Positions 1 through 64,000 of a stretch of 64,000 bases of DNA are shown here, piece by piece. A program made the translations under genes and the position numbers. The notes below the pieces were generated by a model. That model was given only the letters and a program-made list of their open reading frames with translations. It was not told where the DNA came from and ran no database searches. Origin of the DNA: Vitrella brassicaformis CCMP3155 (lineage: Eukaryota > Protista > Chromerida); assembly GCA_001179505.1 (NCBI GenBank), contig CDMY01000149.1, forward strand, positions 1-64,000, written 5' to 3'. Each line of letters begins with the position of its first letter. The stretch's first letter is position 1.

Positions 1-1490
1 CGCCCCTCCACCGCATCGACCAGCCATGTGTAGCGACCCTCTGCCGCCTCGCTCGTCAGGCCCTTCAACTTAATGGGCGCCTGCAGCTGCGCCATCGGCC
101 CCTTCAGGTCGATGACCTCCATGACGGCCTGCACCTCATCCTCCACACCACTCTCGAAGTGCTGGAAATAGTCGCCGTCGCCGGCAAAGAAGCCCTCCCA
201 ATGTGCGGCCCCGCCAACACCATGACTGCCAGCGAGCTGACCGAATAGGTGTCGGTCGAGGGGCTCAGGGGGCCGCGGAGGGGGGCCGAGAGACAGTGGC
301 GCTTGGTGAGCGCCGTAGCGACGCGATGGAGGGCGGCGGGTCGCTGTGGGGTGCGGGCACTGGCGGGGCGATGATGCCCTCGGCCGACTGCAGGGGCTGG
401 ATGGCCTCGTCGATGAGCACTGACAACTCAAGGTCGATCCACTGGGCGAACAGGGTGCTGATGGACGCGTCGAACAACACAAGGGCGTTCTGCCGGTTGA
501 TGTCACCATGCACCCTGCCCGCCTCGTGGATGGCCGGCAGCGCCGACAGCGCCGAAATGGTGAGTCGCCGGTACTCCTCGGGGGGCAGCTTCAGGCGGCC
601 GAGGGTTTGGCCGATCAGGCCGACGCTCCCCTTCTCGGCCGCTCCTGCCGATGCCACCAGCCCTGCCCTAATCTTGGCGAGGTCGGCGAGGGTGACGGAG
701 CCAGTCCAGAGCTCGTGTGCTCTGACGCGGCCAGCCGTCACCCGCAGCTCCTCGCGCTCATCGCCGCTGCCCGCCGCCGCTGCTGCTGCTGCTGCTGGTG
801 ACCGTCTCTGCCGCTGCTTCCTCGCTCGCTCCTTGAGTTTCAACAGCTTCTTGGCCGTCTCCTGGGCGCCCTTGCTCAGCGCTGCGGCTGAAGGACAACA
901 TAAAGCAAGACACAAAGACACCAACCAAACGTGTGTGGGTATGGGTGTGCTGAGGGATCAGTAAAGCTGCTCGTCTCTCACCGCTGCTGGCCGGTATGTC
1001 CTCGTCGTCGGTCTCGTCAGGCCGGCCTGGTGGCGGTGGCTTCTGCTGCAGAGTGGTGCGGGTGGCGTCGGGCAGCATCGCTGAACGGAACAAACACGGC
1101 AGCCAGGCACACAGCTCTCATGAGCCACATTTGGATGTGTCTCCCCTCCCTCCCTCTCTCCCTGTGACCAACTCACCGGCATATTTCGCTAGCACATAGA
1201 AGCCCTGGAGCTTGTAGGTCCGCCTCTTGTGGGCCTCGTCAGGCTTGCTGGCGTGCAGGAATCCCAGGGGACGGTGGCGGTGCAACTGGGCATCCATGAG
1301 GCGGATGGTACGGCTGGTGCCCTCCTCAATCGCCGCCCAGGCCACCATCGGGGGCGTCACGGCCTTCTTCTCCCTCCCCCTGACCCCCTGCAGAGCCTCA
1401 ATGGCCTGCGCCTCGGCCTCCAGCCGCCTCGCCACCTCCGCCCAGCCACCTCCGGACATCATTTGGCGCACCACATGTGGCCCTGATCAG
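1..1490 (-). pseudogene. Divergent protein-kinase-like module, copy 1 (frameshifted, runs off the window edge)
   Basis: ORF 265-924 has LSALPAIHEAGRVHGDINRQNALV...WIDLE, resembling the kinase catalytic loop HxDxKxxN and the DFG position. TDTYSVSSLAV (subdomain IX-like) lies in another frame near 225-260. Upstream exon 1180-1490 reads PPMVAWAAIEEG...KLQGFYVLAKYAG. Confidence 0.6.
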
Positions 1491-1496
1491 GTCGAG

Positions 1497-2830
1497 AATG
1501 TCGGCCTCGAGAGAGGACGAGCGGCTTGGCGTCGTTCTTCTGGAAGTACCCATTTTCTCCAAATCGAACATCCTGTCGGGCTTGGGCAGCGTGCTGACCT
1601 GCAAGCATTCACTCGGCTGATTAGTCCGGTGCGCATGTGCGTGCCTTCCCCTTGTTATGCACGTACGTCGATCTTGTTCAGTTGGCACAAGTGGGAGAAG
1701 ATTCTGGGAGAGGTGCAAGCACACACCACACAACGCAGGCAGTGAACCGACCAGGCAGTCACATCGAAGAGGCGTACTTTGATATGAACGGAGTGCCGTC
1801 TTCGAGCACAGTGTTGAGATAGAACTCCTCCACCGTACGACGGGGGATGAGATTATCGGGGACGTCAACGTAGCTGCACGCACGCGCACACACAAACACG
1901 CACACGTCTGCCCGCGTGTGTGCGAGTGTCATCCCTACTGACGCCGTGCTGATGTGGGCGTCGGAGAAGTAGCTCAGGAACTTGGCTGGGCAGAACGAAG
2001 AACAAGGGAGAGTCGAGGCTCATCACGGGTTCTGCATAGTTGTGTGTCGTGTGGTGGTGCCCACCAGGGTCTACGGTGGCCGACATCAGCACCACCTTGA
2101 TTTGCAGGTTGGCACGCACGAGCTGTCTCACCCTCGCCTGGCACATAACATGCACACGTGCTTGGTCATCTATCTGTGAGCCACGTGCGGTAGCTTACCA
2201 TCACTATTTCGGTGTCGGCGTCGCCTTCGTGAATCTCGTCGAGAAGTGGCGAGGCCCCCGCCCTTTAGCAAATGCAGCGCAACCCCTGCGTGGCATCCAT
2301 ACGCATGCACGCACACACATACAAGACGCTCGTGTGCAGGCCTGCTTCCTCCCTCGCCATCCGGATGCATGTACGTGTGTGTGCGTGTATCGTGAGCGGC
2401 GGACCTTCTGTTACGAACATGATGGGTCTGTTGCATGGCATGGGCGTCCTTTGGTGGCCAATCCGATAGGTGACGTGATCCCTCACCTCTCCGCTGCCCA
2501 GCTTCACAACGCCGCACTCCTTAGCCACCCGCCTGGTAGAACCATCACACATACATACATACACACACACGCACTCTTGTGCTCTTTCTTACTCAGACAC
2601 ATTGGTGACAGCCAGTCGACGGGGCTGGACCGCCAGCACTCTGTCGTGGTCCTGGTTCACCAGTGTCTCAATGATGGCCACCTGTTCATTCAAGGAACCA
2701 GGCCGCACGGAACGGAAACACACACATATTGACTGGACACAGCTGAGTTTTGTGTGTGCGTACCCGTGACGATTTGCCCGAGCCCGTCCGCCCCTGCACG
2801 AGAACGCACCCGCTCTGGCTGCGTTTTGAG
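1497..2830 (-). pseudogene. DEAH/RHA (SF2) helicase fragment, motifs I-III only
   Basis: Exons encode VLVQGRTGSGKSS (Walker A, ~2770-2800), VLAVQPRRLAV (Ia), IMFVTEG (Ib), LLDEIHE (II, DEIH at 2229-2240), VVLMSATVD (III) and PRRTVEEFYL. The segment is nearly identical to ~11850-13170 and joins the kinase module at ~1497. Confidence 0.8.
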
Positions 2831-3170
2831 GTGTACTCCTGCCCACACAGAGACAGAGAGAGACCATTGCATGGATACATGCCTGCTGTATACAATTTCT
2901 GTCCTTACAGTTTCTGAACAAGGGAACGTGGAACAAGTCTCCGGGTCCAGCTAAATATAAAATGTAGGCGGCGATTGCCTCTTCCCGCCTAAAAGCGACA
3001 ACAGCAGAGACACTTGAAAGGATGACAACAGCAGATCGTCATTGTCCCGTCTCACCCTCCCTCCCACGTGTGCCTTACGTGTCCGTCTGGTTGAATTCTC
3101 GTCATCGGTATCCCTGATCTCGATGCGCGTGTCTCCCTCCATGCCGAAGGGCGCCGGCTGGCTCAACCCC

Positions 3171-3470
3171 NNNNNNNNNNNNNNNNNNNNNNNNNNNNNN
3201 NNNNNNNNNNNNNNNNNNNNNNNNNNNNNNNNNNNNNNNNNNNNNNNNNNNNNNNNNNNNNNNNNNNNNNNNNNNNNNNNNNNNNNNNNNNNNNNNNNNN
3301 NNNNNNNNNNNNNNNNNNNNNNNNNNNNNNNNNNNNNNNNNNNNNNNNNNNNNNNNNNNNNNNNNNNNNNNNNNNNNNNNNNNNNNNNNNNNNNNNNNNN
3401 NNNNNNNNNNNNNNNNNNNNNNNNNNNNNNNNNNNNNNNNNNNNNNNNNNNNNNNNNNNNNNNNNNNNNN
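3171..3470. other. Assembly gap (300 N)
   Basis: N run; the same ggctcaaccc sequence lies on both flanks. Confidence 0.99.
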
Positions 3471-3619
3471 GGCTCAACCCCCCCCCCCCCTCGCTTTCTC
3501 TCTCTGTGACTGCAAGCTGAAAGGAATGACTCTACAGTTACATCCAGCCCAGCCGCTCCCCGCCCCGCCCGGCCCGTACTGCTCCAGCCAGCAGCATGAC
3601 GGCCGAGACCCATGTGGGG

Positions 3620-4620
3620 CCGCCCTGGGGCCGCCCGCCCCGTGGATGGCCTGCAGTGCCGACAGCACCGACACGATCAGGCGCCGGTAGACGTTGGCGG
3701 CGAGCTGGAACCGGTGCCGAAGGCGGCCGAGCGTCTGGCGGATCAGCTCCGGGCTCCTCCTCTCGGCCGCAGAGAAGAGAAGAGCTGATGCCGCCAGGCC
3801 CGCCTTGATATTGGCGAGGTCGGCAAGGGTGACGGCGCCAGTCCAGAGCTCGTGCGCCCTGACGTTGCCGACAGTCACCCGCCGGTCCTCGCCCTCATCG
3901 CCACTGACTTCTGCCTCCTCCTCTGCTGCTGCTGACGCTGGTGCCTCGCACGCCGCTCTGCTCATCGTCCTCTCCCTCAGCTCCCGCATCATGTTGCAGA
4001 CGGGGTCGTCGCTGTCGTCTGAGAGACCACACAGAGCAAGACAGAAGCCGACCGACCAAATGAGTGTCGGTATGGGTGCGTCTGTCTGTCTCACCACTTT
4101 CGTTGTCATCTTCGTCCTCGTCCTCGTCAGCCTCATCCGGCTGGTCGGGTGGCGGGTGCTCCTCCTCCAGGGCGATGCGGGTGGCGGCGGGGAGAAACGC
4201 TGAATGGAGGGACAAACACGCACGACAGGCAGGCAGACAACTCCCATGAGCCACGTGTCGTGTGCATGTGTTCCTCTCCTCCCCCATAATCGACTTACCG
4301 GCATATTTATTCAGCACGTAAAACCCCTGCAGCTCCCCCGTTCTCCTCGTGTTGTGCGTCAGCGGCGGCCGCCAGCTGCCATCGAAGCCGAGGTCACGGT
4401 AGCGGTGCCACTTGGCGTCCATCAACCGGATGGTGGGCCTGCTGCCCTCCTCAATTGACCCCCAGGCCACCACTGGGGGCGTAACGGGCTGCCCCTCCCT
4501 CCCCTTGATCCCCTCCAGGGATTCTATGGCCTTGGCGTCGGCCTCCAGCCGCCTCGCCGCCACTGCCTTCTCGTCGTCACGTACGATATTGCCCAGCCCC
4601 GCCGGCACCACCGTCTTGAG
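3620..4620 (-). pseudogene. Protein-kinase-like module, copy 2 (truncated before the catalytic loop)
   Basis: VTVGNVRAHELWTGAVTLADLANIKAGL...YRRLIVSVLSALQAIHGAG is paralogous to copy 1, and so is the exon PPVVAWGSIEEG...ELQGFYVLNKYAG. Similarity stops at AIHG. Confidence 0.65.
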
Positions 4621-5340
4621 CATCAGACGGGTGTCGGGGGTAAGCAGGCCGCTGACACGCCCTCCAGCAGCATGGGGCGGTCCATGCGGACGGGCAGTCG
4701 CACCGCATACCGCCCTGACGGCTCAAAGGCCGACAAGACGGACGTGGGCAGCGAAGGCGGCTGCTGCTGCTGGTGAGGCGCCTGCGGGGGTGGGGGCTGA
4801 TCGACGTTGAAGAACGAAGCGGCGGGGGACGGCGGGCCCATCGACGGGAGCTGTGGCTGCTGGGGTGGTGGTGGTGTGGGGGAGGGCGGCTCGTACGCCT
4901 GCTGATATGGTTCCTTCTGCTCATGCTGCTGGGGCATTGTGGGGGCCATGCTGTCCTGCTGAACCATCGGCTGCAACAAAAAACACATAGAGACGGACAA
5001 TGGGCTCACTGCGAGTCTGTCTGTCCTCTCACCTTGATCTCTTGTGCCACACCGGCTTGGGCCATCATCTGCTGTGACTGTTGTGGCTGCTGCTGCAGCT
5101 GATACCCACCGCTCCCGCCCCCGATCCCCTGCTGCTGCAAGGGCCCGCCCTCCTGCTCAATCAACTGGTTCATCTCAGACGCATTCAGAGACTGAGGCTG
5201 CGACGTCCCGGGCATAATCATGCCGGGCGGCAGTAGGGGGTAGAACTCTGAGGGCATGGCGGACGGCGGACTGCTGCTCACCGTGCGCCCCTGCTGCTGG
5301 TACCCCTGCTGCTGCTGATACGCTCCCGTGGACATCCTCT
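4620..5340 (-). CDS. Gln/Pro-rich low-complexity exons within the array
   Basis: ORFs 5006-5335 and 4623-5009 are Q/P-rich and separated by a GT-AG intron-like segment (~4975-5032). Confidence 0.4.
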
Positions 5341-8300
5341 ACGCTTTTGCCACTGCGGGCGATGGCCTTGGAAGTGAAGATATTGCATCTTCTCACAGCC
5401 TCAAAACGCTCTCTGCAGGCAGGTATAGAGACAGAGAGGGAATGAGTGCGTGGTATGCACCGCTGATGCATGTGTAATCACGGCGCCTGACCGTCTGGTG
5501 GAGGAGCGTCAAGCGTGGAAAGGGCGTCCGTGTCCAGCCAAATATAAAATGTAGGCAGCGATTGCCTCTTCCCGCCTGAATAACAGCAGAGACACCATCA
5601 GAGGGACGTATAGGCCGTCGTGTCTCCGTCCCCTCGCCCTCACCCGACAGCCTCGTGACTGCAGGCACACACGAGACAGCAACACGTCCCTCTGGCTCGG
5701 TTGCAGGCCCTTCTGGAGGCTGGCACAGAGACAGAGAGACAGAGAGAGACCATGGCATGGATACATGCCTGCTATGTACGATTTCTGTCCTTACAGTTTC
5801 TGAGCGTGGGAACGTGGAAAAGGCGTCCGTGTCCAGCTAAATATAAAATGTGGGCAGCGATTGCTCTCCCCATCTGCAAAACAGCAGAGACACCATCCAA
5901 GGACAAGCCAGTGATATCTGTACAGATCATCGCCTCCTGGTCCATCACCTCCTCCTCTGTCTCCCTCTCCTCTCCCTCCTGCTACCGCTGGTGGCTGCTG
6001 GCTGGCGGAGTGCGGCCGTCCTCCTCATCCATCACTTCCTCCTCCTCCTCCCTCTCCCTCCCCTCTCCCGCCCTGGCAGGAGACGCAGCATTGCCCGCGA
6101 TGTTCGGCCGTGCCGTCGCCCTCAGTGGCTGTGCTGGCGGTCCTGCTGCTGCTGTTGAGGCGGCAGTGGTGAGCGCCATGGCGGCTGTCGGTCGAATAAG
6201 CCCCAGTCAGGGTTGTACGCCGCTGGCGCGCGTGCTGCGGTGGTCAGGTGCAGCGGGTGCGGTGCGGCCAGCTGGGCGTGTGGCGGCGGAACATGGCCGG
6301 CAAGGGGAGCGGCTGCCGCCTCCGCCTCCCGGCGAGCCCGGCAGCAAGGCGAGGCGACGAAGGGCTTCGCGCGCGACTCCCAGGGCCACTGTCTGTGGTG
6401 TGGCTGTCTCGGCGCAGGCGGCTTGTGCCGCCTTCGAGCGGGTGACCGCTCAATGGGCTTTTGGTGGGCACAGGGGGTGGGGGTGGCCACATGCAGGTGG
6501 GGTGTTGCTGATGCTGAAAGGCTGTAGAAGGCGGCGGGAGGATGCCAGGTGCCGCTCCATAGCTGAAATGCTGCTGCTGCTGTTGCTGTGGCTGGGTTGC
6601 CGATGGCATCGTGCTGATGCTGGTGCGCTTTGTTTCCTCAAGCAACAGGGGAGGCTGGTGAAAAGGACGACAGGAAGAGAGATGGGTGCACTGCTCGTAT
6701 AGATCGTCCCACAGTTTGTGTCTGCACGGCGTACCGCTTGTCGTGGCGTCAGCACGGCCTTGTGTGCACGGCATCTGCATCCGTCTCCTCATGTCCTCAT
6801 ATTCCTGCGCACAGGCAGACATACATAGACACATGAAAGACATACCTGCCTTTCTCCCTAGCTGCCTGCCCGGCGTGGCTGGCTCACCTGTTGCGGCTGC
6901 ACGAGGGACTTGAGCCCGACGCGCCCAGCACGGCGATTTCCCCTCAGCTGAGGAAAGGCATCTGCACATGGTAAGCAGTCGTTTATGCGACCTTCTTTCT
7001 TTCGTTTGGTGTATGGTGCTCCTGACTGCCTGACCTGGCACATGTATTTGTGGTAGTGGGGGTGGGTTGGCGATTTTGTGCCAGGCCCTCTGTACAGACA
7101 CCAGACGCAGACAAATAAAAGGCCGCACTTCAATGCATATTCTATATATACAGAGGGGGTCGAGCTCCTCTGGCGCCCTCCCGCTTGGCCCTCGATAGCA
7201 ACTGCACACACCGCCGCACACACACACATATGAATGAGCAGCGGCGCACCACATGGTCGTCGTCGTTGACGTCCTCGTCGTCGTCGTCGTCGTCGTCCTC
7301 GGCGGCCGTGTGGCATTTTCCAATGCGGGCCTTGGGTGTGCTGCTGCTGCAAACAGAGAAATCACAACGCTGAAAGCAAAGCTGACCAGACATCTCGTCA
7401 ACACCACCATCATTACTCAGGCCACTCGAACTCCCCTGAATGACAGCAGAGAGACCATGGTATGGATACATGCCCGCTGTGTACAATTGTCCTTACAGTT
7501 TCAGAGCGTGGGAACGTGGAAGAAGTCTCCGTGTCCAGCCAAATATAAAATGTGGGCAGCGATTGCCTCTCCCCATCTGCACAACAGCAGAGACACCATC
7601 ATAGGAAGTCCACTGGGACAAATATGTACAGGCCATGCCCCCCTCTGCTCCGCCCACTCACAACAGCAAGCATCCCTTGGCTGGCTTCTGTGTGTACCCT
7701 CTGCGCGATCATGAACTTCGCCTTCAGCTGGGCCTCGTTCATCGCCTCGCCCGTGCCGCGAGGTTCTTGAAACACATTCTCACCTTGGTGAAGAGTTGGT
7801 CGAGGAGAGGAGCCCACTCCGAGTACGTCCTGTCACTGTAGGGGATGGACTTGTCGAGGCTGAGCTCCTTGAGCGCCTCCCAGACGTGGTGCTGCTGGCC
7901 GCATCGTCTGAATACACGACGTCTTGCCAGAGGATGATCGTCGAATAGCCGAGGCCTTGCAGCACTTCCCGCGGCATGTCATGCAGGACCTCACACTCAA
8001 GGGGAGAGTGAGAAAACAACAGAAGGACGAAGATGAGTGGCGCATGGATACATTGCATGTCGTGTGCGTGCTCCTCCCTTTGTGTGTGTCCGACTCACCC
8101 GACAGAGAAGCCAGAGTTTGGATCAGATGCGGGGGTCAAGGTCGTCTCCTCGCCCGTGGCTGCGAGCAGCTCGAAATACATGCGAGGTCAGCAGTCCACT
8201 GCGAGTGAGTCGCTGACCTCGTCGCGACCACGATCGTCTGAGTAGCCGCGGCCTTGTAGTTCTTCTCGCGGCGCTGGAGGTAGCCGGGACAGCTGCAGGC

Positions 8301-8599
8301 ACCCACCCAGGGCCAAATAGGGGAGGGTGCTCTGATCTCTGAGAGGCGGAAGCAAAGAGCTGAATAATGAAGCAAGTAGAAGCCGTCTGCCTTCCCTCTC
8401 ACCTTTTTGGTCACACATGAGGCGATAGGACGCGGGTCTCCGGCGCACCGACGACGAATATAAAATGTAAGCAGCGATTGCCTCGCCCTGCCTGAGCTAC
8501 AGATGAGACACAATCAAGGGGAGACCATGTGACAATATGTATATGCCATGCCTCTCAGCCTGACCCATGGCAGTCGTCTACACACCTAGGCATCGACAT

Positions 8600-9460
8600 G
8601 CCCGGCAGCTCAAAGGTGGCGCTCACAGGAGCTGCAACAACCAAGCCACAGAGAGAAAGCGATGGATGGTGTCTCTGCAGGCAATGTGTGTGAATGATGT
8701 GGGGGGCAGGTGAAGGCGGTGGAGGGTTTGGCTGATGAGCTTCACGCTCCTCCACTGGGCGACCGAGAGGAATTTCGATGCCGGCGCCCCTGACTTGATC
8801 TTGGCGATGTAGGCGAGGTCGGTGAGGGTGACGGCGCCTGCCGGCCGCTCCACAACCGCCGCTGCTGCTCCTGATCCTCCCAGTGGTCCCTTCCTTGCCC
8901 TCTCCCGGAGGTAGAGCAGCGTCTCGGCCTCCATGCAATTCGCACCTGAAGAGCAACATTAAGCAGGACACAGACCGACCAACCAGATGTGTGGGAGTAT
9001 GGGTGGGTGTGTCAAGGGGTCGATATGACTGTCTGTTTCTCACCGCTGTCTGTCGGTGCGTCCCCGTAGTTGTCGGTCTCGTCCGGCCGGCCTGGTGGGG
9101 GAGGCTGCTGCTCCAGGAAGGTGCCGGTCGACTGGGGCAAGAAGGCTGAGGGGAAGAAACACGGCCAAGCAGACAGACAACTCCCATGAGCCACGTGTCG
9201 AGTGCAAGTGTTCCTCCCCTCCCCCACAGCACAGCAGCTTACCGGCGTACTCTGTCAGCATGTACAAGCCCTGCAACTCCACCGGCACCCTCCGGTGCGT
9301 CGTCGGTGGCCGCGTCACGTCCAGGAAGCCCAGCGCACGGTAGCGGTGCAACTGGGCATCCATGAGGCGGATGGTGGGGCTGGTGCCCTTCCTCAATCGC
9401 CGCCCAGGCCACCACTGGGGGCGTCACGGCCTTCTCTTCCCTCCCCGTGATCAGACCTGC
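8600..9460 (-). pseudogene. Protein-kinase-like module, copy 3 (degenerate, frameshifted)
   Basis: PPVVAWAAIEEG/TSPTIRLMDAQLHRYRALGFL...ELQGLYMLTEYAG and GAVTLTDLAYIAKIKSG...LISQTLHRL are homologous to copies 1 and 2. Confidence 0.6.
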
Positions 9461-10373
9461 GACACGCCACACACGCCAAGCCGACAACAACCAAGGCACA
9501 TGCCACATAGTGATATCCGTCAGGCCATCCTCTCAACATTGGTGGCGTTTGCCGCGGGCGATGGTGCTGCGGGTATAGCATCCTCGACAGCCCCTCCAAA
9601 CAGTCTCTGCAGGCAGGTATAGAGACAGAGAGGGAATGAGTGCATGGTGTGTCCCGCTCAGTCGTGTGTGATCACGGTGCCTGACCGTCTGGGGGAGGAG
9701 CGTCAAGCGTGGAAAGGGCGTCCGTGTCCAGCCAACTATAAAATGTAGACAGCGATTGCCTCTCCCCGCCTGAATAACAGCAGAGACACCATCAGAGGGA
9801 CGTATAGGCCGTCGTGCCTCCGTCCCCTCGCCCTCACCCGACAGCCTCGTGACTGCAGACACACAACACGAGACAGTAACACGTCCCTCTGGCTCGGATT
9901 CCATCCCCTTCTGCAGGCTGGCACAGAGACAGAGAGAGACCACGGCATGGAAGTGGCATGGACGCATACCTGCTGTGTACAATTTCTGTCCTTACAGTCT
10001 CTGAGCGTGGGAACGTGGAAGAACTCTCCGTGTCCAGCTAAATATAAAATATAGGCAGCGATGGCCTCTCCCCATCTGGACAACAGCAGAGACACCACAC
10101 ACGGCAAGCCAACAGCAGCCAAGGCACAGGCCACATAGTGATATCCGTCAGTCCATTCAGCGACCCTCCCTTCGTCCCTCTTTCCCTTGTGGCTCTCTGA
10201 TGTCTCACCCGGTGGAAAGAGGTCCTCATCGAGAGGAATGGTTTCAACTAGACAGCGTCCCGGGGCTCTGTTCACATGCTGATGCTGCTGCTGATGGTGT
10301 AGGAAAGGGGGTGGGAAGGGGAGTGGGAAGGGAGGAGGGAAGGGGAGTGGCGGGGGGGGGGGGGGGAGGGAAG

Positions 10374-10673
10374 NNNNNNNNNNNNNNNNNNNNNNNNNNN
10401 NNNNNNNNNNNNNNNNNNNNNNNNNNNNNNNNNNNNNNNNNNNNNNNNNNNNNNNNNNNNNNNNNNNNNNNNNNNNNNNNNNNNNNNNNNNNNNNNNNNN
10501 NNNNNNNNNNNNNNNNNNNNNNNNNNNNNNNNNNNNNNNNNNNNNNNNNNNNNNNNNNNNNNNNNNNNNNNNNNNNNNNNNNNNNNNNNNNNNNNNNNNN
10601 NNNNNNNNNNNNNNNNNNNNNNNNNNNNNNNNNNNNNNNNNNNNNNNNNNNNNNNNNNNNNNNNNNNNNNNNN
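10374..10673. other. Assembly gap (300 N)
   Basis: N run flanked by G-rich sequence. Confidence 0.99.
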
Positions 10674-10989
10674 GGACGGGCTGCCCGGCCAAGGGGGGAG
10701 GGAAGGGGATGGGGAAGGGCGGTGGAAGGTATGCGCCGACACGCGCGAAACAGAGGCCGGCCGGGGCAGGCGGGTGACCGCCGTGCCCGGCCGAGGCCTC
10801 TGCGGTGCGGCCTGAGCATCGAAATGGGCACCTGCGCACCACGCTCCCTCTATCATCATCCTCATCATCGTCATGATCATGAGGAGGAGGTGGTGGTGGC
10901 GCCCAACACCTACACACGTGCGGCCTGTGATGCTGATAGAGCATTTCTCCAGCCTTCGCAACAACACTGAGAGAGAAAAGGCTGAGTCG

Positions 10990-13900
10990 TAGATGCTGAT
11001 GTAGGTGCCCGGGCCCGTGCGGCCGCTGCGGCCGAGCCTCTGCAACTTAGACGCCTGCAGGTGCGTAAAGAGACACACACGCGCAGAGCGCCACAATCAT
11101 CCCTTCTCCCTCGTACACATTGGTCACACGTACGGTCGACGTCCACTCGAGTGGGAGGTGCGAGGCGTTCGTGGGGTTGTAGTACCGGGCCGACCTGTGC
11201 TGCGGTGTGTCTATCACATGTGTCAGCCCCTGACGCACGCACACACAACACCCAAGGAGGAAAAACGCACACGTGTGTGTATTGTATGTACGCACGCACA
11301 CGCGCACACACACAGACGTATACCCGTCACCACACACGTCTATCGTTATGGACGACTCTGCTACGTCGGTGCACACATAGACGTCCCACTTCCCTGCAGA
11401 AACACACACACACACACACACACGCACATACACAAACACACAAGTCCGCACGGACGGACAGAGGGAGTCAGGACAGACACACGCGCACACGTAGCACACT
11501 TCTCTCACCAGGCACAGTTGCGTTGAGGGCTTCATCCTCCTCGTGTGACATCCCCGAGTAGAGCACCTTTACATTGCACCACTCCTTGGTGTCGTCGCCG
11601 AGCTTGCTAGCCGTCGCAAACACCTCCCCCGTGCCTGCAACACGGCATGCACAACACACAACACACATACGCACACGCATGCACGCACGCAGCGCGAGGG
11701 CAGCCAGGCCGGACTGACCGGGCAAGAATATCAGTATCTTCTTGGGCGTCCAACTCGTGTTGGTGTCGTACGTCCACTCTGCAGCCATGGATACACAGTG
11801 TGCGCAGATGCATTCTTTCGACAAATGCCAGACATCATTTGGCGAGTATGTCGGCCTCGGCAGAGAGGACGAGCGGCTTGGCGTCGTTCTTCTGGAAGTA
11901 CCCGTTGTTCTCCAAATCGAACCCTGTCGGGCTTGGGCAGCGTGCTGACCTGCAAGCATTCACTCGGTTGATTAATCCGGTGCGCATGTGCGTGCCCTCC
12001 CCTTGTTATGCACGTACGTCGATATTGTTGAGTTTACACAAGTAGGAGAAGATTCTGGGAGAGGTGCAAGCACACACCACACAACGCAGGCAGTGAACCG
12101 ACCAGGCAGTCACATCGAAGAGGCGTACTTTGATATGAACGGAGTCCCGTCTCGAGCACAGTGTTGAGATAGAACTCCTCCACCGTACGACGGGGGATGA
12201 GATTATCGGGGACGTCAACGTACCTGCACGCACGCGCACACACAAACACGCACATGTCTGCCCGCGTGTGTGCGAGTGTCATCCCTACTGACGCCGTGCT
12301 GATGTGGGCGTCGGAGAAGTAGCTCAGGAACTTGGCTGGGCAGAACGAGGAACAAGGGATAGTCGAGGCTCATCACGGGTTCTGCATAGTTGTGTGTCGT
12401 GTGAAGGTGCCCACCAGGGTCTACGGTGGCTGACATCAGCACCACCTTGATATGCGGGTTGGCACGCACGAGCTGTCTCACCCTCGCCTGGCACATAACA
12501 TGCACACGTGCTTGGTCATCTATCTGTTAGCCACCGTGCGGTAATTTACCATTACTATTTCGGTGTCGGCGTCGTGAAGTGGCGAAGGCCCCCGCCCTTT
12601 GCAAATGCAGCGCAAGCCCTGCGTGGCATCCATACGCATGCACGCACACATATACAAGACGCTCGTGTGCAGGCCTGCTTCCTCCCTCGCCATCCGGATG
12701 CATGTACGTGTGTGTGCGTGTCTCGTGAGCGGCGGACCTTTTGTCACGAACATGATGGGTCTGTTGTATGGCATGGGCGTCCTTTGGTGGCCACGATAGG
12801 TGACGTGATCCCCCAGCTCTCCGCTGCCCAGCTTCACAACGCCGCACTCCTTAGCCACCCGCCTGGTAGAACCATCACACATACATACACACATTCACAT
12901 ACGCGTACACACGCACTCTTGTGCTCTTTCTTACTCAGACACATTGGTGACAGCCAGTCGACGGGGCTGGACCGCCAGCACTCTGTCGTGGTCCTTTAAT
13001 GATGGCCACCTGTTCATGAAAGGAATCAGGCCACACGGAACGGAAACACACACATATTGACTGGACACAGCTGAGTTTGTGTGTGCGTACCCGTGACGAC
13101 TTGCCCGAGCCCGTCCGCCCCTGCACGAGAACGCACCCGCTCTGGCTGCGTTTGAGATGTACTCCTGCCCACATGGGAGAGAACCACACACATGTACGTG
13201 AGTACATATTCATCATGCGTCCAGCCGTCCGCCCGCCCGCTGCATACCTCTATGACATCGGGGCTGGAGACCGGCAGCGGCGGGAGCAGCGCTAGGCGAG
13301 CGCCCACTGCGGCGGCTGCGATAAGGTGTGGGCCACCAGCCCGCTTTTCCAACTCTGTTGGCTGTGTGCTGCCGCTACCGTCGGGTGTGATGGGCGAGAC
13401 TAGGGGTGCTGACGGCATGGAGGAGCACTGACTGGCCGGCTGGCTGGGCGTCCGCGGCGGGGTGCGTGGCGCCTCCTCTTGTTGCTGGTGCTGTGGCTGG
13501 GGCGGGGGCTGCTCCACATCATGTCTTGCACGGTGCATTAAGGACTGACTGAGTGCCCGCCCTTTTACGTACCTCGTTGATGTAGCCGCACCTGTCGAGC
13601 GCACGGACGCACAGACAGACAGACAGACAGACGACAGACAGACAGGCAAAGACACAGATGGACAGAGGTAATGTGTATCCGTATATGTGAGTGTTGAGGG
13701 AGTGAGGGGGGTTGCGGGCACGCCAACGATCACCTACCTGTCGTTCATGATGCTGTGCCACTGGGTCGAGAGGATGGCGGCGGCCCGCAGTGCCAACTCA
13801 GCACATCGACACGCACGACACCTGCGGGCAGGCAGCCAGGCCACAATATCTTATAAATGAGAGATGCTCAGCTCAGAGTGCACGTGTCTGTCTGTCTGAA

Positions 13901-14500
13901 CCCACCCACCCACACCCCTACGCATGACGACTAGTTTGGCCAGGTCGGGCTCAGTCGGCAGGTTCCATGCGATCTGCGTCCGTCGGCAGGGCACAAGACA
14001 AGACAAGACAAGACAAGACAGGCGTCCGTAGTAGCTTGGTGCGCACTGCACTAGACTCGCCCGCTCACCTCAGCCATGATAGTGGGCATCAGGTCGTCTC
14101 CAGGGCGCAGTCCATCCATAAGGAACCCTGCACATACACACATGCACACACACACCACAACACCGGTAATCGAGCACTTGACTCATGACGAGCCACCCAT
14201 CCTTTGTTTTAACCACTTTTCGGCCGTCTCGACGTTTTCCTTGGGCGGCTTACTCAACGTCTCCTCTGTCAGGAAGTGGCGTGGGTCTTCGCTCATGCTT
14301 AGCGCCTTGAGAACGTACTGAGCACATACATGCGCATCCGCCAAACGAGCGACGGTCAAGTATACACACATGGATTCCTTCCCACTCACCGCCTCCAGGC
14401 AGCACCGGAGCAGCTCTGGCGTGGTGTATGGCTCAAATGTGTCCGCAAACCTTTGCATCCAGCGCATCAACAGACCAGGAACGAACAAACCGTGCTAAAA
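10990..14500 (-). pseudogene. DEAH/RHA (SF2) helicase with motifs I, Ia, Ib and III-VI; motif II deleted
   Basis: GRTGSGKSS (~13100), QPRRLAV, IMFVTKG, VVLMSATVD, KKILIFLPGQ (IV, ~11715-11745), CTDVAESSITID (V, ~11340-11375) and LQRLGRSGRTGPG (VI, 11005-11045). An 18-nt deletion at ~12575 removes DEIH. N-terminal exons lie at 13730-14500. Confidence 0.8.
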
Positions 14501-14539
14501 TGTGCGGATGTACTTACCTTTGGCTGCCTCCGCTGACGC

Positions 14540-14885
14540 TCCCTGCTGCCGCTTCCTCGCCCTCTCCTTCAGAAACGACAGCGCCTCGGCCGTCTTCTGG
14601 GCGGTCTTGCTCAGCGCTGCGGCTGAAGGACAACACAAAGCAAGACACAAAGACACCAACCAAAGGTGTGTGGGTATGGGTGTGCTGAGGGATCAGTAAA
14701 GCTGTCTGTCTCTCACCGCTGCTGGCCGGTATGTCCTCGTCGTCGGCCTCGTCGTCTTGTGGCGGTGGCTCCTGCTGCGGAGTGGTGCGGGTGGCGTCGG
14801 GCAGCATCGCTGAGCAGGCAGAAGAAACACGGCAGGCAGGCAGGCACACAGCTTTCAGAAGCCTCTCGTTGTGTTCCTCTCCCTC
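14540..14885 (-). repeat. Duplicate of ~800-1140 (two exons plus introns of the array's shared module)
   Basis: Near-identical sequence, including the intron gcaagacacaaagacaccaacc...gggatcagtaaagctg and the exons PDATRTTxQQxPPP...DDEDIPASSG and AAALSKxAQxTA...LKERARK. Confidence 0.9.
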
Positions 14886-14891
14886 ACGAGG

Positions 14892-14995
14892 CCCCAAACC
14901 CTAACCCTACACCCAAAACCCTAAACCCCAAACCCTAAGCCCCTAACCCTAAACCCCAAACCCTAATCCCCAAACCCTAAGCCCTAAACCCTGAG
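14892..14995 (+). repeat. Interstitial telomere-like tract (~15 units: CCCTAAA, CCCCAAA, CCCTAAG, CCCTAA variants)
   Basis: Direct reading: ccccaaa ccctaa ccctaca cccaaaa ccctaaa ccccaaa ccctaag cccctaa ccctaaa ccccaaa ccctaat ccccaaa ccctaag ccctaaa ccctgag. TTTAGGG-type telomeres are established in apicomplexan relatives. Confidence 0.85.
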
Positions 14996-16120
14996 CGTAG
15001 GAACGTGGAAGCCATTGCCCAGCTATGATATATCTACTTACATAGCACACATCTCAATCGACATATCCATACGTTTGACTTACCCGTTTCGTAGAATTTC
15101 GTCAAATCTGACTCTCTAGGTCGGAGTCACCATCGTCGTCGGCCTGCCGGCTGGGGATGGTGGTCGTGGCAGCCGGTAGCAAGGCATGTGCGGCCAGTGG
15201 CAGCCTCATAGGACCTGGAATTGTCGTCTGAACAGCTGGAATGTGCACGTCGTCTAAACGAAGACGTGCAAGACAGCAAAAAACATGCGAACAAACGGGA
15301 GGGCATAAAAGGCAGACTGAATTTCTGACACATTGCACGTGATTCCCTTTGTTTCTTTGATGTGCCTCCCTCCTCGTTGTCCTTGCATTGAAGCTTCCCG
15401 ACCTGCTGCAAATCACTGTGACACTATGACAGCGATGATTTTGATTAAATCAGCTCACTACGCTCTGTCTTCACTTTTCCTTTCTTCGAACCAAGAGCTG
15501 GCGATTCTGAACAGCAGCAGACAGGGAATGTGATGCGCATGCGAACACTAGACTCAGCGCGGCACTTACCAACCTACAGACAAACGCGTCGAGAAAAGGA
15601 GACGGGGAAGGGAACAAAATGGAGAAATCACCATTTCATCTGCACACACAGACATGACAAAGGGCGGCATATGAGCACACCCATGGCAGCGAAATGCACC
15701 ATGTTTTAATTCCTACACATCATCCAGACACCACACCATCAAGAGCCATCACGCGCGAGGGCACTCACATACTCACCTGTTGGAGACGGCTTATGCGAGG
15801 AGAAGGTGCGTGCGCACTCTGCAGGCACCAGGCAGTCGCGAGCAGCCCCGCAGAAGGCAGGGCACCCAGGTGAGGCCTCGCCGCGGGGCACGGCGTCGTA
15901 GGAAAAAAGTGGCGGATGAAATCCGGACGAGTTGGGAGGGGTAGAGGGAGATGCGGCGGACAAAACAAGCCAAAAAGCAGATGAAAAGAAGAAGAAGCGG
16001 AGGATCTGTGGCTGAAAAAAGGCTGAAAAGCCTGACGCGGACGAAAGATGTGAAAAATGGATACCGAAATTTGTAAATCAGGGTTTGCGGGGTTTGGCCG
16101 TCTCGCGAAATCTCGCCGCG

Positions 16121-19828
<3,708 letters not shown>

Positions 19829-19925
19829 AGCGGTGGATGGATGGATGGATGGATGGATATGGGTGTGATGAGGGAGAGTTGGATGAATAAATGGGATGGC
19901 TTCATGCTATATTGGCCACGAATCG

Positions 19926-20888
19926 TCACAAGTACTTTACACGCGATTCATTCTGTCCACCCGCGTCTTTGACCCTTCTCCCCCTCCCCAGGGCCCCCTC
20001 GCCACACACAGCACCCTCGACAGCCCGCCACAAACGCGGCATCCCCACGGCCAGTATCCACACAGGAAAATACAGCCCCACCAGCCCAAACACCAACCCG
20101 CCCACAGACTCCTCGTAAGTATGAAACGACCTCACTGTCTGGAAGCCGAGGTAGCACAGAACAGCCGTTGTGAGCATTGTGTACACGAGGCTGACCACAG
20201 AGAGCACCACCCCACCACCGCCCCTCTTCTCGCAATCCAAGGCGGCTTGGTTGAAGGCGACTAGCATCAGGGCCATGAGGTAGAGAACGAGGTGGTCGGA
20301 GAAGTCGTAGCTGCCGCCGTAGTGCAGGTGCAGGAACTCCTGCAGCTGGAGGGGCACCCAGTAGAGCAGCACAGCTCTATACACCATCACCACAACCGAC
20401 AGCAGTAGCCGATTCCTGTTGGCGGCAGAGAAGCCCCGACAGAGCAGCAGGGGCAGCAATGGTGGCACCAGCAGCACCAGGTGGAACAGCAGCGGCGAGT
20501 AGGTCAGCCTCTGCAGTGGCCGGCGGAAGGGATAGCACGGCACACTCAGGTCCAGTGGTCCCTCGTCAGAGCACCTCTGGAAATCAGGCAGGGCGGGCAG
20601 ATACGCCGGTGTGCCGCTGATCCCGGCGCTCTCTCCACCCTCCTCACCCTCCACAGTCACGCTGCTGGCTTCCATTATGAGTGGCGGAGGCGGCAGGTCG
20701 GGAGGCGGGTGCACACGGAAGAATGCGACCTCCCCAGGGTGAAGGGGAGCGGCAACGGGGTATCGGTGGATGGAGAATTTGCCCCTGTTGAAGCGCCAGC
20801 CGGCGTAGACGCACGCGCTGAAGGCCAGAAGGGTCATGAGCTGCCATCGCAAGAGAACAGTCCGGAAGGACGGATCTTGTGACGCCAT
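19926..20888 (-). CDS. Single-exon multi-pass membrane protein, FIT (fat storage-inducing/Scs3)-like
   Basis: Several hydrophobic helices, plus YDFSDHLVLY and TVRSFHTYEESVGGLVFG, which resemble the FIT motifs FDISGH and YFHTxxEKxxG. ATG at 20888. Confidence 0.55.
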   Translation of the reverse strand: MASQDPSFRTVLLRWQLMTLLAFSACVYAGWRFNRGKFSIHRYPVAAPLHPGEVAFFRVHPPPDLPPPPLIMEASSVTVEGEEGGESAGISGTPAYLPALPDFQRCSDEGPLDLSVPCYPFRRPLQRLTYSPLLFHLVLLVPPLLPLLLCRGFSAANRNRLLLSVVVMVYRAVLLYWVPLQLQEFLHLHYGGSYDFSDHLVLYLMALMLVAFNQAALDCEKRGGGGVVLSVVSLVYTMLTTAVLCYLGFQTVRSFHTYEESVGGLVFGLVGLYFPVWILAVGMPRLWRAVEGAVCGEGALGRGRRVKDAGGQNESRVKYL

Positions 20889-21081
20889 CAGCTGACGATG
20901 GACAAACCTTGGTCCGGTCTTCACACAAGCCTTTCAAAAGCCTTGCTAAAAGCCTTTGAGAGGAAGATCATTGCGAGCTTGCAAGCGGTCGCCACAGAGC
21001 AAGAACTGAGCAGCAGAAACACAAAGCACAACGTGCCAGGAAGCCGACAGCATCGCAGATCTGTGCCTTCATCATCCATCA

Positions 21082-22350
21082 ATGCTGTCGACAAGCCGCG
21101 ACGCACCTGTATCTGTCGTGAGGACGCCTGCCGCCTCTCCGCCATCGGCACCCTCGTCATGCCTACCACAACGAACAGCAAGGCTGCACTCACGCCGTTG
21201 TCAGAGATCTTCCCTTTGGCGGCATCAACCATCTCGCATTGTCGCGGCAGCTGCTGTGGTGCTCTCGTCTTGGTGTATGGCCGCCGTCTGCAGTGCTGCA
21301 TCCACAGCCGGCACGCTGACGGCAGGGAGGAGGGTGGAGCTGACCCCCCAGTCGCCCTTTTTTCATCAGTTCTGCGAGGCCCTCAAGGCGGGTGCGCTGC
21401 GGCAGGTCAACGCGGGGTCGGATTTCGTCCGCAACCTGGGCAGGAGGGCAGCGCGTGAGGGGTCTCAGCAGCGGCTTCGCTCGATGCTCAAGTCGGTGCC
21501 GGCCTACACGGTGGTCAACGAGCTGGACGAGATGATCATGTCCTACCCGCCCTCCTCGCACGGCGCCCCGGTGGGGCTGTTCTTCCTCAACAAACGGGAC
21601 GCAAACCTCTTCCTCGAAGACGTACAGGTGAGGAGGGAGCACCAGCTCGGCAGATTTTTGAGATCTCTCTCCTCGGCTGCATGCATTGATTATCATGTCG
21701 ATGTGGCGATGTGTGTTCAGACAAAGGATCCCGAAACGAGTCGCGAGGTCGGCCTGTCGCTGCGCACCTCCTCCCTCGCCCACTACTACGCCCTCTCGCG
21801 GCAGCGTGCAAGGTCAGCGGCGCATTTCTACCTGGTCCCCGACCTGCAGGAGGTGCAGAAGGCCGTCAGCCAGTCGCCCAGCGGCCGGTTCGAGGGCACC
21901 CCCATCTACTACCTTGACCTCGTCCCTGCGAGGGACCCAGACGACCGCCGGCAGCGGTGCCTCTACATGCTCACGCTGCCCAAGTCGAAGGGGGGCGGCG
22001 GCAAGGACAGTGGCTCCAACAGGCCGGTGTTCTTCACCAATAGGGATGCTCTCAACACCTGGCGGACATTTAGGCGGCGGCACGCTTCGCTGGGGCTGCC
22101 GAGAAGGCCCAAGGTGCGTGTGGCGTCTCTCGAGCGGATGTTGCGCGACCTGGAGGAGCGGCGTGCGAGCGAGGTGGGCGACTGGCTGTTTGTGCCGGCG
22201 TATGAGGCCTACAGGGACGTGCAGCTGAACCCGCCGAGGAGCAGCGGGGGGATGAGCGGTGCCAAGAGGTGGCTGCAGAAGTTCCGGAGAGACCTGAAGG
22301 CCATCGTGGGTCAAGGGCCGCCCATTGGCAACCAGGTGCCGTTCAGATGA
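21082..22350 (+). CDS. Tic22/Ycf80-like plastid import protein with N-terminal leader, one intron (~21628-21722)
   Basis: LKSVPAYTVVN, VGLFFLNKRDANLFL, FYLVPDLQEV, FEGTPIY, PVFFTNRDALNTW and PKVRVASLERML match the Tic22-family pattern. The start is approximate. Confidence 0.7.
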   Translation: MLSTSRDAPVSVVRTPAASPPSAPSSCLPQRTARLHSRRCQRSSLWRHQPSRIVAAAAVVLSSWCMAAVCSAASTAGTLTAGRRVELTPQSPFFHQFCEALKAGALRQVNAGSDFVRNLGRRAAREGSQQRLRSMLKSVPAYTVVNELDEMIMSYPPSSHGAPVGLFFLNKRDANLFLEDVQVRREHQLGRFLRSLSSAACIDYHVDVAMCVQTKDPETSREVGLSLRTSSLAHYYALSRQRARSAAHFYLVPDLQEVQKAVSQSPSGRFEGTPIYYLDLVPARDPDDRRQRCLYMLTLPKSKGGGGKDSGSNRPVFFTNRDALNTWRTFRRRHASLGLPRRPKVRVASLERMLRDLEERRASEVGDWLFVPAYEAYRDVQLNPPRSSGGMSGAKRWLQKFRRDLKAIVGQGPPIGNQVPFR

Positions 22351-23338
22351 GACCACTGTGGGGGTGGGGCTGAGCATGTGATATGGTGTCCGGGTGCGGT
22401 GGATGGATGGAGAGAGAGAGTAGGTCTATGTGTGTTGTCAGTTGTTAGTTTGTGTGCCCTTTTTGGTTGGTTGAGAGTGAGGTGTTTTAACGGTGCGACA
22501 AGAGGGATTTTTGATGGGGACTGGGTGGACTGACTGACTCACGGCTGACGTGAAACATCACGAAAATTACCTGTCATCGCATCCAGCCGCCCAAGCCGGT
22601 CGGTTTACTCACCTACTCGCCACCTCTGTCTGTCTGTCTGTCTGTCTCCCTCTAATGTACCGGTTGATCGGTCCATACCATACATCCCTCCACACATCCA
22701 TCCTGCCTCTTTGTCTCTTTCCCCCTCCCTCCCTCCCTCTCCACCTGTCTGCCTGTTCTGTACACTGTAGCAGAAATACTCTCGTAGACCGGTCAGGCTG
22801 TGCTGTAGGTCGCTGTCGAATCGCCTTGCCTCACAAATCACGAAAGGCAAAAAGGGTAAGGGTTCCAGTCAGTCAGTGTCAAGCGAATGTGTCAGCGTGC
22901 CAGCCAGTCAGTCCCTGAATTAACGTCACAACCATGAGACCATCCATCCATCCATACACACACACACACACAGGCAGGCAGGCAGGCAGCGGACGCAGCC
23001 GGTCTCTCCTCCCCTCTGTGTGCGTATTGTGTTGTCAGCGTGTGTCGAAAAAACATACAGTGTGTGTGTCCTGTCCGCCCGGCAGGCAGTCTATCAGTCG
23101 ATTGTACAGGCCACCATCCATCCATCCATCCATCGTGTATTGAACAGAAATCACCACTCACCACACACCACATCAGAAGGGCGGCCAGGCGAGGAAAACC
23201 TCTCACGGAGGAACAGACGGACAGGCAGGCGGGCAGGAAGGCAGGCCATCTACGCGTAGATACTCAGGCAGGCAGTGTTATCTCCTCTCCTCCAGCCGTC
23301 AGCCGTCACCGGGTGGTCATATCGGGCTGATTCTGCTC

Positions 23339-24222
23339 TCAGTGTTGGCGCCTTCCGCACCCGAATATCTTCATCAGCCAGCCCCCTGTCGTCCTGATAT
23401 CACACGCACACACACACACGCCACCTCATTCATGTGTGTGTGGTGGGTTCGTCCATGTGGGTGTGGGTGTGTACCTATTAGCGGCTTCCTCGGCTTCCGC
23501 CTCCTCGTCCATGTGTGCCTCGCCTCCCGCCTGCTCCATGTCCTCGTCCTCGTCGTGCCCCATGACGCCGCCCTCGGCAGCCGCCGCCGCCGCCGCCCCA
23601 CTGCTGGCCGCACGGCGACCGCGGGACCCCGCCGCCTTCTTCTTCGGACTCGACTTGGCCTTGCCCTTGGGCCTACCCTTGGCTGATACACACAGAGGGA
23701 GGGAGGGAGGGAGGGAGAGAGGGAGACGGTTGAGGAAATATTCGTGCTGTCAGTCTGGTTGTGTGTGGATGTGTGTGTTGCCTTTGGGTTTGGCTGCTGC
23801 CTTTCCCTTGGCTTTCGCCTTGCCCTTGGGGGCAGCAATGCGACTAGAACCTGACAGACACCACACACAGGGGGAGGGAGGAAGAAGGTGTAAGACACCC
23901 CTGTGACGTGCGACCTGCTTCAATGAGAGCTGCATCCCCACCTGTAGTTTTCTTCTGCGCAGTCTTGGTGATCCCCGTCTTCTTCACCCCCTTGCCCTGC
24001 ACCACCAACTCAGGCTCCTCATCTGACATCACAACACAACACACAAGCGAGCCATCCCTGAGTGAGCAATGGCTTTCGGGAGCCCCTTCTGCCCCAGTGC
24101 CTCTCCGCGAGCCGCCCGTGTGTGCATGCAGTGGTCTGCCCTCGTGTCTGATGTCTGATACCATCTTCTAGTTTGCGAGGCGGCTTGACCTTCCTCTTGG
24201 CGGGCAGGCCCTTCTTCGCCAT
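23339..24222 (-). CDS. Small Lys/Ala-rich basic protein with acidic tail (histone H1/HMGA-like), 5 exons
   Basis: Spliced translation MAKKGLPAKRKVKPPRKLED|DEEPE...KKTT|GSSRIAAPKGKAKAKGKAAAKPK|AKGRPKGKAKSSPKKKAA...HDEDEDMEQ...DEEAEAEEAANR keeps frame across the junctions. The last exon is tentative. Confidence 0.6.
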
Positions 24223-24501
24223 CACGGTAGTACGACAACAACGCCTTCAACAACGATATGGCAGCCACCCAGCGACACTGAGAGACGGACAGGCCCACAC
24301 GCATCAAAGCCGTGTCGGCGAGCGCTCTTGTGGCGGCTTCTTGCTCACCGTGGGCACTGCTGCGTCTGGCTTACGCAAAATATCGCTACCTTGGCCTTTT
24401 CCCCCCTCCCCCTTTCAAAGCTCGCAAATCGACCCAGCGAAGGATTGCCTTTTCTGGACCTGGACCTCCTTTGTCACCTACATCCTCAGCAGCACCTCAC
24501 C

Positions 24502-26276
24502 ATGCGTGCCCTCGTGCTCGGTTTGTTCGCTGCCTCACTCCTGGCGAGTGCCGTGGCCTTCATCTCTGAAGAGGACATCAATGAGCTGGTGAGACGGCGG
24601 CACACGCACCACCTGCAGATGCCCATCGAGGTGGTCATGCTGTGCGTGTGTGTGTGTGTCAGACGTCTGTGTACGGCCACGAGGATGTGCACCGCGGCTT
24701 GAGCATGGAGGATGAGCCCATCCCTTTCGGCGCTGCATCGCCCGAGTGCAAGGTGAGCACTCAATCACCCGGACACACACAAACGTGGGAAGGCCTGCCT
24801 GCTTTGGGAGGGAGGGAGACGCGCTTTTGTGTGTGATTGTGGTTTGTTGGTTGTGTGATGTCATTCATCGTTCAGGAGTGCGTCAAGAACGGCACCAAGT
24901 GGGTTATCGAGCACGCCGCGCGCAGGTTCGTCGAGAAGTGCAAGACCACCGAAAACCCCAAGTTCAAGAAGATCTGCGAGAAGGCCAAACAGCACAAAGG
25001 TACCCACACACACAATATATGTCCACACAGACGTGTCTCGCCCGCCCCGCTCATCGGCTGTCCCTCTGTGTGATGTGTGCAGCTGTGGCGTTGGGTGCGC
25101 TGATCTACAAGGTCAGGCCCATCAGTCTGGCCTTCGCTTACTGTGCCGGCAAGGGCCCGTGCGCCAGCCCCGAGGAGGAGACCGACGCCACCATGGAGAG
25201 CAGCGTCATGGCTCTCGACATGGACCAGCTCATCACCGTATGGCACACACACACACACACACAGAGTCACATCGACACACCGACTCAGTTAGCTAGATGG
25301 TGTGGTGTGTGGGTGTGCAGACTTTGGAGAAGGAGTTCAACATCGATGAGAACGAGGACGAGCCCGAGGAGGTCGAGGACAAGGAGGGATGCCACTGCGA
25401 CTGCGATTGCTCCAACGGATGCAGTTGCCCCGGCTGCCACTGCAAGGCCGAACCAGTGCCTTACCACGGTGAGAGAGAAGGGGAAAAAGGGAAAGAATCG
25501 AATCATCCACTCACACACCCCACCCCACCATACACACGTACACACGATTAGGGTTGCCTCTCCTCTCTGTGTGCGTGTCAGTGTTCACTCACCTTGGCGA
25601 GGCTGCTGAGGCGGCTGACGATGAGGGCGACGACGCCCACTGCCCCATGATGACGCACGACGAGCTGCACCAGGAGTACCGCGACAGCATGGCCCAGGAG
25701 GATAAGGACGACTGCACCGACGAGGAGGACACGGGCGTATCCCTCCGCCGCGGACGCCACCGTGGCCGCGGACCCAGGTACGTCTGGCTGTCACGGGGCA
25801 GTGTCCGTCCATTGAATGCCATTCGCTGACTGTCTCTGTCTGTGTGTGTGTCAGCTGCGTGTGCAAGTACTGCGTCAAGAAGACCGCGATGCGCGTCATG
25901 AAGAAGGTGGTGCGTCGCGTGGTGCGGTTCTGCGAGGGGACGGACAAGCCGATGGCCAAGAAGGCTTGCCAGGCCGCCAAGGACCACCCCAAGGTCGCAT
26001 TCGGCTATTTGCTCGCGAAGGTGAGTCAGTCAGTCAGTCAATCCACACACACCTGCCTACCTGCCTTCATAGAGAGAGACAGAGACAACTGGTGGCGGTG
26101 TGTGTGTGTGTGGTGTCTGTGACGTGATGTGATTTTAGGTGGAGCCTTGGAAGTTCGCCGTGGGTTTCTGCAAGGGGCTGGGTGTGTGTGGCAACCCTTT
26201 CGGCCGCCCCCCCCACCACCACCACCCCTACGGCACAGACAGCAGCGAGAACAACGAGGAGCTGGCCGTGGCCTAA
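24502..26276 (+). CDS. Secreted protein with two saposin-like six-Cys domains and a Cys-rich/acidic linker
   Basis: Signal peptide MRALVLGLFAASLLASAVA. Domain 1: CK|ECV...EKCKT...KICEK...AYCAGKGPC. Domain 2: CKYCV...RFCEG...KACQA...GFCKGLGVC. Linker GCHCDCDCSNGCSCPGCHC. Confidence 0.7.
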
Positions 26277-27359
26277 GCAACGAGCCTCTCTTTTTCTTAC
26301 CTGCGCTGCCCACACACATGCACACATTCACAAGCACGCCATTACTAGTCAGGTTGTAGTAAGCACGGGGGAGTGAGTGAGTGAGGGAGAGGGGAGAGAG
26401 AGGGGCTGCGTGGTATTTCTTGTAGTGGGCTCTGCGTGGCTGGGTGGCTGGCCGGGTCAGGGGGCGCTTCGTACGTGCGTATGTGATGGTTTTTGGTGGG
26501 CTGGCCGGCGGGGGGGAGGGGCATGGGGGAGGGGAGGGGGGTCGTCTATCGTCATGATGGCTGCCCTCCGTGTCGGGCTGCTCGCTGATATGTACCGATT
26601 GTTTGGTGCCTGCCTGCCTGCCTTTTCCCGTCTGCGTATCTATCTTGGTAGTTTTTTCCGGTCAGACGAATGAAGCGCATGAGGAGCGAGCACCCGAGAG
26701 ACAAGGAGCTTTACACGAGGGAGGCGGGCATTTAGCAAGCCTGATTCTTGTAGTGTCCAATCGTGCGTACGTATGTTGAGAGTGCGACAGGTGCGGAGAT
26801 CGATGGGTTGTTTGTGAACCGCAGCAAAGCTAGACGGACGGACGGACGGACTTGTTTGTGGATCGATCGATGGATGGGTGTATGTGGTGGGGTATGTGGT
26901 GGGCTTCGGGGAGCACACGAGAAAGGGGGCGGGGAGCACAAACACAGAGAGGTAGGGGTGTGTGGATGGATGGATTGAAGTCCTGCCTCGATTGTCTGAG
27001 ACGGTCTGACTGTTGGCCTTAAGAAAGGCAAGAAGGTCGTGGAAGAAGAGCCTTTTCACTCTTCTTTGCATGATGTTGTTGCCTTTTTCGAGGCCAACGA
27101 CCTGGCCGATGCGGGACTGCCATATTCCTACACCTATGCGTGTAAAGGGGGGCTCTTTGTTGTTTTTTATGCACACGCACCTTCACACGAACCAGACAGA
27201 CTCTTGTCACTCACATGAAAGCGCATCGAGAAAGGACAATGATCGGTCGCGAAATGGGTGGTTGATGCAATGTGGTGGTCCCTCACGCACGCCCCATCGG
27301 TTCATCCATCCACCCCCGCCTGCTTTGACTGTGTGGCGCCACCTCGGCTAAATCGTCTC

Positions 27360-28138
27360 ACCTGACCAGTGGGCTGACTTCGATGGTGGACATGGGAGGC
27401 CCTCTGAAGCCAGGAACGCTGTAGGGGTTGGTCTTCCGCTCCCATTGCTTCATGAACACAATAGACAGACACGCCCATATAACGACCATCCACCCTGCCT
27501 TCGCTCTTCCGTCTCTGTCTCCCCGGCTGACCTTCTCCAGTTCCCGCTGTTGGTCGCCTCGTCTCTTCGTCCACCACCGCAAGCCAAGCATACCCACTGA
27601 CACCATCCATCAACCACACCACACACGCGACATCCCATCGATCAGCTGCCTCATCTCATGTGTCTGTCCCCTTGTGCAGGGCGCCGCCGTGGCTCACCTA
27701 GCACGAGCAGTGTGACAGAGCCCCCAACGAGGAATAACCAGTCGAAGACGGTCAAAGCGCCGCCAGTGAGGATGCCGGAGGCGAACGCCTGGCCCTGGCA
27801 CTGGTTGCTGTCCGACCGCCGCACTAGCTGGTACCCCTCGGCACACTCCTCACAGGCATTGTTCGGGCATACCGCGCAATTGTCTTCGGAGCACGCTGAA
27901 TGGAGAGACAGACAGAGGTACAGAGGCAGACCGTCTGTGGCAGTTGTTTACTTGTGCATCGTTTTGTATTTGCGTTAGCGTAGTATCCCTCGTTGCAGAC
28001 CGAGGCGCATTGGATTTTGATGGGGTCGAAATACATGGCGGTGGCGGGACACGCTGCACATGGGTGGACAGATGGACAGATGGACAGAGAGATGACGTAT
28101 TATATAGGATCGTAGGAATGAGTGCCGCGTCTCTCTCT

Positions 28139-28169
<31 letters not shown>

Positions 28170-29384
28170 TGGCCGGGTGGCCTTGATCTTGTACGAGACC
28201 TGATGACCATATCATGATCAGGCAAACATTCACACACACAGGCAGAAGGGTGGGATGTCTCTTTGCTCTGCATCGTCTTTGCTTATTTCCCCTCCCTCCC
28301 TCAGTGGCTCACCCCATGGTTGCCGTCCGCTGATTTGACGATGACTTCAAATTCCCTCGTGCCGCCCACGTCTATCAGCTCATCCAACGCACTCGCTGAC
28401 CGACGGCATACGTACAAACAGAAAGCAAATGACAAAGACCCAATTGCGCAAACGGACACGTTCGTTTGCTTACGGAGGTGCTGTGACTCCCCAATTGGCA
28501 CATCCAGAAGAGCTCTCGAATCCTCTGCAGACAAGAGAGAAGGGATGATGTTTGTCTGACACCGTGGGATCTACCTTACCCACCGCGTCTCAGCTCCCTC
28601 CTGCGGCCGATCGACTCCTGACCTGCAGAAAGGCATGAAGGCATTTGAGAGTTCCCAGCAAGCCAGCGGCAGCTTAAGGTCCGGCATTCGCCTCCCTGAC
28701 CTCCTCTCAGAGCGACCCGCTGGCCGTTGTCAAGGGGGACATACACGACGCTCACTGTGTCGCTCGTCAGCGGCACCGAAACAGAGTAGGAAGGCACGTC
28801 AGCCTCGTACGGTGGGTCCAGAGAGGCGCCATCCACACTCAAGGCAGCCAGAGCGGTCTCCTTGCCATCTGCAGACAGACAGCAAAGACAGACAGACAAC
28901 ACGCAAACCCAATGCCCTGCGAGCCCTTCGCTGTGTACGTACCTCTTCTCGTGACTGTGATGGTTGCGGTGGCCGATGTGCCGGTCTTGATCACAGTGGG
29001 CCCCGCAGTAGCGCCGGCATCGAGCTGCTGAGGCCCGCCCGGCAGGCCACTGATCTTGCAACCTGCGGGCGCATCGCTGACGGAAGGAAGCCAATCAAGA
29101 GCAACACCAACACAACAAAGTTCGAATTGAACCGTGTCGGTCCCGTGTATCCTGTCCATCCATCCATCCATCCATTCATTGAATAGCTCTTACGCTTCGA
29201 TGGTGTAGTGTGTCATTGCATAGTCCATCATTGCGGTGGCCTCCAGCGCCGAAGGGTCTTGGCGCGTGATCTTGACGTCAATGGGCATGTCGCCGCTCCT
29301 CACGCGCAGCCCACTGATGGTACACTCCGCTGCTACAGCCTCGTGCGCCATCAAGAAGGCCGCAGAGAGGAAAAGTAGCGCCAT
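27360..29384 (-). CDS. Type I membrane/surface protein: signal peptide, cadherin-like beta-sandwich, Cys-rich repeats, TM segment
   Basis: MALLFLSAAFLMAHEAVAAEC leader; ALAALSVDGASLDPPYEADVPSYSVSVPLTSDTVSV (cadherin-like beta-sandwich pattern); CASVCNEGYY and CAVCPNNACEECAEGY Cys repeats; a hydrophobic segment followed by RWWTKRR. The 3' end continues below 27360 and was not resolved. Confidence 0.55.
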
Positions 29385-29725
29385 CCGCTGGTTTGTCAAT
29401 GCGCTACAGAGCGTCATGATGCCCGAGCGCCTCGGAGCGTGGTCGGCTCCTTTCCTTGGCGAGTTTTGGCAAAATCGCCGAGGAAGCTCGCAATTCAGCT
29501 AAGCTTGCAGATCTGCGGAGGAAGATCACGAGGAAGATGATGAACAAGATCACGAGCAAGATGGAAGCCATCTGGTGGATCCTCATGCTTCTGGGAAGTT
29601 TGTCGTGTTTCCGATGGATGCCGTCGGATAGTGACGCCTGCCTTCTTCTGTGGTTGTTCTGACCTGACCGATGCCCGGCACTCATCAGCCGCGTCAGTCA
29701 GGTGCGTGTGAGGCGAGCCGCACCC

Positions 29726-32700
29726 ATGGAGAGGAGAGGCTGTGGTCTCCACATGGATGAGTTGATATACGTCGATGTGGTCAGGTTCATCGTCGCGGGC
29801 GAAGGCTCCTCCTCCCGTTGTGGCGCCGTCGGCCTCCCATCATGTGCCGCAGCAGGTGCTGGACAGCTTAACATACCCGGTGAAGGAGCAGCATGAGGCG
29901 GATCCAACAACACAGGCCGACCCCGCACAACAGTGAGGAGGGAGGAAGGGCTACACACGCAGATGGATGGGTGGATGGATGTGGCTGTGTTGCCTGTGTG
30001 TGTGTCCGTTCTGTGCATGATGTCAGGTTGTCGACAGTGGAGGTGTTCAGTCGTCACTGGTGGCACGAGATATGTTACTGGCTGCTGACGATATGCACCT
30101 GTGGGGGGTTCGCCATCGTCATGCGGTGGTTCCCCCTCACAGCCTTCTTCTTCCGCTTCAAACCCGCACCGCTGCGCCACGCACGCAAATTCGTTGTCAC
30201 CACCAAGAACGACGAGCAGCAGTAACGACGCACACGAGAGAGAGAGAGAGAGAGAGAGGGAGGGAGAGGGATGAATGGACGCGCCTCTCTTTATCCGCTG
30301 GTGAGTGATGGCTTGCCTGCCTGCTTGCTTATTGTGTGCGTGTCAGTATTGTGGACGCTGTGCGGCTGCAGCTGAGCGATGACGTGTCTGCCGGATGGCC
30401 ACTAGGTCAGCCACACATCCACACCACACACACGCAGAGAGAGCCCACCAGATCAAGCCGCTGCTCTCTGCTTTCCCATTCGTTGTGCAGATGCCCGGTC
30501 GTTCCGCAAGGCCAGCACCGTCAGCCCTCCCTCTGAGGCGTCTGAAGATGTGCCCGGTGCCGACCTGACAAGAGTGGACAAGGGCAAGGAGAAAGACAAG
30601 GAGAAAGGCAAGGAGAAGGAGACCCGCGGGCTGCTGGGCGCCTTGGCATCGTTCCACAGCTCCCACACCGACACGGCTGTGCTGACGACTGCAGCAGACC
30701 GGTCTGCGCGGCCGGAGCTGGTGACGTACATGTTCCGCTTCAGGTGCATCAGATATGCCCTCAACCTCAGGTGAGGGAGGCATGGAGAGAGAGACGGGGG
30801 AGAGAGAGAGGGGGTCAGAGAGGGGGGGATCGTGTGGTGTGTGTCTGGTTTTAGCACTGGTCGGTTCGAGGAGGTGTACTTCGAGACGTGTTGGCCTCCC
30901 ACATTCATCCACAACAGATTCGGGGACGGTATCGAAAGCGACGAGATCGTCAAGGTACGCAGGGAAAGACCGACACGCACACACACTGAGAGATTGCATA
31001 TGTTGATCTCAGCAACGGCGTGCTCTGTTTGGTGAGTGTGTGGTGGACGTGCCGATTCCCTCTGTGTTTGAGCTGCTGGTGGACGAGATCCTGACGCCCT
31101 TTTACCTTTTCCAAATATTCTCTGTCATCATCTGGGTCACCGACGAATACGTACAGGTGAGAATGAGTACAGCCTTCCCCATGACAACAAAGGCCACACA
31201 CCATTGGCTTGTCTTTTGTGTTTTGTGTTTGTGTGGCGGACGTATCTCAGTATGCGATAGCGATTGCCATCCTGACGATTGTGTCGACCGTGTTAGAGCT
31301 CACCGAGACCAGGCGCAACTACGCCAACCTCCGCAAGATTGGCCACCACAACTTCACCGTCAACGCATTCAGAGGACCGATACGCGACAACCACACACAC
31401 CAAAAGCGGCCCCTCCTGGTGCGCAGCCCTCTGCACACGGAAGGAGAGGCAGGCAACGCCCCTCTTGTGTGCTGTGATGTGCTGTGCTGGCTGCAGGATC
31501 GTCAGGTGGAGATAACGACCCAGCAGCTGGTGCCTGGGGATCTGTTCGAGGTTGTTGGTGGCATGACACTGCCGTGCGACGCCATTCTGCTGACCGGATC
31601 GGTAGAGGCACCGACACACGACATGTGGCCCTTGTGGATGACGTCTGTCTGCATGTGTCTGTATGTGTGTGTGTCAGTGTCTGATAAACGAGTCGATGCT
31701 AACGGGCGAGTCGGTGCCGGTGATGAAGCACTATCTGCCCTTCGCAGAGGGAGCCAACCGGGAAGACAGATTCAAAATCGAACAGGTGACATCAACCATT
31801 CACACACGCAACTCTCGCTGATAGTGTCTTCCGTCCGTCGTCCTCTCTCCTCGTCAGGATCGCAAGTGCACCTTGTACGCCGGCACCAAGGTCATCCAGA
31901 CGCGCTTCTTCGGCCGCGACAAGGTGGTGGCTGTGGTGGCCCGCACCGGCTTCAGCACCACCCAGGGCCGCATTATGAGGAGCCTCCTCTACCCAAGACC
32001 CACCCGCTTCAACTTCACGGAAGAGTCGTTCAAGTTTGTAGCCGTGCTGGGGTGTGCGGCTCTGGTCGGATCGGGCATCACACTGTACCTGTCGTTGAAG
32101 CAGCAGCTGGCCGTCAAGGAGGTGGTCATCCGGTGCCTCGACCTGTTCACTGACGCCGTCCCGCCCGCACTCCCCGCCGCCATGACCATTGGCACCGAAT
32201 TCGCTCTGTCTAGGTGAGCACACCAAGCATATGTCACTGCCTGCACCAACCATCTGTGTGTGGTGGTGTGTTGTTGGTTTATGGATCGATAAGGTTGAAG
32301 CGGACCCGCGTGACGTGCATCAGCCCGACTCGTGTGAATGTCAGCGGGCAGATCTGCGTGTTGGCCTTCGACAAGACGGGCACGCTCACCGAGGAGGGGC
32401 TGGACTTCGTCGGCTGCATCCCCTCCGTCCTCTCAACCACTCACACGCCCACAGCTGCCCAGACACACCAGCCACAGCAGCACCACCTCGCCGTCCCGTC
32501 AGCATCAGCCCACTCGTCAAGCGCCGGCAAAGACAGCGACGAGTCGCCCGCATCGTCCGACGCCAATGCCACAGCTCTTGCGCTCAAGGGAATCAACCGC
32601 ACACACCAATCCCGCGGGACGCCCACAGCCCCCCGTGCGTCATCAGCGAGAGCCCCAGCCCCCCCACCGGCCACCCTCACAGAGCTCTCGCACGACATGG

Positions 32701-35700
32701 CGTGTTTGCCGCCGCCTCTGCTGCATGCCCTTGCGACGTGCCACTCCCTGACCATGATCGAGGGGGTCGTGACGGGCGACCCCATCGACCTGCTCATGTT
32801 CAACGCCACGGGATGGGAGCTGGAGGAACCTGAGGCGGACAACACGGGTGTGTATGACGCCATACCGGCCATAGTGCGGCCGAAGGGCGGGCCGTCGCTC
32901 AAGGAGGTCGGAAAGCACAGTGCAGGGCAGGGCAGGGCAGACACGTAGAGGTCGACTTTGATGGATGTTGGTTTGTGTTTGTGGTCGCTGTGGTGTGGTG
33001 GTTGCAGGCGTTGGCGGCGAGCGGTGCATCTGATGATGAGTTGCTGGGTGGGCTGCTGGGGGACGACGCCGCGGGGCAGATGCCCATCGAGCTGGGGATA
33101 CTCAGGAGGTGAGGGACGGAAAGACAGACAGACAGACAGACAGAGAGAAGGGCCTCAGTCACACACGCTTCACACACTGTCTTGTTTGTTGTCCTCCGTC
33201 AGGTTTGACTTCTCGTCGGCATTGCAGCGGATGTCGGTCATCGTCAAACACCCACTCGCCAGTGAAATGATGGTACGCCGACTCACAAGCGGGCTGTGTG
33301 CCTTCACCAATACATGCATCCTTCTATCCATCTGTCCCCCCCCTCATCCATCCATCAGATCTTCTGCAAGGGCTCGCCCGAGAAGATCTCTGAGTTGTGT
33401 GCGCCCTGGACGGTGCCACTCAACTTCGAGGACGTCGTCCACACATACACCAAAAGGGGAATGAGGTGCACAGACAGACAGAGGATGGGCTGAAGGTTGG
33501 TTGACATTGTCTGTTTCCTCCCTCCCTCGTCTGTGTGGGTGCAGGGTGCTGGCGATAGGCGGCAGGACAGTCCGGGGCCTCTCCTACATGCAGAGCCAAG
33601 TGCTCGCCAGACACCAGGTGCGGCGCGCTGCGCACCCTACACACAACACAATTCACACACACCACACCCGACACATCACTCACCCTGTCCGTGTGTGTCT
33701 CCCACCCAGGTGGAGACGGGGTTGTGTTTCCTGGGTCTGTTGGTGTTTGCCAACAAGCTCAAGGAGGACACTTTGGCCGTCATGCAGGAGCTGCGCAAGG
33801 CCAACTGCCACTGTCTCATGGCTACCGGAGACAACCCACTCACAGCCGTCGCTGTCGCCAGAGAGTGCGGCCTCATCGACAGGTGCACCCACACACCACA
33901 CCACATGACCATGCCACCCAAAGACCATTCCTTCCTTCGTCCTCTGATTACAGGCGCACCACTCACGTCATAATGGGCGATGTCTTCATCCCAAAGGAGG
34001 AGTCGCGCGGCACTGTCGGCCAGAAGCAGACCCTCCTGTGGACCAAGGTGGAGCACATCCACCACACCGACCCGCACCCATCCCGGCGCCCATCAGCAGC
34101 ACCACCATCTCGCAACCCCCTTCCCACACACGCGGAGGAGGAGGCTGAAGGCGACAGTCCCGCCAACGGGACGGTGCCGGTCAGCACCCACTCGTCGGTC
34201 ATCGACAAGACGGCAGCAGGCACCAACTGTGACACCCAAGACGGCACTCCCGTCACCCCCAAGAGGCCTGCGATGAGGGCCAAGCCGACGGACTCGGCCG
34301 GCCACCGGTCGCCGAGGCACAAGGACGGGCACTCTGCTGCTGGAAGGCACACGGTGTCGCTCAACATTGTGGACCTTCTCAAGGGAGAGGACCCAAGGTC
34401 AGCCAACCACGGAGGAAAGTCTCTGCCCATCTCTCTCTCACTCTCCCTCCCTCACTGTGTCGGTGTGATTGCGTGGTTGACAGAGAGTTCACAGTGGTGA
34501 TAACGGGCCGCGCCTTTCGTCACCTCAAGTACCACCACGAGACGGAGGTCGGCACATGGTGGCCGCGCCCGCCACCCGACCCCCCAGACGCACCACCCAC
34601 AACGGCACACGCCCACGGCATCACACCAATGGCGGAACAGCAGGCCATTCTCCGGGCGCGCACTCTCTCGGCATCCGCTGTCTCGCCCTCGCCCGCCACG
34701 CACCCCCACAGAGGCCCAGGCCCATCCCTCCAGGCGGCCGCGGCCAACTCGGCCCCATCCTTTGCATCCGACAGCCACCACATTGCTCAGCACCATGCCT
34801 TTCGCACGCCCCCCACAGCCTCCCCCCTGCACCTCTCTCATCCGCAGCCCACGGTGCTCCCCCTGCCACCGCCCCTGGACCCTGACGTCAGCACAGCCAC
34901 TTTCCCATCCAAGGTGCGGCCGGCGAAGCGCAAGCGCGTCAAGAGGAAGAGCGGTCTCTTTGGCGGACGGCGGCGGTCGCAGACGATTGCCTTGGGCCAT
35001 CCTCCTGAAAGGCAGGCCACCGAGATGAGTACACAGTCGCCCATCGGCGTGAGGAGGAAAGGCGAGCCCGCTGCCGCTGCGGTGACACACAAGTCGTCTG
35101 GCCCCGGGCCGGTCCACGGCCTGTCCAACGTGCAGCCGCCCGAGTACGGACCTTTCCTCTACTTCCGAGTTCGGAGGCCGCCAAAGGCACGATCACGTGG
35201 GAGGCGGACGAGCCATGTTGCAGGAGGAACGTCTGGTGGTGGGCAGCAAGGCGACTCGCGAGACAGGGAGGCCAGGGGGGCGTGCGAGAGTGCCGCCGAT
35301 GGCGCCCTTGCCGTCAGGTTTATCGATGGCTACGTGGACGGGGTGCACCAGGTCGCCAAGTCGGCCGAACAGGACCTTCAAAGACCACTTCTGAAGGTAC
35401 GTGGACAGGTTTGATGTTCGTTCGTGTGGATGGGTATGGCTTCTTGTCTTCTCGCTGTGTTGTTTGATCGCAGAGTGACGCGCTCAGCGACGCTCTGCAG
35501 ACCCATTGTGCCCTGCCAGCGACGCCCACGATCGCCACCCACCACAACGGCCACCCCGACGAGGAGGCCCCAGCCGTCCTCTCGCCCATTGCCGTGCATA
35601 CCGACCCACCGGCACCAGCCGCACACCAGCACTCGCCAGCCGAGGACACCTTCCTGAGGATGGACACGCAGACTGACAGACTGGGGGAGCATTCGGGCGG

Positions 35701-37521
35701 GGTCAGTGCTGATGGTGAGGAGTGGTATGAGATCCCGCTGTTCGAGTATGTGCTGCGCAACTCGACCGTCTTCGCCAGGTGGACGGGGGGTGGGTGGCAA
35801 GGTAGATTAGAGAGGGAGGGGGGGACAACGGCATGGATTGATGCCGTGTGTGGATGCGATGTGCCTGTGTGTGTGTGCAGGATGTCGCCCGACGACAAGG
35901 AGCAGTTGGTGTATTCGCTGCAGAGTCTGCCCCACCACCCCCTCGTCGCCATGTGCGGCGACGGAGCCAACGACTGCGCCGCTCTTAAGGGAGCCGACAT
36001 CGGGGTGAGCGGGTCAGTCACGACAACACGGAATGGACGGATGGATGGATGGACACCGGTCGGTCATGCCCATCCTGTGTTGTGTTGTGTTGTGTTGGTG
36101 TTGTGCTGTGTGTGTGGTTCATTCAGGTTGCGCTGAGCGACGAGGAGGCGTCGATTGCCGCGCCATTCACATCTGCCGGCAAGACCATCAGATCGGTCGT
36201 CGACGTGCTCAAGGAAGGTGAGCGGGTCAGGGAGAGAGGGAGGGAGGGAGGGTGCAGACAAGTGTTTGTATCGTGACACAGCCAGCACATTCCATTCCAC
36301 GTGTGTATTGATACGTGTGTGTGCAGGTCGTGCGGCGTTGGTGAACTCTTACCAGAACTTCAAGTTCATCGTGCTTTACTCGTTCATCCAGTTCAGCTCG
36401 GTCATCATCGTCTACTACTACCAAGACGACCTCACAGACTCACAGGTAGACAGAGACAGACACAAGCGACTGCACTGCATTCCATCCATCCACGTGTGGT
36501 ATGCTGATGTGCATTAGTTTCTGTATGTGGACTTGATAACGATTCTGCCGCTGATCTGTCTGATGTCCCGCACCGGCACGAGCGGCGACCTGCCGCACAG
36601 CCTGCCCCCCGGCAGCCTCGTCTCGCCACCCATCATGACTTCCGTCATCGGACAGGTACTTAGGAAGCGGCCAGGGGAGGGGAGGGTGGCAGATAGATAC
36701 ACACACGGCCTGGCCAGGCCTGGCCTGCCGACACGTGCGTTCGTTCATTGTGTATGGTGTGTGTGTGATGCACATGTTTCACATGCTGCACTGCACAGGG
36801 TGTGATCCAGCTGTGTTTCATGCTGGTCGCCACGGCCATGCTTGTCAACCAGCCCTGGTTCCCCACGCAATTCAGAGGTACGTCGATGCTCTGCTGGCTT
36901 ATGTGTGCGTGTTGTGTTGCCTTGCCATGACGTGTGCTGTATGTCTGTGTGTGCTTTATGTGTGTGTCAGCTGAGGAGGGGAATGGCAAGCACGGTGCGG
37001 TTGACACGGTGATATTCTCGATCACCAACCTCCAGTTCATCTACGTCGTCATCGCTCTCTCACACGGACACCCATGGAGGAAAGGTAAGGTGCACAGACA
37101 GACAGCAGAATACGCCAACACGCTCGTCACCATGCCACACAGACAGACCATTTCCTTCCGTCTGGTTGCCTGTCTGTCTGTCTGTTGGTCTGGCCCCCCA
37201 GGCTTTGTGACGAATCTGCCTTACACGGTGGCCATCGTGGTGCTGCTGTGTCTGGGGGTCAGCTACATCCTCCTGCCAGGCCCCGCCCTCAGCGCCTTCA
37301 GCATTTCTCGATGGCTCAAGCTGCGCCCCCTGCCCTACGGCTTCCGGTGTCAGCTGGCCGTCCTGTCCTTGGCCAACTTCTGCGTGACGGCCCTATACGA
37401 GCGGCTGTTGATTTCGGTCATCAGCCGGCACACCGACATGCGGCGGCGGGCTGTGGAGAAGATGAGCAACCCGCTGCCATCGGACCCTTCATCGAAAGTG
37501 ACCGTGGCCAGCCCTTCATAG
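29726..37521 (+). CDS. P5B-type P-type ATPase (ATP13A2/Ypk9-like), many exons
   Basis: [21 protein letters not shown] (P5B signature versus P5A PPELP), FDKTGTLT phosphorylation site (~32370), [33 protein letters not shown]|MSPDDK and [13 protein letters not shown]. The start is approximate; the first clear exon begins at ~30027. Confidence 0.92.
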
Positions 37522-37995
37522 TCAAAGTGAAGTGTGTGACGGGGTGGGCCTGTCTGTTTGTCTCTCTGCCTGCCTGCCTGCCTGCTCGTGTCTGTTTGCC
37601 TGAGTCTTGTGTTTGTTGTGTGTGGGCGGGGACACCACATTAGCTGTGATGCATACATACACCGAAGGGGGCAGCAGCTGCTGTGTGAGCACACGGTGTG
37701 TGCGTGACGTGAGTGTGACTTCCGTCCGTCAGGGGACGGAGCTCAGCTGTCTATGATGTGACTGCTGACTTGGCTTGGGGAGACAATCGAATCAGCTTTC
37801 ATCGACCACACACACATGAATGAGTCCACTCACTCACTCACTGTACAAGACCGAAAAACCGGCCCAGGACGCATCGCATCAGATACCCCCATAAAGATCC
37901 ATCCGTCCATCCATCCCATCACTCGCTGCTCGCCCCTGTGTGTCCTTGCAGAGCGACGCAAGCAAGATGTCCATCCATCCACGACGGCAGGCAGG

Positions 37996-38999
37996 CTACA
38001 TGAGCTTCAGGTGACCCGACACCTCATCGATCAGACCAGCAGGCCCTGAACACACCACACCACACCACACCAGACAACACACACACAACAGCGAATGCAC
38101 ACCGCACACACAGTCCGCCTGCCTGTCTGACTGACTGACCTGGTCCGAGCGCCAGGACCGTCCTCGAGCCCTCTGCTATCTGCGTCCGACCCTGCAGACA
38201 GACACACGGAACAAGGAGGCAGACAAGTATGGACGACTGACTGACTGACGCCAACACAGCACTCCACCCAGCCGCCCGCCCACAGAACAACCATTGCTCA
38301 CTCACCGCGTCACACACAGTACTGATCGATCGCACACACCGCAACAATCAAACGGCACGAGAAAAGGCAGTGAGCACACACAATCCTGTCTGTAGTTTCT
38401 CCACTGCCTACTCACTCACTCACTACTCACTGTGTCTGGACTCCTTTTGCGTTAGCCGTCGTCCTGAGCTGGTCCAGCTCCTCTTCATCGTTTGCCTTGA
38501 GGCATATCTTGGGCTGCCCGTTGTCCTCCCACGACTCCAGGTAGGGCGAGTTGGTCCGCAACGCCTTCTTGTACGCACCCAACGTCGCGTGCCCGCACTG
38601 CGCACCGATCTTGCCCTTACCCATGCCCAAGTCTGACAGAACAGCGGCAGCAATTAAGGGAGAAGAAGATCACCATACATGTGCTCGGCTGCCTGCCTGT
38701 GTTGCTGTGTTGCGTGCGATAGATGCGATGGCTGCAGTCAGTGCTGCGTACGTACCGTTTCGCACAATGAGTACCAGTTTGCACTCATGCTCGTCGTCAT
38801 CGGCATCGTCGTTCTTCTTCCTCCTACCCTGCCGGCTCCTGTCTGCTGCCGCCGGTGCTGCCTTGGAGGCCTTCTTGGCCACGGGGGCAGCCACCTGCTT
38901 GCCTCCGAATATCCTCTGGGCGAGTCGCCACATCAGCAGCAGCAAGATCAGACCGAATGATGCGATGACGACATGAAAGTAGTCGAAACTCGCTGCCAT
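37996..38999 (-). CDS. PTH2: Peptidyl-tRNA hydrolase 2 with N-terminal membrane anchor
   Basis: KLVLIVRN|[47 protein letters not shown] and [12 protein letters not shown]. Confidence 0.93.
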
Positions 39000-39104
39000 T
39001 CTCGCGCATCCACATCAGTTCGGGGAAGGCTGTGCGAGCTCGACTTGGGGGCGGCGGGGGCCTCAGGGAGAGACTGCGACGGTGTGTGCCGCAGGAGGGG
39101 GAAG

Positions 39105-41782
39105 ATGAGCGAGGCGGAGCTTCAGAAGGCAATTGCGGTCATTCCCAGCAGGTTTTACTGGCTTGAAGTCGCCAGGCAGCCTCGCCAACTCGTGACACCA
39201 AGTGCTGTGTACTTCTCGATCGACCAGGTGAGCAGCCAGGGGGGGGCACCAGCAGGCCAGGAGATAGCCACGATTGCAGCAGCCCCTCTGACCAACACGT
39301 CGAGGAAAAGCCTAGCTGTTTTGTGTGTCCCCCACTTCATGTGTGCTGTGCTTGGGTGTGTTGTGGGAACTGACTTGCCTGCAGGAGTTCCTGTATGAGC
39401 CCTTCTTTGCGGACTTCGGGCCTCTCAACCTTGGGATGGTCTACCGCTACTGCAGACTGCTGGAGTTGTACCTGCAGGAACACGTAAGTCATGAGTGAGT
39501 GGCTGCCAAGGAGCAAGCTTCAGGGGCGCCGCCCTTGGGGATGTCTGCGTCGCCATGTATGTATGTATCCCTCTCTGGCTGTGCAGTGTGAGAAGAGCCG
39601 CAAAGTGCTGGTGCACTTCACCAACATGGAAGACCCGGCCAAAAGGGCCAACTCGGTCTTCCTTGTTGGCGCCGCCCAGATCATTCTCTTCCAGAAGACA
39701 GCTGACGAGGCCTGGAGGCCCTTCCAAGGTGCGAGCGACCCCTAGAGCACCACGCATCGGTCGACTGACTGGGTGGCGCGTGTGTTAGCTGCAGGTTTGA
39801 GTCCCCCGTTGGTGCCCTACCGCGACGCAACATACGGCGTCTGCACATACCAATGCACTGTCAGTGAGTCCGTCAGCACCAGGAGAGTACCCGAGTGTCT
39901 ATGGGCTCTGTTGTGTTGTGTTGTCTTCTCTTGTGACCTTCAGGTTCTGGACTGTTTGAGGGGTCTTGAAAAGGGCATTGAATTGGGATGGTTCAACTAT
40001 GACACCTTCGACCTCCCGGAATATGAGTACTATGAGAGGGTGGAAAATGGTATGTAGCACTCACTTTACCACACAGCACACACACGCATCCATCGCGACG
40101 GTGCCTCTGTGTGTCTGGGTGCATGTATCTGTGCGTGTATCTGTGGTGTCAGGTGACATCAACTGGATACTGCCCGGCAAGTTCCTGGCCTTCTCGGGTC
40201 CGCAGTCTGACACCAGTGTGGAGAATGCCATGGGGTTTCGGTATTTCGTGCCGGAGGACTACGTCAAGGTGTTTAAACGTCTCAAGGTGGCCTGCGTCAT
40301 ACGACTCAACAAGAAACAATACGACAGAAGGGTTGGCCTCACACACACACACACACACAGAGGGAGGGAGAGAGAGAGAGAGAGAGAGACGGTGTCTGCG
40401 GTCGGTGTCTCACTCAGACCTTTCTGGAGGCGGGCACCAGCCACCATGACCTCTACTTTCTCGATGGCAGCTGCCCCTCAAGGGTACACACGCACACAGA
40501 GGGAGACAGACCCAAGCTGCCTCATGCCTTCTCTCTCCTCTCCTCAATGAATGCATCCCTCCATGGCCATCCGGGATGGATGGATGTGCAGGAGATAATT
40601 CATCAGTTTCTGCACATAAGCGAGAACGAGCCAGGTGCGATAGCGGTGCACTGCAAGGCGGGACTCGGCCGCACCGGCACTCTCATCGGGTGCTACGCCA
40701 TGAAACACTACAGGTGCGTGGGTGGACACATCACATCCGACGGACGGACAGACAGCATGTGATTCAATGGACTCATCCATTCACTCAGGTTCCCCGCGGC
40801 GGCCTTCATTGGGTGGGCCCGCATCTGCCGGCCCGGAAGTGTCCTGGGACCACAACAACACTTCCTGCGGGTAGGGAGGGAGGGACGGACGGACCACTGC
40901 GAAATAAATATGTGGGTGGGGAGGTTGCAAACTCAAACAAAGACATGGGAGCTCGGCTGGGCTGTGTATGCAGGAGATCGAGCCACAGATGTTCCGGCTG
41001 GGCGCCGCGCAAATGAGAATACCGTAGGCAGGGCAGGCTGACAGGCACACAAACCACCCCCCTTGAACAGACAGACGGATGCATATTTGGGTCATGTGCG
41101 TTGGCCTTTTGTGTGTGTGATGGTTGGTGCCTGTCTGTCTGTCAGCATCGCCCCGGGCCAGCCCATGTCAGAGGGACTCCCCGAGATCGACTCCCCCATC
41201 GATGTACGTACGACACGGGGGAGGGAGGGACAGAGAGAGCCAGCATTCCGGCCGGCATCGTGTGCGTATCTGTGTGCACTGTTGGCTGTCTGTCTGGTTG
41301 CAGGGTGAAGAGTCTGATTCGGCCGGCCGTCATTCCGAGCTGGGGTCCCTCTCACCCATCGGTCAGCACGGCGATGCCGGACAGGGCGAATTCCTCCTCA
41401 GCACCAAACGAAGGTACACACTGGGCGACAGACACACGATCAGTGCACACACATTACTTACAGAGAGACCAGCCCAGCCCAGCAGACAAGAGACACACCA
41501 CCCCCCTCTCTCTGTCTCTCTGTCTCTGTGTGGTGTTGTCCGTGCCCTGTGTGTAGGCACCAGTCGGCCAGTTCCTCGATGGGCGGCGCCACCAGCAGCA
41601 CCATGCCCACCGAGAGCCCCGGCAGCAGCAGCAGCGCCTCTGCCTACTCGCCCGCCCACGCACTGCACGCAGTGGCGCTGGCCAACCAGGTGGGGGAGCT
41701 GGACAAGGTCATGTCGGAGGCGGACGTGTCGCCAGCTGTCAGAGGACCCACGGCAGCACTCAACGCTCGGAGATCATGCTGA
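39105..41782 (+). CDS. CDC14: Cdc14 dual-specificity protein phosphatase
   Basis: [34 protein letters not shown]|DINWI, and catalytic [14 protein letters not shown]. Confidence 0.95.
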
Positions 41783-42979
41783 CGCGAGCCTTGGTGGATG
41801 GATGGATGGACGGACTGGAAAGAACTCTTCCCTTGCTTTCTGTTGGTATGTGTGTACCTACCTACCTTTGCATGCGTCTTTGTAGCGAGGGTGCGTTGCC
41901 TGTAGGGAGGGGAGGGGAGTGGGGGAGTGGGGGAGTGAGGGAAGGGGATTGTTGGCTGGTGGATGCGTACGCAACCAAGTAGGTAGGGTGGTGCCCGTGT
42001 GCATGTGCATGTGCATGTGCATGTGTGTGTGTATGCGTCGATGTCTGTCTGTACCCATTCTTTCTTCATGTGCGGATCTTACTGACGTGCATGACCTAAC
42101 GACCAACTAAGGTAAGGTGAGAGGGTGACTGCGCATCTTGTAGGCCTACAACAAGATTGTTGCGTGACACTCGGGCGGGATAAACTGACTGTCGATGCAT
42201 GAATCATTCATTCAATAAGCCAGGCAGGCACGCAGGCGAGCACGCATTCGTCCGTCCGATCTCACACACATGCAGTCAGTCACGGAGGGTCTCAGGCGAA
42301 CAGGCATGCCATGCCAACGTAATGAGCATCAGTCATGCATCCGCCCACACCAAAACGGCAGACATATAGCCGCCTGACAGCAACTCGATGCATCAATTCG
42401 GGCGGCCGGTGTGCCGTGCCGTGCCGTGCCAAACCATCCATCAGTCAGTCAGTCCTTGAAGCGGGCAGAGGGGCGACACACGCACCCCCACACACACACC
42501 CATGCCAGCCAGCCAGCCAGTCACAAAAAGAAAGCTCGATCGGTCAGTCGGTCGGTCGGTCGAGTGTCTTCAACACTGCATGCACAAAGCCATCCAGCCA
42601 GCCAGCCATCCATCACTTCATCCTTCCTGGAACTGTCCACCCACCCGCGCATCCCGCCTGCCTCGCACTCCCTCCCTCCCTCCCCGTCCCTGGTGAGCAA
42701 ACAAACGATAGAGATAGAGATAGATAGATGTACCACCACGCCGCGCCACATCCACGCATCCATGCATGCAGTCAGGGAGGGAGGGCTAGCTATCATACAC
42801 CACACAACACCACACCACACACGGGGAGTCAGTCAGTCAGTGGTGCAGCCGTAGTACTACACCCACAGTCGCCAGGCAGGCAGCAAGGGAGGCACGATAG
42901 ATGAGATGATAACAAGGGCCGGCCGCCCTCGTCATTCGTCCATTAGTGTCTTGTTCGGTCGGCTCGGGTGGGTGTGTCA

Positions 42980-43620
42980 TCAGCGATAGCCCCCGCCTCC
43001 CCCTCCGCCCACTTGCTGCACCATGGCGTCTATCACGTCACCGTCCTCCAAACCTGAAACACACACACACGTGTCGCCAACACCAACACAGCCAGAAACA
43101 TGCCGTGAGACACCACGCACACCCCACACCACCCACGTCATGCGCCGCCCTCCTCCTCTACACCCCTCCCTGTCTGTCTGCCCTCTCTGTGCAGGTCTGT
43201 CTGTCTGTCTGTCTGTCTGTCACCGAGCTCCTCAGGCGTCTGGTGTGGGTGGACCCGCTCGCCGTCGAAGAGGAACCGGACGCCCTCCTGCGACTGGCCC
43301 AGCCGGTTGCAGTAGGCGTTCATGAGCTTCTCCAACTTGGTCGAACGCTTGATCTTAAAGAACACCTCCTGGCCGTCCTGCAACGCCACACACAACATCC
43401 ACACAACACACAACACAGCACAAACACCCGCGTTAGTCCCCCCTCCCCCCTCCCGCTCCTCTTTCTGCGGCACGACGCGAGGCGTCTCAGCTGCCGTCTG
43501 CTCTGTCCGTCTGTCCTTTGTGTGCCCTCGTCCGCGGCTTACCGGTGACTTGACCTTAAGGTTCAGGTGTTCGGTGCCGCCGGCCGCCCCCTCCCCTCCG
43601 TTGCCCTGCTCGTCCGCCAT
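42980..43620 (-). CDS. SUMO: SUMO, 3 exons
   Basis: HLNLKVKSP|[23 protein letters not shown]...[10 protein letters not shown]...TPEEL|[17 protein letters not shown]. Confidence 0.95.
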
Positions 43621-43766
43621 CACTCCGCTGTAGCTATCAACTCAAGGTGGTTACCAGCCGATACGGCAATCCAAACACTACACTGAGGCGTATCCTAGGA
43701 CCCCGAGGCTTCAAAAGCTGCCCTTTCCAGCCTTCGATCCACCACAATTGCGAGCTTTGACTTTGC

Positions 43767-46642
43767 ATGTTGTTGAGCCTGTTGACCGTGTCTATCGCTA
43801 GAGGTGCTGGTGCCTTTGGTGGCTGCTTCATCCCTTCAGCGCGTTGGCCCCTTTTCCCTATTCGCCACTCATCTTTATCAGGCGCTGGTGTGGTGTCGAT
43901 GAGCAGCGGCAAGGAGGGCAAGCGCAAGAACGAGCCCTCGGCGGCGGCTGCCTCGTCTGCAGCCGGCGGCGGCGAGGCATTCAAGCGCGCCCGTCCGGAG
44001 GACGTCAAGTTTGAGGTGAGGGTGCGTCAGTGACAATCACACCACCCACCCAGACACACTTGCATGGGCCTTGCTTGCCTGTGTGATGCATCGGCGTGTG
44101 CAGGAGAAGAGGTGCCGCGAGTTGAATGAGGTGAAGGTGTCGAGTGCGGGTGACGGTGCGGTGCTCTACTGGATGTCCAGGGACCAACGAGTGCAGGTAG
44201 ACGTGATACCTGGGAGGGACTCAATGCATTACCAGGCAGACAGGGGGAAGGCCGGAGGGCGGGAGGGAGGGAGGGAGATCTGTGCACTGACCGACACATT
44301 GCAATCTGTGTGTGTGTGTGTGTGCTCGTGCAGGACAACTGGGCGTTGATCAAGGCGCAGCGGCTGGCGATTGAGCGCAACACAGCGCTCTATGTGAGCT
44401 TCTGCCTGGTACCCAGGTTCCTCGAGGCCGCCTATCGCCAATACGCATTCATGGTCAGCCAGAGCCGGGAACCCCTCACTGCCACCCTCACACTCCATCC
44501 CTACTGTGTATGGGTGTGTGCGTGTGTGTGGGTCAGATTAAGGGTCTGAAGGAGGTAGAGAGTGAGTTGCGGGACCTGAACATTCCCTTCCATCTGCTCA
44601 TCGGCTTCGCCAAGGACGCCCTGCCCCCGTTCATCCAGCAGCACCGCATCTCCGTTGTCGTCACGGACTTCTCGCCCGTCCGGTCAGCACACAACCACGG
44701 CACACTAGCCGAGCAAGGAACAACACAGGAAGCCTTTTATGTTCTGTGTTTGTCCTTTCCCCGCCTGCAGTGTGCCGATGCAGTGGTACCGGGATGTGGC
44801 TGCGTCGCTGGAGCAGTCGGGTGTGCCGCTGATCCAGGTGGATGCGCACAACGTGGTGCCCCTCTGGGTGACCTCCAGCAAGCAGGAGTACGGCGCACGC
44901 ACCATCCGGGGCAAAATCCAGGGCGTCCTCAGCCACTACCTCACCCAGTTCCCGGCTGTCAAGGGGCACCCCATCGCACCACCCGAGGGCGCCTTCGCCG
45001 AGCCGTTCGACCTGCAGGCCACGCTGGACTCGCTCGAGGTGGGCGCGTGCACGCGGGATGATTGACGACCGGATGGATGTGTTACGCATGTGGTGTGTGG
45101 GTGTGTGGGTGTGTGCAGGTAGATCGTGAAGTGGGTGAGGTGGACTGGGCCACTCCGGGCACTTCTGCTGGACTGGCCATGCTAGAGGACTTCTGCAGGT
45201 GGGTCACGCAGGAGAAATGTTTGAGGAGGAAGAGCATGCCTGTGTGTGTATGTGTTGTATATTCAGGAATCGTCTCAAGATGTTTGCCGACAGCCGCAAC
45301 GACCCGACCAAGAACTCCCTGAGCAACCTGTCGCCATGGATACACTTCGGACAGATCTCTGTCCAAAGGTACGACACAGACAGAGACACATGCTGCATTG
45401 TTACCCACTGCCCGCTTGTTTGCGGCCTGGCCGTGTGTGTGTGTGCCAACCAGGTGTGTGTTGGATGTGCAGGCGTATGTGCGAGCCAACCCGAGCCCCG
45501 CCCTCTCCAAGGGCAAGGAGGCATACGTAGAGGAGGCTGTCGTGCGCAGAGAGGTACACACAGCACAACACAACACAAATGCGGCAACACAATGGCAACC
45601 GAGAGACAAGTGTTGACGTGTGTTGTCTTGTGTGTGTGTGTGTGTGTATGGGTCAGTTGTCGGACAATTTCTGCTTCTACAACCCGAACTACGACAGCAT
45701 AGAGGGTGCAGCGGACTGGGCCAAGCAGAGCCTGGAGCTGCACAAGAAGGACAAACGCGAATACATCTACACGTACGCGCGTCAACCGGAAGCTGGAGGG
45801 CGCCATGTCTAACCTGTCCTTTTGTCTGTGTGTGTGTCAGCCGTGATGAGTTTGCTGCGGGCAAGACGCACGACGATTTGTGGAATGCGGCTCAGCTGCA
45901 GATGGTGCAGGAGGGCAAAATGCACGGATTCCTGCGCATGTACTGGTGAGCGACCCAAGGACCGACCTGTCATGCAGCGATGGATGGATGGCACTCACAC
46001 TCGCCGTGTGCGAACCTGATGTATTTCTCTCCCTCTCTCTGGGTGTGTGTGATGCGATGTGATGTGATAGGGCCAAGAAGATCTTGGAGTGGTCCCCCTC
46101 CCCCGAGGAGGCGCTGGCCACGGCCATCTACCTCAACGACAAATACGAACTAGACGGACGGTACACACACACACTGCTATCCTTCCATCCATCCTCGTCT
46201 GTGTCTCCATTTATTCCGTCTGTCTCTTTGGTCAGTGACCCCAACGGCTACGTTGGCTGCATGTGGAGCATCGCAGGCATTCACGACCAGGTAGGCCAGG
46301 CAGGCAGGCCACCACACACTTTCAAATGCAGCACACAGCAGCCCATGGCCCACCTGGCTGTGCTGTGCATGGTTGTGTCTTCTTTTCAGGGTTGGGCAGA
46401 GCGTTCGGTGTTCGGCAAGATCCGCTTCATGAACTATGCCGGCTGCCAGAGGAAGTTCAAGGTCGACGACTTCGTCAGAAAGTGAGTAGGGAGACAGCCA
46501 GGCACAGACTGCTGACGTGTGATGCCATGTGGTCTGTCTGTGTGTGTGTGTGTGCGTGTGAAGGTATCCAAAGGCGGCTGCCAATGCCCGCGAGGCCAAC
46601 GCCAAGAAGCCCGGCGCGCTCAACTTCCCGAAAGCCAAATGA
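43767..46642 (+). CDS. PHR: Class II CPD photolyase with putative N-terminal targeting leader
   Basis: [12 protein letters not shown]|[50 protein letters not shown]|[17 protein letters not shown]|[18 protein letters not shown]|[12 protein letters not shown] and FGKIRFMN. Confidence 0.95.
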
Positions 46643-46992
46643 GCGTGTGGGAGGGAAGGGCCCCGTAGCTGTCTGTCTGTCTATCCTCGGGTGACGCTGG
46701 TTGGGTGCGGTGCAGTGAGATATGCCTGCCTGCCTGCTTGTCTGTTCGCCTTCTCGAAGAGAACGGTGGCGTGCACGTCTGTCTGCCTGTCTGTCTGTCT
46801 GTCTGTATCTATGCACTGTACGGTTCTGTCTGGTTCGTGTATGTATGTATGTATTTATTTCTATCGCTGTCGGTTGTATACTGATTTCTGTCCATGAGCC
46901 TGAGGAGCCAGCTAGCTACTTGTACAAGGGGCTGACTGTTCGAGTGACTGGTCCATCGGCGCTGTCAGGATCTGATCATATCTCCTTGGTGG

Positions 46993-48376
46993 ATGCAGCG
47001 GAATTCGACAATCCAGCGGGCGAATTCTGCGCCATCTGCTGTGGTGATCAGATCAGACCCTGACGGTGCTGTGCGAAGAACAAGGAACGTCTGTTCAATT
47101 GGGGACGACGCTGCCCCCAGAGAATCGAATTCTTTCTCCCCTTGGTTCCTTCCCTTCTTTGCGGAATCATATCACGTCACGTCGATGACGGAAGCGTCAG
47201 GGAGGGCATCGCGCAACAGGACTGAAGGCTCACAACCGGCCTCCAGACGACAACACGGATCCCCCACACCCAGCCAGGCGGCGTGTGAACGGGTGACTGT
47301 GACAAAGAAGGGGAAAGAATTCCAGCGAGCTCTCAGCCGTATGGAGCATCGCCTGTCCAGCAGCCCTTCACCGGGACCCTCTCTCTCCCGAGAGGACAAC
47401 ACACCCGTCCGGGATCCCTCGGCCCCACTCAGCTGTGCGATGGACACGACAACACCCACGCACTCACCCTCTTTGCTGCGGGGGTCCCCCTCGTCCATCG
47501 TCACGTCCAAGGGGCGCAGCATGAGCACCACTCGGCTTGTGGGTCTGCAGCAGCTCAAGGCCCAGAAGACCATGGACAGGCTGGAGGACAGGTCCACACA
47601 GCTCGAGAAAGAGCAGCTCATGAGGCACCACGCACTGCAGAGGAGGTGTCGACAGCTGGCTGACGAGACACATGAGCTCAGCGCCATTGTGGACCGCGTT
47701 GCGTCGTTGCGACTTTTCTCGCTCCAGGTGCTCGAGAGGCAGCACGAGAAGAGGTACGGGAAGTTCTGGGCCCCTTATCAGACCCACAAAGACAACAGGA
47801 GACGAGAAGCATATCCTTCTGCAGAGGAGAGCCAGGGCTTGCCGGAAGAGACCCCTCCAATACGGGTACGATGAAATTGGTCCTCAAGGCCTCCATGCCT
47901 TGATAGTTTTTCTGTGCGCTGTGTGTGTGCAGCCGGCCGCGCGGCAGGCACCTGAGCCTCTGCAACCCGCCGAGCCCCCTCCGTCTGAAGCCCCCGAACA
48001 CTACCCATTGCCCGTACTACCTGTGATTATTCGCGAGGGCATCCAGTCCATATGTGGCCACGACGCGTGCCGGGGCATCAGGAACCGGCTCGAGATGCGG
48101 CAAGTGAAGGAGGCCAGGGGTGGCGGGTCACCGAGACACAAGAGGAGAAGACCCAAGTCGAGGAAGAAGGCGCGTGTTGTGTTGCCGCCTCTGCCAAAGA
48201 GGGCGGTCAGCAGGCGAGAGGGGCTGGAGCAGACGGCTGATGAGACGCCGTCGACGCATCTGTCCGTGTCGGGCCCGGGTGACTGGCTGGTGTCCAAGCG
48301 GCTTGATGGTTTTTCGGGTGACGCATCACGGAGGATTGGTGAGTCCCTGGCTACGCTCTCGAGATTGTTCGACTGA
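46993..48376 (+). CDS. Orphan protein, Ser/Pro-rich with a possible coiled-coil; probably 2 exons
   Basis: A 293-aa ORF, plus an ORF continuing after an AG acceptor near 47932. No recognisable family motif. Confidence 0.4.
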
Positions 48377-48840
48377 GCTTATCAATCGGTGACCGTGCAT
48401 CATGTATTTACGCATGTTGTATGGAGCAGTGGGTACATCAATGGGGGAGCTGTGGCGCCTTGTCTATCTCATTTGTCCTCTTTTTGCTTTGTCTTGGTCC
48501 ATACATACGTACATGCGCACGTACGCACGTAGGCCAAAGGGTGCATTTGTTTGTTTGGGACATCTCCTCTGATCTGATCTGATCTGGCCTCAGTCAGTAT
48601 GGGATTCTTCTTGTATGTATCCGTGTGCATGTCTCATCCATCAATCCATCAATCCATCCGCCAACCAATAACACATGGGTACCGTCACAAAGCACACATC
48701 CGTCCACTCCCTCGCTCGCCAACAGACAGATGCATACACATGCACACACACACCAACCACCGGTGTACATTCTGTCTCTCCTTTCTCTCGTCTCTCCCTC
48801 CCTTCCTTCGCCTCTGCCGTATTTTTCTATCCCTCGCTGG

Positions 48841-51800
48841 CTAGTGCGTGAATGTGTGCACGCCAGTCTTCTCAAATTCTGCCTCTCCCTCCCCCACATT
48901 TCTTGTGAAGGTGAAGCCCATCCCACTGTCAGGCGAGTCGCCGGGCGACTGCCGGGACTGTGGTGACATTCGGGACTGGGGCGTGAGGCTGACTGAAATG
49001 TCGGCGGGCTTGCCCCCAAGGGAGGCATCGGGGAGGTCCAGGAACTGTGCCCGCCTCCCTGTCTGGTCTGGGCTGCGGGACCCGCTGCCGTAGCCGTGCA
49101 CCTTCTGCTGCCGCTCGTTGTGGGCACGCATGGCCGACGGGCTGATCACAGACAGACAGACAGACAGATGAAGGGTCAGGAAAGCATGAGACAGAAAGGC
49201 GATGGAGTAGAGCCGGCGACGGGTGGATGAATTATACTACCTCAGCGCGAATGACAGGCCCACGACGTTGGTGTAGACCTGACTTCGCATGAAGATGTCC
49301 GCTGACTCTGCGTGACGTACACATCCACCGCACCACACATGAAATGAGCGCACAAGGAGAGAAGGAGAAGATGTCTGTGTGTGTGCTCATTCCTTACTTG
49401 CTTCCGGCAGGTAGATTTCCTTTGCGAGGTCCAGGGACTGGATAATGTCCATCTGCTCATCGGTGGTGGCCTCGTCCTTCTCCAATCTATCGGGGAACCC
49501 GCCGTACGTCCGATACCGATTCAACAAATCCTCAAGCGCCTCACGTGCCTCCTTCATCTGCATGAACCCACCAACCAACCAACAGCAATCAATTGCCACA
49601 CGTATACTCTACCTCTGTGTGTGTGGGAGTCTCCCTGCGTATATGTTCGCATTGTTCACCTCTTCGACTTCCATCCCCTCTGCCTCGTATATGTAGAGGT
49701 GTGCCTTAGCCCGGTAGAGTTTGTCCCACGCCTCCCTCATGCGTTCGAGGACCTCCTGGAAGGCCGTGCAGTTGGTTAGGTACGTCACGGACAGGTCGAA
49801 CTGCTTCTCTGCAGGCGGGACGGTGCAGATGCACGAGCTGAGGCACGTGGGGATCCAGTCGGGGAAGTGGCGGTCGTACACCGTGTTGTGCGGCACCGTG
49901 CTCAGCACGTCGTTGATCTCTGATGTGGCCAGACGCTCCTTCTTTCCGCGGAACGCCGCAAATGACGCCAGAAAACGAGACGTCCGCCAGTGCTCCTGCG
50001 CAAAACGAGCCAACAACAGGTTCCGGAGTGATTCATCTTTATTTGTATGAGCTGAGCTGGAATGCGTGTGGTCGATTCTGTATGACCTACCTGTGTGTCC
50101 ACTTTGAGAGGATCGCAGTCGACAACGCAGTTTTCGCTCTGCATCATCTGTTGGGTGAGGTCCAGGATGGAATACTTGCGGTAGGCCGCCTTCTGCATCG
50201 ATGAGAGGGGGGCAGTGCCTATACCACAGACAGACACGCGAAACATGTGTGCGGGTGAGACATGAGTGCGCCTCCCTCCCCTCCGGTGTGCATACATACA
50301 TGTGATTAGGAAGTGCGTCTTGGGGAAGGGCACGAGGTTGGTGCACATCTTGCGCAGGTCGGCGTCGAGGATGCCAGGAAACCGCAGGTTGCAGGTGATG
50401 CCGCTCATGACGCGGGCCACCAGGTCGTCCATGTGCTGGAAGCGGGGCACGTTGATGTTGAGGGTCCGCTGGCAGATATTGCTCAACGCGTGATTGTCAA
50501 AGGCAAACACCTGGCCAGTCAACGCAAACTGACAGACAGATAGACCGTTGGGTGTTTGCTTGCCTGGTCGCAGCACTCAATGAGGTCTTTGAACCCCAGC
50601 ACAGCGTTGTACGGCTCGACGAGTATGTCCGACGCTAGTTCGCTGGTGAAGAGTGTGAATGTCTGCAGGATGGGCCCGAGGAGGCTCGAGTTCCTGTTGA
50701 AGAAGTCCCGCATGGAGTTGAGCATCAGACTCGTCAGACCCGAACCCGTCCCGCCCGCCAGTGAGTGGGCAAACTGCACACCCTGCAGACAGTCGCAACC
50801 CTCCACCATGCGACGCACCTTCACACGCACACACACAGATAGAGGCGTGATGCGGCCGTCCTCTCTTGTTTGCTGCCTCACTCCTTCGGTCATTGCGTCG
50901 CATATGTCAGGCCCCGATGTGTGGAAGGCCCTGGCGTAGCAGTTGCCGCTGCCCTCGTCAGTGTAAAACATATTCTCTGCACAAAAACACACACACGCGT
51001 ACCTCTATCCAAGCAGCCGCTCCGCTCACCAGGTCTGTAGAGTCTGCCGAGGTCTGTGGTCATCAGATTGTCAATGAACATCTTGTCAAGGTCAACAAGG
51101 ATCGACCGAGGCACATACCTTCACACATACAATATGCACCCAACCAACACAACATGACACACCACACCAGTGAGAGGTCCCGTCCGCCGTATGCGCTCTT
51201 CCGTCGCTCCCTGTTCCGTGACTTGCCTGCCGCTGCTGGCTTCGTCAAAGAATACGCCCACTTGCTGCAGGCGATATATATCGGCCTCGTTGCCGCAGAA
51301 TTTGCCGTGGAGCGTCCCAACTGTCTTCTCGAAATTCTGGTAGTAGATGTGGTGCTCCTCTACCAGGTCGCGCCAAAACTCGTGAGAGATGTTGTTGCCT
51401 GNNNNNNNNNNNNNNNNNNNNNNNNNNNNNNNNNNNNNNNNNNNNNNNNNNNNNNNNNNNNNNNNNNNNNNNNNNNNNNNNNNNNNNNNNNNNNNNNNNN
51501 NNNNNNNNNNNNNNNNNNNNNNNNNNNNNNNNNNNNNNNNNNNNNNNNNNNNNNNNNNNNNNNNNNNNNNNNNNNNNNNNNNNNNNNNNNNNNNNNNNNN
51601 NNNNNNNNNNNNNNNNNNNNNNNNNNNNNNNNNNNNNNNNNNNNNNNNNNNNNNNNNNNNNNNNNNNNNNNNNNNNNNNNNNNNNNNNNNNNNNNNNNNN
51701 NACAGACAGACAGAGACACCATCCCAAATCCGCAGGACTGACGCTTACCCGCACGGCCGACTTGCACCTGCACCCACCCAAGCATCCATCGGCACACCCG

Positions 51801-52393
51801 CCATACCTCCAGCCCCGCCTGTGTGTGCTGTGCTGTGCCGTGCCATGTTGTGCTTTGGTGGGTTGACTCACGTGTATGATTTCTCGGTTGTTAGATGAGA
51901 AAGGTATGCCCTTGCTGGCCTGAAGTTCCCTGGGCGAGAGTGTCTTGCGTGCCCCGGGCGAGCCATCCCCGACAAATGCGGTGCTAGTGGTGGTCATGTC
52001 GCCAGTCTGCAGCCCCTCGCCCCTCTTGGCAGCTACCACAGCAGCGGCGAAGGGGTCCACGCGCTTCTTGCCCGGCTTGGTCGAGAGGTCAACGAACAGC
52101 CCCCCCGGCGCCGCGGCCTCATCTCGGTAGCCTCTCACTCTGGCAGGGCTGCTTGTGCGTGGCTCGAGGTTGCCTGGCGTGGCCTTGCCCGCTGCAGGGG
52201 TGGCATCGGTCAGCTGCAGTGGGGTCTTGGGCAGCTGGAGCGTTGAAGAGTCGGGAGCGTTGGAGAACTGGACAGTGGCGTCGGTCTTGTCGAATGGCGT
52301 CGGGGGAGGCTTGTCTGCCGTCTGGTACTCCAGCTGCGACACGTCGATGGGTCCGCCGGGAGGCTTGCTGTCCACGGCCTTGGTAGTATGCAT
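48841..52393 (-). CDS. Highly divergent beta-like tubulin with N- and C-terminal extensions
   Basis: REIIH|VQVGRA|GNNISHEFW, RYVPRSILVDLD, CDCLQGVQFAHSLAGGTGSG, VEPYNAVL, LRFPGILDADLRKMCTNLVPFP and YEAEGMEVEE|MKEAREALEDL are colinear with beta-tubulin. Confidence 0.85.
51402..51701. other. Assembly gap (300 N), inside a tubulin intron
   Basis: N run. Confidence 0.99.
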
Positions 52394-52679
52394 GACCCCA
52401 GCGACCGACAAAAGAACCAACGATCACCACTGACAGTGCAGGAGCATTGCGCGATCCACGACGATGAACCGGCCGTTCCGCGACGAGGGAAGACCTGCGT
52501 TGATCATAAGACGCAGTCTCACGATGGGGGCTGCATGCACGCCCCCAGGGTAGTAGCTCGCAAACTGGAGTTTCGATGGGTGCGAGGACCTGCCATCCGA
52601 TAGCGGTGTGGTCGATTGCCATCTCACTCATTCCGAGGAGTGGGTGATACAGACAGGAGGAGGACGCGCGCTACCAGCC

Positions 52680-55600
52680 ATGATGAGGCTGCCGCAAGGG
52701 AGAAGCGACCACAAGGTGGGCGTGCCATCGCAGCCATGTGTGTCCACAGCTTACCCACCCACCCACTGGCTGGCTTTGTGTTGGTGGCTTGGCAGCACGG
52801 AGCGCACAGCTCGGCGGCGCCTCGGATACGCACCATGGAGGCACTGGTGAGGGAGAGAGTCACAGGGGAGGGATCAGAGAGGGAGCGAGGGAAGGTAGAC
52901 GCAGACAGACAGACAAACAGACGGGCAAGGTGGGCAAGGCACCAAGCGTCGCATCATCATCGCTTGTGTTGGTGTATGTGTGTCTGTCTGTCTGTCCGTC
53001 TGTGGTGTGTTGTGTCTGTGTCTGTGGTGTGATCCATCCGTCCGTTTGTCCGTCCGTCGTCAGCGTCAGAATGACGACCCGACATCTCGTACGTATGCCA
53101 AGTGGCAGTCGATGATGGACCGGGACATCAGCTTCTTCATGTCCAAACACCACTCAACTTTCATCCGACGATTCAAACGGTCAGTCAGTCAGTCAGTCAG
53201 TCACGGGATGGGTGGGTGGACGGACGGAGCAGCCACACGCACCACCCGCCACATGCTTTGCTCTCTGTGTGCGTGTGCGTACGTCGGTCGGTATGACTGC
53301 ATTCAGAGGTGTGCCACAGGCGTTTCGTTGGGAGGTGTGGAAGGCTGCGACGGACTACACGGCCAAGTACCAGAAGGACGTGTACGCCACCCTCCACAAC
53401 GAGACCAACAAATACACCTCACTCATCACCATCGACACACCAAGGTCGGTCAGTCAGCCAGGGAATGGGGCAGGGAGGGTAACACTCGATATCCATGTGT
53501 GTATGCATTTGTGTGGCTGCCGGTCGTCCTGCAGGACCTTCCCCGAGTTGAAAGAGTTCGATGCACGGTCGCAGCGAACACTATTCAGAATACTGGTGAG
53601 TGAGTGAGTGAGTGGGAAAAGAACTGACTGCTGGCTGGCCAAACGGGTCCCTCAGTCTCGCTCCCTCCTCCATGTGTCACATGGTGTGTGTACGGTCAGA
53701 ATGCGTATGCGAATCATATGCCTGAAGTGGGCTACTGCCAGGGCATGAACTTCATCGCAGGTACTTACTTGCCACACACACACACACACACTGCACCTTT
53801 GTGACCACGGTTGCTTGACGTATCCACGTTGTTTTGCTCATGCATGGTAAACCTACAGGTTTTTTGTTGATAGTGAGTGATTTTCGTGAGGAGGAGGCGT
53901 TTTGGGTGTTTGTGTGTCTGATGGACTTCTACGACCTCAACTTCTTCTTCCGAGAGAAATTCCCACTACTCAGACGATACCTCAAGGGTATGTGTGCACA
54001 CACGGCCGACCACACTCCTCACCCATTTACCGCTGTGTATGTGTTGATGTGCGTGTGTGCAGCATTTGAGAGTCTGGCTGAGCTGCACATCCCCGACATC
54101 CACCAGCACTTCCTCAATGAAGGCCTCCTGCCAGCCGTCTACCTACACCAATGGTACCCATCCATCGTCTTACGCACCCAATCGGGGTATACACACATCG
54201 TGACTGACTGACGGATGTCGCTCTGGGGGTGCGGTGCAGGTTTCTGACCTTGTTCATCAATTGCTTGCCGATGTGCACTGTGCTGGTGCTGTGGGACTAC
54301 ATCATATGCGAGGGGCTGCCCGCCATACTCAACATATCACTCGCACTTCTCAAGGTCAGTCAACCACACTACACAACCTGGTCGACTGACTGACTGACTG
54401 GTTGGCTGCAGGTGTTGCGGAATGCGCTGGTGACATTGCGGTTTGAGGAGATCGTTCGGTTCCTCAAGTCGATGCGGGCGGGGGGCGACTGCGATGAGGT
54501 CATGATCGGCAGGCTGCTCGTGCGACAAGCCGAGAAGATCGAAATCCAACAGACCCTGTACGAGGTAGGTAGATGACAGGAGGCAGGCCGTCATGGTGCA
54601 TCCATGGGTCTGTCCTCGTACTGACTGATTGGGTCATTGGTTCTCATGCAATGCATTGCAGCATTTGGTGCATTTCGACGAGGCTGAGTTGCTGCGTCAG
54701 GCCCAAGAGGAGGATGAGGAGAGCTTGGCGTCGGCCATCAGCAGCCGGCGTGAGGGCTCGACTACCACGGCCAACGTCTCGGCCACCCCCTCATCCACCA
54801 GCCCCCCGGCGTCCCTCCACCCCTCGCCCAGCGCCCCATCTATATCGATAGCCATAGCGCCCCCGCCCCCCCTGCCGCCACACATGACGAGCGAGACGGA
54901 CATCAAGGCAAGGGCCAGGGCTGGCAGCAGGCCACTCGTCGACCTCGGCAGCAGGCAAAGCATACGAGTCGAATTCACGCCTTCAGCCGGTGAGTGAGCA
55001 CACGGCATGCACTGTACGGCAGGCAGGGTTGTGTCACCGTGTGTGTTGTTCTCACCGTGTGTGCCATGCATTCAGAGGCGACTGAGTTGGATCCAGCGCT
55101 GCTTTTCATTGCAGACGAAAAGGGTGACACACGCACACCAACACCAACACGAGACGATTGATGCCCATGTTGTGCAGTGCACCAGCCAGCCCCCTGTTCT
55201 GTCTGCTATGTGGACAGATTCCAACCGCGACAGTGACGATGAAGGATCGTCCGGCCCGTCATCTTCCCGCAGGCGCCCCTCCCCCTCACGCAGCATCGCC
55301 GACAACACACACACGTCGGCCGCTCGCGCCCCCTCCATGCCCCCTCCCTCCCGGGCACGGGACGACTCCCACCATGCGCCCAGCGACGCCAGCTCAGACC
55401 CTGTCTCATTGCCCAACTCACCAGCACTCGAGGTCTTTGTCCACAAGGGGCTGGCCAAAGGGGACCACCACACACGTACGTAAGGCAGAGGCCAAGTGCG
55501 TTTCATTCAAATGAGTGAGGAGTCGGATCACAGGCCTGCCTGCCTGCCTTTCGTCTGTTGTGTGTTGTGTCAGTTGATGCTGGGTCTCCTGGTGCGGTGG

Positions 55601-56637
55601 ACCTACCCAGCGACTCGTCCGGGGCGTATGACGCCTCTGGGGTGCCTTGGGGAGGCGGGATTGAGCACTGGCTGCACTGGGGCAAGAACAGGATATCCAG
55701 CTACATGGAGGATGTGCAGCAGAGGCTGCAACCGGCACAGGCTGCTGATGGATCATCCCTGGGCGATAGTGCACCGGCTGCCCTGTCCACCCGCACTCCT
55801 GCTCCTGGCAGGCCCGGTGACGCACAGCGGCAGCAGCAGCAGCAGCAGCGGCAGTGGCATGAGCGAGAGGCGACATCTGCACCGGAGGGCGGACATGAAT
55901 TGGACGGGATGGGGCAGGTCAGCCAAGGGACAGAAAGGAAAGAAAGACGCCACGCCCACAAATGGCCGTCCGTCCGGCAAGTGGTGTGTGGATTGGATTG
56001 GCGACCTTGCAGGCGGCAGATGGCGTATCTCACCACAGGCATCAGTGGACTCATGGCGGCAGCCCGAGGTAGTCCTTTAACACATCTTGTCTGATGTCCA
56101 TGTGTGTATGAATGTGGGCTTGTGTGTGGTGCATGCAGGCACCAGTGGCGGCGCGTCAATCTGCGGGGCGCAACATCTGACGACTTCAGAAACGAAAACG
56201 TAATAGGTACACATACACATACACATACATGCAACATACACATCCGGACACCCAGCCGGCATTGTATGTGGCCCTGTTTCTCTCTTTCTGTGTGGCTGCT
56301 GGTTGGAGCAGGCGACTCGTCGGTGGTAGATGCAGACGGCAACAGCAGCAACGGGCCCCAAGAGTCGCCCTACCAATTCGTCTTCACGCCGTCGTTGGTG
56401 TTTGGGGCTGAGGGGTCCGCCACTCTCTCGAATCTCTTCAGCTCCCTTACCCAGCCTGGCGGAAGCAAACAAGACGGCAGTGATGGGCTGGTGGTGGAGA
56501 TGCAGCCAGCTGAGACGACTGACAAGCGGATCATCCTGCGCACCACCGACCAGCTGCCCTCCTTCACACCCGAGAGCGTGTCGGCATCCGGGCAGTCGAG
56601 GGCGTCCAGCATCGAGGAGCCACACATGACCAAGTGA
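52680..56637 (+). CDS. TBC-domain Rab GTPase-activating protein with long low-complexity C-terminus
   Basis: GVPQAFRWEVW, ITIDTPR|TF (Arg finger), EVGYCQGMNFIAG (Gln finger), EEEAFWVF and YLHQW|FLTLF. The start is approximate. Confidence 0.9.
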
Positions 56638-57158
56638 CAGGTGGTGAGGCTGGCTGGCTGGCTATTCTGGAGTATCCTTCCCTCTCTACCTTCACCCATC
56701 TTTGCCACTTTTTACACCCGCTGCTGTTTTTGCGTGCTGTGCGGTTTTGTGGCATGTCGGTCGGTCGGTGCGGTTCCCTCGATCGGCCACCGGCACACAG
56801 CCCTGCCTGTTGATGCATAGATGGATGGGTGGTGTTTGTACAGTCAGTCCACATTCGTGTGTGTGTGTGTGTGTGTGTGCGTCTGTGCGACCACCGTGTA
56901 AGTGTCGTGTGTGACGTCTGACGGTTCCATGTGCATACACAATACATACATCCATATAGGCGTTTGACTTGTGTCTCTCATCATCACTCGTTCGCTCGGC
57001 ATGCATCCATCCATCGTTGTCATGAAGTCACGTACGTACAAGGCTCTACACTTTACACAAGAACGACTCAAAAAGAAAACAGCCGCCGCATCCCCTCGCC
57101 CACAGTGACTGTGCGCATCCGTCGTCTGTCTGTCTGGTGTCACCCATCCATCACTCAT

Positions 57159-60100
57159 TCATTCCTCAACGTCAAAGTCCGAGGCAACATACTGCGTGGC
57201 GACCTGAAAGCTCGTGACGAACTTGCCTTCCGTGTCCATGCGGCTGTCTGCCGAGAGGTAATCCGACAGCCACTGACCAATGGCGTGTGGATGCCTGCAA
57301 CGGAAGGAAAACGCAGCAGAGAAGCAAATGGGACAGGTGCTCGTACGTGAACCTTCGTGGGAATGATCTGATCTGTAGGTACCTGAGCCTGGCCCTCGCG
57401 AGAATGAAGACAAAGAGCGGCAGCTCATCATCCATCGCCTCGACCTCGTACCGACCTCGAGAACCCTGCGAGCGACATACACCACACAAGCGACATACCG
57501 CTCCCTCTCCACGTTTGCGTGCATTGGTCGTGTCCCTCCCTCCGTCCCCGCATCCCCAGCATCCATCCATCGTCATCCATAATGACCTACCTCGAGTACG
57601 GCAGCTCTCATATCAACAAAGGTGAGGAGCAGTAGGTACAGGGCCTCTGTTGGCGCCAGCCCCGGCTCCTCCAGGCCCGACAGGTGCTGGATAGCTCGAC
57701 TGTAAATGCTCGACGCCGAACGCTGCGTCGATGTGTCGTCGCTCGTGGGCGAGGGGGAGCTTCTTGTGTCTTGCGTGGACATCAATGGAGCCTCTCCCGC
57801 ACGGCCACTCGCTGACGACGATGTCGCACCGAGGGAAGAGCCGCCGACGACACTCCACTTGTCGTCGGAGGGTACCGTGGGCGGGCCAGCTGCCGCGGGA
57901 GGAGCCGCCTCCCCTCCTGCTGTGCGTTGGGGGGACGTTGGGGCATGTTGGTCATCAATCGAGTCCAGTGTGATCAGGTTGCGGGTAGGCGTAGCTGCTC
58001 TCCTCGCAGCAGGCGACCCGATGAGCTCCATCACACCTGGCAATGACAGACAATCAGGAGCCAACCAACAGCCACACAATGCATGCAGCACGTGATGTTG
58101 CATCTGTTTGTCACGCCCTCCCTGTTTACCGACCTTTTCGCGGCGATATGGCGTCTTCAAGGTTGAGGAGGTCGAGCCCCCGGCCAGTGGTGGCGCCACC
58201 CAGCCGCTCGCTCTTGCTGCTCCCAGTTGGCGACCCACCATGCGATTTGCCCAGCACCGAAGGCTCGAGCTGCCCCGAGAGCGATTGTACGAGCAGGGGA
58301 GGGGGAGGTGAAGGGACAGCGGGGGGAGGAAGGGCAGGCGGAGATGACGGCGGCACCTGGGCCGCTGGCGCCGGCGATGTACCTTGGGGCTTCGGCTTGA
58401 ACATGTAGAACTTCTTGCGGATCTCGAGAGCTCGGCACAGACGCTCGTCAGAGATGTTCTCCAGCCGTTGACATTTGCCCCAGAACCTGATCACGCAGGC
58501 ACATGTCAGCAGACAAGGCAGACACAACAGTGCGGTCGGTCGGCAGTGCTGGCACGTGACGTGCATTTGTTTGGTGCTTACAGGTTGTCCTTCTCAGCGT
58601 ATTTCGCGTGGTAGTAAGTGCGGATAGTCACGCCAATGGTGGAGAACAGATAACGCTCGACAGCCAGCTGAGAGACGGACAGGACAGGCATCGTCCACAC
58701 GAGTGCACTTCCCGTCTCCTGCTCTCTGCCGTCTGATCCTTACCGGACATCGCGGAAGGAGGTCAGTGGTGAGGTGGGTTGTAAGGTCGTCCGATCCCGA
58801 CGCAGCCATCGATGCAAAGTTGTTGCGGATGTGCCGGACAGTCGCAGCGATGTATCCGCGGACCTTTCGCATCGGTGAGGCGTGCTCCCCGCCTCCGATG
58901 ACCATGTCAGGCCCCCCTCCATGGTGCTTCGCTTCTTCTGCCTCCAGCTCCCTGGTTTGGCGTGCCAGGTCCTCCTCCATCTCTTGCATGAACGATCGCA
59001 GCGACTGGCCTACATGTATAATTGATTTATACACAGGCAGACAGACCAATGACTTGCAGAATCCGTTGGCCCTCAGTCGGCACAAAGATGAGTTACCTAG
59101 CAAATACGTGTCGTTCGCCAACACCTTGCAGAAGTGATAGTACGCAGCGGCCTACAAAGCCACACACCACTCCGCATTAGCTGATGACCTCAGACAAATG
59201 TGTGCATTGCTTGGTCGTCTGGTCTCTGTGCGCATACGTCCAGTTTGAGGGGTCGTGAGACAGTGCTGATGGTACTGCTGATGTGGTGAAGGGCCTCCTC
59301 TGAGGGCGACCCATCGCTGCCTGCTGAGCCGTTTGTGGCTGTTGCTGCGTACGGCAGGGGGAGCTCCCTTGCGGTAAGGGGCGGCGATGGACTGCCTGGG
59401 TCTCGCCCCCGATGGTGTGATGCCGCACGGTGGTGGAATGCCGCATGGCTGTCAGCCCGAGTCTTGGCCGTGAAGCCGAAGCCAGCTGCCCCCATCTCAT
59501 CCTCGTGGTCGTCGTCGCCGCTGAGATGCAGCCTCTGATAGAAGCTGGCCACCAGGACCTTGCCGACGGGCCATGACGGCAGCGAAGACCCGCAATCTTC
59601 ACACCTCCCCTGACGCCACGCAGCAACGTTCGTGCCGTAATTGGGGGACTGGGCCGTCCGAAAGGCGGAATGGGCCTGGCCGAACTGAGACGATGAGGGA
59701 GCCGCCAAGTAGCCGGGTGATTTGGGGGTAAGGGAGGGGGTGCGGGAACGGACGGGCAGATCCTTGGGGCTCAACGAAGCCGACCGCTGACCGATGCTTG
59801 CATTGTCCTGAACAGACGACAATAGAGCAAGGGATGGATGGCCCTGACGACCCTGTCGTGTGCATCTGTGTGTTGGGACCATTACCGGCGATGTCGGCAT
59901 CGATCGGCTCGGGATGAAATGGATAGCATGGGCTGGCAGCGTGGAGCTGAACGTGATGTCCAGCAGATCGAACAGGGGCAGCAAATCAGCGTTGCGACCC
60001 TGAAGCACGCGCGCGCGCACACACACACAAAGAGAGAGAGAGAGAGAGTCTACAGGACGCCGAGACGATTGCACGTGAACGCCTGACTACGCACCCGTAT

Positions 60101-61316
60101 TGCGATGACTCTCATGTTCCTGAACCGCCGTCCACTGGTCACCTCACAGAGAACCACTGCCCCCCACTGCCCCTCTGCATTTGCAGGATGGAATGGCAGC
60201 GTCGCGTACTCATACGGTAGACGCGGCGGGGATCGCGAGAACGACTCCGGGGTCGCATGCTTGCCGTACACGTACGGCGAAAGGGCATGGGGGAGCCCTC
60301 GCCCTTGCCTGCTCAGCCGTCTTGACTGCATCGCGGCATCACCGACCGCCTCTCGCTGCACGAGCCATCGCCACGCCCACCCCCACCCTTGGAGCGCCTC
60401 GCCACCGACCAGGTGTGGTGGACTGCTGGACGAGTAGGCTCCAGACGACAATGAATCAGACGGATGGCCGTCCCTCTCTGCGTCCGGGTCCCACTCTAGT
60501 TGGGTTGGCGAGCCCCGTGGCCGAGTGACCGTATCGCAAGCCGTTGAAGCCAAAGAGCTGATGTCCGCCGCGTGTTCGATCGCGTCGTCACTCAACGGCA
60601 GCGATGTCGTCACACGGCCATCAGCTGTCATTGCGGTATCCCTGATGGACGGGCTTGGCGTCCCCAGTGCTGTGTCTTGTGTGAGCGCGCCAGGGTGGGA
60701 GTAGCCGCCACCCTTGGTCGACGCCGTACTGGAAAACCGTGACGCAGCACCTGAAAGAGGGAAAACAGAGAAGCACCCAATCTCCCTCGGCGGCGGGCAG
60801 ACGGAGAATGACAGAGACCGTGTACCTTGGATGGCTGCTACGATGGGCCTCAAGCAGTAAACCAGGCATTTGGAGGCTCCCGCGGCGAGGAGGTCTCCTC
60901 GTCTCGAATGCGTAGGCGCCCTGACGGCAACGCAGGAGTGAGGTGAAGTCCGCATCACCTGATAGTGGAGCGACTCCGCCACGGTCCTGAATGGAAACAG
61001 GCACAGACGCTGCCACATCACTGCCTGACAGGGTCTTCCCACCTTCTCACCTGAAAGTGTTGAGTATGCTTGCGACCTTCACCTTGACTGGAAAGGTGAC
61101 GCGGTACTCGAGGGCCGTCTCCTCAAAGTCCTCACAGGCAAGTCGACGTGCGGGCACTGGCCTCCTCTTCCTGCCTTCGCTGAGCGCCCAGTCTGCTTCG
61201 CCAACATCGTCATCACTGCTCCTCTCATCGCTTCCAGGAGGCGCAGTGCGTGCACTGTGAGGACGGGGCTTCGACGTCGTCTCATCAAAAGCACTGACAG
61301 GGGAGGACAGCGCCAT
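57159..61316 (-). CDS. VPS9-domain protein (Rab5-type GEF), multi-exon
   Basis: C-terminal EAMDDELPLFVFILARARL and EGKFVTSFQVATQYV resemble the VPS9 motifs xADDLLPxxxYV and GExGYxxTT. The N-terminal exons are low-complexity. Confidence 0.65.
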
Positions 61317-61805
61317 TTCGTTGCAAAGGGTTGCTTGCGACCGTCGAGACGCGAGCTTGAAAAAGACCAACCGCCTCTCTCTCGTTCTTCCTTCTTCAAC
61401 GCTCCACGTAAGCCACACGATGTGTATTGCACCGCACTGCACGGTGAATTTGCGGCGACATCACGTCAGCTGCAGACAGGCGTGGTCAGCAGGAAGTGAC
61501 GGTTGGACTGTTGCTTGGCGCACGTGTGGAAGGAGTAAAGCGCAGTGAAAGAATCTTAGAAAGCAGCGGGTGTGAGAAGATAGGAATCTGAGCAGTGAAG
61601 GCTATATGAATGAAACTTTGAAGAACAACGACAATAGTTTCTCGCTCAAATGTTTCTGTTTTCTTTGCTTGTCCTCTCCTTTAGTCGTCGACTTCTTTGG
61701 TCTGCAAAAGAAGTTGGTTTGCCCAAGAACAGGCAAGGCGAAGAATAAAAGAGCACGGTGATTGCTTCAACAATTGTGTGACGTGCAGAGGAGTAATCAC
61801 ACAAA

Positions 61806-63637
61806 ATGGCGGACGACCTCGACGTATTGCTGCCTCAGCCCGAGAATCCGTACGGCCAGTGCTATTTCGTCGAGTGCCGTGGCGGCAGCGACAAGAAGGC
61901 GGACGGCCACCGCGGCGACACGATCCCGATCGCCAACGAGCTCATCAAGCAGAACTGGGCGTGCCAGACCATCTTCTACAGTGACGCCGAGTACAAGGAG
62001 GTCGAGTCGGCCCTCTCGAAGGCCGACGCGTACATCTGCCGCGTCAATCCGGGCACCTATGAGGGCGTGACCAACTCGAAGCTCTTCGGCCTCCTCAGGG
62101 ACGTGGCGGCCAAGGGCGTTGTCGCCATGTCGCACCCGGACGTCATGCAAAAGGTATGTAGGTGAATGAATAATACTTAAGTGCTTACGGAATTAGGTAG
62201 GGGATGCGTGAGTGAATGTATGTAGTTATGTGTGGGTGTATGACTGCTGGCTGCACTCACTCACTGCAGATGGGGGCCAAGGACGCGCTGGTCAAGATCC
62301 GCGATCTGTCTTGCGGTCTTCCGGACACCTACGCTTACTACGACATCCCCTCTTTCAAGGCCCAGTTCCCCAAGTCCATCGCCGAGCATCCAAGAGTCCT
62401 CAAGGTGACTGAATGACTCACTCGTCGACTGACTGAACCACTGGCTGTCTCATCCACCCTTGACACACATCGCATCCATCGATGGCTGTCTTATGTATGC
62501 ATGTCTCTGTGTCTCTGGCTGGCTGGCTGGGTGACGTGTGTGGTGTGTGGTGTGTGGTGTGTGGTNNNNNNNNNNNNNNNNNNNNNNNNNNNNNNNNNNN
62601 NNNNNNNNNNNNNNNNNNNNNNNNNNNNNNNNNNNNNNNNNNNNNNNNNNNNNNNNNNNNNNNNNNNNNNNNNNNNNNNNNNNNNNNNNNNNNNNNNNNN
62701 NNNNNNNNNNNNNNNNNNNNNNNNNNNNNNNNNNNNNNNNNNNNNNNNNNNNNNNNNNNNNNNNNNNNNNNNNNNNNNNNNNNNNNNNNNNNNNNNNNNN
62801 NNNNNNNNNNNNNNNNNNNNNNNNNNNNNNNNNNNNNNNNNNNNNNNNNNNNNNNNNNNNNNNNNCGTGTGTGGTGTGTGGTGTGTGGTTTGTTTGCAGC
62901 AAAACCGTGGTAGCCAGGGCGAGGGCATTTGGGTGTGCAAGCTGAAGGAAGGGCACAGCGGTCCGGTGACGGGAAGGACGATGCTGGATCTGCAGGAGGC
63001 GGTGGACAACCACAAGGAGGAGCGGACAGTGGACGACTTCATGACCTTCTGTGAGCAGTACATCGTGGGTGAGGACGGGCAGCTGATCGACCAGCGGTTT
63101 TTGCCGCGGATCGTGGAGGGAGAGGTGCGGGTCAACATGATATACGACACGCCGACCGAGATTGTGCACAAGAAGCCCAAGGCCGGAGGCATCAGTGCCA
63201 CCTTGAAGAGCGGTGCTCAATACATCAGCTACAAGCCCGACGACCCCTTGTTCGCCCCCCTCATGAAGAACTTCCTCCACAATGACTTGCCGCGCATCAT
63301 GAGCGTCCTGGGCATGGAGAAGGAGCCCATCCCGCTCATCTGGACCGCCGACTTCATCCTCGGCGACAAGACCAGCGACGGACTCGACTCATACGTCGTC
63401 GGCGAGTTCAACTGCAGCTGTGTCGGCATCACACAGCAGATGCACCTCGCACCTAGCGTCGCTAAGGGAGCCATCCGAATCATCCGAGAGCAAAAGGTGA
63501 AGAGCGGTCAGTTAGCTGCACCTCCATCTGTGCCAACGGCTCGCCCTGGGAGCCCCCTCTCACCCAAACACTTCAATGGCATGGGCGATTGGTTTTGGCA
63601 GGGAGTCAAGGCGGAAACCCAGAGCATCGGCAAATAA
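61806..63637 (+). CDS. Cj0069-family-like ATP-grasp protein, 3 exons
   Basis: FVECRGGSDK...GHRGDTIPI, RVNPG, HPDVMQK|MGAKDALVK, RVLK|QNRGSQGEGIW, QRFLPRIVEGEVR, LIWTADFIL and VVGEFNCSCVG, as I recall the pattern for the bacterial Cj0069 family. Confidence 0.8.
62566..62865. other. Assembly gap (300 N) within a (TGTGG)n intron
   Basis: N run flanked by tgtgg-type repeats. Confidence 0.99.
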
Positions 63638-64000
63638 CAAATGAATGACCGCCACCCCACGCCAGGCCCCTCCCGAATGAGACACACCGACCATTCGTGG
63701 GGGACCGACACTGTCGTGTGGGTTGCAATGCACCGTCGCACTGGTCTTTGACTGACAGACTGAGGCCGTCCGTCACTTTGTATGTAGGGGGGAGGGTATG
63801 AATTGGTCGACATGCATTGATTGCGCTTGGTCTGTCGTGGCTGCACCCCGGTTGCACCATGCGAGGCGTTTTCCCGTGCATTCGCATCATTTTTGGGGGC
63901 GAGTTTTGTGGGGACGTTCACCGTTCTCTGGGCCTACTGGGCTCGACTGTGGACTGGGGAATGAAGTGGGGGGCAGGGACTGCACGACGCAACGGACGTC

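What the first reader, a model, noticed from the sequence alone, without database searches (positions are those of the whole stretch)
48841..52393. Giant divergent beta-like tubulin: ~168-aa N-terminal extension, ~150-aa non-acidic C-terminal extension, altered GTP motifs
Seen: exon 1 (52393-51872, 174 codons, T/P/S-rich) ends in NREIIH. It splices to a 19-nt microexon (51767-51749, VQVGRA-G) and then to GNNISHEFW, so the canonical MREI start is buried ~168 residues inside the protein. There is an insertion after EEH. The signature GGGTGSG reads AGGTGSG, GAGNNWAKG reads GSGNCYARA, and the T7 loop GQLNADLRK reads GILDADLRK (keeping the beta-type Lys). After the last helix there is no E-rich tail; ~150 more residues follow (...RSPDQTGRR...SPQSRQSPGDSPD...). 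Established: alpha/beta tubulins start at MRE and end in acidic tails, and ciliates have divergent beta-like tubulins. Inference: a specialised tubulin for a non-canonical structure (conoid/pseudoconoid, flagellar or basal-body associated), or a non-polymerising regulator.
Basis: partly seen in the sequence, partly recalled or inferred. Interest (0 to 1): 0.75.

Follow-up and report, generated by a model that had tools for sequence, protein, structure and literature searches.

The report
Expressed divergent beta-like tubulin, myzozoan subfamily
The alga Vitrella brassicaformis really transcribes a 784-residue tubulin with long floppy ends, and it belongs to a conserved beta-like tubulin subfamily, apparently undescribed, that is shared by dinoflagellates, perkinsids and chromerids and was not found in true apicomplexan parasites.

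Summary
A 12-exon minus-strand gene (52393-48841) encodes 784 residues: a 168-residue N-terminal extension, a tubulin core and 156 residues after helix H12.

All eleven splice junctions appear in intron-free contigs of two public runs. These include exon 1 to the 19-nt microexon to exon 3, and two GC-AG introns. One transcriptome contig carries the whole ORF. The N gap lies inside intron 2 and is flanked by a poly-G tract. It does not touch the reading frame.

The public record for this gene (Vitrella brassicaformis CCMP3155, auto-named "Tubulin beta chain") has the same length, and its own transcript contig shows exactly my exon blocks.

The protein is not an orphan. Vitrella has a second copy (about 80% identical, core dN/dS 0.10). 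Relatives at 43-51% identity occur in Chromera, Digyalum, Perkinsus, Amoebophrya, Oxyrrhis and many dinoflagellates.

- **Motifs.** The "altered" GTP motifs are near-invariant signatures of this clade.
- **C-terminus.** A non-acidic extension of about 50 residues is shared by the clade.
- **Long ends.** The long N- and C-terminal ends occur only in chromerids and Digyalum and are predicted disordered.
- **Placement.** The clade is closest to beta-tubulin (about 40-48% identity) but lies outside the canonical beta clade. Its deeper position is unresolved.

Function is untested. I found no paper describing the clade.

The parts
52394..52510 (-). 5' leader of the mRNA. It holds an upstream ORF: ATG at 52507 and again at 52447, same frame as the main ORF, stop at 52426-52424.
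   Evidence: Transcript contig L024 starts at 52510. The X6 contig reaches 52506 and then runs into adapter sequence. Sequence read.
51872..52393 (-). Exon 1: 174 codons. It encodes the N-terminal extension (residues 1-168) plus NNREIIH, the start of strand S1.
   Evidence: Contiguous in the RNA-type contigs X1, X6 and L024. GC3 is 75%. 251 of 20000 shuffles are stop-free. No Pfam match. AlphaFold2 pLDDT is about 30.
51749..51767 (-). Exon 2: a 19-nt microexon (VQVGRA + first base of Gly) that begins the T1 loop.
   Evidence: X1 joint 51397>51748 with a loose end matching the end of exon 1. X6 carries 15 letters of the microexon between 51399 and 51869. L024 block 640-659. The paralogue has it fused to exon 3.
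51399..51748 (-). Intron 2. It contains the assembly gap 51402-51701 and a poly-C tract on the gene strand. Its true length is unknown.
   Evidence: RNA contigs skip it exactly. DNA contigs of X2 end in G21-24 on both sides of the gap.
51227..51398 (-). Exon 3 (H1 and the H1-S2 loop with the clade insertion). The donor of intron 3 is GC.
   Evidence: The 51117>51226 joint reads CT..GC when shifted by 1.
51030..51118 (-). Exon 4 (S2-H2 region, YVPRSILVDL...).
50882..50976 (-). Exon 5. T3 loop GSGNCYARA at 50953-50927.
   Evidence: N-C is invariant in 52 of 52 clade members.
50564..50818 (-). Exon 6. T4 signature AGGTGSG at 50758-50738, and T5 EPYN. The donor of intron 6 is GC.
   Evidence: Pfam Tubulin, 59 bits. 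The 60 best PDB matches are all beta-tubulin. Junctions.
50300..50510 (-). Exon 7 (H7, T7 loop GILDADLRK at 50375-50349, start of the M loop).
50091..50218 (-). Exon 8 (M loop, H9, start of the clade-specific insertion of about 10 residues in the H9-S8 loop).
   Evidence: Pfam Tubulin_C..
49660..49995 (-). Exon 9 (S8 to H11; FPDWIP motif).
   Evidence: Pfam Tubulin_C. This exon was the query of the exhaustive search that returned the annotated protein and its relatives.
49398..49557 (-). Exon 10: H12 plus the clade-conserved non-acidic C-terminal segment. Predicted helix of residues 642-655 at 49461-49420.
   Evidence: Conserved across the clade. pLDDT 65-76. dN/dS 0.20 against the paralogue.
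49241..49307 (-). Exon 11 (start of the tail seen only in Vitrella).
   Evidence: 67 letters sit between the exon-12 and exon-10 blocks in X1 and X6. L024 block 2105-2171.
48841..49141 (-). Exon 12: S/G/R/P-rich tail and the stop codon (48843-48841).
   Evidence: pLDDT below 50. dN/dS of exons 11+12 is 0.31 against the paralogue.
48669..48840 (-). 3' UTR, at least this far.
   Evidence: RNA-type contigs X6 and X1 end at 48669 and 48686. L024 runs on into the convergent neighbour gene.

Best explanation
Shown:
- This is a functional, transcribed gene for one of two Vitrella copies of a beta-tubulin-like subfamily inherited vertically within Myzozoa (chromerids, the squirmid Digyalum, perkinsids, dinoflagellates).
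- The core is a complete tubulin fold.
- Both ends are predicted disordered and are lineage-specific in length and sequence.

Inferred mechanism:
- The protein still binds GTP. T1 G-x-x-G-N, T4 xGGTGSG, T5 EPYN and T6 DN are kept.
- It takes the beta position against an alpha-type partner, because the T7 loop keeps the beta-type Lys rather than the catalytic Glu of alpha.
- It can probably make lateral lattice contacts, because the M-loop Tyr and Arg are kept.
- It probably builds or marks a special subset of microtubule-like polymers.
- The acidic E-hook tail is replaced by a conserved non-acidic segment of about 50 residues with a helix. It should therefore escape polyglutamylation and polyglycylation and present a different surface to motors and MAPs.
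- The buried MREI start should remove it from the co-translational autoregulation that acts on canonical beta-tubulin.
- The Vitrella-specific disordered ends most likely act as spacers or docking regions.
For: **Gene and transcript.** All 11 junctions are seen in intron-free contigs of two runs. One transcript contig holds the full 784-residue ORF. The database record has the same length (784 residues), its exon-9 segment sits at the same residues, and its transcript contig shows exactly my exon blocks.

**Fold.** Pfam Tubulin and Tubulin_C match. AlphaFold2 gives the core a pLDDT above 90. Foldseek's best matches are chains B and D of tubulin complexes, with TM 0.96-0.97 and rmsd 1.3-1.7 A.

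**Beta affinity.** The best 60 PDB matches are all beta-tubulin, both for exon 6 and for the N-terminal 130 residues of the Perkinsus member. Identity is 42-48% to beta, against 34-39% to gamma and 34-36% to alpha.

**Clade.** It is monophyletic at 100/99, and its internal branching follows the organisms. The named members all belong to Myzozoa.

**Constraint.** Motifs are near-invariant in 52 members. dN/dS between the two Vitrella copies is 0.10 for the core, 0.20 for exon 10 and 0.31 for exons 11-12.

**Ends.** pLDDT is below 50 for residues 1-152, 157-167 and 661-784. They have no Pfam match. The N-terminal extension of the paralogue is unrelated in sequence.
Against: - Nothing here shows polymerisation, a partner or a location.
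- The tree does not place the clade as sister to beta. The AU test gives p 0.49 for that, but it also fails to reject a link to gamma (0.42), the epsilon-like copy (0.31) or alpha (0.26).
- Nucleotide-contacting positions do differ from beta: T1 Q to R/K, T3 N-W to C-Y, and the H7 Tyr to Met/Phe.
- A language-model look-up put gamma, epsilon and delta clusters nearest.
- There is no peptide evidence that residues 1-168 are translated.
Confidence: 0.55

Rival explanations
1. A non-polymerising tubulin. It would act as a cap, nucleator or regulator, in the way gamma, delta and epsilon act at organising centres and basal bodies. For example, it could bind alpha through its beta-like minus face while its altered plus face blocks further addition.
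For: The strongest clade-specific changes lie in T1, T3 and T4, around the nucleotide on the plus-end face, while T7 stays beta-like. T4 starts with A/S/C, as in the Vitrella gamma copy (IAGGTGSG), and the N-terminal strand resembles gamma. The Atlas features point to gamma, epsilon and delta clusters. A link to gamma is not rejected (p 0.42).
Against: Identity to beta exceeds that to gamma by 6-12 points. All best PDB and Foldseek matches are beta. The M-loop Tyr and Arg used for lateral contacts are kept in 52 and 48 of 52 members.
Confidence: 0.25
2. The long N-terminal extension is not made. Translation would start downstream (Met133) or be damped by the upstream ORF, so the real protein would be about 650 residues with a 36-residue lead.
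For: An upstream ORF sits in the leader (ATG at 52507 and 52447, stop at 52426-52424). The only other in-frame Met before the core is residue 133. The extension has no homologue in the paralogue and is predicted disordered.
Against: The ATG at 52393 is the first one after the upstream ORF's stop. The ORF is open for 174 codons (1.3% of shuffles are) and has coding-type GC3 of 75%. Chromera and Digyalum carry extensions of 114 and 112 residues. The stretch just before REI is conserved with Chromera (IPFSSNN against VPYSSHN). Even a start at Met133 leaves an extension and no MREI start.
Confidence: 0.12
3. It belongs to an already named minor group: delta, epsilon or zeta, or the 'theta/iota' and beta-like tubulins of ciliates that sit at the base of beta.
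For: Deep nodes are unresolved. Findeisen et al. 2014 (PMC4202323) place Paramecium theta/iota, together with Tetrahymena, Oxytricha and Naegleria sequences, at the base of beta. An alveolate-wide origin is therefore conceivable.
Against: Vitrella has its own gamma, delta-like and epsilon-like genes, all distinct from this one. A link to delta is marginally rejected (p 0.049). No ciliate sequence appeared above canonical beta in either word search. Tetrahymena BLT1 and BLT4 are 65% and 56% identical to beta (PMC3382179), far closer than this clade's roughly 40%.
Confidence: 0.12
4. A decaying duplicate of beta-tubulin, transcribed but without function.
For: Long branch, changed GTP motifs, loss of the acidic tail.
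Against: There are no stops or frameshifts. All introns are spliced. dN/dS is 0.10. The 'changes' are invariant across 52 sequences from distant lineages.
Confidence: 0.02

Closest known systems
Canonical beta-tubulin
   Same: Complete tubulin fold, with TM 0.96-0.97 to beta chains. It is the best sequence match in every region tested. It shares the T7 D-L-R-K with the beta-type Lys, the M-loop Tyr/Arg, EPYN and DN.
   Different: Identity is only 40-48%, about as far as alpha is from beta (43%). It falls outside the canonical beta clade at 100/99 support. There is no Met-Arg-Glu-Ile start and no acidic tail. The T1, T3 and T4 signatures are changed. It has insertions after beta residues 33, 162, 307 and 340.
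Ciliate non-canonical beta-like tubulins (Tetrahymena BLT1/BLT4; Paramecium theta/iota)
   Same: They are lineage-restricted beta-like paralogues with altered GTP-site and interface residues. They lack the axoneme and polymodification motifs in the tail. BLT1 and BLT4 build non-axonemal (nuclear division and cortical) microtubules (PMC3382179). This is the best functional analogy.
   Different: BLT1 and BLT4 are 65% and 56% identical to beta and only 458-471 residues long. This clade is about 40% identical, has a conserved C-terminal segment of about 50 residues and, in chromerids, extensions of more than 100 residues. Kinship was not tested, because I had no ciliate sequences to hand.
Gamma-tubulin
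   Same: T4 begins with Ala (AGGTGSG). The N-terminal strand and the VFF motif resemble the Vitrella gamma copy.
   Different: Identity is lower (34-39%). The T7 loop is of beta type, not gamma type. Vitrella has a separate, ordinary gamma gene on C373.

Membership tests
Tubulin superfamily (Pfam PF00091 + PF03953) | Tubulin/FtsZ GTPase domain and tubulin C-terminal domain | tested here: met
   Exon 6 scores 59 bits against a cut-off of 33. Exons 8 and 9 match Tubulin_C above its cut-off. The database record carries both families.
Tubulin superfamily | Glycine-rich T4 signature [SAG]-G-G-T-G-[SA]-G (pattern quoted from memory) | tested here: met
   AGGTGSG at residues 320-326. The clade has S, C, A or G at the first position.
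Tubulin superfamily | Tubulin fold | tested here: met
   AlphaFold2 core pLDDT above 90. Foldseek TM 0.96-0.97 and rmsd 1.3-1.7 A to beta chains.
Canonical beta-tubulin | Falls inside the clade of beta-tubulins from all eukaryote groups | tested here: not met
   Canonical beta forms a clade at 100/99 that excludes it. A sister relation is neither supported nor rejected (p-AU 0.49).
Canonical beta-tubulin | Highest similarity to beta among the tubulin classes | tested here: met
Canonical beta-tubulin | N-terminus Met-Arg-Glu-Ile (autoregulation signal) | tested here: not met
   REI starts at residue 170 and is preceded by Asn. 45 of 46 clade members with a recognisable start carry extra residues there.
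Canonical beta-tubulin | Acidic, Glu-rich C-terminal tail | tested here: not met
   156 residues follow H12. Residues 663-784 are 10% Asp+Glu with net charge +1.
Canonical beta-tubulin | T7 loop with Lys in place of the catalytic Glu of alpha | tested here: met
   GILDADLRK. Lys is present in 48 of 52 clade members.
Delta / epsilon / zeta / gamma tubulin | Groups with that class in a tree | tested here: inconclusive
   With the delta-like copy, p-AU 0.049. With the epsilon-like copy 0.31. With gamma 0.42. Each class was represented only by one partial Vitrella sequence. No zeta was available. Identity is lower than to beta.
Ciliate theta/iota/BLT 'basal beta' group | Groups with those sequences | not tested
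   No ciliate beta-like sequences could be fetched. None ranked above canonical beta.

The most novel reading that the evidence does not exclude
The clade is a distinct, so far unnamed tubulin class of Myzozoa. It arose before dinoflagellates and the apicomplexan lineage split and was lost in true apicomplexans. It pairs with a dedicated divergent alpha-like tubulin (Vitrella has one on contig C1045) to build a specialised polymer that canonical tubulin does not make.
Probability: 0.15. Interest if true: 0.85.

Novelty: new variant of a known kind. Interest (0 to 1): 0.62.

Why it matters
Tubulin classes are few and mostly ancient. A conserved extra subfamily, as far from beta as alpha is, would be a new entry in the cytoskeletal parts list of alveolates. 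It occurs in ecologically dominant dinoflagellates, in the oyster parasite Perkinsus and in the algal relatives of malaria parasites.

Its absence from true apicomplexans in my searches suggests it belongs to a structure that was lost or rebuilt on the road to parasitism. Genetic tools now exist for Chromera (PMC12407925) and Perkinsus (bioRxiv 10.1101/2021.06.11.447996, title and abstract seen, paper not read). Its location and partner are therefore directly testable.

The gene is also a clean example of a tubulin that tolerates disordered additions of more than 100 residues at both ends.

Tried and rejected
**Plastid or secretory targeting.** I considered this for the N-terminal extension and rejected it. 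No hydrophobic stretch exists: the highest Kyte-Doolittle mean over 15 residues within the first 40 residues is -0.33.

**Known domain in either extension.** None was found in Pfam for Vitrella, Chromera, Digyalum or Perkinsus.

**Homologue of exon 1 near the paralogue.** None was found within the rest of its contig that I held.

**Mixture-model tree.** The first run was killed by the sandbox. All trees reported use LG+G4, so long-branch effects are not controlled.

**ESM Atlas look-up.** It gave gamma, epsilon and delta clusters by features. It provides no alignment, and I treated it only as a sign of divergence.

**Is the alpha-like gene on C1045 spread over the same organisms?** I could not test this. 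Its longest stop-free exon frame is 162 residues, too short for the word search to reach full-length relatives.

**Literature.** Seven searches and four papers gave no description of the clade. Subscription journals are not covered.

**Joined model.** I sent no hand-joined spliced sequence to any search tool. Searches went exon by exon by reference. After that I used the database's own record P0001. The only joins were made inside local scripts: to translate the model and to chain HMM-matched exon pieces of the Vitrella paralogues for the tree.
Full report
**What is in the sequence.** On the minus strand, an ATG at 52393 opens a 174-codon exon that ends in NREIIH and is followed by GTGAGT. A 19-nt microexon (51767-51749) and an exon starting at 51398 continue the frame. 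Together they read REIIH-VQVGRAG-NNISHEFW, which has exactly the spacing of the N-terminal strand and T1 loop of beta-tubulin. Nine further exons run to a stop at 48843-48841. That gives 12 exons and 784 residues. Introns 3 and 6 have GC donors. Pfam finds the Tubulin domain on exon 6 and Tubulin_C on exons 8 and 9, and nothing on exons 1, 10 and 12.

**The gap and the transcript.** The N run (51402-51701) lies between the microexon and exon 3, so I tested this first.
- Two public runs hold about 62% of the words of the stretch. Their contigs lack all eleven introns, so they are cDNA-type assemblies.
- Run X1 joins 51749 to 51398 and ends in the last eight bases of exon 1.
- Run X6 joins exon 3 to exon 1 with 15 letters of the microexon in between, and runs on to 52506.
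- The same runs confirm the two GC-AG introns and the exon 10-11-12 joins.
- A transcriptome contig from JGI (L024, 3992 nt) carries all 12 exons: eleven at 100% identity and exon 9 at 99.7% (one mismatch in 344 bases). It starts at 52510 and has the ORF at 118-2472.
- DNA contigs of run X2 stop on both sides of the gap in runs of 21-24 G, which explains the assembly break.
- In the paralogue, microexon and exon 3 form one exon.

The gap is therefore intronic and the frame is continuous. Contigs cannot show expression level or the exact 5' end.

**Is the N-terminal extension coding?**
- The ATG at 52393 is the first after a short upstream ORF that ends at 52424. The only other in-frame Met before the core is residue 133.
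- Exon 1 is stop-free in frame, which 1.3% of its shuffles are. It has four stops in each other frame, and GC3 of 75% against 54% GC in introns.
- The residues just before REI are conserved with Chromera.
- Translation itself is not shown.

**Organism and record.** The genome has 72.7 Mb in 1064 contigs. The exhaustive search with exon 9 returned a 784-residue protein, 100% identical over exon 9, with that segment at residues 498-609 as in my model. The word search lists it as an unnamed protein of Vitrella brassicaformis CCMP3155, auto-named "Tubulin beta chain". Its transcript contig translates to it, and that contig's blocks coincide with my exons.

**Relatives.**
- Vitrella has a second copy on contig C855. 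It is 83-90% identical in exons 3-7 and 9, and less so in exons 8 and 10-12. Its annotated model (531 residues) is truncated and mis-spliced, and its N-terminal part is unrelated in sequence.
- Beyond Vitrella, proteins at 43-51% identity occur in Chromera velia (650 residues), Digyalum oweni (626), Perkinsus marinus and P. chesapeaki, Amoebophrya, Oxyrrhis, Gymnodinium, Biecheleria and several Symbiodiniaceae. Many unnamed marine contigs also carry them.
- Canonical beta-tubulins score about 40%.
- A second search from the Digyalum protein, which is the member nearest to apicomplexans, found Vitrella as its closest single-domain relative. It found no coccidian, haemosporidian, gregarine or Cryptosporidium counterpart, only their ordinary beta-tubulins.
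- That absence rests on heuristic searches that list only 120 rows.

**Clade features (52 members).**
- T3 reads N-D-E-G-S-G-N-C-Y-A-K-A, with N-C in 52 of 52 members.
- T1 reads V-G-(K/R)-(A/S)-G-N.
- T4 reads (S/C/A/G)-G-G-T-G-S-G.
- EPYN and DN are kept.
- T7 ends D-L-R-K in 48 of 52.
- The M-loop Tyr and Arg are kept.
- Insertions follow beta residues 33, 162, 307 (about 10 residues) and 340.
- After H12 nearly all members have 43-59 non-acidic residues with a conserved helix. Chromera has 85 and Vitrella 156.
- Before REI there are 0-29 residues in 43 of 46 members, but 112, 114 and 168 in Digyalum, Chromera and Vitrella.

Only the great length of the ends is lineage-specific.

**Placement.** I built partial sequences of the other Vitrella tubulin genes by chaining HMM-matched exon frames. 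These are two beta, two alpha, one gamma, one delta-like, one epsilon-like and one divergent alpha-like gene.
- In an LG+G4 tree of 40 rows, the clade is monophyletic (100/99) and canonical beta is monophyletic without it (100/99). Inside the clade, the Perkinsus, dinoflagellate and unnamed marine rows form one group (100/100). Chromera, Digyalum and Vitrella fall outside that group but are not resolved as a group of their own.
- The deeper nodes are open.
- AU tests do not reject a link to beta (0.49), gamma (0.42), the epsilon-like copy (0.31) or alpha (0.26). They marginally reject a link to delta (0.049).
- To keep the second tree small I left out Mnemiopsis, Tetrabaena, Ammonia, Daphnia, Drosophila, Prorocentrum and four environmental or MMETSP sequences.
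- The delta-like and epsilon-like rows fill under half of the columns, and no zeta was available.
- By identity, the clade is 42-48% from beta, 34-39% from gamma and 34-36% from alpha over the same columns. Beta and alpha differ by 43%.
- The best 60 solved chains are all beta-tubulin for two separate regions.

The fair statement is: beta-like by similarity, class-level in divergence, deep position unresolved.

**Structure and constraint.** AlphaFold2 with the clade alignment gives a confident tubulin core (residues 168 to about 640, mostly above 90). It gives a moderately confident extra helix at 642-655, and pLDDT below 50 for 1-152, 157-167 and 661-784. Foldseek's top matches are the beta chains of tubulin complexes. 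Between the two Vitrella copies, dN/dS is 0.10 in the core, 0.20 in exon 10 and 0.31 in exons 11-12. Even the Vitrella-specific tail is therefore under some constraint.

**Mechanism: what is shown and what is inferred.**
- *Shown:* a spliced mRNA, an intact ORF, purifying selection, the tubulin fold and clade conservation.
- *Inferred from established tubulin biology:* GTP binding; a beta-type role opposite an alpha partner (Lys in T7); lattice competence (M-loop Tyr); no tail polymodification or E-hook contacts; no MREI-dependent autoregulation.

The closest analogy is the Tetrahymena beta-like tubulins, which lack tail motifs and build non-axonemal arrays (PMC3382179). A capping or nucleating role is the main rival.

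**Literature.** Findeisen et al. 2014 recognise six classes and place ciliate theta and iota at the base of beta. A 2025 Chromera preprint counts only the canonical alpha and beta genes. No paper found names this clade or its Chromera gene.

**Earlier scan notes.** One note (s1-227067) flags another divergent beta-like tubulin elsewhere in this genome. It may be the C855 copy, but I did not check.

Noticed in passing
G000:C855, locus L023 about 3870-6137 (minus strand): Second copy of the same beta-like tubulin. Microexon and exon 3 are fused there. Homologues of exons 10-12 exist in the DNA, but the public model (531 residues) stops after exon 9 and skips exon 4. Its N-terminal 115 residues are unrelated to exon 1 and may belong to a wrongly fused upstream gene.
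   Followed up: partly
G000:C1045, locus L030 about 2446-4957 (minus strand): A very divergent alpha-like tubulin gene, split into many short exons. It groups with alpha at 99/93 on a long branch and keeps a Glu at the T7 catalytic position. It is a candidate partner for the beta-like protein. Its taxonomic spread could not be searched.
   Followed up: partly
window 52424-52507: Upstream ORF in the mRNA leader, in the same frame as the main ORF (ATG at 52507 and 52447, stop TGA at 52426-52424). It may damp translation.
   Followed up: no
window 51119-51226 and 50511-50563: Two GC-AG introns (donor AG|GCAAG), both confirmed by cDNA-type contigs.
   Followed up: yes
window 51402-51701: The assembly gap is flanked in DNA contigs by runs of 21-24 G. 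The letters just outside the two runs differ, so there may be more than one tract, or read errors.
   Followed up: partly
window 47254-48840 and 52640-52850: The gene is tightly packed. A convergent plus-strand gene, with an intron at 47866-47931, overlaps its 3' UTR in the transcript contig. A plus-strand transcript with a GT..AG intron (52714-52793) starts about 150-200 bases upstream of the 5' end.
   Followed up: partly
loci L029 (C113), L031 (C373), L032-L034 (C640, C781): The tubulin complement of Vitrella also includes one gamma, one delta-like and a duplicated epsilon-like gene, beside two alpha and two beta genes. The C640 and C781 copies are nearly identical.
   Followed up: partly
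P0001 residues 109-111; P0006 65-67; P0003 46-48: Each of the three long N-terminal extensions holds one small basic cluster (KKR, RKK, RRK). This is a weak lead towards nuclear import and nothing more.
   Followed up: no
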